Below are positions 1 to 64,000 of a DNA stretch of 64,000 nt, piece after piece. The notes beneath the pieces are model-generated. The model ran no database searches and was not told the origin of the DNA. It saw only the letters and a program-made list of their open reading frames with translations. Every line of letters starts with the position of its first letter. The stretch's first letter is position 1. This DNA is from Octopus sinensis (lineage: Eukaryota): the NCBI RefSeq assembly GCF_006345805.1, contig NC_042997.1, forward strand, positions 199,206,001-199,270,000, read 5' to 3'. The position numbers and the translations under genes were made by a program.

Positions 1-718
1 CCTTTCGGGGGTCGATAAATTAAGTACCAGTTAAGCACTGGGATTGATCTAATTGACTAACCCCCTCCGCCCACCCCAAAATTTCAAGCCTTGTACCTAG
101 AGTAGAAAAGAATATTATTATGAAAGTAGTGATATGCCAGGCGAAATGCTTAGCAGTATTTTGTCTGATTAACATTCTGAGTTTAAATTCTGCCGAGGTT
201 GACATTGCTTTTTAAATTAAGTACCAGCTGTGTACTGAGGTCAATCTAAAAATTTCAGGTCTTGTACTTAGAGAAGAAAAAATATCATTATGGAAGTGGC
301 AAGCTGGCAGAATTGTTAGCATGCCAAGTGAAATGCTTAGTGGTGTTTCATCTGATTTACTTTCTGAGTTCAAATTCTACTGAGGGCGACTTTGCTTTTT
401 ATCCTTTCAGGGTCAATAAATTAAGTACCAGCTGTGTACTGAGATCGATCTAATTGACTGACCCCCTCCCACCAAATTTCAGGCCTTGTGCCTAGAGTAA
501 AAAAGAATATCATTATGAAAGTGGTGAGATGCCAGATGAAATGCTTTGCAGTATTTTGTCTGATTTACATTCTAAGTTCAAATTCTGCCGAGGTCAACTT
601 TGCTTTTTATCTTTTCAGGGCCGATAAATTAAGTACCAATAGCCTACCGAGGTTGATCAAATTGACTGACACCCTCCCTCAAAATTTCAGGCCTTGTGCC
701 TAGAGTAGAAAGGATTAT
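1..718 (+). mobile_element. Tandem cluster (~3 units) of tRNA-like SINE family A
   Basis: Repeated B-box-like GAGTTCAAATTC, central GCTTTTATCCTTTCAGGGTCGATAAATTAAGTACCAG (resembles the Nin/Deu SINE domain) and 3' AATTTCAGGCCTTGTGCCTAGAGTAGAAAAG. Confidence 0.8.
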
Positions 719-945
719 TTTACTGCGTGTCTATCATATGATTTTCCTTGAGTCAGTTAGAAATGATAATGTAGAAACAGTCTTATAGTATGAAGCTCAT
801 GTGATATATCTACATTTTTTTATAAGTTGCTTCAGGGGATTGTATAAGCTGGAGTCAGCAGCAACCTTTGTATTTTTGTAGGTCTTTTAGTTTTAATATT
901 CTTTTGTGTTGGTAGAAGAAAATGTATAATATATTCATAGATAGA

Positions 946-1395
946 GGTGCTGATGTGGCTGTGTAGTTAAGAAGCTTGCTTCTCAACCAATTAGTTTTGA
1001 GTTCAGTCTCACTGCATGGCACCATGGGCAAGTGCCTTCTACTATAGCCCCAGGCTACCTAAAGCCTTGTGATTGGATTTGGTAGATGGAAACTGAAAGA
1101 AGGCCATCGCGCGTGTGTATACACACACACACATGCATGCACACACACACATACATACATATAGATAGATAGATAATGTATATGTGTGTAGCTTTGTCTT
1201 AACATTATGGGTGTAAATGAGCATCAGTGTCAGCTAAGGTGATGTCATTCATTTCCAGTATGGAGAGAAATATCACCTTACTTGGAAGCAAATGAGGGTT
1301 GGTGACAGTAAGGGCATCTGGCCCTAAAATAATCTGCCTCAATAAATAATGTTTGGCCCATGCAAGCATGGATAAGTGGACATTAAATCTATGAT
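946..1395 (+). mobile_element. tRNA/CORE-like SINE family B with an RTE-type 3' tail
   Basis: Head GTGGCTGTGTAGTTAAG, CORE-like CCATGGGCAAGTG; ends in CCATGCAAGCATGG hairpin plus GACATTAAA..ATGATGA like the RTE terminus. Confidence 0.7.
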
Positions 1396-2029
1396 GACAA
1401 TTTTCTTTGAGGCTTAAGCAGAGCTGACATTATTTATGCTGAATATTATGTTGTCAAAATGATTTTAGCATCTACTTTTCTTGCTTATATGGGTCAGATG
1501 AAATTTAATGAAGCAGATCTTCTATGGCTGGATGTTTTTCCTGTCGCCAACCCCCCATCTCTCTCCAAGCAAGATAATTCCCTAGTTTGGACATGTTTTC
1601 TCAGAAGGTTGCAAACAAACAATACCTCTTGCATGATAATGTCAAGAACAAGTAAATACACACACCAATATATATTCTTGTCTGACCCTATCTACAAACT
1701 TGACTCACAAGATTTTGGTCAGTTCAAATCTATAGTAGAAGACTGTTGCGTAAGGTGCCACACAGTGGAACTGAATCCAAAGCCACATAAACCTGTGTTC
1801 TATGCAATGGCTACTGTTTCCTTCCTATAAAAATGTGCATCGATCATTTCAGCTCCTGTATGTCTTATGTGTATCAAGTGCACATTTGTTTTTCATCAAT
1901 TCTCTTCTGTATTTAAAGGAAAGAGGTTATGGATCTTTTTAATAACTTGTTCATATTTATGTCTATTCTATACTGGATCTTTGTCCTTTTGTAAATACTT
2001 ACGATATACTTATTACACAGACACACACT

Positions 2030-2031
<2 letters not shown>

Positions 2032-2091
<60 letters not shown>

Positions 2092-2116
2092 ATATGTGTG
2101 TGTGTGAATATGTGTG

Positions 2117-2180
<64 letters not shown>
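2032..2180. repeat. Compound (TA)n/(TG)n/(CA)n microsatellite
   Basis: Direct reading; explains the IY/YI pseudo-ORFs. Confidence 0.95.
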
Positions 2181-2326
2181 TCAAACATGCACACACATTC
2201 AGCAGGTGACAAGTTCAGAAGTTATGTCTGGCCACTTAAAATATAAAGATCTCAAAGAAAGATAAGTCTGAGAGTGAATAAAATATATTTTGTCAGACTA
2301 ATGGTCATGGATTTTATATGTGTGTG

Positions 2327-2364
<38 letters not shown>

Positions 2365-5300
2365 TATGTATGTATGTATGTATAAGATCATTCATATATA
2401 AAATAATTACTAATATTTCATCTTCTCAAGGTCAAAAGACCACTCATGTGTGAGATAGGAGACTGCAGTCAATAATGTCTTTCAGAGTTCTGACTATTGA
2501 TTGATGTTGAATGAAAGAGATTTAAGATATGACTGGAGGTGAATATTTATGGTGTTTAACATGGCCTTAGAATTTCTGTCTTCTTTTCTTCTAAATTTTA
2601 TATCATTTAGTAAAAATGTATAATGTCACCAGAGCTACAAGAAAATCAGGAAATATTCTAGAAATGTTCCTCATCTGAAGATCATTGAATGAGATGATAT
2701 GATGCTGTCATATTTGTTTAGCAGAATAGTAATTTGCCATTTGTTCATGGAATGGTTTTCATGTTTCTTTAATATTGAAACTGTGTTATTATTAGCTAAT
2801 ATCTTCGCTATCTAGATGTACAAAGCATTAATAAAAGTCTGAAAGTTCTAACTTTGCCAAAGTAATTTTTTTCTTCTATTCCTTCAAATTTATATTCTTT
2901 GCCATAGAATGAACTTTGCACTAAAAAGATTCTTTCTTAAGAAAATAAAGATTTCGGTGCTGTGTGTACTCCACAAACAGGTTATTAGCTGATAATTATT
3001 AATGCTTGAAATATTGAAATCTTACTGATATAGTAAATTTACTATCTCAAATGCCATTCTGGCTTTTATAATGTGGTTCTAATCCCACTGTTATCTTTCT
3101 TTTTTTTTTTTCCATAACTCAACCATTAATATTAAATCTCTTATTCCTTTGTCTATTTTTTTTTTTTACTTTTTCATTTTACATCTTTCACACGAAGCAA
3201 ACTTGTTAATCAGCTTAGCTAAAAACATTAATCTCTGAAAAAATTCTAACATCTTTTACTTTTACTTACATTTTCTCTTGCTAAACTTACAACATAAGTT
3301 CAATTTTTCTGATTATTTTATTTCCATAATCTATAAAATACAACATCTAGTTGGTCACAAAGACAATATGTGTTTTTGTGTGTAATCCTGTGTGCGTGTA
3401 TATCAATGTATGTTCTTTATTTGACCTACTTGCAGTTGACTTTATATTGATGTGCCTGTGAAGTGAAACGAAAAGCAGTAAAATCCTTGATTTGCTTCTA
3501 AAGTGTATTAAACAGAGTTAAAGAAATGGTTTATGATCTTTCAAGTGCTTCAAGCCTTCTGGTTATTTTTGAATAACTTTTGGAGCATTCACTAAGAATT
3601 CAACCAAGGAAAGAACTCCAACCACGTTTTGTGGTTTGCCACCCCAACAGCTTCTTTATAGGATCCAATGGCTAAAGACATCATCAGAAGGAACCATGTC
3701 TGGTTTTGGCCCCTACTCCTTTACTGTTTTCGACGTGGTGGGGCCCTGCCTTTCAGAGGTGCCTTCAGCCCTGGTGTTGAGTGCGTTTATTCTTTCTCCT
3801 TTTCTCTTTTGTTCTTTGGTTTCTTCAATGCAGCGTCAACAAATGTCAGCAAGCAACTGACCATCCTGCCACATTTCCCTTTAAACACTCGCCGGTAGGC
3901 TCCAGTAAAAGAATAAAGAGTAGATAAATATTTACAAACATACACACACGTATATGCATCTGATGCATGCAAGCATAGAAAAACAGACAAATATATGTGG
4001 TTCAAGAAGTTTGCTTCTCGACCACATTGTTTTGGGTTCAGTCCCACTCTGAGGCACCTTGAAAGAGTGTCTTCTACTACAGCCCCAAACTAACCAAAGC
4101 CTTGTGAGTAGATTAGGTAGATGGAAAGTTTAAGAAATATACATACATACATACATATATATATATATTTAAATTACAACTTAGATACCCTAAGTTGTAA
4201 TTTTAATAATTATTACCTTTGAAGGTTATTATTTCCATGCTGGCCACTTGATAAGATCGTTTTTTTATTTTAAATTAACAATCTTATCCTTATTTATACA
4301 CATACACACACATATATATACACACACACACACATATATATATATACACTCACACACATATATATATATATATATAATATATATATATTCTTAATGTACC
4401 TTGGAAGAATAAATGCCTAGAGATGAAGTGGGTGGGGGAGGTTCTCATTGGGTTTATGGAAATGGTAGTATTGTTTTGAATATGATAATATAAGAAGCTG
4501 GCTCTCTTGTTACACACCTCAAATGATACCGAGGCAAGGGTGTGTGAGTGTATGTGAAGTCCACCACAGTGGTAATGATGATGATGAGTGTATGTGTGTG
4601 TGCACACTTGCACATGTGTGAGGGTAGTGTTTGTCTTGCTTAAGGACAAAACTCGTAACTCAACTCACTGTAGATTCTACTGTTACTTTCTGGCCAGGTG
4701 TTTAAAAGAAAATACTTCCAACAAATGTACAGCCTTTTAAAATTCATGAAAATCTTCTCACTCCCATTAGAATCCTCTGGTAATAACAGATATAAAAGAG
4801 CAGCATAAACAGCAGTGCAGTTTAATGAATAAACAACAATGCAGATTGCATCTTGTCAAACTAGACATCATTAGACAAAGTATCTCATTTGCTTTGCAAT
4901 TAGCTTCATAAACACTCAAAGGATTGGGTAGAATTGCACAAACGCTTCATGGGTATCCAATTAAGTTCCTTGTAGTTGAAATCTTCTGTGTAAAATTCAG
5001 AATTAGATTTCCTCGTGACTTAGGGAAATATGTTGGGAAAAACGATACCAGAGAAATTTGACATTTCCAGTTATAAAATTCAAAAGTGTTATGGGAATAT
5101 AGACTACAGCAGAACAATGACGAAGTGTTCTTCACTTTGCATAAAGGATAGACTGTAATGATTCGTGTTTTATAATTCTAAGAGGCAGAAATTATCAGTA
5201 AATGGGAATAAGGAAGTTAAGTATAATCCAAAATGTAGAGTGTAAATGAAGTGAAAGAAGATTAGTTGTTAAAGGCTTTACATATACTCGTGACATTAAT

Positions 5301-6493
5301 CTATTGAAGGCTAATTAGTAGCAAGCATATACCTTTTCTAAAAAGGAGAACTTATTCAAAGATTGATTAGATTTCCAAATGAGAGGTTTCGTTGCTTATA
5401 AGATGGTAATTTTTCATGCTATTAACTTGATCTTTGGAAAATTTGTCAACACTGACATTTATACTGTCTTTTCAGCAGTTTGATCACTGCTTGTTATCAA
5501 GTATCTTATTCCTGAATATGTATATATATATATACATATATATATTTACAAGAATCAACAAGAGAAACAGAGACAGGCAGAAACAAGGAAAATGCCACTT
5601 GTATTTGAACACTATACAAATATTCTTTTAAAAAAACTTTTTAAATTTTTCTAAATTTAATTATTTTCCATACTTAAAGTTGAAAAAGTCTCAATAGCTG
5701 AAACCGGTACTGAAATGATTTTTATAAAATTATTTTAGCATTTTCTATCTTGACTTTTTTTCCATATATATATATAATCAATGCAAGTATAGCTTATCCT
5801 TATAAAGGATTATTATAGCCAAAATTTCATTGGTTTAATCACCAACACTGTTGAGGAATATCTCATTGGATATGTATGGGATTATTATAAGTATAGATAT
5901 GATTAAAGAAGAAGAATGAAGAGTTGGTAAGAGTAGAGAATTAATTTATTAACATACTACCAAAAGTCATGCCTATATACGTTTCAATTCAGTCCAATAT
6001 ATAATTTCAAATTCAAAGATTGGAATCAATCCAAAGATTAGAATAAAATAGCATTTTGAATGATATTGGGTAGAATCTCATCAGGGCTAGAGTACAATAG
6101 AAATAGTTATATGTTGGTAGATCCCATCCAACCCATGCCAGCATGGAAAATGGACGTTAAACGATGATGATGATTGGATTTTATCAATAGACTAAAAAAA
6201 TTCAGAAATTCATTATGTGTATGTTAATAATTTTTTTTTAATGTTATTAAAAAATAAAAATATAGTATAAGGGTAAAAAATGAAAGATAAAAACCAAATG
6301 ATAATAAATATATGATTTAAAGTAAAATAAAAAATAAAGCTGCTGTCTGTGTAAATTTCTATTGGCTTATGTAATCAATGTCTGTGTCTTTATTATTATA
6401 AAATCTTATTGAATCAGATTGATTCATTTATGTATGTATGTATGTGTGTATGTAGTGTAATTTGAAGAGGATAGCTGTTAAAAATATATATTA

Positions 6494-6886
6494 CTAGCAG
6501 TATCGCCCGGCGTTGCTCAGGTTTGTTTTGACCCTTTAGAATTGGAATTTTTGAAAAGTAAAAATTCTGTATTATGTAGTTTGTTATTCTCTTCAAGTGA
6601 ACATTTTTCTGGTTGAAATACACCAAAAAATGGCGACACAGCAGTAAAAAAAATCGTAAAAAATAGGGATTTTCATAGAAAAAAAGCACATTTTTGATGT
6701 AAATAGGTTTTGGTGTTAACATGGTCTGATTTGAATTTTTTCTTCTAGGGAAGGAAGAGCAAGCCTTTTTCTATCATACTCTCAATTTTGGTCAACTTGC
6801 ACTGCAGGGTCTCAGAGGAGATAGTGTTAGTTGAAGGCAACCAAACTTGCCATACACAGACAACTTCAGCTTTATATATAGAGAGA
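6494..6886 (-). mobile_element. Non-autonomous Helitron
   Basis: Minus strand starts A|TCTCTCTATATA and ends with a GC-rich hairpin (plus CGCCCGGCGTTGCTCAGG) followed by CTAG|T; no TSD. Confidence 0.75.
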
Positions 6887-7395
6887 TTTATATATCTGTA
6901 TATATACTGCTATTAACGTTTAGCATATGTACATGTGTTTGTTTATAAATATCTTTTGTATGTATGTATGTATGTTTGTGCATGAGTATACAGATATCAT
7001 AAATAATTTAGTCAGGGCCCATGCCAGTGTCACATACCTGGCATCTGTACTGGTGGTACATAAAAAAGCACTCTTTGAACTTTGGGCCTCATGGAGGCAG
7101 TGACAAGTGACCGAGACCTTTGGTAATATGCTGTGCTTGAGAAGACCGGTCAAGTGAGATCATAGTCATGGCTGAATCTGGTGTTTTGTAATTGGTACTC
7201 ATGCCAGTGACACATAAAAAGCATCCACTACACTTTTGAAGTGGTTGGCATTAGGAATGGCATCCAGCTGTAGAAACTATGCCAAATCAGACTGGAACCT
7301 GGTGCAACTCTCTAGCTTTCAGTCAGTCCATCCAACCCATGCCAGCATGGAACACAGGCATTAAATGATGATGATAATTATCATAATGATATATA

Positions 7396-7605
7396 CAGGG
7401 TGCAGCAGAAATACCTTCCACATTTGAAAGGTTGACAAAAGGAAAAGAAACAACATTTATGAAAAATTAATTTTACTGTTGTTTAAACAAAGGGTTACAG
7501 TTTTTGTTCCTTAGCTCAATGAAAACATTATTGGCATTTGCATGAGTTCATTAGCAACACATAGGTGAAAGTTTAAAATGTGGGAGGTATTTCTGCCACA
7601 CCCTG
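7396..7605. mobile_element. Tc1/mariner-type MITE
   Basis: TA-flanked; ~30-bp TIRs CAGGGTGCAGCAGAAATACCTTCCACATTT / AAATGTGGGAGGTATTTCTGCCACACCCTG. Confidence 0.85.
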
Positions 7606-7683
<78 letters not shown>

Positions 7684-7711
7684 CACACACACACATATAT
7701 ATATATATATA

Positions 7712-8071
7712 TCATCATCATCATCGTTTAACGTCCGCTTTCCATGCTAGCATGGGTTGGACTGTTCAACTGGGGTCTGGGAAGCCCGAAGGCTGCACCA
7801 GGCCAGTCAGATCTGGCAGTGATTCTACATCTGGATGCCCTTCCTAACGCCAACCACTCCGTGAGTGTAGTGGGTGCTTTTTATGTGCCACCGACACAGG
7901 TGCCAGACGAGGCTGGCGAACGGCCACGCCCGGATGGTGTTTGTTACGTGCCCCCAGCACGGAGGCCAGTCAATGTGGTACTGGCTACGGCCACGTTCGG
8001 ATGGTTTTCTTATGTGCCACCGGCACTGGTACCACAAAAATACAAATTCCATTGATGTTCATCGATTTTGA
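7712..8071 (-). mobile_element. 5'-truncated RTE LINE 3' UTR (same subfamily as 28849-33451)
   Basis: Reverse complement matches ~32895-33450 with one copy of each module and a (GAT)n tail. Confidence 0.9.
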
Positions 8072-8158
8072 TATATATATATATATATATATACATATAC
8101 ACATATATATATACACACACACACATATATATATATATACATATACACATATATATAT

Positions 8159-8189
<31 letters not shown>

Positions 8190-8194
8190 CATAA

Positions 8195-8229
<35 letters not shown>

Positions 8230-8580
8230 CATAAACACACACACACATATATATATAAGTATCATACCAGCGTGTATTCAAGCAATTCAAAAATAAGGAT
8301 TCCTAGTTTAGCAATAAGATACCTACTGACAATCAGAAATCAAACTGATTAAAATGCAGGTGTTGTAAGGTAAATCATTCTCAAAGAGAGTAATTTAGAT
8401 ATAGCAAGAGAGAGTTCAAGAAGGAACATTTATCATTATAAGAGGTAACCATACATTAATGACACTTCGATAAAGTATATCTCAAAATAGTTGTCTAAGT
8501 ATATTCTGACTCATCAAAATCTTAGTTTGCTTGTTTTCAAGTCTATCAGCTGTCAACGTTGGCATATTTGGTAGCATTAA

Positions 8581-8982
8581 CCCTTTCGATACCAACCCGG
8601 CTGAAACTGCCTCTGACTCTGTAGTACAAATGTCTTGTTTTCATAAGTTTTGAATTAAAATCTTCCACCAAACCTTAGTCATAATTAATGCTCCTAACAC
8701 TAGCTTAATGATAACTAAGTTATTTTACTAAATTCTTTGTTATATTTAAAATTAATTGAAAGAAACACAGAGTATCCCAACAGAAATATACTAACAAAAG
8801 GGTTGACAAATTATTAATTTAACCCTTTTCATACTGACCTGGCTGAAACCAGCTTGGGCTCTGGGTACAAATATTTTGTTTTCATAAGTTTTGAATTAAA
8901 ATCTTCCACCAAACCTTATTCATAATTTATGTTCCTAACACTAGCTGAATGATAACTAAGTTATTTTACTAAATTCTTTGTT
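8581..8982. mobile_element. Head-to-tail pair of piggyBac-type MITEs (8581-8802 complete; 8823-8982 truncated)
   Basis: TTAA|CCCTTTCGATAC...CTAACAAAAGGG|TTGA; the second copy starts TTAA|CCCTTTTCATAC and is cut off by an RTE fragment. Confidence 0.85.
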
Positions 8983-10195
8983 GGACGATTTGACTGATGA
9001 CTGGCAAACCAGATGACTGCACCAGGCTCTAATCTTGATCCGGCAGAGTTTCTACAGCTGGATACCCTTCCTAATGCCAACCACTCCAAGAGTGTAGTGG
9101 GTGCTTTTACGTGCCACCGGCACAGGAACCAGTCAGGCAGTACTGGCAATGGTCACACTCAAATGGTGTTTTTATGCGCCACCTGCACAAGAGCCAGTCC
9201 AGGAGCACTGGCAATGATCTCGCTCAAATAATATATACACACACACACGACGGGCTTCTTTCAGTTTCCATCTACCAAATCCACTTACAAGGTTTTGGTT
9301 GGCCCGAGGCTATAGTAGAAGATACTTACTTGCCCAAGGTGCCATGCAGTGGGACTGGACTTGGAACCATGTGGTTGGGAAGCAAGCTTCTTACCACACA
9401 GCTACTCCTGTTTCTATATGTGTGTGTGCTTATAAATATTTATATATGTGTGTATGTTAATAAATATTTATGTGTGTGTATGTATGGAATGAAATAAACA
9501 AAGAAATCTTCTATAAACAAAACATAAAGATTCAACAGCAATAATGATGATAACCCTGCAGAAATTATTCAATAAATTAATATTAAATAATTCTGTGTCT
9601 CTGTGTACATGTATTCTTATGAACATGTGTTTTCATCTCTTAATATCGTGGAATCCCTATATTTATATTTTTATTAATATGGAGATAAGTGTTGTGTGAT
9701 CAAATAACCCAGTAACTACAATTCAGTTGTATACTGTTAAATGAAAATAATGGCCATTGTGAGAGAAGGTATTTCATATATTAATGTAGATTATGAAAGT
9801 CTTTTGGGTTGGTTTTATTTGAGAATATTAAACAGTGAAATGAGATCTGAATCATTATTGGATGTAGTGATTGCAAGGAGATTTTTAGAAAGTAGTCTGA
9901 GCAAAGAAAAGCCATATATCAATAATTTCTGAGGAAAGAAATAGATAAATGTATTGATAGAGAGTGAAAAAAAAAAAAAAAAAATTTGGTCAATATGCTC
10001 TTTGTTACAGCAGGATTTTAATTGGCATTGTGTATAATTCTTGGAGCAATCTATCACTGAGAAATTTGGAAAGAAATAAAATCGTTAAGTTGTTATTCTG
10101 TGCAGAAATGAGAGGCAATGCTTCATTTCGAGTCTTTTTTTCTTCTTATATTAAATGCGAATGACAGCGTCATATCTGTGTTGTGTCTTTCAAAC

Positions 10196-10540
10196 AATAT
10201 ATATATATATATATATATATATGGACAGATGTATATATATATATATATATACGTATATGCATATACATATATATGTATGTATATATATATATATGTACGT
10301 ATATATATATGTACGTATATATATATATGCATATATATGTATATGCATATATATATATATATGCATATATATATATATGTATGTGTATATATATATATTA
10401 TTATATTTATACTATTATATATATGCATATATATATATATATGTATAAACACACACACATATATATATAGATATACACATATATATATGTATATACACAC
10501 ACATACATACACACACACACACACATGCATATATATATAT

Positions 10541-10582
<42 letters not shown>
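10196..10582. repeat. Compound (TA)n/(TATG)n/(CA)n microsatellite
   Basis: Direct reading. Confidence 0.95.
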
Positions 10583-10586
<4 letters not shown>

Positions 10587-11496
10587 CCTTTACAACAGAG
10601 GAAGAAATTTAATAGATCTCATATGATTGAAGATTCCTTAATAGGAATATACATATTTTCTTCTAATTGTTTATAGAAAAATGAATGCAAATGTATTCAC
10701 AAAAAGAAAGAAAAACAAAACAAAACGAAATTTCTGCAGTTAGAAGAACCTTATTTTCTGTCGGTCATAATATTGGAATATATATTCCTCTAGAATTACT
10801 TTCATTAGAAAGCAATTTATGCTTAAAGTGGAATGTTCAGTAAGTTTGATGTTATGTTTTTTTCTATATTGTGCAGAAATTCTTGAAATATTTTTTCATA
10901 TCATAATCTCTGGACAACTAATATTTAAACAGTTATCCTATTTCCCTGCGGAACTGTAGCACTTAAGCAACTAGTATATTTTAGAAGAAAATATAGTAAT
11001 GAATATATTTTAACTAATTCAAGGATATTTTTAAAAAATGGAGACATTAGTAAGAAATCCAATTACATATGTATATTGAATGAAACTAAGAATTTACTAA
11101 TAATTCTAGCATCATAAAAATTCTAAAATATATTTCTGAAATACTCATGAAAACAGTTTCATTTCCCATATGATTGCAATATAAGCCAGAAAAAAGTACT
11201 TAGATTTGGGTGAGTTCATATTTAATTTTGTTTGGGATAACTCGGTACTTAATGCTAATGAAAACTGTAGCAAGTTCCTAATCTTTTGAGAATTATTTAT
11301 GTAAATATATAAACGAAATGCAGATTGGTCATCATGTGTTTCCTTTTCAATTGCTTCCACTGACACCGCTCACTCTCTCTCTCTCTTTCTCCATCCCCTG
11401 TAGGCCTATATTCATCTTTTGTATTGTTTTAAGATGCAGGAAAAATGCACACATGACTACCAAAAACAGACCAGTTTCACGAAAGCCTGAAATTAA

Positions 11497-11751
11497 CCCT
11501 TTCGTTACTATACTTCTGACCAAAAAAATCTCCCAAAATTCATGGAATTAAAATTACACTTCGATTGTTGTACAAAACTGTAGATGAACTGTTTACGAAG
11601 TATAATACGTGTTTTCATGAATGTACTAAAGAGATTTGCTCTGATATTCTCATTTAAATATGAATAGGTAAATACGGGCGGGTTTGGGCAGTTTGGTCAC
11701 ATTAACCAAAATTTTTTTTGGCCAGCTTTGGGCGGTTTGGTAACGAAAGGG
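11497..11751. mobile_element. piggyBac-type MITE, second family
   Basis: TTAA|CCCTTTCGTTAC ... GTAACGAAAGGG|TTAA: perfect 12-bp TIR and TTAA TSD; internal sequence differs from the 8581 family. Confidence 0.9.
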
Positions 11752-12165
11752 TTAAAGCCCTAAAATGAGGCTGCTTGATTCACTGACGTGTTCAACAGAG
11801 CTGGTTGCTCTGAGCTAAAATGTATAATTTCTAAATAGTTTGCACAGCTCAGTTTGACTTCAGTTCAGATTGACTTTTCGAAATAGAAAAAATAAAATTC
11901 TATTGGCGAATTATTTATATCAAAATTAGGTGTTTTATGCTGTGGATTATATTTGCTTAACTACATCTAATTATAATTTCACAACATCAGTTGGAATACA
12001 AAAATAAATGGCTACACTATATTGCAGGTACTAACTCTAAATACCCTCAAATAGTTACTGAATGAAGAATTCACAAAAGAAGAAATTCAGCTAATTCTGG
12101 AAACCTTAAAAATAGTATACAAAAGAGTTTAAATTGATTTAATACCTGTGTGTTTTATTTTTGGT

Positions 12166-12470
12166 AATCCATTATTGTTGTTAGCATTATTATTAGCATT
12201 ATCACTATTATTATTATTATTATCACTATTATTATTATTACTATCACTATTATTATCATTATATTTATTATTATTATTATCATCACTATTTTTATCATTA
12301 TTACTTTTATTATTATCATTTTTATCACTATTATTATTATTATTATTATTATCATCATCATCACTACTATTATTATCATTATTATTATTGTTATTATTAT
12401 TTTAATGATCATATTCCTCACTTCATGTGTCAAAGTTAAGCTATCATTATTATCAACATCATTATTATTT
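12166..12470. repeat. Degenerate (TTA)n/(TCA)n trinucleotide repeat
   Basis: Direct reading; source of the poly-Leu and poly-Ile pseudo-ORFs. Confidence 0.9.
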
Positions 12471-13114
12471 GCTGTAGTTTTATTTTTATTGCTTCGTTTC
12501 ACTAAGTAACCAAATGCAGTTCTGTGTGCTTTCGGAATGTGCAGCATTTTGTTTTGTTTTCTGTTTTTCTTTTTGTCTATTGTATTAACGACATTCTATG
12601 TATAACATGTGTGCAGTGTTTAGCAGTTCTATTTTCTGTACATTCTATTCATGTGTAAATCCTAGAGTTTGGGTTAACTTTTTGTCTGTATCTTTTTTTA
12701 ATCATTTCCAGGCTCCATTTAATCTATTTTTAATCATCCCCATTATTAATATCATTATTATCATCATCATCATCATCATCTAGAACAGTGAGATGGCTGA
12801 TTTGGTGAGATCATTGGAAAAAATTACTTTGAAGCATTTGTTCTAGCACTTAACCATCTGATTTCAAATCCCTCAAAGATCAAGTTTACTTTTCAGCCCT
12901 CCAGGGTCAATTAGATAAGATAGCAGTCTAGTATAGGGGTCAATGGTATTCACTAATCCAAATTGTTGATCTTGTGCCAAATTAGAAAAGATCATTTCCA
13001 TCGTCATCAAGGAAGATACCGAAGACTGAAAATGTAGAGCTTCAAATACACAAAGCAATCCTGCATTTAGTTAGATCCTGTTGCATTCTGGGATTTAACT
13101 CATGCCACGGTCAA

Positions 13115-13501
13115 CTGTGTGGTAAGTAGCTTGCTTACCCACCGCATGGTTCCAGGTTCTGTTCCACTGCATGGCACCTTGGGGAAGTGTCTTCTATTAT
13201 AGCCTCAGGCCAACCAAAGCCTTGTGAGTGGATTTGGTAGACAGAAACTGAAAGAAACCCATCGTATATATGTATGTATGTATGTGTGTGTATATGTTTG
13301 TGTGTCTGTGTTTGTCCCCCCGACATCGCTTGACAACCGATGCTGGTGCATTAACGTCCCCGTAACTTAGCAGTTCGGCAAAAGAGAGCAACAGAATAAG
13401 TACTCGGCTTACAAAGAATAAGTCCTGGGATCGATTTGTTCGACTAAAGGTGGTGCTCCAGCATGGCTGTAGACAAATGAGTGAAACAAGTAAAAGAGAG
13501 T
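13115..13501 (+). mobile_element. SINE family B, near full length
   Basis: CTGTGTGGTAAGTAGCTTGC head, ACCTTGGGGAAGTGTC core, GAAACAAGTAAAAGAG tail. Confidence 0.9.
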
Positions 13502-14116
13502 GAGGTTTGTAGTGCTGAAATGATTGTGTGGGATATGACCTGTACTTATAAAGCTAAGAGGTTTGTAGCGCTGAAATGATTGTGTGGGATATGACCTGTA
13601 CTTATAAAGCTAAGAGGTTTGTAGCGCTGAAATGATTGTGTGGGATATGACCTGTACTTATAAAGCTAAGAGGTTTGTAGCGCTGAAATGATTGTGTGGG
13701 ATATGACCTGTACTTATAAAGCTAAGAGGTTTGTAGTGCTGAAATGATTGTGTGGGATATGACCTGTACTTATAAGCTAAGAGGTTTGTAGTGCTGAAAT
13801 GATTGTGTGGGATATGACCTGTACTTATAAAGCTAAGAGGTTTGTAGTGCTGAAATGATTGTGTGGGATATGACCTGTACTTATAAAGCTAAGAGGTTTG
13901 TAGTGCTGAAATGATTGTGTGGGATATGACCTGTACTTATAAAGCTAAGAGGTTTGTAGTGCTGAAATGATTGTGTGGGATATGACCTGTACTTATAAAG
14001 CTAAGAGGTTTGTAGCGCTGAAATGATTGTGTGGGATATGACCTGTACTTATAAAGCTAAGAGGTTTGTAGCGCTGAAATGATTGTGTGGGATATGACCT
14101 GTACTTATAAAGCTAA
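13502..14116. repeat. 56-bp minisatellite, 11 copies
   Basis: Unit GAGGTTTGTAG(T/C)GCTGAAATGATTGTGTGGGATATGACCTGTACTTATAAAGCTAA; unit 5 has a 1-nt deletion. Confidence 0.97.
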
Positions 14117-15190
14117 TGCTTAGAATGAATGTAAAATTGTGAGCTGTGAAATACTGCTAACATTATATTCCATGGGTTTGTTATCTGTTTTTTGTTTTAT
14201 TATGCAATGTTCACCAATTACAAGTGGCACAACTGATGCTTTCAACTCCAGCAAGTTCCAATTACAGTTCTTGTCCTTCCCAACTATATTTCTGGAGTTA
14301 TCTGTAAGTTTGTATATCAAAATGCACAATGTTTCTTTTGTGTTTTTGCTTATGAAATTATGAATATTTAGGTCATTAATATTCATCCCGTTGTTTGTCG
14401 AGGTAGACATGTCTCAGAGTATCATTTACCATTTATTGTATGTTTATTCCATTTATTATCTATTTTTATGTGAAAGTGTTGGTATATTGCCCAACGAACA
14501 CAACAACCAACACACACACACATGCCGTATATTCCAGCCTTGTAAATACTTGACAGAAAAAATGGTGTTTCTTTTTAATTTTTTCAAGCACATTTGCCTC
14601 TTGTTTAATCACCTTGTTTTCGTAATTCTTTGCTGGTTGGCATTGATCTCGCACAGCTAACATCAGACCATATGCTTATAGCTTTAATTAGGTCCATGTT
14701 TTTATTATTTTTCTTTTCTATCGGTTCATTTCCCCTTTGTTCATCTTTGTTAGATACTGACCATGTTCAGTTTTTTCCCCCTCATTGTTTTATCTTTACA
14801 ATGATCTGAAGCTCCACTTTGATTTCATATATTTTGCTTTTCTTTTACCTTCTCTCTTATTCTAATCTATACTCCCCTTTGAAGTATTTAGCATCTAATT
14901 TAGATGATATTGTTTCTTTTATATGAAGAGATGTTGTTTTTATATGATCATTTATTGAATTAAGTAATCTAGTTTTGCTCTCTTTTAAGTATTTTCTGTT
15001 GCGGAGTTCTCTTCTGATTAGTTGATTTCACTGCCTAAATCTGTCTAGATATTTTGTGTTTGTCTCTTCTCTGAGTAACTTTGGCACATTTCTCTAATTT
15101 CTTTTCCATTCTGATATCATTGCTGGCTCCATTTACAAGTTTTAACAGCTTCTTCAGTGTTCCTCCTCATCCCCTTCCTCTCCCTCCTCC
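14117..15190 (-). mobile_element. Degenerate R4/Dong-like non-LTR retrotransposon (RT motif 6 to RLE endonuclease region)
   Basis: Minus-strand peptides LKKLLKLVNGASNDIRMEKKLEKCAKVT (cf. FSNDIGMEFGLDKCAK) and SRNIVGKD...WNLLELKASVVPLVIG (cf. WNLKTTTVPVVIGALG). Confidence 0.6.
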
Positions 15191-15271
15191 TCACCATCAT
15201 CATAATGTCCTGTTCTATGATTGTGTAGGTCAGATGGAATTCGTTGGGGCAGATTGTCTCTTGTATACTCT

Positions 15272-15645
15272 TTTACTTGTTTCAGTCATTTGACTGTGGC
15301 CATGCTGGAGCACTGCCTTTAGTCGAGCAAATCGACCTCAGGACTTAATCTTTACAAGCCTTGCACTTAATCCATCGGTCTCTTTTGCCGAACCACTAAG
15401 ATACAGGGACGTAAACACACCAGCATCGGTTATCAACACAGACACAAACATACACACACATATATAAGTATACATATATATGACAAGCTTCTTTCAGTTT
15501 CCATCTACCAAATCCATTCACAAGGCTTTGGTTGGCCCGAGGCTATAGTAGAAGACACTTGCCCAAGGTGCCATGCAGTGGGACTGAACCCGGAACCGTG
15601 TGGTTGGTAAGCAAGCTACTTACCACACAGCCACTCCTACTCCTA
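15272..15645 (-). mobile_element. SINE family B
   Basis: Reverse complement of the family B consensus seen elsewhere in the window. Confidence 0.9.
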
Positions 15646-15699
15646 TATAATTCTTTTTTCGATAATCTGTGTAAAGTGAGTAGTTTATAGCCTGTTCTT

Positions 15700-16100
15700 A
15701 GCATTTTGTTGTTAGCAGAATCTTCCAGAAAACTTCCTTTTATGGAGATAGAGCTAACTTTTATTATATCAGCTCTATCAATGCCCTTTTATTGCAGTTT
15801 GATTTTTCGTTTTTCAAACAGTGTTGTTGTTCATTTATTGTGTTTAATATTTGGACATATTTATTTAGATCCAGCAATATGGAATTCTGTTGAAGGCTTT
15901 TATTAATCAATACATTATGCTTCGGATCTTTTTGAATTCTTCTTTTGCTTACTTTCACAAACTGCTTCAGTTATCAACGGTTGATCTTTATATCCATGCA
16001 TTCCCTTCGAACATCCTTTTCTTTTGTATCCCTAGTAATATAAGTTCTTCCACATGAGCAGCCAACCTGATGGAGAACATAAATGTCAGAACTTTATATG
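15700..16100 (-). pseudogene. Possible Penelope-like GIY-YIG endonuclease remnant
   Basis: Minus frame DIYVLHQVGCSCGRTYITRDTKEK resembles VYxIxCSCGKxYIGET; heavily decayed. Confidence 0.3.
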
Positions 16101-16887
16101 TTGTTGGGAAGCAATAATATTGGCGAGTAGCTATTGTTGTTTAACCCCAGGTCAGCACTGGTCGAGCAGCAAGAATATGAACAAAAGCATTCCAACCATG
16201 ACCATGCCAATGCCAGTCTTCTTCAGAATAAGTCAATCTATGATTACATTACCGGATCTACCCTCCCTTATAACTTTTAAGATGATTATATTTGATTTAA
16301 GAGAGAATTGCCTGCTATTTCTAAAAGATCAAGAGATTCTACTGAGGCATGTTTGGAGTCCCTGGAATATTTAAATATTGGAATTAATACTTTTTTCATC
16401 CAGTTTCTAATTTAGTATTGATTGAGGTGATTAGTATTTCTTCGAAAATATTGGGCATTAGTATCTATTTCTTTACTGCCCACAAGGGGCTACACACAAA
16501 GAGGGGACAAACAATGACAGACAAACGGATTAAGTCGATTATATCAACCCCAGTGTGTAACTGGTACTTATTTAATTGACCCCAAAAGGATTAAAGGCAA
16601 AGTCGACCTTGGCAGAATTTGAACTCAGAAAGTAACGGCAGATGAAATACTGCTAAGCATTGTCAAGTGATGGTGAGGGTACAAACATAAACATATACAT
16701 ATATTTATATATATACACACACATACATATGATGGGCTTCTTTCAGTCTTTTTGTATCCACTCACAAGGATTTGGTTATTCTGAGGCTATAGTAGAAGAC
16801 ACTTGCCCAAGGTACCATGCAGTGGGACTGAACCTAGAACAATGTGGTTGGTAAGCAAGCTACTTACCACACAGTCACAAATATATA

Positions 16888-17620
16888 TATCATCATCATC
16901 GCTTAACATCTGCTTTCCATGCTGGCATGGGTTGGACGGTTTGACTGAGGACTGGTGAGCCAGAGGCTGCACCAGGCTCAATCTAATCTGGCAAGGTTTC
17001 TACAGCTGGATGCCCTTCCTAACACCAACCACTCCGAGAGTGTAGTGGATGCTTTTACGTGCCACCGGTACGAGGGCCAATCAAGTGGTTCTGGCAACGA
17101 CCATGCTCAAAAGGTGTTTTTATGTGCTACCTGCATGGGAGCTAGTCTGACATCAACGACCACGCTTGAATGTTGTTTTTCACATGCCACCAGCACATGT
17201 TCTGGTAAGGCGACACTGGCAACGATCATGCTTGAATGGTGCTTTTCACATGTCACCGGTATGGCTGACAGTCTGATCTGGCAGAGTTTCTACAGCTGGA
17301 TGCCCTTCCTAACACCAACCACTCTGAGAGTGTAGTGGATACTTTTTACGTGCCACTGGCACAGATGCCCGGGGAGGCTGGCAACGGCCATGATCGGTTG
17401 ATGTTTTTTACGTGCCACCGGCACAGGTATCACATCTACAATTTCCATTTGATTTTTTGATGTTGATGTACTTGACTCAATAGGTCCCCTCAAGCACAGT
17501 ATGTTGCCCTACGATCCAAGGCAAGCACAGCAGGCCGTCCTGCAATCCAAGACACTTTGGATGGGTTGGGGCTTCTATGTGAAGCTGGTGCAGGAAACAG
17601 CCATGGACTCATATTATTTG
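16888..17620 (-). mobile_element. RTE LINE 3' UTR fragment (related subfamily) with internal duplication
   Basis: CATCATCATCGCTTAACATCTGC tail; the CTACAGCTGGATGCCCTTCCTAAC block occurs twice. Confidence 0.8.
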
Positions 17621-19631
17621 TCGGGTCATCGCAGTTCCATCTGTCAAATCTATTCAGAAGGCTTTGTTTGGCCTGAAGCTATAGACGAAGACACTTACCA
17701 ATGTGCCATGCCGTAGAACTTGAACCTGAAACCATGTGGCTGGGAAGCAAATTTCTTAACCACACAACCATGCCTACACCTATCAACAGATCAGCAAAAA
17801 TTTTAAAAAATTATCTTAGTAATGACGTTTAATCAAACTATAAAAATATTCTATCTATGTATCTGCTTGATTTCATTAGTGTCTCAAAGAATTGTCTCCA
17901 ACTTTAAAGCCAGTTCACTTTAAGCTTAGCTTCGTTAAGCATTTACTGCCAAAAGTAATTTCCATCTGCTACATACATTGTTAAAGAAATTCTTAATGCA
18001 ATAAGACATTGCTGAAATTTTGATGGAACAGCAAATTGTCTTGTAACATTATTGTACTTAATATACCATTTTAAATGTATGTTGCTGTACTGGGAAGGAA
18101 AGGTAGAAATTTATTTGAATTGCTGAAGCACTCAAATGAGTTGAAAATTTACATTGTGTCAAATTGTAAATGGATTGTTTATTAATCTAAATTGATACGG
18201 AATTGAAACATTTTAAACAATCTTTGTTATTTTACTTGTTGATTGCATTTGTAAGTGTGCGCAAGTGTATTCAGTAAAATATAAAGAAATTTCACAAGGA
18301 TGAGATAAGCAACACTTGTTTTATTTTATTAGTTTTTTCTTTTTTATTTTTTGTATCGGTTTAATCAGTCATAATTATTGATTGTAACTGTATGGTTTGC
18401 CAGTATCTTAATTTATGCGATAAACTTTGTGCAAATACTGAGTGAGAAATTAAATTTAAAAATAGAAAAACAGAAAATGTTTATTTCAATATTCAACTAG
18501 AAAGAATAAAAATAAATAACTAAAAGGTATTATATTCCTTTCATTGAACAAATTGTGAATATCTTATTGAAATTATCATCTGTGTTAATCTAAATGTTTG
18601 ATTGAACAATTTGAATGACTGCCGTATTCAAGCTACAATACGGAGAGCTTGATTAGTGCAGAATAAAAGGTGTATCAATAAGGAAGATGATTTTTATAAT
18701 ACATTCTTCGGGTTAGTTTCCTTCAGTTTTAGAACAAATCCTACTGTTTCATTATATTTTGCTTGTTTGGGAATTTAACATGAAGTTTATGGCAATTTTG
18801 CTGTCTGCAGTAGTGTTTCTATCCCAAACAATTTTTTCCGTTATTTACTGAGATATTTTTACATTAATCATTATTTAGCTAGGAAACATTAACCTTTTGC
18901 AGTCTTATTGCCATTATATCTAGAGAGCAGTTTTAAATAGCAGAATTTATATAATGGCCACATATACAGAAGGATGAATGAACCTAATAATAATTCAAGT
19001 GGGGGCTTTATAGGAAACTTTACAAATTAATTGAATAGCAATTTATTTTGAGCTAACAGTGCTAGTCTCTAAGAAAAGAATAGCTTGACAAGTGTACATG
19101 GGGTGTTAGAGTTGTGTCTGTGGTGCAGAACTTCTGGGAGAAATTTTGCAAGGAAGAACAACGCCTCAGAGGATATGGAGTGGGAATTCTTATAGCTCAA
19201 GAGGCCCGTGCAGTTTCATTCTTTTTTATTCTTAAGGAGGGGCCCTGTCTGATGTTTATGAGTACCTCCTTAAATTTCTTGGCTCTGGATTGATACACTC
19301 CTTCTTATGAGCTCTACTGGGAGAGATGATTTTGTACATAGTGTATGTATGTAGATGTTTCAGGGGACACACACACATACACACACATTAAATGTATGTA
19401 TGTATCATCATCATTTAACATCCATTTTTCATGCTGGCATGGGTTGGAGGATTCAACAAGTTGCACCAGGCTCTAGTCATCTGTCTTGCCAACCACTTTA
19501 CAGATTGTACTGGGTGCCTTCGGGCACCAGCACAAGTGTTGTTTTTATATATATGTTTTGGTGTTTTACTCAACTAAATGCTAAATGTTGTCTTGAGATA
19601 TCAGAGAAATTTATTTTTCTTTCAGTTTCTT

Positions 19632-19862
19632 ATTTCTTTATTGCCCACAAGAGACTACACACAGAGGGGACAAACAAGGACAGACAAATGGATTAAGTCA
19701 ATTATATCGACTTTAGTGCATAACTGGTCCTTAATTTATCGGCCCCGAAAGGATGAAAGGCAAAGTTGACCTCGGCGGAATTTGAACTCAGAACGTAGCA
19801 GCAAACGAAATACTGCTAAGCATTTCACCCAGCATGCTAACGTTTCTGCCAGCTCGCCACCT
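19632..19862 (-). mobile_element. SINE family A
   Basis: Full reverse-complement copy ending GCCAGCTCGCCACC. Confidence 0.9.
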
Positions 19863-20099
19863 TGCTTCTTTCAGTTTCTATGTGCGAAATCTTCTTTCAG
19901 TTTCTATCTACGAAATCCACTCACAAGACTTTGGTCGGCCCAAGGCTATAGAAGGACACTTGCTCAAGGTGCCACACAGTGGGACTGAACACAAAACCAT
20001 GCTATTGATAAGCAAGCTACTTACCACACAGCCACTCTTAATAATTCGCTTTTCATGTATTTGAATCTTTTCTAAGGTCTGATTTAGCTCTGACAAGTG

Positions 20100-20263
20100 T
20101 TCATTAGAATGAAGTTTGATTCCAATCAGATTCTAATGAATAATGGCACTTCAAAGCTGATACTGTATCTTAGTCGTACTTTATGTGTAATTGACCTGAG
20201 GAGAGGATTTACTTAAACGTGTGACGTAGCCCTACCACATCAGAATTAGGTTTATTGCGCAAT
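20100..20263. promoter_or_regulatory. Candidate cis-regulatory cluster (CCAAT, CRE-like and C/EBP sites)
   Basis: CCAATCAG 20122-20129, TGACGTAG 20222-20229, ATTGCGCAAT 20254-20263 in non-repeat sequence; motif evidence only. Confidence 0.25.
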
Positions 20264-20460
20264 TGTTCTGTCACTAGAACCCTCCTTTACTTGCTGAGTG
20301 AAGACCTATGAATGAATGGGTTCCTGAAGGTCAAGCATAACAACCACATCCATTCATTGCCTTCAGGTCATCCCATCCACTTCTCAATATTCTATAATCA
20401 TTGCAGCAGTTTAGATACTATACTGACTGCTGATATTCGTTTATTATTTATTAATGCAGT

Positions 20461-21345
20461 AAGGCAGCAAACTGGCAGAAACGTTAGCATGCCAGGCAAA
20501 ATGCTTAGCAGTATTTTACTTGTGTTTATATTCTGAGTTCAAATTCTGCCGAAGTAGACTTTACCTTTCATCCTTTCAGGGTCGATAAATTAAGTACCAG
20601 TTATGCACTGTGGTTGATATAATCGACTTAATCCCTTAGTCTGTCCTAGTTTATCTCCTCTATGTTTAGCCCCTTGTGGGCAATAAAGAAATAAGAAACG
20701 TTAGCATGCGACGAGCTGACAGACACGTTAGCACGCCAGGCGAAATGCTTAGCGGTATTTCGTCTGCCGTTACGTTCTGAGTTCAAATTCCGTCGAGGTC
20801 GACTTTGCCTTTCATCCTTTCGGGGTCGATAAATTAAGCACCAGTTACGCACTGGGATGGATGAAATCGACTTAATCCATTTGTCCGTCCTTGTTTGTCC
20901 CCTCTATGTTTGTCCCCCTCTATGTGGGTAGTAAAGAAATAGGTATTTCGTCTGTCTTTATGTTCTGAGTTCAAATTCCACCAAGGTCGACTTATCTTTT
21001 CATCCTTTCAGGGTTGATAAATTAAGTAGCAGTTGTCTATTGAGGTCAATCTAATCGACTGGTCCCTTCCTCAAAAATTTTGGGCCTTGTGCCTAGAGTA
21101 GAAAAGAATATTTTTATGTATTTGAATGCAGCAAGCTAGCAGAAATGTTAGCATGCTGAGTGAAATACTTAGCGGTACTTCATCTGTCATTACGTTCTGA
21201 GTTCAAATTCCGCTAAGGTCATATTAGCTTTTCATCCTTTCAGGGTCAGTAAATTAAGTACCAGTTGCATACTGGGGTTGATCTGATCGATTGGAACCCT
21301 GCCCCCAAATTCCGGGCCTTGTGGCTAGAATAGAAAAGAATATGT
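20461..21345 (+). mobile_element. Tandem cluster of ~4 SINE family A units
   Basis: Repeated GAGTTCAAATTC and TTTCATCCTTTC(A/G)GGGT(C/T)GATAAATTAAG blocks. Confidence 0.85.
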
Positions 21346-24300
21346 ATCGTCTAAACTCTGGTCCAAATAAAATGCTAATATCATGCCTCACACCTTAACA
21401 GCCTGGGTGCTGTCCACATGTACCATAGCTATCTCTGTGACAAAAATTATAAAAAACAAACCTGACAACTATTTCATAGTTATGGCCTTTAGAAAAGAGT
21501 GTATGAGTAACACCATTATTATTTTCTTTGTAAAGCATCTAAGATTAGTGTAAGAGAGCAAGTCATTCCAGACTAAGGAGCTGGGACCAATACTTGGGAC
21601 GGAGTGTTCATTGCTAAAGATAGCCATGAGCCAAGGGGCAGTGTAAAACCAAGTAAATGATTGCACTTTTTGTTTTCTCTTTGTTTCAGTCTTTAGACTG
21701 TGGCCATGCTGGGGCACCACCTCAAAGAATTTCTTTTAGTTGAATCAATCAACCCCACTGCTTATTTTTTTTAAAGCATGGTACTTATTCTATCAGTCTC
21801 TTTTACTGAACTGCTAAGTTACAAAGATGTAAACACACCAACACCGGTTGTTTAGCAGTGATGGGAGACAAACACAAAGGCATATGCACACACACATGTG
21901 CAGAAACACGTACATGCACAGGACAGGCTTCTTTCAGTTTCCGTCAATAAAGTCCACTCAGAAGGTTTTAAAGGCTGCAGTAGAGGACATTTACCCAAGG
22001 TGCCATGCAGTAGGACTGAACCTGGAACTATGTAGTTCTTATCACACAGCCACACCTTACCCTTCATTCCAAAGCTTTAGAAAACAGGCCATTATTCCAG
22101 TGGTCAGTTTAATGTGTTTTATACTTTTATTTATTCACCAGTTTTAGCCCAAGAGCTGTGGCCATGCTGGGGTACTGGCAATCTGTATTTAAAAAAAAAT
22201 AGTCAAAATAATACTTGAGATGATTAAATGATTTCCCACCCTTTGGCAACATTTGAACTTCATCAAAAGAATTCTTGAATTTATTTCAATGCATTGTTTA
22301 ACACATTGTAAGAACATTTTTATTTTAATAATAGAAGGATTTAAGAACCTGGTAGTTCTCACCATTTCTTAAGAAACAGAATTAAAGATGATAAAGAAAA
22401 TTTTCAACACACTTAATATTTGTTTCCCCCCTTGAAGATTATTATTCTTAGATACACTCAATGAATGTCGTTTTTTGCTTTGAAATTTTTATGAGCAAAA
22501 TTATTAGCGATCACTCTTATAAGCTCTTCTCAATTAATCTTTAACTCATTTTCCTGTGGATTTCATCTTTGTGAATTGTATTTAAAACTAAAAAAACTAT
22601 GAAACAATACTGTGACCAATCTTAGAACTAAAATTTATGAATCATTAACATAATAGAGTAAAAGGACTGACATTAGAATACATCGGGGAAAATTCATTTT
22701 GCAGCTGTATTCATTTGACTAGTTTTAATTCCAAAGGACTAATGACCGTGTTAACCCTTTTTATGATGGTGTTCCTGAGACTGCTCCTAGTTCTATGATA
22801 TGTAATATCTTGTTCATTTTATTTCAATGTGTTAATATTTGACGAAGGGCTATGGCAACGAGCTGGCAGAATTGCTAACATGCTGAGCAAAATGCTTAGT
22901 GTCATTTCATTCATCTTTACATTCTGAGTTCAAATTCCACTGAGGTCAACTTTGCATTTCATCCTTTTGGGATCAGAAAAATAAATATGTATTACTTAAC
23001 TACCCACAAGGGGCTAAACACAGAGGGGACAAACAAACGGATTAAGTCGATTACATCGACTTCAGTGCATAACTGGTACTTATTTAATCGACCCCGAAAG
23101 GATGAAAAGCAAAGTTGACCTCGGCGGAATTTGAACTCAGAACGTAGCGGCAGATGAAATAAATACCAGCTGAACACTGGATTGATGTAACTGACCCTTT
23201 CTCTAAAATTGCTGACCTTTGGTTAAAATTTGAAGCCAATATTTAATTTAAGGTTCAATCATAGTTAGGTTCTAGTCGAGTCAACTGTATCCCTTAGGGT
23301 CCATAGCTTGTGTTATAGCTTAATTTTTATTGTTAGTTTTTATATTTTCTGATATGACAAAAACATTTTTGTCTAAACTTAAGCTATTTTTCTATTTATA
23401 GCTATTTAAATTTTCTCTCATTTTATTATTCATAGATTTAATTATCTTTATTAGATTTATAGTTGTTTTTCTAGGACATGAATATTTCCACCTTCTCCAA
23501 GTTCTAAGATTACCTGACCTTTTAGAAATTTGTATTCACTATTTCATCTAGAACTTTCAACATTATTTTAATTTAATATCATATCTACTTGCTAATTTGT
23601 TTATGGTGGGTGGGGGGAGGATAACTATTAAGGTTTACTCATATAAAATTTCATCAATTTTAAAATCAATATTTTATTATTTTAGATTTTCTCTTAAACA
23701 CACACACAGCTGTATATGTATTGGTAGAATATGTATTAATGTAAATAATCCTTTTACTTAAGTTAGTATTATATTTATCCCTGAAATAGTATAACAAAAT
23801 GCTTTGCAGTATTTGTTCCAACCATCTGTGCTCTGAGTTCAAATTGCGCTGAGGTTGACTTTGCTTTTCATCCTTGCAGGGTTGATAAAATATAGTAACA
23901 GTATAAGGTAGTGAACTGGAAGAATTGGTAGAGCATAGGAGAAAATACCTTGTGGTATTTGTTTTAACAGTTTAGGTCAGTGGGTCTCAGCCATTTCTTG
24001 ACTATGGGCCCCCTTTTGGTTCCTGCTTTAACTTGGGTGGACTCTCATATACATTTCATCCTCCTCCTCCTCGTCATCATCATCGTTTAACGTTCATTTT
24101 CCATGCTGTCATGGGTTGGACGGTTTGACTGGGGTCTAGGAAGCAAGAAGGCTATACCCATTATATTTTTATAATTAAATATTAACAGGAATTGTAAAAA
24201 AAATTGTTAGAATATTTTATGTATTGTAGAAGTGTAACCAATTTCTTGCACAGAAGCTTTTAACAAGTTTTGTTATATGGACCCTGAAGAGCCATATGGA

Positions 24301-24375
24301 CCCTGGTTGAGAACCATTAGTTTTATAATTCCACTTGGTCCTGGAGTACTTTAAACTTTGCCCTTTTCAATCCTA

Positions 24376-24650
24376 GCCAGGCTCATGGGCCCGGTTTCCG
24401 TGGCATATGTGTTCCCCAAAGCTGGATCGGATGCCAGTCCATCGCAGCATTACTCAAGAAACAGGAAGAGAGAGTGAGAGAAAGTTGTGGCAAAAGAGTA
24501 CAACAGGGGTCACCCACCCCCTGCCAGAGCCTCGTGGAGCTTTTAGGTGTTTTCGCTCAATAAACACACACAACGCCCAGTCTGGGAATCGAAACCGCGA
24601 TCGTCTGACTGCAAGTGTGCTGCCCTAACTACTGGGCCATTTCACCTCCA
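24376..24650 (-). mobile_element. tRNA-like SINE family D variant
   Basis: Minus head TGGCCCAGTAGTTAGGGCAGC; related copy at 43235-43625. Confidence 0.7.
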
Positions 24651-25488
24651 CAGAGTACCTTTAACTAATGTTAATTTTGTTGCAAGAACTCAGGCCAAGT
24701 TTTTGGTCTGAGGGAAACTTCCTCACTTCTTTTCTGCTAATGTTGATGACTCTGAAACAAAAAAAAGAAACTTATAAATATATATCTGTTACCCTTTCCT
24801 CCCCTGAATGAGCAGTAAAAAGGAGCAAAAAAATATGATAAAAACAAACAAAAAAAAATTACATATTATTTTCTAATGCTTTCTAAACAACAATTTATGG
24901 CTTTAATTACTCCAATCATTTTTATTATATTGGAAATATATCAAAATTATTCTATTTTGCTCTTAACTCTGGTTTTGATTATATCTTTTATCATGTCTGT
25001 TGGCCTCAGCTGACCTGTCCAGAAAACAGTTCCATTCGTGCTTCACAGTTTTTAAAGAGAAATATTTCTTAATCATTATTTTGACGTCAACAATAACCAA
25101 CCTACAGTGTCATGTATTCAGATGCATATTTTCAGAAAGCTAATCCCCAGACATGCATTCTTTCTACTCATGAATGGCACTTAGCTAAATTAATCTTCCT
25201 TTCTTCAAGTGTTAAAACTCACAATGTCTCATTTTTCATATTTCCTACTCAGCCAAGACAGCATCGAAGAGACAAGGCTTCCCTATCAGTTATGTATTTC
25301 AGCCAACAATGTTACTATGCTAACATACTCTGCACTATATTATTGGTTAGATTACGTAGACATATCCTTATACTTGTACATCTTACTCTCCATTTTGTAT
25401 GTTTCCTGTCTTATATTAAATAATTCATCTCGGCTTATACTTTCTCTTCAGCCTCTAAGCCGAAAGAAATCAACTAATTCTACATTAA

Positions 25489-25924
25489 CCCTTTCGTTAC
25501 TGTATTTATTTTGAGATGTTCTGTGTTTCTTTCAATTATTCTAAATATAACAAAGAATTTAGTAGAATAACTTAGCTATCATTAAACTATTGTTGGGAAC
25601 GCAAATTGTGATTAAGGTTTGGTGGAAGATTTTAATTCAAAATTTATGAAAACAAGACATTTGTACTACAGAGCCAGAGGTGGTTTCAGCCGGGTTGGTA
25701 TCAAAAGGGCTAAATTAATCATTTGTTAATCCCTTTGTTACCATATTTCTGTTGAGATGTTCTTTGTTTCTTTCAATTAATTTTAAATGTAACAAAGAAT
25801 AAACTATTGTTAGGAACATAAATTGTGATTAAGGTTTGGTGGAAGACTTTAATTCAAAACATAAAAACAAGACGTTCGTACTACAGAGCCAGAGGTGGAT
25901 TCAGCTGGGTAGGTATCGAAAGGG
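25489..25924. mobile_element. Head-to-tail pair of piggyBac-type MITEs (25489-25709; 25731-25924), opposite orientation to the 8581 pair
   Basis: TTAA|CCCTTTCGTTAC...GGTATCAAAAGGG|CTAA, then TTAAT|CCCTTTGTTACC...GGTATCGAAAGGG|TCAA. Confidence 0.85.
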
Positions 25925-26705
25925 TCAAGTCTACAAGACATTCCTGCCTTGCACTTTTGGATGGTAAAATACAGAGTTTCAAACAACTCTAAAATTAACC
26001 TCTAGATTAATTAGTATGGTGGGTGGTGGGGAGGGATAATTAACAAGGTTTACTCTTTTAAAATTTTATCAATTTTAAAATCAATATTTTATTATTTTAG
26101 ATTTTGTCTTGAACTCACACACAATTGTATATGTACTGTTAAAATATGTGTTAATGTAAATAATACTTTTATTTGAGTTAGTATTTATTTTTTTTTTCCT
26201 GCGATGACAAAGGAACACCTGAGATAAACAATAACGTGTTAAAAAGTATTTCCAGTTGAAAATCTCTCCATTGTTTCACCTAATTACTACATAACGATAT
26301 AACACTGACTGCAATGTAGAACAAATGCGACCATTCACATAGAATATTCTGGTACAAATATCAATGCATCCAACAAATGGAAATTGTAAAAATAAAAAAA
26401 GTAGCAAACAAAAAATACCTAGGCCTTCTGAAGAATTAGCAAAAAAAAAAAAAAAAAAAAAAAACACTGGCTTTGTTTGATATAAGGTAAAGCTACCATT
26501 TCAGTAGCATAAACAAATTTTTTGCTTGCAAACTTGCAACTTCCGAGTCTTTTGTTCAGGTTCACCTTCTTGTTGATTAAACATACGATATACTCTCCAA
26601 GCATTATGCTTCTGTTGTCTGTTCCTACATTAGTATTTATTTAATGCTGCGTAATAACCAGCAACAGACCGAGTTTACGTTTCGTTTCATTTAAAGAATT
26701 ATTTT

Positions 26706-27045
26706 CTCTTACTCTTTTACTTGTTTCAGTCATTTGACTGCAGCCATGCTGGAGCACCGCCTTTAGTCGAGCAAATCGACCCCAGTACTTATTCTATCGG
26801 TCTCTTTTGCCGAACCGCTAAGTGACGGGGACGTAAACACGCCAGCATCGGTTGTCAAGCAATGCTAGGGGGACAAACATAGACACACACACACATACAT
26901 ATATATATATACATACATATATACGACAGGCTTCTTTCAGTTTCTGTCTACCAAATCCACTCACAAGACATTGGTCGGCCCGGGGCTATAGCAGAAGACA
27001 CTTGCCCAAGATACCACGCAGTGGGACTGAACCCGGAACCATGAT
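26706..27045 (-). mobile_element. SINE family B
   Basis: Reverse-complement consensus match. Confidence 0.9.
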
Positions 27046-27374
27046 CATTTTGGGAATACATATATGATTAATGAACACATTTTCACACTAGATATAAAAC
27101 ACAGACAACCTTCCAAAAAAGTTTATCCCACTCACTCTATCCACCTTGATGTACCTCTACATCTCCGTGCCATTCTTACACTTTGTACATTAATCCCACT
27201 ACAGGTATTTCCCATCAACTGCACCTCTACTCTCGTTCATCTCTAACCATCTCTTGTCACTTTCCCCTCACACACATATGAAACCACCCACTCTCTTCTT
27301 CCCCACTCAATCCACTGTCTATATCCTCTCTTTGACTCACCTTTTTGAACCTTGAGATATATGTGAAGGCATAG

Positions 27375-27607
27375 GGTGGTGAGCTGGCAGAAACGTTAGC
27401 ACGCCAGGCAAAATGCTTAGCAGTATTTCGTCTGCCGTTACATTCTGAGTTCAAATTCCGCCAAGGTTGACTTTGCCTTTCATCCTTTCAGGGTCGATTA
27501 AATAAGTACCAGTTACGCACTGGGGTTGATATAATCAACTTAATCCCTTTGTCTGTCCTTGTTTGTCCTCTCTGAGTTTAGCCCCTTGTGGGTAGTAAAG
27601 AAATAGG
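27375..27607 (+). mobile_element. SINE family A
   Basis: GGTGAGCTGGCAGAAACGTTAGC head to GTAGTAAAGAAATAGG tail. Confidence 0.9.
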
Positions 27608-27672
27608 TTTGTCATGGCATCCCTTCACTACCATCTTTATTTTCTTCCCAGCTACTCCCTCCCACCCTTATA

Positions 27673-27907
27673 CAGAATATTCAAAAATTCTCTCCGCAGT
27701 GAATATTTTTCATCCTGTGTACCACCGTGGTGCTACTTCAAGAGTTTTTTGGTGAACGGATTATTTCAAAGGGACTTCGGCCCACCAAGATCACCTGTTT
27801 TAACACCACCAGACCTTTTTTTCTGGAGAGCAAGTAAAGGATCAGTGTACAAGAATTGCCTGAAAACCATTAAATACTTACTGCAGTGAGACTTTTTGAA
27901 CACCTGA
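27673..27907 (+). mobile_element. Internally deleted Tc1/mariner element
   Basis: TA-flanked degenerate TIRs (CAGAATATTCAAAAATTCTC / GAGACTTTTTGAACACCTG); internal PPRSPVLTPPDLFFW matches the transposase WPPRSPDLTPxDFFLW motif. Confidence 0.75.
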
Positions 27908-28848
27908 TATACTGTGAAGGATTGTGGTCAAGTGGTTTGAGTATTTGGCTCAAGATTGAAAGGTCATTTTTAACTGCATTAAAAGTAGTACTCCAGTATG
28001 GCCACACACCAATGACAGAAATCAAAGATAAAAACAACATTAGTTTATATGTAAATATTAACCAAGAGACAATCTGCTTTGCTTCAACAGAAATTTTATA
28101 ATTACCAGCAATGTTAACAGAAATGTGAAATATTCTTATATTCTTCATAATCAGATCAAAGAAATCTAATTTAATTACATGATTGTAAGTTTAATTAAAA
28201 ATGTTTTGAAAGTTAAATGCTAAAATAAAGGTAGAGAAAATTATACACTGTGTTAGAAACATTGACAACATCCCATTCTCAAGCACCAAATTCACTAAAT
28301 TCTTCAAATGTTTTCTGAAGATTAATTTAATTTGACCCATGATAGATATTCTAAATTACAAACTTGAAGACCATTTGAGAAGGCTCCGCCTACTGGAGTC
28401 AACTTCAAATATTAATATAACAAGAAGGATGTAAAGATTAAATATTTTATATCTCTTCTAACTAGTTTTAATTATAAATTCTTTTTAACTACTCAATGTT
28501 TAAGAGACAGCTAAGATAATTGTTAGATTCCTTGTGTCACTAAAAGAGTAATCAATCTGTTTACTTTGGTGAGATTCAGTTTTTATTTCAATATAATTTT
28601 TATTGCTTATATTAAATTTGCTATTTAACCCTTTCGTTACCAACCTGGCTAAAACTGGCTCTGGCTCTGCAGTATAAATGTCTTCTTTCATAAGTTTTGA
28701 ATTAAAATCTTCCACCAAATCTTAGTTACAATTTATGTTCTTAACACTAGCTTAATGATAACTAAGTTATTTTACTAAATTCTTTGTTATATTTAAAATT
28801 AATTGAAAGAAACACAGAGCATCTCAACAGAAATATGGAAATGAAAGG

Positions 28849-30940
28849 CTGGTGCAAAGTCCCCTTAAGACCCAAAATAACATGGTGGTGGAACAATATT
28901 GTTGATAGGGCTATTAGACAAAAGAAACAGGCTTGGAAGGCCTGGAAGAACGGTGGTAGCAGGAAGTGTATCAGACTGCCAGAAGGGAAGCTAGGAGACA
29001 GGTCTATCTAGCCAGAGGGGAAGCAGATAAAAGAAAATTTGCCAATGTCCTGCGCCGTGAGGATGAAAGACTTGAGGTATTTCGTGTTGCAAGACAGTGT
29101 GTGAGAGAGAATCGAGATGTGGTAGGAGAGAAATGTGTTCGCATGGAGGATGGTTCACTTGCGCTAAATGAGGATGCAAAGAGAGAAGCTTAGAGACGCC
29201 ACTATGAAAGGTTGCTGAATGAGGAAAATGAATGGGATAAAGAGAGTCTGCCGAATGTTGACCCAACAGAGGGACCAGCTATCCGAGTTGATAGTTCCGT
29301 GGTAGCTAAGGCAATTAGAAGCATGAAGACAGGGAAAGCCCCAGGCCCATCAGGAATTACTGCAGAGATGCTCAAAATATCTGGTAGTGTCGGCTATAGC
29401 ATAGTCACCCGTATAGTTAACCAGGTGATACACGAATGAGTCATACCCAATGACTGGTGTAGCAGCATAATAGTCAACTGCTACAAAGGTAAAAGCGATG
29501 CCCTAGATACAAATAACTACAGGGGCATCAAGCTGTTGGATCAGGTAATGAAGGTTACGGAGAGGGTTATAGCCCAGTTAATTAGAGAGAGAGTTAGCTT
29601 AGATGATATGCAGTTTGGGTTCGTGCCAGGGAAAAGTACTACTGATGCTATATTCCTGGTAAGACAGCTGCAGGAGAAATACCTAGCCAAAGGTAAGCCC
29701 TTGTACCTGGCTTTTGTTGACTTAGAGAAAGCCTTTGACAGGGTCCCCCGATCCCTTATCTGGTGGTCAATGAGGAAACTAGGGATAGATGAATGGTTAG
29801 TGAGAGCTGTGCGAGCCATGTACAGAGACGCAGCTAGTAAGGTGAGGGTTGGCAACGAGTATAGTGAAGAATTCCGGGTAGAGGTTGAGGTCCACCAAGG
29901 TTCAGTCCTCAGCCCCCTCCTATTTATCATAGTCCTCCAGGCAATAACGGAAGAATTTAAGACAGGATGCCCCTGGGAGCTCCTATATGCTGATGACCTT
30001 GCTCTAATTGCTGAGTCACTATCAGAACTGGAGGAGAAGTTTCAGGTGTGGAAACAAGGATTAGAATCGAAGGGCCTTAGAATCAACCTAGCCAAAACCA
30101 AAGTCCTAATAAGTAGGAAGGTGGACCAACCACAAACGACTTCAGGTAGATGGCCCTGCTCGATCTGTAAAAAGGTGTAGGTAGAGAAACTCTATAAGGT
30201 GCACCAAGTGTAAGCTATGGACACATAAGAGGTGCAGCAATGTCAAAGGAAGGCTAACTAAGAAAATAGTTTTTGTCTGTGGCAGATGCTCAGGAGAAAT
30301 AAACACTGGAAATGTGCAGAGACCAACTTCTACCACGTTCCAGGGAGACAAACTAGAAGTAGTTGATAGCTTCCGCTACCTAGGAGACCAAGTCAGTAGC
30401 GGGGGTGGGTGTGCTGAAAGTGTAACTGCTAGAGTAAGAATAGCCTGGGCAAAGTTTAGAGAGCTCTTACCCCTGCTGGTGACAAAAGGCCTCTCGCTAA
30501 GAGTAAAAGGCAGACTATATGATGCGTGTGTACGTACAGCCATGCTACATGGTAGTGAAACATGGGCCGTGACAGCTGAGGATATGCGTAAGCTTGCAAG
30601 AAATGAAGCCAGTATGCTCCGATGGATGTGTAATGTCAGTGTTCATAATCGTCAGAGTGTAAGTACTTTGAGAGAAAAGTTGAACCTAAGAAGTGTCAGT
30701 TGTGGTGTGCAAGAGAGACGGCTGCGCTGGTATGGTCATGTGACGAGAATGGCTGAAGATAGTTGTGTGCAAAAGTGCTACACCCTAGCAGTTGAGGGAA
30801 CCTGTGGAAGAGGTAGACCCAGGAAAACCTGGGATGAGGTGGTGAAGCACGACCTTCGAACTTTAGGTCTCACCAAGGAAATGACTGAAGACCGAGTCCT
30901 ATGGAAGTGTGCTGTGCATGAGAGGACCCGGCAGGACTAG
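28849..30940 (+). pseudogene. RTE-type reverse transcriptase with embedded PHD finger, disabled
   Basis: Motifs GKAPGPSGI, NYRGIKLL, FVDLEKAFDRVP, HQGSVLSPLLF, YADD (29986-29997), FRYLG, RRLRWYGHV, GRGRPRKTW. In-frame stops at 29191-29193 and 29437-29439; frameshifts near 28965 and 30170-30188. No endonuclease domain in the part present. Confidence 0.93.
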
Positions 30941-33283
30941 TCAGGCCATATCCCGTGCCCCTACTTGGGACGTAGTCGATCCACCTGTGCATACCTTCTT
31001 CCTTTGTGATACTTGTGAAGACCTGCTGAGGCAAGTGAAAATCAATCAAAATAGATGAACATCAATGGAATTTGTATCTTTGTGGTACCAGTGCCTGTGG
31101 CACACCAAGAAAACCATCCGAATGTGGCCGTAGCCAGTACCGCATCGACTGGCCTCCGTGCTGTGGGAACATGGTGGCACATAAAAACACCATCCGAAGA
31201 CCCGCAAGACTAGTCAGGTCATAACCCGTGGGCCTACCTGGGACGTAGTCAGTCCACCTACATACCTTCCTTCTTGTGACACTTGTGAAGACCTGCTGAG
31301 GCAAGTGAAAATCAAAATCAAATCAAAACAAATCAAAATAGATGAACATCAATGGAATTTGTATCCTTGTGGTACCAGTGCCGGTGGCACACAAGAATCC
31401 ATCCGAACGTGGCCGTAGTCAGTACCGCTTGTGGTACCAGTGCTGGTGGCACAAGAATCCATCCGAACGTGGCCGTAGTCAGTACCGCATCACTCGCCAT
31501 TGTGCTGTGGGCACATAACAAACACCATCCGGTCGTGGCCGTTCGCCAGCCTCATCTAGCACCTGTGTCGGTGGCACATAAAAAGTAGTCAGTACCGCTT
31601 GTGGTACCAGTGCGGTGGCACACAAGAATCCATCCGAACATGGCCGTAGTCAGTACCGCATCACTGGCCATCGTGCTGTGGGCACATAACAAACACCATC
31701 CGGTCGTGGCCGTTCGACAGCCTCATCTAGCACCTGTGTCGGTGGCACATAAAAACACCTTCCGAAGACCCGGCAAGACTAGTCAGGCCATAAACCATGG
31801 CCCCTACCTGGGACGTAGTCAGTCCACCTGTGCATACCTTCCTCCTTGTGATACTTGTGAAGGCCTGTTGAGGCAAGTGAAAATCAAATCAAAATCAAAA
31901 TCAAAATCAAAACAAATCAAAATAGATGAACATCAATGGAATTTGTATCTTTGTGGTACCAGTGCCGGTGGCACACAAGAGAAAACCATCCGAAAGTGGC
32001 CGTAGCCAGTACCGCATCGACTGGCCTCCGTGCTGTGGGCACATGACAAACACCATCCGATTGTGGCCGTTCGCCAGCCTCATCTAGCACCTGTGTCGGT
32101 GGCACATAAAAACACCATCCGAAGACCCGGCAAGACTAGTCAGGCCATAACCCATGGCCCCTACCTGGGACGTAGTCAGTCCACCTGTGCATACCTTCCT
32201 TCTTGTGACACTTGTGAAGACCTGTTGAGGCAAGTGAAAATCAAATCAAAACAAATCAAAATAGATGAACATCAATGGAATCTGTATCTTTGTGGTACCA
32301 GTGCAGGTGGCACACACTTTGTGGTACCAGTGCCGGTGGCACACAAGAGAACCATCCGAACGTGGCCGTAGCCAGTTCCGCATCGACCGGCCTCCGTGCT
32401 GTGGCACGTAACAAACACCATCCGATCATGGCCGTTCGCCAGCCTCATCTGGCACCTGTGTCGGTGGCACATAAAAACACCTTCCTTCCGAAGACCCGGC
32501 AAGACTAGTCAGTCCACCTGTGCATACCTTCCTTCTTGTGACACTTGTGAAGACCGGTTGAGGCAAGTGAAAATCAAAATCAAAATCAAAATAGACAAAA
32601 TAGATGAACATCAATGGAATTTGTATCTTGTGGTACCAGTGCCTGTGGCACACAAGAAATCCATCAGTGCCGTAGTCAGTGCGGTGGGCACATGACAAAC
32701 ACCATCCGATCGTGCCGTTCGCCAGCCTCATCTAGCACCTGTGTCGGTGGCACATAAAAACACCATCCGAAGACCCGGCAAGACTAGTCAGCCATAACCC
32801 ATGGCCCCTACCTGGGACGTAGTCAGTCCACCTGTGCATACCTTCCTTCTTGTGACACTTGTGAAGACCTGTTGAGACAAGTGAAAATCAAAACAAATCA
32901 AAATAGATGAACATCAATGGAATTTGTATCTTTGTGGTACCAGTTCCGGTGGCACGTGCCACATAAGAAAACCATCCGAACGTGGCCGTAGCCAGTACCG
33001 CATCGACTGGCCTCCGTGCTGTGGCACGTAACAAGCACCATCCGATCGTGGCCGTTTGCCAGCCTCATCTGGCACCTGTGTCGGTGGCACATAAAAACAC
33101 CATCCGAGCGTGGCCGTCTGCCAGCCTCGTCTGGCACCTGTGTCGGTGGCACATAAAACACACCATCCGAGCGTGGCCGTCTGCCAGCCTCGTCTGGCAC
33201 CTGTGTCGGTGGCACATAAAAAACACCATCCAAGTGTGGCCGTTTGCCAGCCTCGTCTGGCACCTGTGTCGGTGGCACATAAA
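30922..33283 (+). repeat. Two-level tandem array in the RTE 3' UTR (6 higher-order units built from ~60-nt hairpin modules)
   Basis: Units begin at ~30922, 31196, 31764, 32121, 32490 and 32769 with GAAGACCCGGCAAGACTAGTC; about 22 CCATCCGA-type module starts counted by eye. Confidence 0.92.
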
Positions 33284-34429
33284 TCACCCACTACACTCTC
33301 GAAGTGGTTGGCGTTAGGAAGGGCATCCAGCTGTAGAAACACTGCCAGATCTGACTGGACTGGTGCAGCTTTCGGGCTCCCCAGACCCCAGTTGAACCGT
33401 CCAACCCATGCTAGCATGGAAAGCGGACGTTAAATGATGATGATGATGATGATGAAAGGGTTAAGTAAACCCTTTCGTTATCAACATGGCTAAAACCTAG
33501 GAAATACAATCTTAATTCAGCTGAGATACATAATCACTGAATGCACACAATGAGAAAAGGTAGCTGGTGCTATGTCTATATCATCATCCATCATCATCAT
33601 TTAACATCCATTGTCCATGCTGGATTGAGTTGGATGGTTTGACCAGGGCTGGCATGCTGGAAGGCTGCGCCAGACTCCAGTATGATTTTAAATGGTTTTC
33701 TATGGCTGGATGCCCTTCCTAATGCCAACCACTCTGAGAGTGTAATGGGTGTTTTTATGTGCCGCTGACATCAGTGCCATTTGCGTGACACAGGGTACAT
33801 CATCATCGTTTAACATCTGCTTTCCATGCTAACATGGATTGGATGATTGACTGAGGGCTGGCGAACCGGATGGCTGCACGAGGCTCCAAACTTGATCTGG
33901 CAAAGTTTCTACAGCTGGTTGTCCTTCCAAACACCAACCAATCCGAGAGTGTAGTGGGTGCTTTTACGTGCTACCAACACAGGAGCTAGTCGGGCGATAC
34001 TGGCAACGAATTGCCTATACCCCCATAAACAAAACTTACTGTGTGATGAGTGGAAGTCGAGGAAAAACAAGGCTGATCTCAGCAGGAATGTCTGGTAGCA
34101 GGATACCATCTCAAGAACTCTTTCCTAATCCATAACAGCGTGGACAAAAAAAGGACATAAAAATAATGTTGATTATAATGTGTGTGTGTTGTGTGTAAAC
34201 GCGCACACATTATCATCGACACGTATATAGTGAGATGCTAGGGACAATCAGAGATAGAAGGATCACGCCAATATGACAAACTGATAAATAAAAGATGAGA
34301 CTAATAGACTGGAAAATTTAAAGTTGTCACAGCAATAACTCATATATCAGAAAAATAGATAATTACATCAACTCATGAGCTTTATCAGAAGAGCTGTGTG
34401 GTTTTCTTTTAGATAGATATATAATAACA

Positions 34430-34443
34430 CATGTATGCATATA

Positions 34444-34482
<39 letters not shown>

Positions 34483-34517
34483 GTGTGTGTGTGTATATAT
34501 ATATGTGTGTGTGTGTG

Positions 34518-34560
<43 letters not shown>

Positions 34561-34701
34561 GTGTGTGTGTATATATATATATATGTATGTGTGTGTATAT
34601 ATATATGAATGTATGTGTGTGTGTGTGTATGTATATATATATATGAATGTGTGTGTGTATATATATATGTATGTGTGTGTATGTATATATATATGAATGT
34701 A

Positions 34702-34732
<31 letters not shown>

Positions 34733-34830
34733 GTATGTATGTGTATGTATATATATATGAATGTGTGTGTGTGTATATATATGTATGTATGTGTGTATAT
34801 ATATATATATGTATGTGTGGTGTGTGTATA
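34430..34830. repeat. Compound (TG)n/(TA)n microsatellite
   Basis: Direct reading. Confidence 0.95.
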
Positions 34831-34837
34831 TCTATTC

Positions 34838-35222
34838 TTTTCTTTTATTCTTTTACTTGTTTCAGTCATTTGACTGCGGCCATGCTGGAGCACCGCCTTT
34901 AGTCGAGCAAATCGACCCCGGGACTTATTCTTTGTAAGCCCAGTACTTATTCTATCGGTCTCTTTTGCCGAACCAGCATCGGTTGTCAAGCAATGCTAGA
35001 GGGACAAACACAGACACACAAACAGATACACACACATACATATATATATACATATATACGACGGGCTTCTTTCAGTTTCCGTCTACCAAATCCACTCACA
35101 AGGCATTGGTCAGCTAGGGGATATAGCAGAAGACACTTGCCCAAGACGCCACGCAGTGGGACTGAACCCGGAACCATGTGGTTGGTTAGCAAGCTACTTA
35201 CCACACAGCCACTCCTGTGCCT
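34838..35222 (-). mobile_element. SINE family B
   Basis: Reverse-complement consensus match. Confidence 0.9.
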
Positions 35223-35305
35223 ATATATATATATATATGTATATAAAACATTATTGGTGAATTGAAGAAATGGAGCTGAACGCAGATTGAACAGAAATCG
35301 TTTTA

Positions 35306-35395
35306 TTTCATTCTACACGTGTTTCGAAAGGCACAAATTACCAAAATCCGATTGAATAATGGGACCATATTGTGTCTTTCTCTTCAGGAAGAAAA
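35306..35395 (-). ncRNA. Mirror-image type I hammerhead ribozyme (left arm)
   Basis: Exact reverse complement of 35571-35660; core at 35387-35381; predicted cut between 35314 and 35313. Confidence 0.8.
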
Positions 35396-35570
35396 AAGGA
35401 AATCCGTTGGAAAAACAAAAACAGAACAGAGGCGGAGCAAAAAAACAAATCGAACTGTGCTCCTAAGAGCCCATGGCGAAACTCGTTTCGCCATGGGCTC
35501 TTAGGAGCACAGTTCGATTTGTTTTTTGCTCCGCCTCTGTTCTGTTTTTGTTTTTCCAACGGATTTCCTT

Positions 35571-35660
35571 TTTTCTTCCTGAAGAGAAAGACACAATATG
35601 GTCCCATTATTCAATCGGATTTTGGTAATTTGTGCCTTTCGAAACACGTGTAGAATGAAA
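35571..35660 (+). ncRNA. Type I hammerhead ribozyme
   Basis: CTGAAGA 35579-35585; stem II GAAAGACACAA/TTGTGCCTTTC (10 of 11 bp); GAAA 35641-35644; palindromic stem III ACACGTGT; predicted cleavage after GUA (35652); stem I TTTCTTC/GAA(T)GAAA. Confidence 0.8.
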
Positions 35661-35880
35661 TAAAACGATTTCTGTTCAATCTGCGTTCAGCTCCATTTCT
35701 TCAATTCACCAATAATGTTTTAATTTCAATTATCCGCACCAACGCACGGTTGCAACGCCAGATGGTTGTACCTCCAACCGTGCTGTTTACTGCTGTGATT
35801 TTTGCTACTAAGGTATCGGTTAAACTTTTGATTAATCTACTACAAGATTATTCATCTTTCTATTTCACATAATATATATG

Positions 35881-35912
<32 letters not shown>

Positions 35913-36619
35913 TAAATAAATAAAAGAATACAAAAAGTGGGACAAGCTTAGATTTTCCTTGGGGCTGGCCAGATTCGAGCAGTCGAAACTGCAAATCTAA
36001 TCTGGAACTCGCCTGACGAAATAAAACTCTGAATGACCTGCCCTTGCTTTTTCTTGTCTCGTTTTTGTATCATCACTCTGGATGTTTTGCGTTCTTCTCC
36101 TATTATTTGTATTCTTTTTTATATACATATAGTGGTGCACGTACACTTTGGTCTCTTACATGTGAGTATATATATATATATATATATATCATCATCATCA
36201 TCGTTTAACGTCCGTTTTCCGTGCTAGCACAAGTTGGACGGTTCAAGTGGGGTCTGGGAAGCCAGGGGGTGCACCAGGTTCCAGTCTGATCTGGTAGTGT
36301 TTTCCTAATATCTGTGGTGCTTATGGCCCTTGTGCATCTGCCGCTTTGATTTTTCAGCAAAGTTTTTTTCTCTGATGGAATTACTTATAAGAAAATGTCA
36401 TTGTTGTTTAGACTGCTCAAACAGGTCAATCCTAGTTGAGCATGTAGGTTTATAACCAAAGACTTTCTAGTCATCCTGATTCCAGCTTATTATTTATCCT
36501 ATATTCCATTACCCAAGATGGTCATTTCTTAAAAAAACGTGGTAGGGAAAAGATTTGAGGGTAATTTGGCTGCTATTTCTAACAGGTGAGCAAGAAAAAA
36601 AAATTAAAATTGCACTCCA

Positions 36620-36910
36620 TTTGTTGCAATGACAAGGGTTCCTGTTGATCCAATTGATGGAACAGCCTGCTTCTGAAGTGACTCAGCACCTCACAGACAT
36701 GTGAATCCTTGATGTAGGATCAGTGAGATACAAAATATGATAAAGCTGGGCGTTTGAAATACAAGTACTACTCATTTTTGCCAGTTGAGTGGAATAGTGC
36801 AATGTGAAATAAAGTGTCTTGCTGAAGGGTTCAATGCACTACTGGGAATTGAACTCACAGCCTTATGATTGTGAGCCAAATGTCCTACCCACTAAATCAC
36901 ACACCTTCAC
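36620..36910 (-). mobile_element. tRNA-like SINE family D
   Basis: TTTTTGCCAGTTGAGTGGA...AAGTGTCTTGCT...GAATTGAACTCAC block; related copies at 37675-37960 and 60770-60960. Confidence 0.75.
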
Positions 36911-37295
36911 CAGGTGAGTAATTAACTTTGTAGAAGCTTCATTAGTGCCTCAAATTAGAACATGCAAAATCATTAGTGAGGTATTTGAAATGGATACTTT
37001 TCTTCTTGAATGATGAATAATTTAATCTTACACAATAACAGGCTTGCACCAGTTGATGTATTCTGTTTACAGTTTTATATCCATCTTTTATGTGTTGACA
37101 AGGCAGCGTATGTATAACATAGCATTTGAAATGTTTGAATGACTGCTGTTACGGTCAATTGTCTTTATTAATGTTAATCGTTCAACTGCGAAAATAGGAA
37201 CATTTGACAGATTAAGGCCATCAGTGTAAAGTAAAAATGGAATGGTCATAGGGATATGGTGTTGGATTACCAACTCGTAGATAATAAATAATAAT

Positions 37296-37516
37296 AAGGC
37301 GGCAGGCTGGTAGAACCGTTAGCACGCCGGGCGAAATGCGTAACCGTATTTCGTCTGCAGTTACGTTCTGAGTTCAAATTCCGCCGAGGTCGACTTTGCC
37401 TTTCATCCTTTCGGGGTCGATAAATTAAGTACCAGTTACGCACTGGGGTCGATATAATTGACTTAATCCATTTGTCTGCCCTCTCTATGTTTAGCCCCTT
37501 GTGGGTAATAAAGAAA
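37296..37516 (+). mobile_element. SINE family A
   Basis: Near-consensus copy. Confidence 0.9.
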
Positions 37517-37674
37517 CAGATAATAAATAATAATGATTATGAATGCATTGTATACGGTACACAGGTGCCCCACGATCTTGAGTTCAACTCCATTACTGGT
37601 TTTTTTATTGTGTAACTGAATAGTAAATTTGATTCAGCATATTACTGTTCGTCCTCAAAGTAAGTGGTTAGGAA

Positions 37675-37960
37675 CACTCCGTCGTTGGCGACGACGAGGG
37701 TCCCAGCTGATACGATCAACGGAACAGCTTTCTCATGAAATTAAAATGCAAGTGGCTGAGCACTCCACAGTTTTGGGGGAGATTCAGCGTGACAAGGCTG
37801 GCCCTTTGAAATACAGGTCCTACTCATTTTTGCCAGCTGAGTGGACTGGAGTAACGTGAAATAATGTGTCTTGCTCAAGGACACAATGCGCTGCCGAGAA
37901 TTGAACTCACAACCTTACGATCATGAGCCAAATGCCCCTAACCACTAAGCCACATGCTTA
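37675..37960 (-). mobile_element. SINE family D
   Basis: Near-consensus reverse copy ending CCACTAAGCCAC. Confidence 0.8.
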
Positions 37961-38035
37961 ATAGAGTGGGAATGTTGCCTTTGAGAGTCTGTCATTCTAT
38001 CCACTGGGAGATTCATCTCCCATCTACCTAATACT

Positions 38036-38790
38036 ATCATTATCATCGTTTAACATCCACTTTCCATGCTGGCATGGGTTGGATAGTTTGACTGAGGACT
38101 GGCAAGCCAGGAGGCTGCACCAGGCTCTGATCTGATCTGGCAAGGTTTCTACAGCTGGATGCACTTCCTAATGCCAACCACTTCAAGAGTGCAGTGGGTG
38201 CCTTTCACTTGCCACCAGCATAGGAGCTAGACAGGCGGTACTGACATTAGCCATGCTCAAATAGTGCATTTTATGTGTTACCAGTGTTGGTGCCATTCAA
38301 GTGGCAATGGCATCAGCCATGACTATGATTTCATGTGACTCAACAGGTCTTCTCAAGCACAGCATACTGCCTGATGGTTGAAGAGTACTTTTAAATGGGC
38401 CAGTTATGTGACACTGGCATTGGCCATGGCGGTGATCTCACTTGGCTTGCTGAGTCTTCTCAGTCACAGCATATTTCCAAAGGTCTCAGTCTCTTGTCAT
38501 TGCCTCTGTGAGGCTCAACGTTCAATGGTCGTGCTTCACCACCTCATCCCATGTCTTCCTGGATCCACCTCTTCCACAGGTTCCCTCCACTGTTAGGGAG
38601 TGACACTTCTTCACACAGCTCTTCACATCCATACACAACACATTACGATGCCAGCACTGTCGTCTCTCTTGCACACCACATCTGATGCTTCTTATGTAGA
38701 ACTTTTCTCTCAGGGCACTTACACTCTGTCATATACGCACACTGACATTACACATCCAGCAGAGCATACTAGCTTCATATCTTTCTTTCT
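38036..38790 (-). mobile_element. 5'-truncated RTE LINE (RT C-terminus plus unexpanded 3' UTR)
   Basis: Reverse complement of 38500-38790 aligns by eye with ~30600-30890; CATCGTTTAAC tail. Confidence 0.85.
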
Positions 38791-39239
38791 ATGAAAACCA
38801 GGATTCAGTACTTGTTCCCAAAAGTTTCTCAGGAATTAAAATGTATTTATAATTTTAATGTCTATTTTACAGTACCTAGTACTGGTAGTTTTCAAACACC
38901 TGAGATGATTAATTTTACGAAGGAAACTATAAAATTATAATGACTGAGAATTAATACAATTATATTGTAAAAGGTGTGTGTTGAAATTTTATAGCTAGCC
39001 TTACCTTACATAGATATAAATAGGTCTAAATTAGTTTTTAAAAATTACCAATCTAAAAAGGAAATAAATGGATATTGTTAATTTTATATTATTTACTATT
39101 TACACTTTATAATTTTATTATTGCAATAATAATAAAATACTTTTTCAAAAATCAATTTTAAGCCTAAATGTAATTAAAATTGATGTCAACATTCATCCTT
39201 TTAAAAGCCAATTCATTATGGACATGTGATTTGGATGTA

Positions 39240-39478
39240 TCAGGAAAGAATCACAAGGTGGATTCTTCAAGCCATCTGAGACCCAGGGTTAAACCAAACA
39301 TGAGATGGTTGGCTAAAGTCTGTAGTCTCACCTACTTGTGCTTTGGAATCCATCTGGAAAATGTAAGAGTGGGTTGCATCTGATAGGACCCTACAGAGGA
39401 GGTGCCTAAGGATGGTTACCCCCACCCATCCCTCCCTGATCCTCCCAAGAATAACGAGCAGAGGAGGACGGATGGATT
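39240..39478 (+). mobile_element. 3' end of a second RTE-like LINE lineage
   Basis: RPRVKPNMRWLAKVCSLTYLCFGIHLENV resembles RPRGRPRTRW..LAWERLGIPPE; GGATGGAT tail. Confidence 0.5.
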
Positions 39479-39780
39479 ACTCAGTCATTGAATTAGCATG
39501 TCAGTGTGTTTACCAGACGTGTTCTAAATTCAAATGGAATTAGTATGACATGGGGGTAAGGCATAGTTAGACATTTGCATTATAGGTACAATCCATCCAC
39601 ACAGCCACATCTGCTCAGTTTTACTCCCAAGGCTTAGATCAGCATGAAACTGTGGTAAAAGGGTACTTGCTCAAGATACCACACAGTGGGAATGAACCTC
39701 TGACATTGTGATTGTGAAGCAAACTTGTTAACTACTTGGCTGAACTGCACCAGGAAAATATTTCATAACACACACAAATA

Positions 39781-40400
39781 CTCTTACTCTTTGACTTGTT
39801 TCCCTCATTTGACTGTGGCCATGCTAGAGCACTGCCTTTAGTCGAGCAAATAGACCCCAGGACATATTCTTTGTAAGCCTAGTACTTATTCTATCGGTCT
39901 CTTTTGCCAAACCGCTAAGTTACAGGGATGTAAACACACTGGCATCGGTTGTCAAGCAATATTGGGGGGACAAACACAGACACACACACACATATACGAC
40001 GGGCTTCTTTTAGTTTCTGTCTACCAAATCCACTAACAAGGCTTTGATTGGCTTGAGGCTATAGTAGAAGACACTATAGGCGGTGAGCTGGCAGAAACGT
40101 TAGCACGCCGGGCAAAATGCTTTGCAGTATTTCGTCTGCCGTTACATTGTGAGTTCAAATTCCGCCGAGGTCGACTTTGCCTTTCATTCTTTTGGGGTCA
40201 ATAAATTAAGCACCAGTTACGCACTGGGGTCGATGTAATCGACTTAATACCTATGTCTGTTCTTGTTTGTCCCTTCTATGTTTAGCCCCTTGTGGGTAAT
40301 AAAGAAATATAGTAGAAGACACCTGCCCAAGGTGCCATGCAGTGGAACTGAACCCGGAACCATGTGGTTGGTAAGCAAGCTACTTACCACACAGCCACTT
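39781..40400 (-). mobile_element. SINE family B interrupted by SINE family A (40075-40308, + strand)
   Basis: 14-bp TSD ATAGTAGAAGACAC at 40061-40074 and 40309-40322. Confidence 0.92.
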
Positions 40401-41105
40401 GTATGCCTATGCACATTTTTATAAAACTTTCAAGAAAAAAAGTGTCCAATAACTAAGTATGTTTTCATCCCCCCCCCCCCACAAAAAAAAAAAACTATGA
40501 TCATTGTCAAGCTGCATTTATTCAGAGTTGTTTATTTCTTTTTCTGCCTCTTTTAAAAACAACCACTTTTCTCTTCTGTGTATAACATGAGCACCAAAGC
40601 ACACTCTACTTTCCTCTCCTCACTCAATACCCATATGATGTTTCTACTGAGGTAGTTTGTTCATGCTTGTTTTCTTACCAATTTACAAACCTTCAATGGT
40701 TCATACTAAACATACTTACAGTAGTCTAGGAGAAGCTAAGGGATTGAAAAAAAAAAAAACATATTAGAAAAACAAATAAGACAAGTATGATGCCAAAATG
40801 CTTTTATGTTAGTCAAAATGATAATATGTATAATTAGTACCATGAAGAAATGGTAGTAAATTCTTTAAAAAAGTCCTCACTCCATGTAAAAATGTTTTGT
40901 GTATATATTTTATGATTCTCAATTCACTGCAAAATATGTAGTGAAAGATGGCAAAAATAGCAAAAATGCTCCACTGAAATTCAACATGCTTCTTATCTAT
41001 GAAGTTATTTCTAGAAAATTTATCTTTGTGTTAAATGACCATCACCGAGAAAATGTGGTTTTGGTGTTGTCATTGTTTGACTTTGATGTAATTTCACAAT
41101 TTTCA

Positions 41106-41472
41106 TCTCTAGATATATAAACGACAAAATGTCTGTGTGTGTGTGTGTGTGTCTTTTATACAAATCCACAATTTTACAGTTAAAGGGCTTGCACCTACTA
41201 CGGTCATTCAAAACCATCCAAGGGTGGTTATGCACATCTTTACATTTCCCCAGTCACCCCGCAAAGCCATTAAAATATCAATAGAAGTGACTTTTTTTTG
41301 TGAATTTTCTATCCAAAACCCAATCAAAATGCCCGAATACACCAATTGAATGCCAGCTAGCTGTATGTGATTGGTTGGAGATTTGGACAGTACTTGCATG
41401 TATGTGTGCATGCACACAGCTGTATATGCGTGCACTAGCACTATGACTCGGCAACACCGGGTCATAATCTAG
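41106..41472 (+). mobile_element. Non-autonomous Helitron
   Basis: A|TC start; 10-bp hairpin TATGACTCGG-CAACA-CCGGGTCATA then CTAG|T; second copy at 57928-58291. Confidence 0.85.
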
Positions 41473-42294
41473 TAAGTTTTTAAAATGTTATTGATTTTTA
41501 ACAATTATTATAATTGTTGACAATCCCTCAGAGTCAAGGATGATTGTCCACCAGATTTAACCTCTGTGGACCCAAATTCTGGACAAAAGTGGTTTCTAGT
41601 TGCAGATTAGAAATTTGTTATGATTGGATTGAAAAATATTCATGCATTTATTGTTGTTCAACATAACCTTTCAGCTCTGCTTAAATAGACTAATAGCACA
41701 CATCTAACTACTTTAATAGTCAGGAGTAATACATCTGTTCATTACACCGGATACACTATGCTTCAGTTTGGTCTGTGACCAAATTATACAATATTTCAGG
41801 AAGAGGAAATTCTCTGTGAGAAATAAACTGTGCCAATCAGAGTACATTACTTTTAATTTGCCAATAAACAAAAGCTGTGGTTTTATCTGTATTATGAAGA
41901 GGTAGTCTTTTATACTACAGTATTTATTATGAGCTGAACAATGCTTCAATTATTTTGATCAGAGTCAGGGACTTTTGTTATTTAGATCAACTTGGAAAAT
42001 AGGGATTGTTGGATAGGTTGTAAGTGCTCTGGAGAATTGTTGATGCATTGCAGAGCTTTCAGGTGTGTGGCTTGGGCTATACTTTGTCATTAATTATGTT
42101 CTTCATACTTTGCCAGAGATAGAGAAAGAGGTATCCATGATATTCACAGAATAGAGTTGCAAAATTTTTACAGGGGTTCAACTAGAACTTCTTTGAGTTG
42201 ATACCTTTTGAGGGGAGGGTGCATGTAAATGGAAAAAAAAATTCACAGAGTTGTGGTTCCTGACAAGAAAGACTGAACACACTTTGTAGGGTTA

Positions 42295-42852
42295 ATGTTA
42301 GCACACCGGGCAAAATGCATAGCAGTATTTCGCCTGCAGCTACGTTCTGAGTTCAAATTCCACCGAGGTCAACTTTGCCTTTCATCCTTTCGGGGTCGAT
42401 TAAATAAGTACCAGTTACGCACTGGGATCGATATAATCGACTTAATCCATTTGTCTGTCCTTGTTTGTCCCCTCTGTGTTTAGCCCCTTGTGTGTAGTAC
42501 AGAAATAGGTATTTTGTCTGCCGCTACGTTCTGAGTTCAAATTCCGTCGAGGTCAACTTTACCTTTCATCCTTTCGGGGTCGATTAAATAAGTATCAGTT
42601 ACGCACTGGGGTCGATATAATCGAATTAATCCATTTGTCTGTCCTCTCTGTATTTAGCCCCTTGTGGGTAGTAAAGAAATAGGCATTTCGTCTGCTGTTA
42701 CGTTCTGAGTTCAAATTCCGCTGATGTCGACTTTGCCTTCCATCCTTTTGGGGTCAATTAAATAAGTACCAGTTACGCACTGGGGTCGATATAATCGACT
42801 AAATCCGTTTGTCCTCTCTGTGTTTAGCCCCTTGTGGCAAGTAAAGAAATAG
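42295..42852 (+). mobile_element. Triple tandem SINE family A
   Basis: Three consecutive B-box/central-domain/tail units. Confidence 0.9.
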
Positions 42853-43234
42853 GTTAAGACACAGAAGGGTTGACAAGAAAAGGAGTTTTAGGTGGTCTTA
42901 GTGCTTTGCTTGCTAAGTAATAGGAACAGAAACTGTTATAATAATGGTAGGAGTAACAAAGAGAAGAAGCAGCAACACTAAAGTGGATTAATGGTTATTT
43001 GTAAGAGAAGTTTTATTAATCAATTGGATGTCCTTTTAATTTTTGTTATCTCTGGAATATTTGTGTGTGTAGGTGCATCATCCTTAAAATGTGATCCACA
43101 CTTATACTTTGTAGAAGATCAGTAACCATTTAACATTGCAGTATTTCTTGGCTGTAAAGAAAAAGCCAGGCCAGTGAGGTATTGTTTTGTGATGTCAGAG
43201 ATGTGTTATCACCTTAAAGAATTATCAGAAATCT

Positions 43235-43625
43235 ACCTCTGCGGCACTCTGTTGGTTACGATGATGAGGGTTCCAGTTGATCCGATCAACGGAACAGCCT
43301 GCTCATGAAATTAACGTGCAAGTGGCTGAGCACTCCACAGACATGTCTACCCTTAACGTAGTTCTCAGGGAGATTCAGCATGACACAAGTGTGTGTGACA
43401 AGGGTGGCCCTTTGAAATACAGGTACAACAGAAACAAGAAGAAAGAGTAGAGAAAGTTGTGGTGAAAGAGTACAGCAGGGTTCACCACCACCCCTGCTGG
43501 AGCCTTGTGGAGTTTTAAGTGTTTTCACTCAATAAACACTCACAATGCCCGGTCTGGTTATTGAAACTGTGACCCTATGACCGCGAGTCCGCTGCCCTAA
43601 CTACTGGGCCATTGTGCCTTCACTA
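43235..43625 (-). mobile_element. SINE family D variant
   Basis: Shares blocks with 24376-24650 and 37675-37960. Confidence 0.75.
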
Positions 43626-43930
43626 TCAAAAATAGTGAGGCTAAGTATTTACAACAAGTATCCCTGTCACTGCCACCATGACTACAAGCTGTCAGGACTA
43701 TAAGGCTAGACTCATATACTACCTTGTTAAGTAAGGACTTCTAGACATTCCATATAGATCTCATACGCTTTATGTAGAGAACCTAAATATATATTATGAT
43801 TCAAAGCTATTTATAAGCAGAATCTGGTTTGGAACTTTCACAGCTTTATTTAATGTTTCTTTCGATGATTTTCATCTTACCACAGATCAGTTTTCAGTTT
43901 ATTTTTTTAAAAATATTTCTTTTATTTTGA

Positions 43931-44180
43931 TGTGTCTGGGGAGAGTCATTTTCTTTTTGTGCCTTATTATGTAACACACTCACTGGTAAAATTTCCACTT
44001 TTTTTCTTATTTTTATTGTCCTAAACGCAGTGTAAATAACAGACAGAGTCAAAACTATTGAAAAGGTTGCAAGATGCAACGAAAATTTTAGGACAATAAA
44101 AATAAGAGAAAAGTGGAAATTTTACCGGTGAGTGTGTTACATAATAAGGCACAAAAAGAAAATGACTCTCCCCAGACACA
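43931..44180. repeat. Inverted repeat, ~95-bp arms with 61-nt spacer
   Basis: 43931-44025 vs 44087-44180: two substitutions and one 1-nt indel. Confidence 0.92.
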
Positions 44181-44289
44181 ACAGAATATGCTTCAACACA
44201 TGAACTCATATAAAGAATCTTGCAGGCCAAATCCAAAAACGAAATATTTCTGTAATTATTTCTGTAAATTTATTTACTACAACTGCTTT

Positions 44290-44600
44290 GTTTTACAAAT
44301 TTAAGATTGTATAAGTCAGTGACTGTTCTGTATCTAATGCTTGCTGTTCCTTCAAGGACTTCAGGGCTAATAAATATTCTTTTTCAGAATATCTATTCAG
44401 CTGATTTGGAGAATGTAGACTGTTTTGTCTCACTTGAAAGTAATATGGAACCAATCACTTAAGTTAACTTGTACTACTGGCTTTATTATATAACAGTTTT
44501 AATACCTGAACAAGGCTGCCATATTTGCAATAGTTTCTCATGGTTACCTCTAGGGCCAAGTGCCAAACTTTGTTGAAAAGAGTTTTGAAATCTATAAGTC
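44290..44600 (-). pseudogene. Ancient RTE/BovB-like RT remnant
   Basis: Minus frame LFNKVWHLALEVTMRNYCKYGSLVQVLKLLYNKASS...VRQNSLHSP matches AFDRVWHAALWATMRKY...VRQGCLLSP. Confidence 0.65.
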
Positions 44601-45695
44601 AGTCAGATGTTAAATTGGAAGTAAGTTGATGGGTAGATGCTGATAGAGCAGTAAGTAGAGATGAAAGTAAAGAAAAATTTGGATGTACTTTTCAGCTTCC
44701 TTTATTGTTAAACTATACTAATAATTTATTTAGTGGAGATTTGAATTTTAATAATTTTCTATTTTTATATCTCCTAACAAAATAGGCTGAGAATGTGAAC
44801 TTTTCTGTAACTGATTTTCAGATAAAATTACTTTTAAGTTATACTAATATCACTACAGTATTTATAGAAATTACAGCTTAAAATTGTTTTACATGAAAAT
44901 GGTACGTCTTTATTCATCTATACAAATGGAAATAAATGAAGAAAAAAATAGATAAATAAAAACAATTTTATTTATCTTCAAAAAATTCAGTAATGTAACA
45001 TAGTTCTTTGGTTCTTCATCTCTATGACCTTTGAAAAGAATATTCCCCATTCTTTGTCTCTCAGAACATAATGATAGCCTTGTAAATTCAAAGCTGGATA
45101 TATGTTTAAATATCAGATAAATTATAGAGTGTATCTAAAATGAGATTTGATTTTATATATATATATATCATAAAATTCCTGGTCTCATTTCTTTTCATAA
45201 AATATAATTTTCTTTGCAAGCCCATTTGTTCAAGAAATTGTTCACCTCAACATATAAACGTTATCTTTTCACCTATATTTTCATTGTTTCTTTTAATATT
45301 TTGTTGCCTTCAAATTGCTCTTTCTTAATCTCTTTATAGTTGTAGTAGCTACATTGTATTATTGTATTACTTTGAATAATTGATTGAAAGTGGAATTCAT
45401 TTCTGCAATTAACCTGATTTGAACAAATATGTCTATTACAATTAAGCTATATCATTATTAGGTTATTACACCGGAAACATTGGTAGTTAGTTATTCAAAA
45501 CAGTTAAATTGGTTAAGTATTACGTTGTAAGATTATAAACTTTTTCAAGTAGGAGTTGTGCAAGGGACAGCTCTGTTTATATTTCAGTTGCACAGCTTCT
45601 TTTAATCTTTCAGTTTACCTCCAGTATTTTTGTATCATGTATTCTTATATAATTTTTCATTGAAGGCATTGTACAGCTAGAAACTTTGATGTATT

Positions 45696-45920
45696 AAAGC
45701 GGCGAGCTGGTAGAAATGTTAGCACTCTGGGCGAAATGTTTAGCAGTATTTCATCTGCTGGTACGTTCTAAGTTCAAATTTCGCCGAGGTCAACTTTGCC
45801 TATCATCCTTTTGAGGTCAATAAATTAAGTACTAGTTACGCACTGGGGTCGATGTAATCGGCTTAGTTCCTTTGTCTGTCCATGTTTCTATATTTAGCCC
45901 CTTATGGGCAATAAAGAAAT
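45696..45920 (+). mobile_element. SINE family A with 18-bp TSD
   Basis: TAGAAACTTTGATGTATT at 45678-45695 and 45921-45938. Confidence 0.93.
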
Positions 45921-46309
45921 TAGAAACTTTGATGTATTTATTAAAGATCCACAATAGTTCTGAGCTTTTTGGGAAGAGGTTGTTTATCAGAAAAAGGACA
46001 ATTCTTTGCTATTGATGTAGTATTGTGGTTAAACCAATCTAAGTTCATCTTCTAGCACTTAGTTATTTAATCCTTAATACTTCAAGCGCATATGCCTTTT
46101 CTTTTTTTTAAATACCTGTTGCATATCTGTGCTGGTGTCATGCCACTCTGTTAAGTATTGTAAGCTTCATTGCTTACCAGTTCCACATGAATCAATCTGA
46201 TGGGGCTGAATAGTTTCTTTATAATTATATGCAGTCCTTTATGTAACACATAAGAAAAGTAAGCTACACTTCTGTGAAGCTTTCTCTTCTACATCTAATC
46301 AATTTGGGA

Positions 46310-46632
46310 CAGTGGCACCTAGGGCAAGTGTCTTCTACTATAGCCTCGGGCCGACCAAAGCCTTGTGAGTGGATTTGGTAGATGGAAACTGAAAGAAGCC
46401 CGTCGTATATATGTATATATATATATGCGTGTGTGTCTGTGTTTGTCCCCCTAGCATTGCTTGACAACCGATGCTGGTGTGTTTATGTCCCCGTTACTTA
46501 GCAGTTCGGCAAAAGAGACCGATAGAATAAGTACTGGGTTTACAAAAGAATAAGTCCTGGGGTCGAGTTGCTCGATTAAAAGGCAGTGCTCCAGCATGGC
46601 CGCAGTCAAATGACTGAAACAAGTAAAAGAGA
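46310..46632 (+). mobile_element. SINE family B (5'-truncated)
   Basis: Near-consensus copy from the CORE-like block to the tail. Confidence 0.9.
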
Positions 46633-47339
46633 GTAATTATAAATTTATATATAAAGATTTGTTCCTTGTCAATAAGTTATGGTGGTACTCAATATCTGAG
46701 TTGAAGTTACAGTTCTTTTACGGTTGAAATATTCTCATATTATTTTGTTCCCTTTCTTTTACATATGAATCAACCTTCGTCTGCATGTGTATGGATCATG
46801 GTGTACCTATGTGTCTAGACATGAGTGGGTACATACATACATATGCAACGGTGTGTGTGTGTACAGTGATGAATTCGAGGGTTTTGTTTATTTACGACTT
46901 GATTTCTTAATTTCACCTGAGTATAAATACATATAATGGCAATACTTAAAAAAAAATTTAAAAAAAACAAAATAAAAAAAAAAGCAAAACTTAATTCAGT
47001 TCAGTTAAAACGCATGGATATGCAACACATTGTAAGCCGCACTATAATTGGCAAAAAATTTTAACTGCATGCAGTGTATGCATTGCCCCACCGATGAACT
47101 TTTTTATTATTGTACAATACTGGTTTCTAACTTTTATAAAAAGGTTATAAAATCATAAATCAAGAGAATAAGTAAAGCTGATTTTCTCTTTACTTATACT
47201 TATTTTATCAAAATCATGTTGTCAAAAGGCAATTTTGAATTTGGTAAAATATGAACTGAGAATATCAAGTACACGTTACCAAACACTACAAGACACTTTG
47301 TCTGGAACTACTCTGCTCTTTCAATGATTTATCACCATT

Positions 47340-47565
47340 ATAGTGTGTGTGTTTGTGAGTGTGTATGTATTTATATATATATGTGTGTATATATTAGATC
47401 ATATATATATATATATACGTATGTATGTATATATTATATCATATATATATTATATATATATATATATATGTATGTATATATCATATCATATATATATATA
47501 TATACATATTTGAACATATTATATCATATATATATATATATATACATATTTGTATATATATATTA

Positions 47566-47615
<50 letters not shown>

Positions 47616-47684
47616 TATATATATGTATATATATATCATATATATATATATATATATAAATACATACATATTTGTATATATTAT

Positions 47685-47728
<44 letters not shown>

Positions 47729-47731
47729 TAT

Positions 47732-47771
<40 letters not shown>

Positions 47772-47777
47772 TATATC

Positions 47778-47810
<33 letters not shown>

Positions 47811-47835
47811 TATATCATATATATATATATATATA
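47340..47835. repeat. Long degenerate (TA)n/TATCATA microsatellite
   Basis: Direct reading. Confidence 0.95.
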
Positions 47836-48573
47836 ATCAAACAGTTGTTCATAAGTCTGCATACTCTAAGGAAATTTTTTTGAGCAGTAATATTCAATGT
47901 GGTCATTGGTTATGACTGGTCAGAAAGTTACCATTACTTTCATGTCTATTCTTACTCTTAGCAATATAGGCAACTCATCATCAGACCTGCTGACTGGTGG
48001 TGCATAACCTCTTTACTAATGGAGGTAAGAATACAGTCCTGGTCAGGAAGGTTGTGGGAAAACTCCTGAAATGAAATTCTTTAAAGTGGGGTTTTCTTCC
48101 TAACAGAGACCAAATATCAAACAACAACAACAGTGAAATATAAATAGAGTACAAATGATTTGAATTTATGTTTATCCCAGTTCCTCCTACAGTTGATCTG
48201 TACACCATAACTAGTAATTCTACTAAGTACAACTGTAACCAAACCACTATCATCATCCAGAAGACTGGATGATGATAATCCATGAGGGATTCCTCTCAAC
48301 TCAACAATAGCAGTCATATAACTACTTGTAACCCCAAAATTATACAAGTGGACAAATGAAAGAAAAAGGGACTCAATACATTTAGTAAGAGTTAAATATA
48401 TTATTGAAAATGGTTTGATTTGTCTGTATGTGACTTGAAGTTTTACCGGCCCCAAATAGCTCATCCAGGCTCACATTACAGAATCAGTAATCTGAGCCTG
48501 AATGAGTTAGGTTTCTCTAAGAAACCTATGAAACTTTAACTCACATGAAGCTGAATCAAACTGTTTAAATAAC

Positions 48574-48644
<71 letters not shown>

Positions 48645-48807
48645 GCACACACACACACATATATATATATATACCCATGCTAGCATGGAAAACTGACGTT
48701 AAATGATGGTGATGATATATTTACGTATATATGTATATGTATATATTCAATATGCGAACACGTGTGTATTGGCGATTTTTTTTTCCTTGGATCTTTCTTT
48801 TTCCTAT

Positions 48808-48845
48808 GTTTCTGACGAAGAGCTCCGCTCAAAACGTTAAATCCT
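48808..48845 (+). ncRNA. Mutated minimal type I hammerhead in a Penelope-like pLTR remnant (~48760-48928)
   Basis: GTTT-CTGACGA-A-GAGC-TCC-GCTC-AAAA-CGTT-AAAT; the GAAA box reads AAAA, so predicted inactive. Confidence 0.55.
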
Positions 48846-48924
48846 CCTTCTTTCTTTCCTGAGCATCCAATAGCACTATACTTGTTCCACGTCCTCGCGT
48901 TGTTGTGTTTTCATGTTTGGATTA

Positions 48925-48961
<37 letters not shown>

Positions 48962-51722
48962 GCTTCACTGGATATACAATGTCAGTGTGAATGTATGACA
49001 GAATGTAAGTGATTTGAGAGAAAAAAAATTGACATAAGAGGCATCAGATGTGGTGTGCAAGTGAGAAGACTGTACTGGTATAGTCATGTAATGAGTATGG
49101 ACAAAGACAGCTGCATAAAGAAGTGCCAATCTCTAACTGTGGAGGGAAACTCTAGAAGATGTATATATATATATATTTGGTGAGAATTTACAAAAATCAA
49201 AAGATGAAGACGGGTGTGTAAACAACAAACAGATGTATTAGTTTAACACTCAGGAAGTGAAAAAGTCTTTTATGTTTTGAGCCTACGGAAAGGAACGCAG
49301 AAATAAACAGAGAAAGAAAATAGAAATGGTTTAGTGGCTATATATATATAATATTGATACATGATATTATATGGAGTACATATATGTATAAATATTCATT
49401 GGAAATATTGTATCATCATCATTGTTTAATGTCTTCCTTCCATGCTGGCATGGGTTGGACAGTTTGACAGGAGCTGGTCAGGCAGAAGCCTGCACCATAC
49501 CTCTCTGTCTGTTTTGGCATAGTTTTTATGGCTGCATGTCCATCCTAACACCCCAACTACCCAACAGAGTGGACTTAGCACTTTTGACATGGCACCAGCA
49601 TATGCAAGATCCGGTTTGGCATGGTTTTTACAGCTGGATGCCCTGCCAAATGCCAACCACTTTACAGTGTGGACTGGATGCTTTTTGAATGGCACCAGCA
49701 CTAGCAGGGTCATTTATTAGACAGATATTTTTCATGTAATTATGTAAAATAAACAGGTTTGCAATGTTTTTTCATATTTCTGTTTTTAAATAATTATGTT
49801 GGTCATATAGTTCCAGGTCAATTTATACAATTTTAATTAATATGTGTACATATATCTTGACTGGCTCCCATGTCAGTGGCATGTAAAAAGTAAAAAGGAC
49901 TATCCGATCATGGTCAATGCCAGCTCTCCTTTGGCCCCTGTGCTGGTGGCATGTAAAACAAGCACCCACTACACTCTCAGAGTCATTGGCATTAGGAAGG
50001 GCATCCAGCTGTAGGAACTCTGCCAGATCAGATGGGAGCCTGGTGCAACTTCCTGGCTTCCCAGACCCCAGTCAAACCGTCCAACCCATGCCAGCATGGA
50101 AAACGGACGTTAAACATTCATGATAATGATATCTAAGCCAAATATTACAATCTGCACTGAGTATTTGTGTGATAAAAACCTTTCTAAGACTATAATTAGT
50201 ATCTCAAGGGTTGCATATCATTTATATATCAAAGAGAATTTATGCAATTAAAAGAAAGGAATTATCAGAGGTAATTAACTGGTATAAGTGAGTTGTTGAA
50301 CATATTTAAATATTGGCTTGAAGTTGTATCTAATTCAAAGAAATATAGAAATATTCTAAGTTAAAGTTTATAACACTTAAACTTCTAACGAGTTTACTTT
50401 AAATATATTAAGATGGAATATATTACTGCTAATAAGGTATGCAACACATCTAAATTGTGTGTTTGTCTCTAGACATCGTCATTATCATTTTAACAGCCAC
50501 TTTTCCATGCTTGCATGGGTCAGATGGAATTTGTTACCATCTGAGTGTGATTGTTGCCAGAGCAGCCAACTGGCTTCCATGCCGGTGGCACGTAAAAGGG
50601 CACCATTTGAGTGTGATCGTTACCAACGTCGCCTTACAGGCACCTGTGCCAGTGGCATGTGTAAAAAGATTCGAGCGAGGTCATTGCCAGTACCGCCTGT
50701 CTGGCCCTCGTGCCGGTGGCATGTAAGAAGCACCCACTACACTCTCAGAGTGGTTGGTGTTAGGAAGGGCATCCAGCTGTAGAAACTCTGCCAGATCAAG
50801 ATTGGAGACTGGTGCAGCCATATGGTTCACCAGACCTCAGTCAAATCGTCCAACCCATGCTATCATGGAAAGCGGACGTTAAACGATGAGGATGATGATA
50901 ATGATGATAGCTCCAATCTTTGCAGCTGGAACAAGTATAAGTAGTTAAAGACACTTAGAGGATGTCTTATGTTTGCTTGTGACTACAAAGGCACCTGAAA
51001 CAATCTGTAAAAGCACGGGAGATATTCACTTAAAAGTGACAACATGATGTAAAGAACAGAACACATTGTACCTGCTTTGTATATCATTTGTGTGTATGCG
51101 TATGTTTTTACACTTGTATACACTTATATTTCTTCTTGAGCGAGTGATGATTGACAACAAATCTGAGAAATGACTGCCACACTAACTCCAAACAGCTCCG
51201 CTATAAACTGCTGAGAATCACCAGATCTGAAAAACTAAATCAATCAAATGTAAAGTTAATGTTCCATCTTTTGAGTTGTTTTATGTTTTATGGAATTATC
51301 ACCTGCTTTTATTAGCAGGCTTGTCAGTTTTATCTTTGTTGTTCAGTTTTTATTTTCTCACTTCTTCAGACTTTGTGACTGCTGTTTAAGAATTAGTTCC
51401 ATAAGTTTGTTGAAGTATTTCTGTTCATTCAACATTAGTGTTGTTTTACTTTAGCTTGGCTGCGGAATTATAGCAGTGTGAATGTTAAAAATATCTTAGC
51501 TGTGAATTTTCTGATAGTTGGTTACTTTGTTCTAGTTTCCTCTTTTGAATCTGCCTAATTTTAAAAATATTTATATCTTCCTATTATTCTCTGAAACTAT
51601 ATATCCATGTGGAGAAAACTAGTTTCTTGAAAATGTATTCCTGTATTTCATAATTAAAAAAAATATATATTTTCAGAGTCCCTTATAATAATAATATTAA
51701 TAATAACAATTATAATAATATT

Positions 51723-52115
51723 AAGCCAGACATAGTCTTAATTGAGAAAGAAAACAAACTATGCTGGATCATAGATATAGCATGCCCAGCTGACAACAAG
51801 GCATGCGATAAGGAAGAAAGAAAAGTCGAGAGATATGACAGGTTAACTCGGGAAGTTAAGTAGTTGTGGTTGATGAAAAAGGTAGAAGTAGTACCAATAA
51901 TTGTTGAATCCTGGGAAGAGTGAGCAAAAATCTTGAGAACTAAGTGGAACAAATAGGGGCTGCAATAAGGGTGGAGCACTTGTAGAAAACAGCACTGCTT
52001 GGAACCACTTGAATACTCGAATACCTTAGTTCACAGGTAGTGAACAGCTGACATCGTAGTACATCTCCAGCATTAGAAGCTGTGCAAAGGCAATAATAAT
52101 AATAATAATAATAAT
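51723..52115 (+). mobile_element. 3' end of an R4/Dong-like retrotransposon (RLE endonuclease)
   Basis: KPDIVLIEKENKLCWIIDIACPADNKACDKEERKVERYDRLTREVK*LWLMKKVEVVPIIV (PD..D RLE motif); (AAT)n on both sides. Confidence 0.85.
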
Positions 52116-53255
52116 TCTGTTTGTTTTATGCAATATTGAGTTTCAGTTAACACATATTAAGATTTTGCATCAGTACTGTTAAGTTGATATAGAAGTACAT
52201 TTGCCATTAAAAGACATCCATTTAAAAGAAAAATTTAGGACATAAAAATTATTAATTGCCAAAAGTAGTTTTATGTCAAATTTCTTAGCATATGAAAAAT
52301 AAATTTCTTATTTATAAATTCACATAACTTTAATTAGAATTTACTGCATACCATGGATTGATTTATGATACAAGCAAGTCTCAGGTCTTGTGAGAAGAGT
52401 GAAGGCAATTACTCGGCTATTACTTTATTTCATTGACCTTGTTAGTATGAAAAGTAAAGTTAACTCTAGCAGAATTTGAACTCAGAAAGTTTCTAAATTC
52501 TTTCAGGAATTTTGACTGTTGGTCGACCCACTCAGCCATTTCATTGCCTTAATCATCCTAGGAGTCAGCCAATGAGAGGGACATTAAATCACTACTCGCT
52601 TCTGAGGACCTGAGGCAATACATTAATACACTGGATAAGTGCTAACGACTTCTCTTGCCTTCAAGAGAAGTGAGTCACAGGAGAGATCATACACATCCAA
52701 TAAATATACACTGCTATATTACATATTTTATATGTATATATATATATATATATTTTACATTACACATTGAATGCTATATTACAAGTTTTTCACATAGTAT
52801 TTATTCCTGATCATAAATTGCAGCATTGAATTGAGGTTAGCACTTAACTGCAACAGTTTATACATTCATCATCTGATAAAGCAGAAGCAGGGTTGTGTTT
52901 ACAAAGTTTGCACTTGAAACAATGTGGTTATGAGTTCATTTCCAGTTTGTGAACATCGTTGGTTAATGTACTTATAGCTGCAGGTCAGCCCGAAACTTAT
53001 GAGTGGAATTAGCAGACAGAAACTGAAGAAGACTGTTTCAAACACGTTAGCACACCGGGCAAAATGCGTAGCCGTATTTCGTCTGCCGTTACGTTCTGAG
53101 TTCAAATTCCGCCGAGGTCGACTTTGCCTTTCATCCTTTCGGAGTCAATAAATTAAGTACCAGTTTCGCACTGGAGTGGATGTAATCGACTTAATCCCTT
53201 TGTCTGTCCTTGTTTGTCCCCTCTATGTTTAGCCCCTTGTGGGTAGTAAAGAAAT

Positions 53256-53470
53256 ATATATATCTGTCTGCCTCTCTATGTATCTATCTATGTCTGTCTA
53301 TCCATCAGTCTATCTATCTATCAATCCATCTATGTATCTATCTTTCTACCGACCTACCTATCTGTCTGTCTATCCAACTACCTGTCTGTCTGTCTATCTA
53401 TCTATCCATCCATCTATCTACCGATCTACCAACCTATCTATCTATCTATCTATCCCTCCCTCTCTCTCTC
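53256..53470. repeat. Degenerate (CTAT)n/(CTGT)n tetranucleotide repeat
   Basis: Direct reading. Confidence 0.9.
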
Positions 53471-53775
53471 TGAACATGTGAGTGATTTCCTTTTATGCAT
53501 ATAAGCTAAGGACTGGCAACAAAACAACAGTTTCGCCATCAAATAGAGGTGGTGCTGTATACTTGTAGTCAACCATGGAAGCACAGCCAGACTTTCTGGC
53601 ATGCCCCAACATGCTGAGTGATCTTTGTAAACAAAAAAGGCTCATAACTATGTTCAGGTACTTTGACAGATTATTATTACCTTGTTTGGAAACAGGTGAG
53701 GGTTGGTGACAGGAAAGGTATCCGGTCATAAAAATCTGCCTCAATAAATAGGTAAAAATTTGTTTGCTAAAACTG

Positions 53776-53992
53776 ATGTTTTAATAATAATAATAATAAT
53801 GAAATTATTGTATACAGTGCTCAGGTGCACCACAACTTGTCAAAAGTGCATATAAAGCATCTGCAGTAATGTACAAATGTCTGGAAAGCGAACAGTGCAT
53901 GAGTCAGATACATGCTTGCGTGTATATGGAGGGGAGAAAATCAGGTGTAGTGTTGGCGAATCTCAGGAAGCATGAAAGTTTTGAAGGATGCA
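53776..53992 (-). mobile_element. LINE-like 3' end with (ATT)n tail, clade undetermined
   Basis: AATAATAATGAAATTATTGTATACAGTGCTCAGG... recurs at 63776-63868. Confidence 0.6.
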
Positions 53993-55600
53993 GGTAAAAA
54001 TAGTCATTCTAAAAATATGTCTAAAAATAGTTACTTGAAAATTTTTAGGAGCTTAATGATTCCCTAAAATTCAATCAATCATATCAAAAATATCTCTGAT
54101 AATTCAGAAAACACTCTTAATTTCACGAAATATAATTTAACTCTTTTGTTATAATTTCTCAAAATGAAACACACTCTTTATGCGTTTCTGTTAATTTTGA
54201 AAATAATAAAGACTTGGAGGAATTTAGTAAAATTCTTACCTTTAACCTTATTAAATTTGTGTTTAGAATAACTGAAAGAATACTTCTTAAAAACAATTAT
54301 GGTAGAAGGCATTGATATAATAAATACGAATACTTTGGGCAATTTTCTGTCGGGTGTGGTTTCAGAAAGATATGATATTTTGAAAAGAAATTAAATTTTT
54401 TTTCCAAGTCAGCTTATGATTTCTTATTATGTAGCTATAAATCTAATATATAATAATATAAAATAATTGAGTTTCTATTTAGTTATTTAGGTTTCACTAT
54501 TCATTTTAATAGATTATGTTCTTAAAATGTCTGAAGGTAGATTTTTACTATTTGTGCAGCAATATCAATACACATTCTAATATTTATAGATGGTAAACGT
54601 CTGTCTGCTGTAAGTTAATGTCAACAATGATAAACAGACGAAAATTAAAAGCCACAAAAAAAAAAAAAACGAACAAATTTATGAAAAAAAAAAATTCAAT
54701 TCAATTAAAAAAATACAAGTAAAAATAATCTTGGAGTGTATTTGATTTAATGATTGTAAAGCACATTAATTCAGCTGTTAGTGATATATATTTTAATCTT
54801 ACTCTATGAGAAAACTTTTAAACTAAATAGACTAAATTTGATAATAATATTAATTTTTTATAGCATTCAAAGCATAATAATATTATTTACATTGATAATT
54901 TTATTTTCATATAATAAGAGACTTTTGAAACAGTTGATGAAATATTCCTAATTTAAATAAATTTGTATTATTGCTTGTTAATCCCTGTTGACAATTCCCC
55001 ACCCAGTTTTATGAAAATAATGGGTTTTTTTCGTATGGCAAGGATATATGGTTAACAAGTTACTATAGCTATCCTTTGATTTCAGGTTCAGACTCTTTGC
55101 ACCTTGGAGAAGTGTCTTCTGCTATAACCCAGGGCTGGACCAAACCTTTGTGAGTGAATTTGGTAGATTGAAACTGGAAGTGTATCATACACACACACAT
55201 TAATGTATATGTGTGTAAATATAGATCTGAGTGTGTTTGTGTCTTAGTGTTTGACTGCATAACAATCAGTCTTGGCTAGTTTACATTCCTGTAACTTAGC
55301 AGTTTGGCAAAAGGAGAATCAAAAGGATGTGTATAAAACTGGGGTTGATTTGTTCAGCTGTACCCTTCGAAGTGCTGACAGTAACAAGTAAAAAAAAAAG
55401 CATAAAAGAATATTGTTATGATTCCTTCCAAAAGACTATGGTATATTCCTCACACTGGTCAGCGTCTATGGTTTAGTAATTAAAGATTTTTTGTTTTTAT
55501 TTCTAACTGTTCTTTACCCTAAGTACACACTGACCCATCCAGGCCCACCACCATTTTTTGTAACAGTTTTTATTGTATGCTAGATGAGATTTCACTAGAC

Positions 55601-55862
55601 CAGTGGTTCCCAAAGTGGGCAATATTGCCCCCTACCCCCCAGGGCTGTAGAAAGTTCCAAGGGGTGTTGAAGAAAAGTGGGATAATAATGGGGGCGAGGG
55701 GGGGCATTCATGCAAAAACAACAAAATAATGGGTTCGTTAGGTTAAATTTTATTTGCTTCAGAAAGAGGTCAATGATTGTGATGGTCAGTTGGGGAGGAG
55801 GCACTGGGAATGTGGCCTAGGTGTGTAAGGGATAGTAGCCAGAAAAAGTTTAGGAACTACAG
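55601..55862. mobile_element. hAT (Charlie-like) MITE
   Basis: TIR CAGTGGTTCCCAAA / TTTAGGAACTACAG; 8-bp TSD CACTAGAC / CACTAGAT. Confidence 0.85.
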
Positions 55863-55885
55863 CACTAGATTCTCACTCAACTTAC

Positions 55886-55956
55886 CTTCATTTCTTAGAA
55901 GCAAGAAATATTCTGACTGACTCACCAGCAACACCTCCTGGTCAAAATGGTCAATT
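55886..55956 (-). other. Candidate exon 2 of a minus-strand transcript
   Basis: Acceptor TTTTTGCTCTTTCTTTTTTCACTCTCTCAG|; donors CTG|GTGAGT (exon end 55926) and AAG|GTAAGT (exon end 55886); ATG AAG just before the second donor. Confidence 0.4.
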
Positions 55957-56430
55957 CTGAGAGAGTGAAAAAAGAAAGAGCAAAAAATGATCTACCTTTG
56001 TACTTAACTGGTACTTTATTTACCCCAGAAGGATAAAAAAAGCAAAGCTGACTTTAGTGAAATTTGAACTCTGAATGCAGAAAACATAGAACTGGAACAA
56101 TTCTGATACTACCAATCACCCATTTATTATTAAATGATTTAAACAGCAAAACTGGCAGAAACGCTAGCATGCTGGGCAAAATGCTTAGTGGTATTTTGTC
56201 TGCCGCTACATTCTGAGTTCAAATTCCGCCGAGGTCGACTTTGCCTTTCATCCTTTGGGGGTCGATTAAATAAATACCAGTTATGTACTGGGGTCTATAT
56301 AATCGACTTAATCTGTTTGTCTGTCCTCTCTGTGTTTAGCTCCTTGTGGGTAGTAAAGAAATAGGTGTTTCGTTTGCCTTTACATTCTGAGTTCAAATTC
56401 CGCCAAAGTTGACTTTGCCTTTCATCCTTT

Positions 56431-56710
56431 CATCATCATCATAGTTTAACGTCCGTTTTCCATGCTAGCAAGGGTTGCACGGTTTTGACTGAGGGCTGGC
56501 AACCAGATGGCTGCACCATGCTCCAGTTTTGATCTGGCAGAGTTTCTACAGCTGGATGCCCTTCCTAGCGCCAACCTCTCCAAGAGCCTAGTGGGTGCTT
56601 TTTACGTGCCACCTGCACGGGGGCCAGTCAGGTGGTACTGGCAATGACTTCGCTCGAATCTTTTATATGTGCCACCGACACAGGTGCCAGTGAAGCGACA
56701 TTAGTAACAG
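56431..56710 (-). mobile_element. RTE 3' fragment nested in a SINE family A copy
   Basis: SINE A breaks at TTTCATCCTTT| and resumes CAGGATTGATAAATTAAGTACCAG after the RTE end. Confidence 0.8.
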
Positions 56711-57412
56711 TCAGGATTGATAAATTAAGTACCAGTTATGTATGCCTAAAGTAGAAAAGAATATTAAATGATATTCATCTTCTAAAGTATGAGCATTTTG
56801 AAAATTTCAAACTTGACATCTTTCAGTTACCACCAACAATTTCGTTAGATTCTTTTACACATCAATTTCCAGAGAATTTTAATTATATGTAAAAAAACCC
56901 CACCAATTTCTTTAAAATATAAAAATGTTCAACTAATTGTTATCAAAAATGAAGCTGACAACCTTTCTTTTCACACTCCCACAATATTAGTTTTTAAATG
57001 CTTCATTTAAATAACAGCCTAAAGTCACTCTCAGAGATTGACAAACCTAAAAGTAGTTGTACAATACTGGTTTCTACTTTATCATCATCATCATCATCAT
57101 GATGCTTTCTGCTTTCTTTTAAAATGATAGTCATTGAACTTCAAATTTACTTATTATTATCAAACCATGTTAACATTTTGGCAACCAAAGACTAGTTTTT
57201 ACACAGTCTAAAACCGAAACAAACACGAGAATCAATAAAAGCTAGAAATCTTAAACTCACACTATTTCATCCCTCTTTTCCTCGATAGTAAAATATGTGT
57301 ACGATTGTTGAAAATTATTCTTTGAATAGAATATATAGAAAAAAGTATAAAAGAAACGTGCTGCGAGTGTGTGTATGAGAAACGATGAAATAAAAACAAA
57401 ATGTAAACTTAC

Positions 57413-57514
57413 TGTTTTAGTTTTGGAAATATCAATGATGAAATTCTAACTTAAATATGATCCTCAGCTTCTGTTTGGAAGTGGGAATCTTGCAATGTAT
57501 TTCCTATCTCAACT
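57413..57514 (-). promoter_or_regulatory. Candidate TSS / first non-coding exon
   Basis: Minus-strand Inr-like TCAGTT (plus 57511-57516) next to an ETS-like TTCCG; donor CA|GTAAGT at 57412; CpGs locally retained. Confidence 0.3.
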
Positions 57515-57927
57515 GACGGAAATCAATAGTATTCCTTTTAGGTTACACCTTTTTTTTCTCCCCCCACCCTCTCCATTTTAGTCTCAAATTACTAACTACT
57601 AGATAGAACTCCTAGAACCTGATCGTTTTTCTTGGATTTCTTTTTTTCTATTGGAATTTGTAATTTATCTCATTTTAAATTATTGAAGTCACTATTTTAT
57701 ATTTTTGCTATATTTATCTGTTGTTGCTGCTTACAAGTGAAGTGATATCAATTTATTGTTAGATATAAAAATTAACCAACTGCTCAATTAGCTTATGCAT
57801 CTATTTCAGCAGTCATTCTAAATATCGATAAAAAAAAAATATGAATCAGAAACTGTCTGCTAACATGATGCTCTTGTTGCTTAAGTCTTTCTTTTTGTTT
57901 CTCTAAGTTGTTGATGATTTTAGAAAA

Positions 57928-58291
57928 TCTCTCTGTATATAAATGGCAAAATGTCTGTGTGTGTGTCCTTTATACAAATCCACAATTTTTCAGTTAGAGG
58001 GCTCGTACTTTCTATGGTCATTCAAAACCGTCCAAGGGTGGTCGTGCACATCTTTACATTCCCCCAGTCACCCTGCAAAGCCATTAAAAAATCAATAGAA
58101 GTGACTTTTTTGTGAATTTTCTATCCAAAATCCAATCAAAATGCCCGAAACTTGATACGCCAATTGAATGCCAACTAGCTGTATGTGATTGGTCGGAGAT
58201 TTGGACAGTACTTGCATGTATGTGTGCACACATGCAGCTGTATATGCATGCACTAGCACTATGACCCAGCAACGATGGGTCATAGTGCTAG
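57928..58291 (+). mobile_element. Non-autonomous Helitron (same family as 41106-41472)
   Basis: A|TC start; CTATGACCCA/TGGGTCATAG hairpin; CTAG|T end. Confidence 0.85.
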
Positions 58292-58411
58292 TACATATAT
58301 AAAACTAACGATTTATGATTACTGTCATATAGCAATGCACTACTTCTGAAAATTAAACTTAACCAAATGATTTTGAGTTATACAGTTAAGCATGCATGCA
58401 GAATATATCTC

Positions 58412-58800
58412 GTTTACTCTTTTACTTGTTTCAGTCATCTGACTGAGGCCATGCTGGTGCACCACCTTTAGTCGACCAATCTCGACCCCAGGACTTATTC
58501 TTTATAAGCCTAGTACTTATTCTATTGGTGTCTTTTGCCAAACCGCCAAGTTACGGGGACGTAAACACACCACCATTGGTTGTCAATCGATGTTGGGGGG
58601 GAGGTGCGGCGGCAAAGACAGACACACATATATATAATGGGCTTCTTTCAGTTTCTGTCTACCAATTCCACTCACAAGGTTTTGGTCGGCCCGAGGCTAT
58701 AGAAGAAGACACTTACCCAAGGTGTCACGCAGTGGGACTGAACCCGAAACCATGTGGTTCGTATAAGCAAGCTACTTACCACACAGCCACTCCTACACCT
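58412..58800 (-). mobile_element. SINE family B
   Basis: Reverse-complement consensus match. Confidence 0.9.
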
Positions 58801-59597
58801 ATATGTTAAGTTTCTGATTATCATATAAACATTTAATCTAAAGTTAATTAGCTTACATTTTTCTAATTTATACATTTTTATTGCTACAATTATAGTTATT
58901 TAGTCTTCAAAATATCGAAAATGTTATCGTATTTCAACTATTAATTCAGATAGATATCGACGGAAATTTCAAGCTTATGATAAAAATTTATCTTATGTAG
59001 TTAAAAAATAATTATAAGCTAATGGGTTTGTTATTGGCTTTTATCAATTGACTTAATTTTCAGATTTTTAATTATTCAAGCATGATTGATTTATCGCAAC
59101 AAACATGAAAGTCAGCATCCTGCTGTAATTTCTTTGGAAATCTCAATCACATATTCCTAATCTGATTTAATATTGTTTAATAACAGATAAGACGTACTAA
59201 AGAATATGAATTAATACATTCAGTGTATGAAAACACAGCTTGTCAAAAATTAGTTAAGAAGAATGTACTGGCTGTGTGGTAAGTAGCTTGCTTACGAACC
59301 ACATGGTTCCAAGTTCAGTCCCACTGTGGCTTCTTTTTCCTGTTCTTTATCTATCTTGCAAACTTACAAGGCAACCTTCCTAGTGCCAATGGCATACATA
59401 CACAAAAAACAAAAGCACTCAGACACTCTGTAAAGTGGTTGTCATTAGGAAGAGCATCTAGTTGTAGAAATTATTCCGAAGCAGACATTGGAGCCCAACG
59501 TTGCCTGGAGGTCACCAGATCCTGTCAAACTGTTCAGCCCATGCCAGCATGGAAAAGAGATGTTAAATGGTGATGGTGGGGATTTATATATATATAG

Positions 59598-60320
59598 GTG
59601 TAGGAGTGGAAAGCAGTTTCCTTAGCAACCGCATGGTTCCGGGTTCAGTCATACCATGTGACTCCTTGGGCAAGTGTCTTCTACTATAGCCTTGCGAGTG
59701 GGTTTGGTAGATGGAAACTGAAAGAAGCCCGTCATATATATGTATGTGCATGTATATGTTTGCGTATCTGTGTTTGTCCCCCCCCACATCGCTTGACAAC
59801 CAATGCTGGTGTGTTTACGTCCCTGTACCTTAGCAGTTCGGCCAAAGAGACCGATAGAATAAGTACTAGGCTTACAAAGAATAAGCCCTGGGGTCGATTT
59901 GCTCAACTAAAGGCGGTGCTCCAGCATGGCCACAGTCAAATGACAGAAACAAGTAAAAATGTAAATTCACCTATTCTTTTACTTGTTTCAGTCATTTCAC
60001 TGCAGCCATGCTGGGGCACAGCAAAATCGACCCCCAGTACTTATTCTATTGATCTCTATTGCTGAACCGCTAAATTATGGGGACATAAACACACCGACAT
60101 CTGTTGTCGAATGATAGTGTGGGGGTGGGGTGGGGGACAAATATAGACACGCACATATGGGCTTCTTTCAGTTTCCATCTCCCTAATCCACTCACAAGGC
60201 TTTGGTCAGCCTGAGGCTATAGTAAAAGATACTTGCCCAAGGTGCCACGCAGCGGGACTGAACCTGAAACCATGTAGTTGATAAGCAAGCCTCTTACCAC
60301 ACAGCCACTCCTGTGCCTAT
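59598..60320. mobile_element. Tail-to-tail inverted pair of SINE family B copies
   Basis: + copy ~59598-59959, ~14-nt spacer, - copy ~59974-60320. Confidence 0.88.
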
Positions 60321-60456
60321 GTTAACATTACTTTAAAAAAAAACAAAAAACAATTTATACCCTCACTTTGGCCTGAGATTTAAAATCACACTTAATTTAA
60401 TTACTATATTCTTAGCTATACTTCTGTGAGATAAGAGTTCATTTTTTTATGCTTAT

Positions 60457-60766
60457 TGTTATGATGTGGTGTTTTCTACAGTTATAATGTGAGACCACTG
60501 TTGTGTCTGTAACTGTTGTATCTACTCCATTAGCTATGGTATTTTCTTGGTATTGGATACAGTGGATCCAAATTTGGATTATCTACCTTGACTGTGACTC
60601 AAACTTAACCAAAACACATAACCGTCACTTAACTCCAACTGAGAACTCATATGACTCTACAATGACTGACACATGACTCTCTGTACTGGATGACATCGTC
60701 TCACTTTATAGTGGCTGGGTCATACCACTTGTCCTGTGGGACGGGTGTACCATTTCCACCACAACA
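60457..60766. mobile_element. Solo LTR of an LTR retrotransposon (310 bp)
   Basis: 5'-TGTT...AACA-3' termini; 5-bp TSD CTTAT at 60452-60456 and 60767-60771. Confidence 0.7.
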
Positions 60767-61261
60767 CTTATATTTTAGGTGTGTGACCTAGTGGTTAGAG
60801 TACTGCACTCACAGTCAGTAGATTGTGGGTTCAATTCTGAAACCAAATGATGCACTGAGTAAATCACTTCATTTCATATAGGAGCAGTCCACTCAGCTGC
60901 GAATGGTCAACCCTGCAAGAGATTAGCCTTCTGGTCAGGGGGAATGTTGGCCAGTTCATCCAACCAGCAGGGTAACATCATTCAAAAGCCAAAATGATAC
61001 AAAGCAAATTATGACCAGTGATGCACTATAACAACACCTAGTAGCCAGGCTAATCATGGTCATGTGATATGGCAGGTAGAGCAGTGGATTGGCTGAGTTA
61101 TTAGTACCATACCAAGTGGTATTTCTTCCAGCTCTTCACATTCTGAGTTCAAACCATGCTGAATTAAAGTTCTGCCTTTCATCATATAAGCTGGAGGTTA
61201 ATGTAATTTACTAATCCCTTCTTGACTAAGTTATGGCTTAATTAGAAACATTTGTTTTCTA

Positions 61262-61645
61262 ATAATGTTTTTATTCTTTTAATTGTTTCAGTCATCTGAC
61301 TGTGGCTATGCTGGAGCACTGCCTTTAGTTAAACAAATTGACTCCAGGACTTATTCTTTATAAGCCTAGTACTTGAGTACTTATTCTATTAGTCTCTTTT
61401 GCTGAACCGCTAAGTTACGAGAATGTAAACACACTAGCATCGGTTCTCAAACGATGTTGGGGGACAAACACAGACACACAAATGACGGGCTTCTTTCAGT
61501 GTCCGTCTACCAAATCCACTCACAAGGCTTTAGTTGGCCCGAAGCTATAGTGGAAGACACTTGACCAAGTGCCACACGGTGGGACTGAACCTGGAACCAT
61601 GTGCTGGTGAAGTAAACTTCTTACCACACAGCCATACCTACACCT
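61262..61645 (-). mobile_element. SINE family B
   Basis: Reverse-complement consensus match. Confidence 0.88.
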
Positions 61646-62037
61646 AAATGATTCTATTTAAAACATTTATGTTACTGAATAACGAAGGAATATTGCTGTA
61701 CAACACCTGGAATTTAGCTTGCCAATGGAACACAGCTATTTCTAAAGTCAATTTATTTGCGTATTTCTTTAAATATTTAATGCTTTAGTATCATCCTTGA
61801 CATTTTTTCATTTTTATTTATGCATATTTCTATCAGTTGTTAAAAATAGCTGAATTAGCAAGAAGTTTTGTTTTATTTTAATTTGTTTTTAATGCATCAG
61901 TATGGAGGAAGGTGACTATGCTTATAGCCTTTGCAGGCCCTCTAAAGTCAATGTAGTTGATGTTTCCCTTCAACAGCAGCCAGTTGACCACTGGAGAGAA
62001 AATAGGGATGGAAAGGGAGTTTTAGAGGAATTTTAAA

Positions 62038-62455
62038 GGCGGCGAGCTGGCAGAAACGTTAGCACGCCGGGTGAAATGCCAAACGGTATTTCTTCTGCCG
62101 CTACGTTCTGAGTTCAAATCCTCCGAGGTCGACTTTGCCTTTCATCCTTTTGGGGTCGATTAAATAAGTACCACTTACGCACTGGGGTCGATATAATCGA
62201 CTTAATCCGCTTGTCTGTCCTTGTTCGTCTCCTCTGTGTTCAGCCCCTTGTGGGGAGTAAAGAAATAGGTATTTTGTCTGCTGTTATGTTCTGAGTTCAA
62301 ATTCCGCCACAGTCGACTTTGCCTTTCATCCTTTTGGTGGTCAATTAAATATGTACCAGTTACGCACTGGGGTCGATATAATCGACTTAATCCGTTTGTC
62401 TGTCCTTGTTTGTCCTCTCAGTGTTTAGCCCCTTGTGGGTAGTAAAGAAATGGGT
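62038..62455 (+). mobile_element. Double SINE family A with probable 16-bp TSD
   Basis: AAGGGAGTTTTAGAGG (62013-62028) / AAGGGAATTTTAGAGG (62456-62471). Confidence 0.85.
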
Positions 62456-64000
62456 AAGGGAATTTTAGAGGGTTGATATACTTAGGAGGAAGATTTGGGC
62501 ATAGAAGTTAGTGTGACGATTAGGGACCACTCTATATAGAGAAAAGTGGATAGGGGACGTCTAGATGAAGGTGCCAAGAGACAAACCGGCTTTGAAAAAC
62601 AGAAGACACTGTAGTATCAAAAGAAAAGGCAGAGAGAGGAGACATCTTATATATATATGTGTGTGTGTGTATCTAACATATACACACACACTAGATATTA
62701 GAGTGTAATTTTCATTATTTTACTATTTGTTCATTCTTTCGTTGGTGTTAAAAATAGAATCTGTTCATCAAAATCTTTTCTCTAATGACAAGAGCTTTCA
62801 TACAAATAATGCTAAAACATGTTTACAAACTTGAAAACATGACACATGTTGCTTTGGACATAAATCTTATCACATGAACGAATAGAAAACAATAACACAA
62901 AGGAAGGTGTGAGCACTCCAGCTGTGGCTGCACTTCTCTTCTGCTGCTTCCAATCATCAGCGTGTTTATGATATGTAATATATTTAATTGGCTATTTCGT
63001 TTCTGTATCAATAACTTACTAAAAATATTAAATATTTTGCAAAATAATTTTGTTATTAACATGTAAGACTTGGTGAAAGGATAATATTCTGTCTTTGAAT
63101 GTTGATATATTTTTCTCTCATAATTTTCTTTAGTTCCTTAATGTAAACCTTAGGAAAACATTTGCACTTACCATTGAATTAAATTTTCAATTCAGGAATT
63201 ATAATGAAGTTAGAGCAGTTCCAAATGCAAAGATTTGTACACCACCATCATCATCATTTTAATTTCAGGCTTTGTGCCTAGAATAGAAAAGAATATCTAT
63301 ACTTGCATAGGCTGGGCATAATTAATTTAAGTAGATTTTCTATAGCTGGATGCTCTACCTGTTACCGACCCTTATCTCTCTTCATGCAAAGTAATATTTT
63401 CCCATGGCCAGACATGTTTTTGCTGAATATTGGAAATGAATGACACAGCTTGTATGACTGACACTCATTTATAAATATCCTGCAATGCCAAGACAAAGGG
63501 ACCCAGACACACATCCATACAATAGGATTTTTCCAGTTTCTTACTTCTTTATTGCCACAAGGGGCTAAAGGAGTTTTCCAATTTCTGTCTATCAAATCCA
63601 CTCACGAGGCTTTGATAAGCCCTAAGGCTATACTCTAAGATACTCACCAAAGCTGTGCACTTAATGTGACTTACTGCAATCTTTCATACCTCTGTCTGTC
63701 TATCTTTTATACCTTTCACTCCGTAATGTGATTGATGTTGATAAGAGAATCTCGCCATAGAAACAGAGCTCAAAATAATAATGAAATTATTGTATACAGT
63801 GCTCAGGCGTAACACAACTTGTCAAAAATGCGTATAAAGTATATGCAGTAATGTACAAATGTCTGGAAATTATGCTTACTAGTGAGATGCTGTCTTTGTA
63901 GCACATCTAGGTGAGCAGCGCACCTGAATATGTGCTGAGTCAGGCCTTGGTGATCCACCCGACCCATGCTAGCATGGAAAGCAAACGTAAAACAGAGATG

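What the first reader, a model, noticed from the sequence alone, without database searches (positions are those of the whole stretch)
30922..33283. RT followed by a 2.4-kb hierarchical array of hairpin modules within the retroelement 3' UTR
Seen: six higher-order units (~274, 568, 357, 369, 279 and ~515 bp) each restart at a copy of the last RT codons and stop (GACCCGGCAAGACTAGTC). Each has a variable (ATCAAA)n tract, then shuffled ~60-nt modules built as CCATCCGA-N2-GTGGCCGT, hairpin 1 (GCCAGT/ACTGGC or TGCCAG/CTGGCA), hairpin 2 (GTGCC-N3-GGCAC) and an A-rich linker. The last unit has four tandem copies of one module. The sibling copy at 7712-8071 has one of each module and the copy at 38036 is unexpanded. 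So the expansion is specific to this copy or sublineage. Inference: repeated template jumping by the RT back to the ORF end during TPRT (CATCCGA/CATGAGA microhomology at the joints), or later unequal exchange. Either way it yields a multivalent structured RNA and a possible LINE-to-satellite birth. No unique spacers are present.
Basis: partly seen in the sequence, partly recalled or inferred. Interest (0 to 1): 0.82.

Follow-up and report, generated by a model that had tools for sequence, protein, structure and literature searches.

The report
Tandemly amplified 3' end of a dead octopus LINE
A broken, 5'-truncated RTE-like LINE copy in an octopus genome has had a ~350-bp piece of its 3' untranslated region (plus the last 13-15 bases of its reading frame) amplified into six diverged tandem copies, an ordinary minisatellite-type growth inside a transposon with no sign of a special structured RNA.

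Summary
Six higher-order units start at 30925, 31198, 31767, 32124, 32493 and 32772. Each restarts at the last RT codons plus the stop, and the array ends at 33283. It lies inside one LINE insertion (28849-33454) flanked by a candidate 8-bp target-site duplication. The LINE is dead: 5'-truncated, with at least two frameshifts and two premature stops.

The 63-67-nt modules are a family feature. About a dozen other copies carry one to four of them. The higher-order repeat was found only here.

All five unit junctions are the same sequence, CCATCCGA|AGACCC, with 2-3 nt of microhomology. No junction carries the 3' tail domain. The units differ by 4-13%, with transition-biased substitutions and mutually incompatible shared variants. 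The array also holds further duplications and deletions in other phases.

The best reading is one founding microhomology duplication followed by unequal exchange or slippage in DNA. End-to-end RT template jumping does not fit. The structured-RNA idea has no support: folding z-scores lie between -1.9 and +1.1, there are no Rfam hits, covariation is negligible, and the hairpins are decaying inside the array.

TE 3'-UTR-derived tandem repeats are a known kind, so interest is low. No octopus genome could be searched, so uniqueness and timing remain untested.

The parts
28841..28848 (+). 5' copy of the candidate target-site duplication ATGAAAGG, inside the 3' terminal inverted repeat of a MITE-like host repeat (28623-28848)
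   Evidence: Other copies of the host repeat end ...AACGAAAGGGTTAA. Here that end is split by the LINE.
28849..30940 (+). 5'-truncated, inactivated LINE reading frame (RT, a PHD-like zinc-finger region and an RTE-like C-terminus). The frame changes near 28990 and near 30180. Premature stops lie at 29191 and 29437. The true stop is TAG at 30938-30940.
   Evidence: ORF fragments. RVT_1 on 29536-30180, E = 1.6e-29. Frame and stop map. 85.6% DNA identity to an O. vulgaris paralogue that continues further 5'. Homologues carry a PHD finger.
30925..31197 (+). Unit 1 (273 bp). It holds the genuine ORF end and stop, the unique 3' UTR head, a short (AAATC)n tract, the lead hairpin, and a fused A/B module (a 63-nt deletion between modules).
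31198..31766 (+). Unit 2 (569 bp). The copied ORF end has a 1-nt deletion. It contains secondary duplications of 60 bp and 171 bp in a different phase.
   Evidence: (periods 60 and 171, 95% matches).
31767..32123 (+). Unit 3 (357 bp). This is the canonical unit: ORF end, head, the longest (AAAATC)n tract, lead, A, B1.
32124..32492 (+). Unit 4 (369 bp), with a 29-bp duplication of the lead hairpin and a TTCC duplication at its 3' junction.
   Evidence: (period 29).
32493..32771 (+). Unit 5 (279 bp), with a 36-bp deletion between two TAGTCAG direct repeats and a partial deletion of module A.
32772..33097 (+). Unit 6, duplicated part (head, lead, A, B1). It runs on into the unduplicated remainder of the original 3' UTR.
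33098..33283 (+). Modules B2-B4 (63 nt each). This is the original tandem module run of the 3' UTR, downstream of the founder breakpoint, which lies 10 nt into B2.
   Evidence: (period 63). L002 has the same A + 3B layout.
33284..33433 (+). Conserved 3' tail domain with a terminal palindromic hairpin, CCATGCTAGCATGG (33406-33419). It is shared by many 5'-truncated or tail-only copies in the window.
   Evidence: 20 aligned tails; consensus hairpin.
33434..33454 (+). (ATG)7 microsatellite tail of the LINE.
   Evidence: Tails of the same kind in L001 and L002.
33452..33459 (+). 3' copy of the candidate target-site duplication ATGAAAGG (overlaps the last ATG of the tail).

Best explanation
An RTE-like LINE of an Octopus genome inserted, 5'-truncated, into a MITE-like repeat.

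Its family's normal 3' UTR reads as follows: stop codon; a ~115-nt unique head; an (AAATC)n microsatellite; a lead hairpin; one A module; one to four 63-nt B modules; a ~150-nt conserved tail with a terminal hairpin; and (ATG)n.

In this copy, one DNA-level tandem duplication joined a point 10 nt into module B2 (...CACCATCCGA) to a point 13-15 nt upstream of the end of the reading frame (AGACCCGGCAAGACTAG...). The join used 2-3 nt of microhomology. This created a ~350-bp repeat unit.

Unequal sister-chromatid or homologue exchange and replication slippage between the now homologous units then raised the number to six. The same processes shuffled variants between units and produced further small duplications and deletions in other phases.

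The array has since decayed neutrally, like the dead reading frame next to it.

Shown: the anatomy, the single shared junction, the absence of tail sequence between units, the divergence pattern, and the lack of the array in the other copies sampled.

Inferred: that the founding event and the amplification happened in DNA after insertion, and not in the source element or during reverse transcription.
For: 1. One TSD-flanked insertion holds the ORF remnant, the array and the tail.

2. All five junctions are the same sequence, and that sequence occurs nowhere else in the window or in the four fetched animal loci L001, L002, L048 and L049.

3. The layout is exactly that of a simple internal tandem amplification, (X)n followed by the rest. 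Units 2-5 end after B1, and only unit 6 runs on into B2-B4 and the tail.

4. Paralogues have a single unit with 1-4 modules: L001 from O. vulgaris, L002, and window 7711-8072.

5. Pairwise unit identity is 87-96% and is not star-like. U3, U4 and U6 are 95-96% alike, while U1, U2 and U5 are 87-93% alike to the others.

6. The derived-site spectrum has 46 private sites, 11 partly shared sites with incompatible splits (U1U3, U2U5, U1U5, U3U4U6 and others), and about 8 sites shared by all units. That is the mosaic expected from exchange between units.

7. Substitutions run about 2:1 transitions to transversions, so they look like real mutations.

8. The same stretch shows at least six further slippage-type events in other phases: 171-, 60- and 29-bp duplications, a 63-nt module fusion, 36- and 21-nt deletions between short direct repeats, and variable microsatellite lengths. 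DNA-level instability is therefore demonstrably at work here.

9. The mean divergence of units from their consensus (about 4%) matches the window-lineage branch in the ORF (3.9%) and in the tail (3.7%), as expected if all of it decays together.
Against: The timing relative to insertion is not resolved. Private divergence of the oldest units (about 2.4-3.8%) comes close to the whole window-lineage branch (3.9%). The first duplications could therefore be as old as the insertion, or could already have been present in the source RNA.

A 2-3 nt microhomology is also what an internal RT template switch would leave.

No octopus genome, raw reads or orthologous locus could be searched, so 'only in this copy' rests on about a dozen sampled copies.

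The ratio of small indels to substitutions in the array (about 1:5) is several times that of the neighbouring ORF (about 1:30). Some unit differences may therefore be assembly or polishing error.
Confidence: 0.6

Rival explanations
1. The multi-unit 3' UTR arose at the RNA or cDNA level. Either the RT switched template internally during target-primed reverse transcription (from the ORF end back to module B2), or the source (master) element already carried two or more units and this is a copy of a sublineage, further modified afterwards.
For: 2-3 nt of microhomology at the junction. The duplication lies wholly downstream of the true stop, so it would not harm a master element. The deepest unit splits are nearly as old as the window lineage itself. 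RTs of non-LTR elements do make head-to-tail products by serial template copying (PMC11371274).
Against: Documented jumps run from the 5' end of a template to the 3' end of the next, which would leave the tail domain and (ATG)n between units. Neither is present at any junction. Five jumps at one identical pair of internal sites, followed by normal read-through into the ORF, is less parsimonious than one event copied onward. Unit divergences are heterogeneous and mosaic rather than star-like. No other sampled copy has the junction.
Confidence: 0.27
2. The array is selected as a multivalent structured RNA, for example RT-binding hairpin modules, a processed ~60- or ~350-nt RNA, or a ribozyme or rolling-circle template.
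For: The module's sequence blocks and both short inverted repeats recur in diverged subfamily copies: 94.8% of cells are paired (92.7% in hairpin 1, 97.0% in hairpin 2), and many of the one-sided changes in hairpin 2 are CG-to-UG changes that keep pairing. The lead hairpin and module B fold slightly better than shuffles (z = -1.85 and -1.47).
Against: - Whole-UTR folds are no better than shuffled sequence (z = +1.07 and +0.40). Module A, the head and the tail give z of about 0.
- Only 3 of 330 cells show a compensatory double change, and 22 of 500 shuffles reach the covariation score. The changes that keep pairing are C-to-T changes, partly at CpG.
- There is no Rfam match at E <= 1, ribozyme families included, and no tRNA-like structure.
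- Inside the array, hairpin 1 is broken in 6 of 15 modules, against 3 of 18 elsewhere.
- The host LINE copy is dead and promoter-less because of its 5' truncation.
Confidence: 0.05
3. Assembly artefact: a single unit, or fewer units, mis-expanded by the assembler.
For: The density of 1-2 nt indels in the array is several times that of the flanking ORF, as happens in poorly polished long-read repeats.
Against: Units differ by 4-13% in transition-biased substitutions and by large unit-specific rearrangements (171-, 36-, 29- and 21-bp events). An artefactual expansion of one unit would not create these.
Confidence: 0.04

Closest known systems
Satellite or tandem repeats derived from LINE 3' ends, for example the chicken HinfI (SCR1) repeat from the CR1 3' UTR plus part of ORF2, and the common cetacean satellite from the L1 3' end (review PMC9659126)
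   Same: The repeat unit consists of the end of the LINE reading frame plus 3' UTR sequence, arranged head to tail. A UTR that is already internally repetitive seeds the amplification.
   Different: Those are genome-wide satellites with many units and loci. Here there are six diverged units at one locus, inside an otherwise ordinary TSD-flanked insertion. No spread was seen.
Hypervariable tandem repeats in retrotransposon 3' UTRs, for example PisTR-A in the 3' UTR of Ogre elements and HeT-A 3' non-coding repeats (PMC9659126). The VNTR region of SVA is a similar case (my own knowledge).
   Same: Short modules (here 63-67 nt) sit in the UTR and vary in number between copies (1-4 in the copies sampled here). 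They can expand locally.
   Different: Here a second, higher-order level (~350 bp) that includes coding sequence and the stop codon lies on top of the module level.
RTE-clade LINEs of cephalopods (RTE-2_OV, PMC9115989; RTE-BovB expansion in cephalopods, PMC10294476; 13 recently active RTE families in O. vulgaris, PMC13282606)
   Same: A single ORF with an RT. The C-terminal GRGRPRKTW...DR..W motif resembles BovB (my recollection). It has a microsatellite 3' tail and is very abundant as 5'-truncated copies in Octopus.
   Different: The clade was not established by phylogeny here. This family has a PHD-like finger after the RT and a long (~0.5 kb) modular 3' UTR. RTE-2_OV is described instead as having a 3' UTR made mostly of a microsatellite that starts at the ORF end.
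Head-to-tail products of serial template jumping by non-LTR RTs (R2; PMC11371274), and retrozyme or rolling-circle tandem arrays (bioRxiv 10.64898/2026.07.22.740005, listed)
   Same: Tandem head-to-tail copies of retroelement sequence next to an RT gene.
   Different: End-to-end jumps give whole-template units that include the 3' end, whereas here the units lack the tail. No hammerhead, HDV-like or twister ribozyme was found by Rfam.

Membership tests
Non-LTR (LINE) retrotransposon, RTE-like | Reverse transcriptase domain of the non-LTR type | tested here: met
   RVT_1 E = 1.6e-29 on 29536-30180. Thousands of animal RT+PHD homologues.
Non-LTR (LINE) retrotransposon, RTE-like | N-terminal apurinic-type endonuclease | not testable with these tools
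   The copy is 5'-truncated at about 28849. The L001 paralogue is also truncated and decayed upstream.
Non-LTR (LINE) retrotransposon, RTE-like | Insertion signature: 5' truncation, target-site duplication, simple-repeat 3' tail | tested here: met
   ATGAAAGG lies at 28841-28848 and 33452-33459, splitting a MITE-like repeat end. The (ATG)7 tail follows.
Non-LTR (LINE) retrotransposon, RTE-like | Placement in the RTE clade by RT phylogeny | not tested
   Indirect evidence only: the C-terminal motif resembles BovB (my recollection), the 'endonuclease-reverse transcriptase' names of distant hits, and literature on RTE abundance in octopus.
Satellite DNA | Long homogeneous arrays, typically many units and/or many loci | tested here: not met
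   Six units of 87-96% identity at one locus. The junction is absent from the rest of the window and from L001, L002, L048 and L049. A genome-wide search was not possible.
Minisatellite-type local tandem amplification inside a TE | Head-to-tail units sharing one junction, variable internal repeat numbers, mosaic variants between units | tested here: met
Curated structured RNA family or self-cleaving ribozyme | Match to a covariance model, or covariation-supported structure | tested here: not met
   No Rfam match at E <= 1 in 28000-34000. Covariation is negligible. Folding z-scores run from -1.85 to +1.07.
End-to-end RT template-jump concatemer | Each unit carries the template's 3' end (the tail) at the junction | tested here: not met
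   The junctions read ...CACCATCCGA|AGACCC... with no tail domain or (ATG)n.

The most novel reading that the evidence does not exclude
The ~350-bp unit was multiplied at the RNA/cDNA level by internal template switching of the LINE's own RT, or is carried by a still-mobile sublineage. On that reading this locus would capture the step by which a LINE 3' UTR with built-in hairpin modules turns into a dispersed, self-propagating tandem-repeat family (an incipient satellite) in cephalopods.
Probability: 0.12. Interest if true: 0.5.

Novelty: new member of a known kind. Interest (0 to 1): 0.22.

Why it matters
This is a clean, well-delimited example of how tandem repeats grow in layers inside a transposon: a microsatellite, then 63-nt modules, then a 350-bp higher-order unit that swallows the stop codon. 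That is the proposed first step from transposon to satellite DNA.

It is useful in practice for repeat annotation of octopus genomes. Such arrays inflate LINE consensus sequences and mimic multiple insertions.

It does not by itself reveal a new mechanism, RNA or function.

Tried and rejected
1. Searching for other loci with the junction.
- The plus-strand junction ORF gave no hits against the 5.8-billion-protein index.
- The minus-strand junction ORF against 1.84 billion representatives gave only 5 weak hits to long proteins (up to 3015 aa) that I took for repeat matches without inspecting them; best E = 1.3e-10.
- An 18-mer junction scan of metagenome contigs gave 45 hits. All are chance bacterial matches with unrelated flanks.
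- None of these collections holds an octopus genome in searchable DNA form, so the negatives say little.

2. More paralogues through the look-up of encoding contigs. L048 and L049 turned out to be other LINE families or species with unrelated 3' UTRs.

3. The minimum-free-energy fold of module B, a long interrupted stem pairing CCA/CGAG/UGGC with GCCA/CUCG/UGG. It is rejected: 79.6% of cells are paired, and it scores worse than nearly all shuffles.

4. tRNA or SINE origin of the modules. ARAGORN finds nothing and Rfam finds nothing.

5. Tandem independent LINE insertions. Rejected because the units lack the tail and (ATG)n, and the whole block has one pair of TSDs.

6. Clade assignment from homologue names. 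These were uninformative: most hits are unnamed, and two are mislabelled as bacterial.

7. Dating the array relative to the insertion from branch lengths. This was inconclusive.
Full report
**What is there**

The window is cephalopod DNA. The RT C-terminus gives 70-91% protein identity to Octopus vulgaris and O. bimaculoides entries. An O. vulgaris chromosome locus (L001, OX597814.1) holds a paralogue that is 85.6% identical over 2.4 kb.

The element on the + strand is a non-LTR retrotransposon. It has RVT_1 at 29536-30180 (E = 1.6e-29). Its homologues carry a PHD finger after the RT. Its C-terminal GRGRPRKTW...DR..W motif reminds me of RTE/BovB, but that is my recollection and not a test.

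The literature reports RTE, Dong-R4, CR1 and L1-Tx1 LINEs as the abundant and active LINEs of Octopus, and RTE-BovB as expanded in cephalopods (PMC9115989, PMC13282606, PMC10294476). I did not place the element by phylogeny.

**The copy is dead and well delimited**

The reading frame shifts near 28990 and near 30180 and has premature stops at 29191 and 29437. The paralogue in L001 continues further 5', so this copy is 5'-truncated at about 28849.

It sits in the 3' terminal inverted repeat of a MITE-like repeat (28623-28848). Other copies of that repeat end ...AACGAAAGGGTTAA. Here ATGAAAGG lies at 28841-28848, and again at 33452-33459 directly after (ATG)7, followed by GTTAA.

The ORF remnant, the array and the tail therefore belong to one TSD-flanked insertion.

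Six units start at 30925, 31198, 31767, 32124, 32493 and 32772, and the array ends at 33283. Each unit begins with the last codons and the stop of the RT frame. It then has:
- a ~115-nt unique head;
- an (AAATC/AAAATC)n tract of variable length;
- a lead hairpin (GTGGTACCAGTGCCGGTGGCAC);
- module A (66-67 nt);
- module B1 (63 nt).

Only the last unit continues into B2-B4, the ~150-nt tail domain and (ATG)7. The motif counts are far above chance: 5 against 0.02 expected, and 20 against 0.05 expected. The module order is conserved, not shuffled.

The departures from the canonical unit are secondary events:
- an A/B module fusion in U1;
- 60- and 171-bp duplications in U2;
- a 29-bp duplication in U4;
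- 36- and 21-nt deletions between short direct repeats in U5.

**What is a family feature and what is copy-specific**

The modules are a family feature. L002 has A+B+B+B. The L001 paralogue has A+B'+B. Window 7711-8072 (-) has A+B. Further truncated copies in the window and in L001 carry one to three modules. The blocks CCATCCGA, GTGGCCGT, GCCAG...CTGGC and GTGCCGGTGGCAC recur in subfamilies only 70-80% alike.

The higher-order repeat is not a family feature. The junction CACCATCCGA|AGACCCGGCAAGAC occurs five times, all in this array. In the other copies that retain it, the ORF end is preceded by ORF sequence (...GAGAAGACCC).

**How it most likely arose**

The five junctions are one and the same sequence. 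The module reads CCATCCGA|(G/A/T)CG, and the ancestral ORF reads GAGA|AGACCC (L001, L002). The breakpoint therefore has 2-3 nt of microhomology.

The layout (X)n followed by the rest, with the 3' breakpoint 10 nt into B2, is what a single internal tandem duplication followed by amplification gives.

Pairwise unit identity runs from 87% to 96%. U3, U4 and U6 form a tight group (95-96%), while U1, U2 and U5 are more distant. Substitutions are about 2:1 transitions to transversions.

With three outgroup copies, the derived sites fall as follows:
- 46 are private to one unit (about 12 of these lie in misaligned microsatellite or indel positions);
- 11 are partly shared, with mutually incompatible groupings (U1U3, U2U5, U1U5, U3U4U6, U1U3U5, U2U3U5);
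- about 8 are shared by all units.

This mosaic, together with the many slippage-type events in other phases, is the signature of unequal exchange, conversion and slippage in DNA.

The mean divergence of units from their consensus (about 4%) equals the window-lineage branch in the ORF 3' end (3.9%) and in the tail (3.7%). The array therefore decays together with the rest of the dead copy.

Using the O. vulgaris calibration quoted in PMC13282606 (JC 0.065 for about 18 My), unit splits of 2-6% per lineage correspond to roughly 5-17 My. That is a rough inference.

**Why not RT template jumping**

Documented jumping by non-LTR RTs goes from the 5' end of a finished template to the 3' end of another, giving head-to-tail whole-template units (PMC11371274). 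Here no junction carries the tail domain or (ATG)n, and both breakpoints are internal. Five identical internal switches followed by normal read-through into the ORF are possible but less parsimonious than one event copied onward.

I cannot exclude that the first duplication occurred in the source element or during TPRT. The private divergence of the oldest units (2.4-3.8%) approaches the whole window-lineage branch. I give that rival about 0.27.

**Structured RNA**

The short inverted repeats exist. The supporting evidence is weak:
- only 3 double-change cells;
- 22 of 500 shuffles reach the covariation score;
- the changes that keep pairing are C-to-T changes, partly at CpG.

The minimum-free-energy alternative is rejected. 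Folding energies are not better than those of dinucleotide shuffles:
- the whole canonical UTR gives z = +1.07;
- U6 plus the tail gives +0.40;
- module A gives +0.18;
- the tail gives +0.02;
- the head gives +0.21;
- only module B (-1.47) and the lead hairpin (-1.85) lean negative.

Rfam gives nothing at E <= 1 and ARAGORN gives nothing. Within the array, hairpin 1 is broken in 6 of 15 modules. There is thus no sign of selection on the array.

The modules may matter to the active elements. The best-conserved structure is the terminal hairpin of the tail. By analogy with LINEs whose RT recognises a 3' stem-loop plus a microsatellite (my knowledge of UnaL2-type elements), that hairpin is the likelier RT recognition site.

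**Caveats**

Small (1-2 nt) indels are several times more frequent relative to substitutions in the array (about 1:5) than in the adjacent ORF (about 1:30). This may reflect slippage or imperfect polishing of a long-read assembly. It does not affect the existence of six structurally distinct units.

No octopus genome, reads or orthologous locus could be searched. My three attempts to find the junction elsewhere were made in collections that cannot answer the question.

**Comparison and verdict**

Tandem repeats born from retrotransposon 3' UTRs are well documented. Some include the end of the reading frame: the chicken CR1-derived HinfI repeat, the cetacean L1-derived satellite, Ogre PisTR-A and HeT-A (PMC9659126).

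This locus is a small, old, single-locus instance of that kind in an octopus RTE-like LINE. It is a new member of a known kind, of modest interest.

Noticed in passing
window 28623-28848; also 8577-8789, 8817-8982, 25490-25715 (-), 25738-25928 (-); a further copy starts at 33466: A ~230-bp MITE-like repeat with terminal inverted repeats (TT)AACCCTTTCGTTACC ... GTAACGAAAGGGTTAA. The ends suggest a TTAA target, which would be piggyBac-like (my guess). The LINE inserted into its 3' TIR, and another copy abuts it. This explains the 29-bp match between 28627-28655 and 33468-33496.
   Followed up: partly
window 13502-14116: A 56-bp unit repeated 11 times at 99% identity (TRF score 1188). This is a young, homogeneous minisatellite, unlike the diverged LINE array.
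   Followed up: no
window 321-718, 20472-20911, 42327-42853, 62085-62456: An abundant SINE-like repeat (core ...TTCTGAGTTCAAATTCCGCCGAGGTCGACTTTGCCTTTCATCC...) occurs as tandem dimers or trimers with periods of 174-244 bp at four places in the window.
   Followed up: no
window 33580-33779 (-) and 33798-33992 (-): Two tail-only copies of the same LINE family's 3' domain lie head to tail, in inverted orientation, just downstream of the LINE. Many more tail-only copies are scattered through the window (for example 7207-7384 and 36188-36302).
   Followed up: partly
window 33396-33429 and 19 other tail copies: The tail's terminal palindrome CCATGC(Y)AGCATGG is enclosed by a possible outer stem, CGTCC...GGACG. 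In three copies (window 38108, window 33639, L001 3207) both sides change together to ATCC...GGAT. Both changes are CpG decays, so this may be coincidence.
   Followed up: partly
proteins P0122 and P0209: Two close homologues of this octopus LINE RT (81-82% identity) are deposited under bacterial names (a Herbaspirillum MAG and Escherichia coli). This is most likely animal DNA contamination in those records.
   Followed up: no
L049 986-1269: A related LINE (69% protein identity, RT+PHD) from a metagenome contig has an unrelated ~250-nt 3' UTR ending in (ATC)n instead of the modules and (ATG)n. The modular UTR is therefore specific to the octopus family.
   Followed up: partly
window 9100-9229 (-): Another truncated copy of the LINE family has two tandem 65-nt modules (TRF period 65, 81% matches). 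This shows that module-number variation is general in the family.
   Followed up: partly
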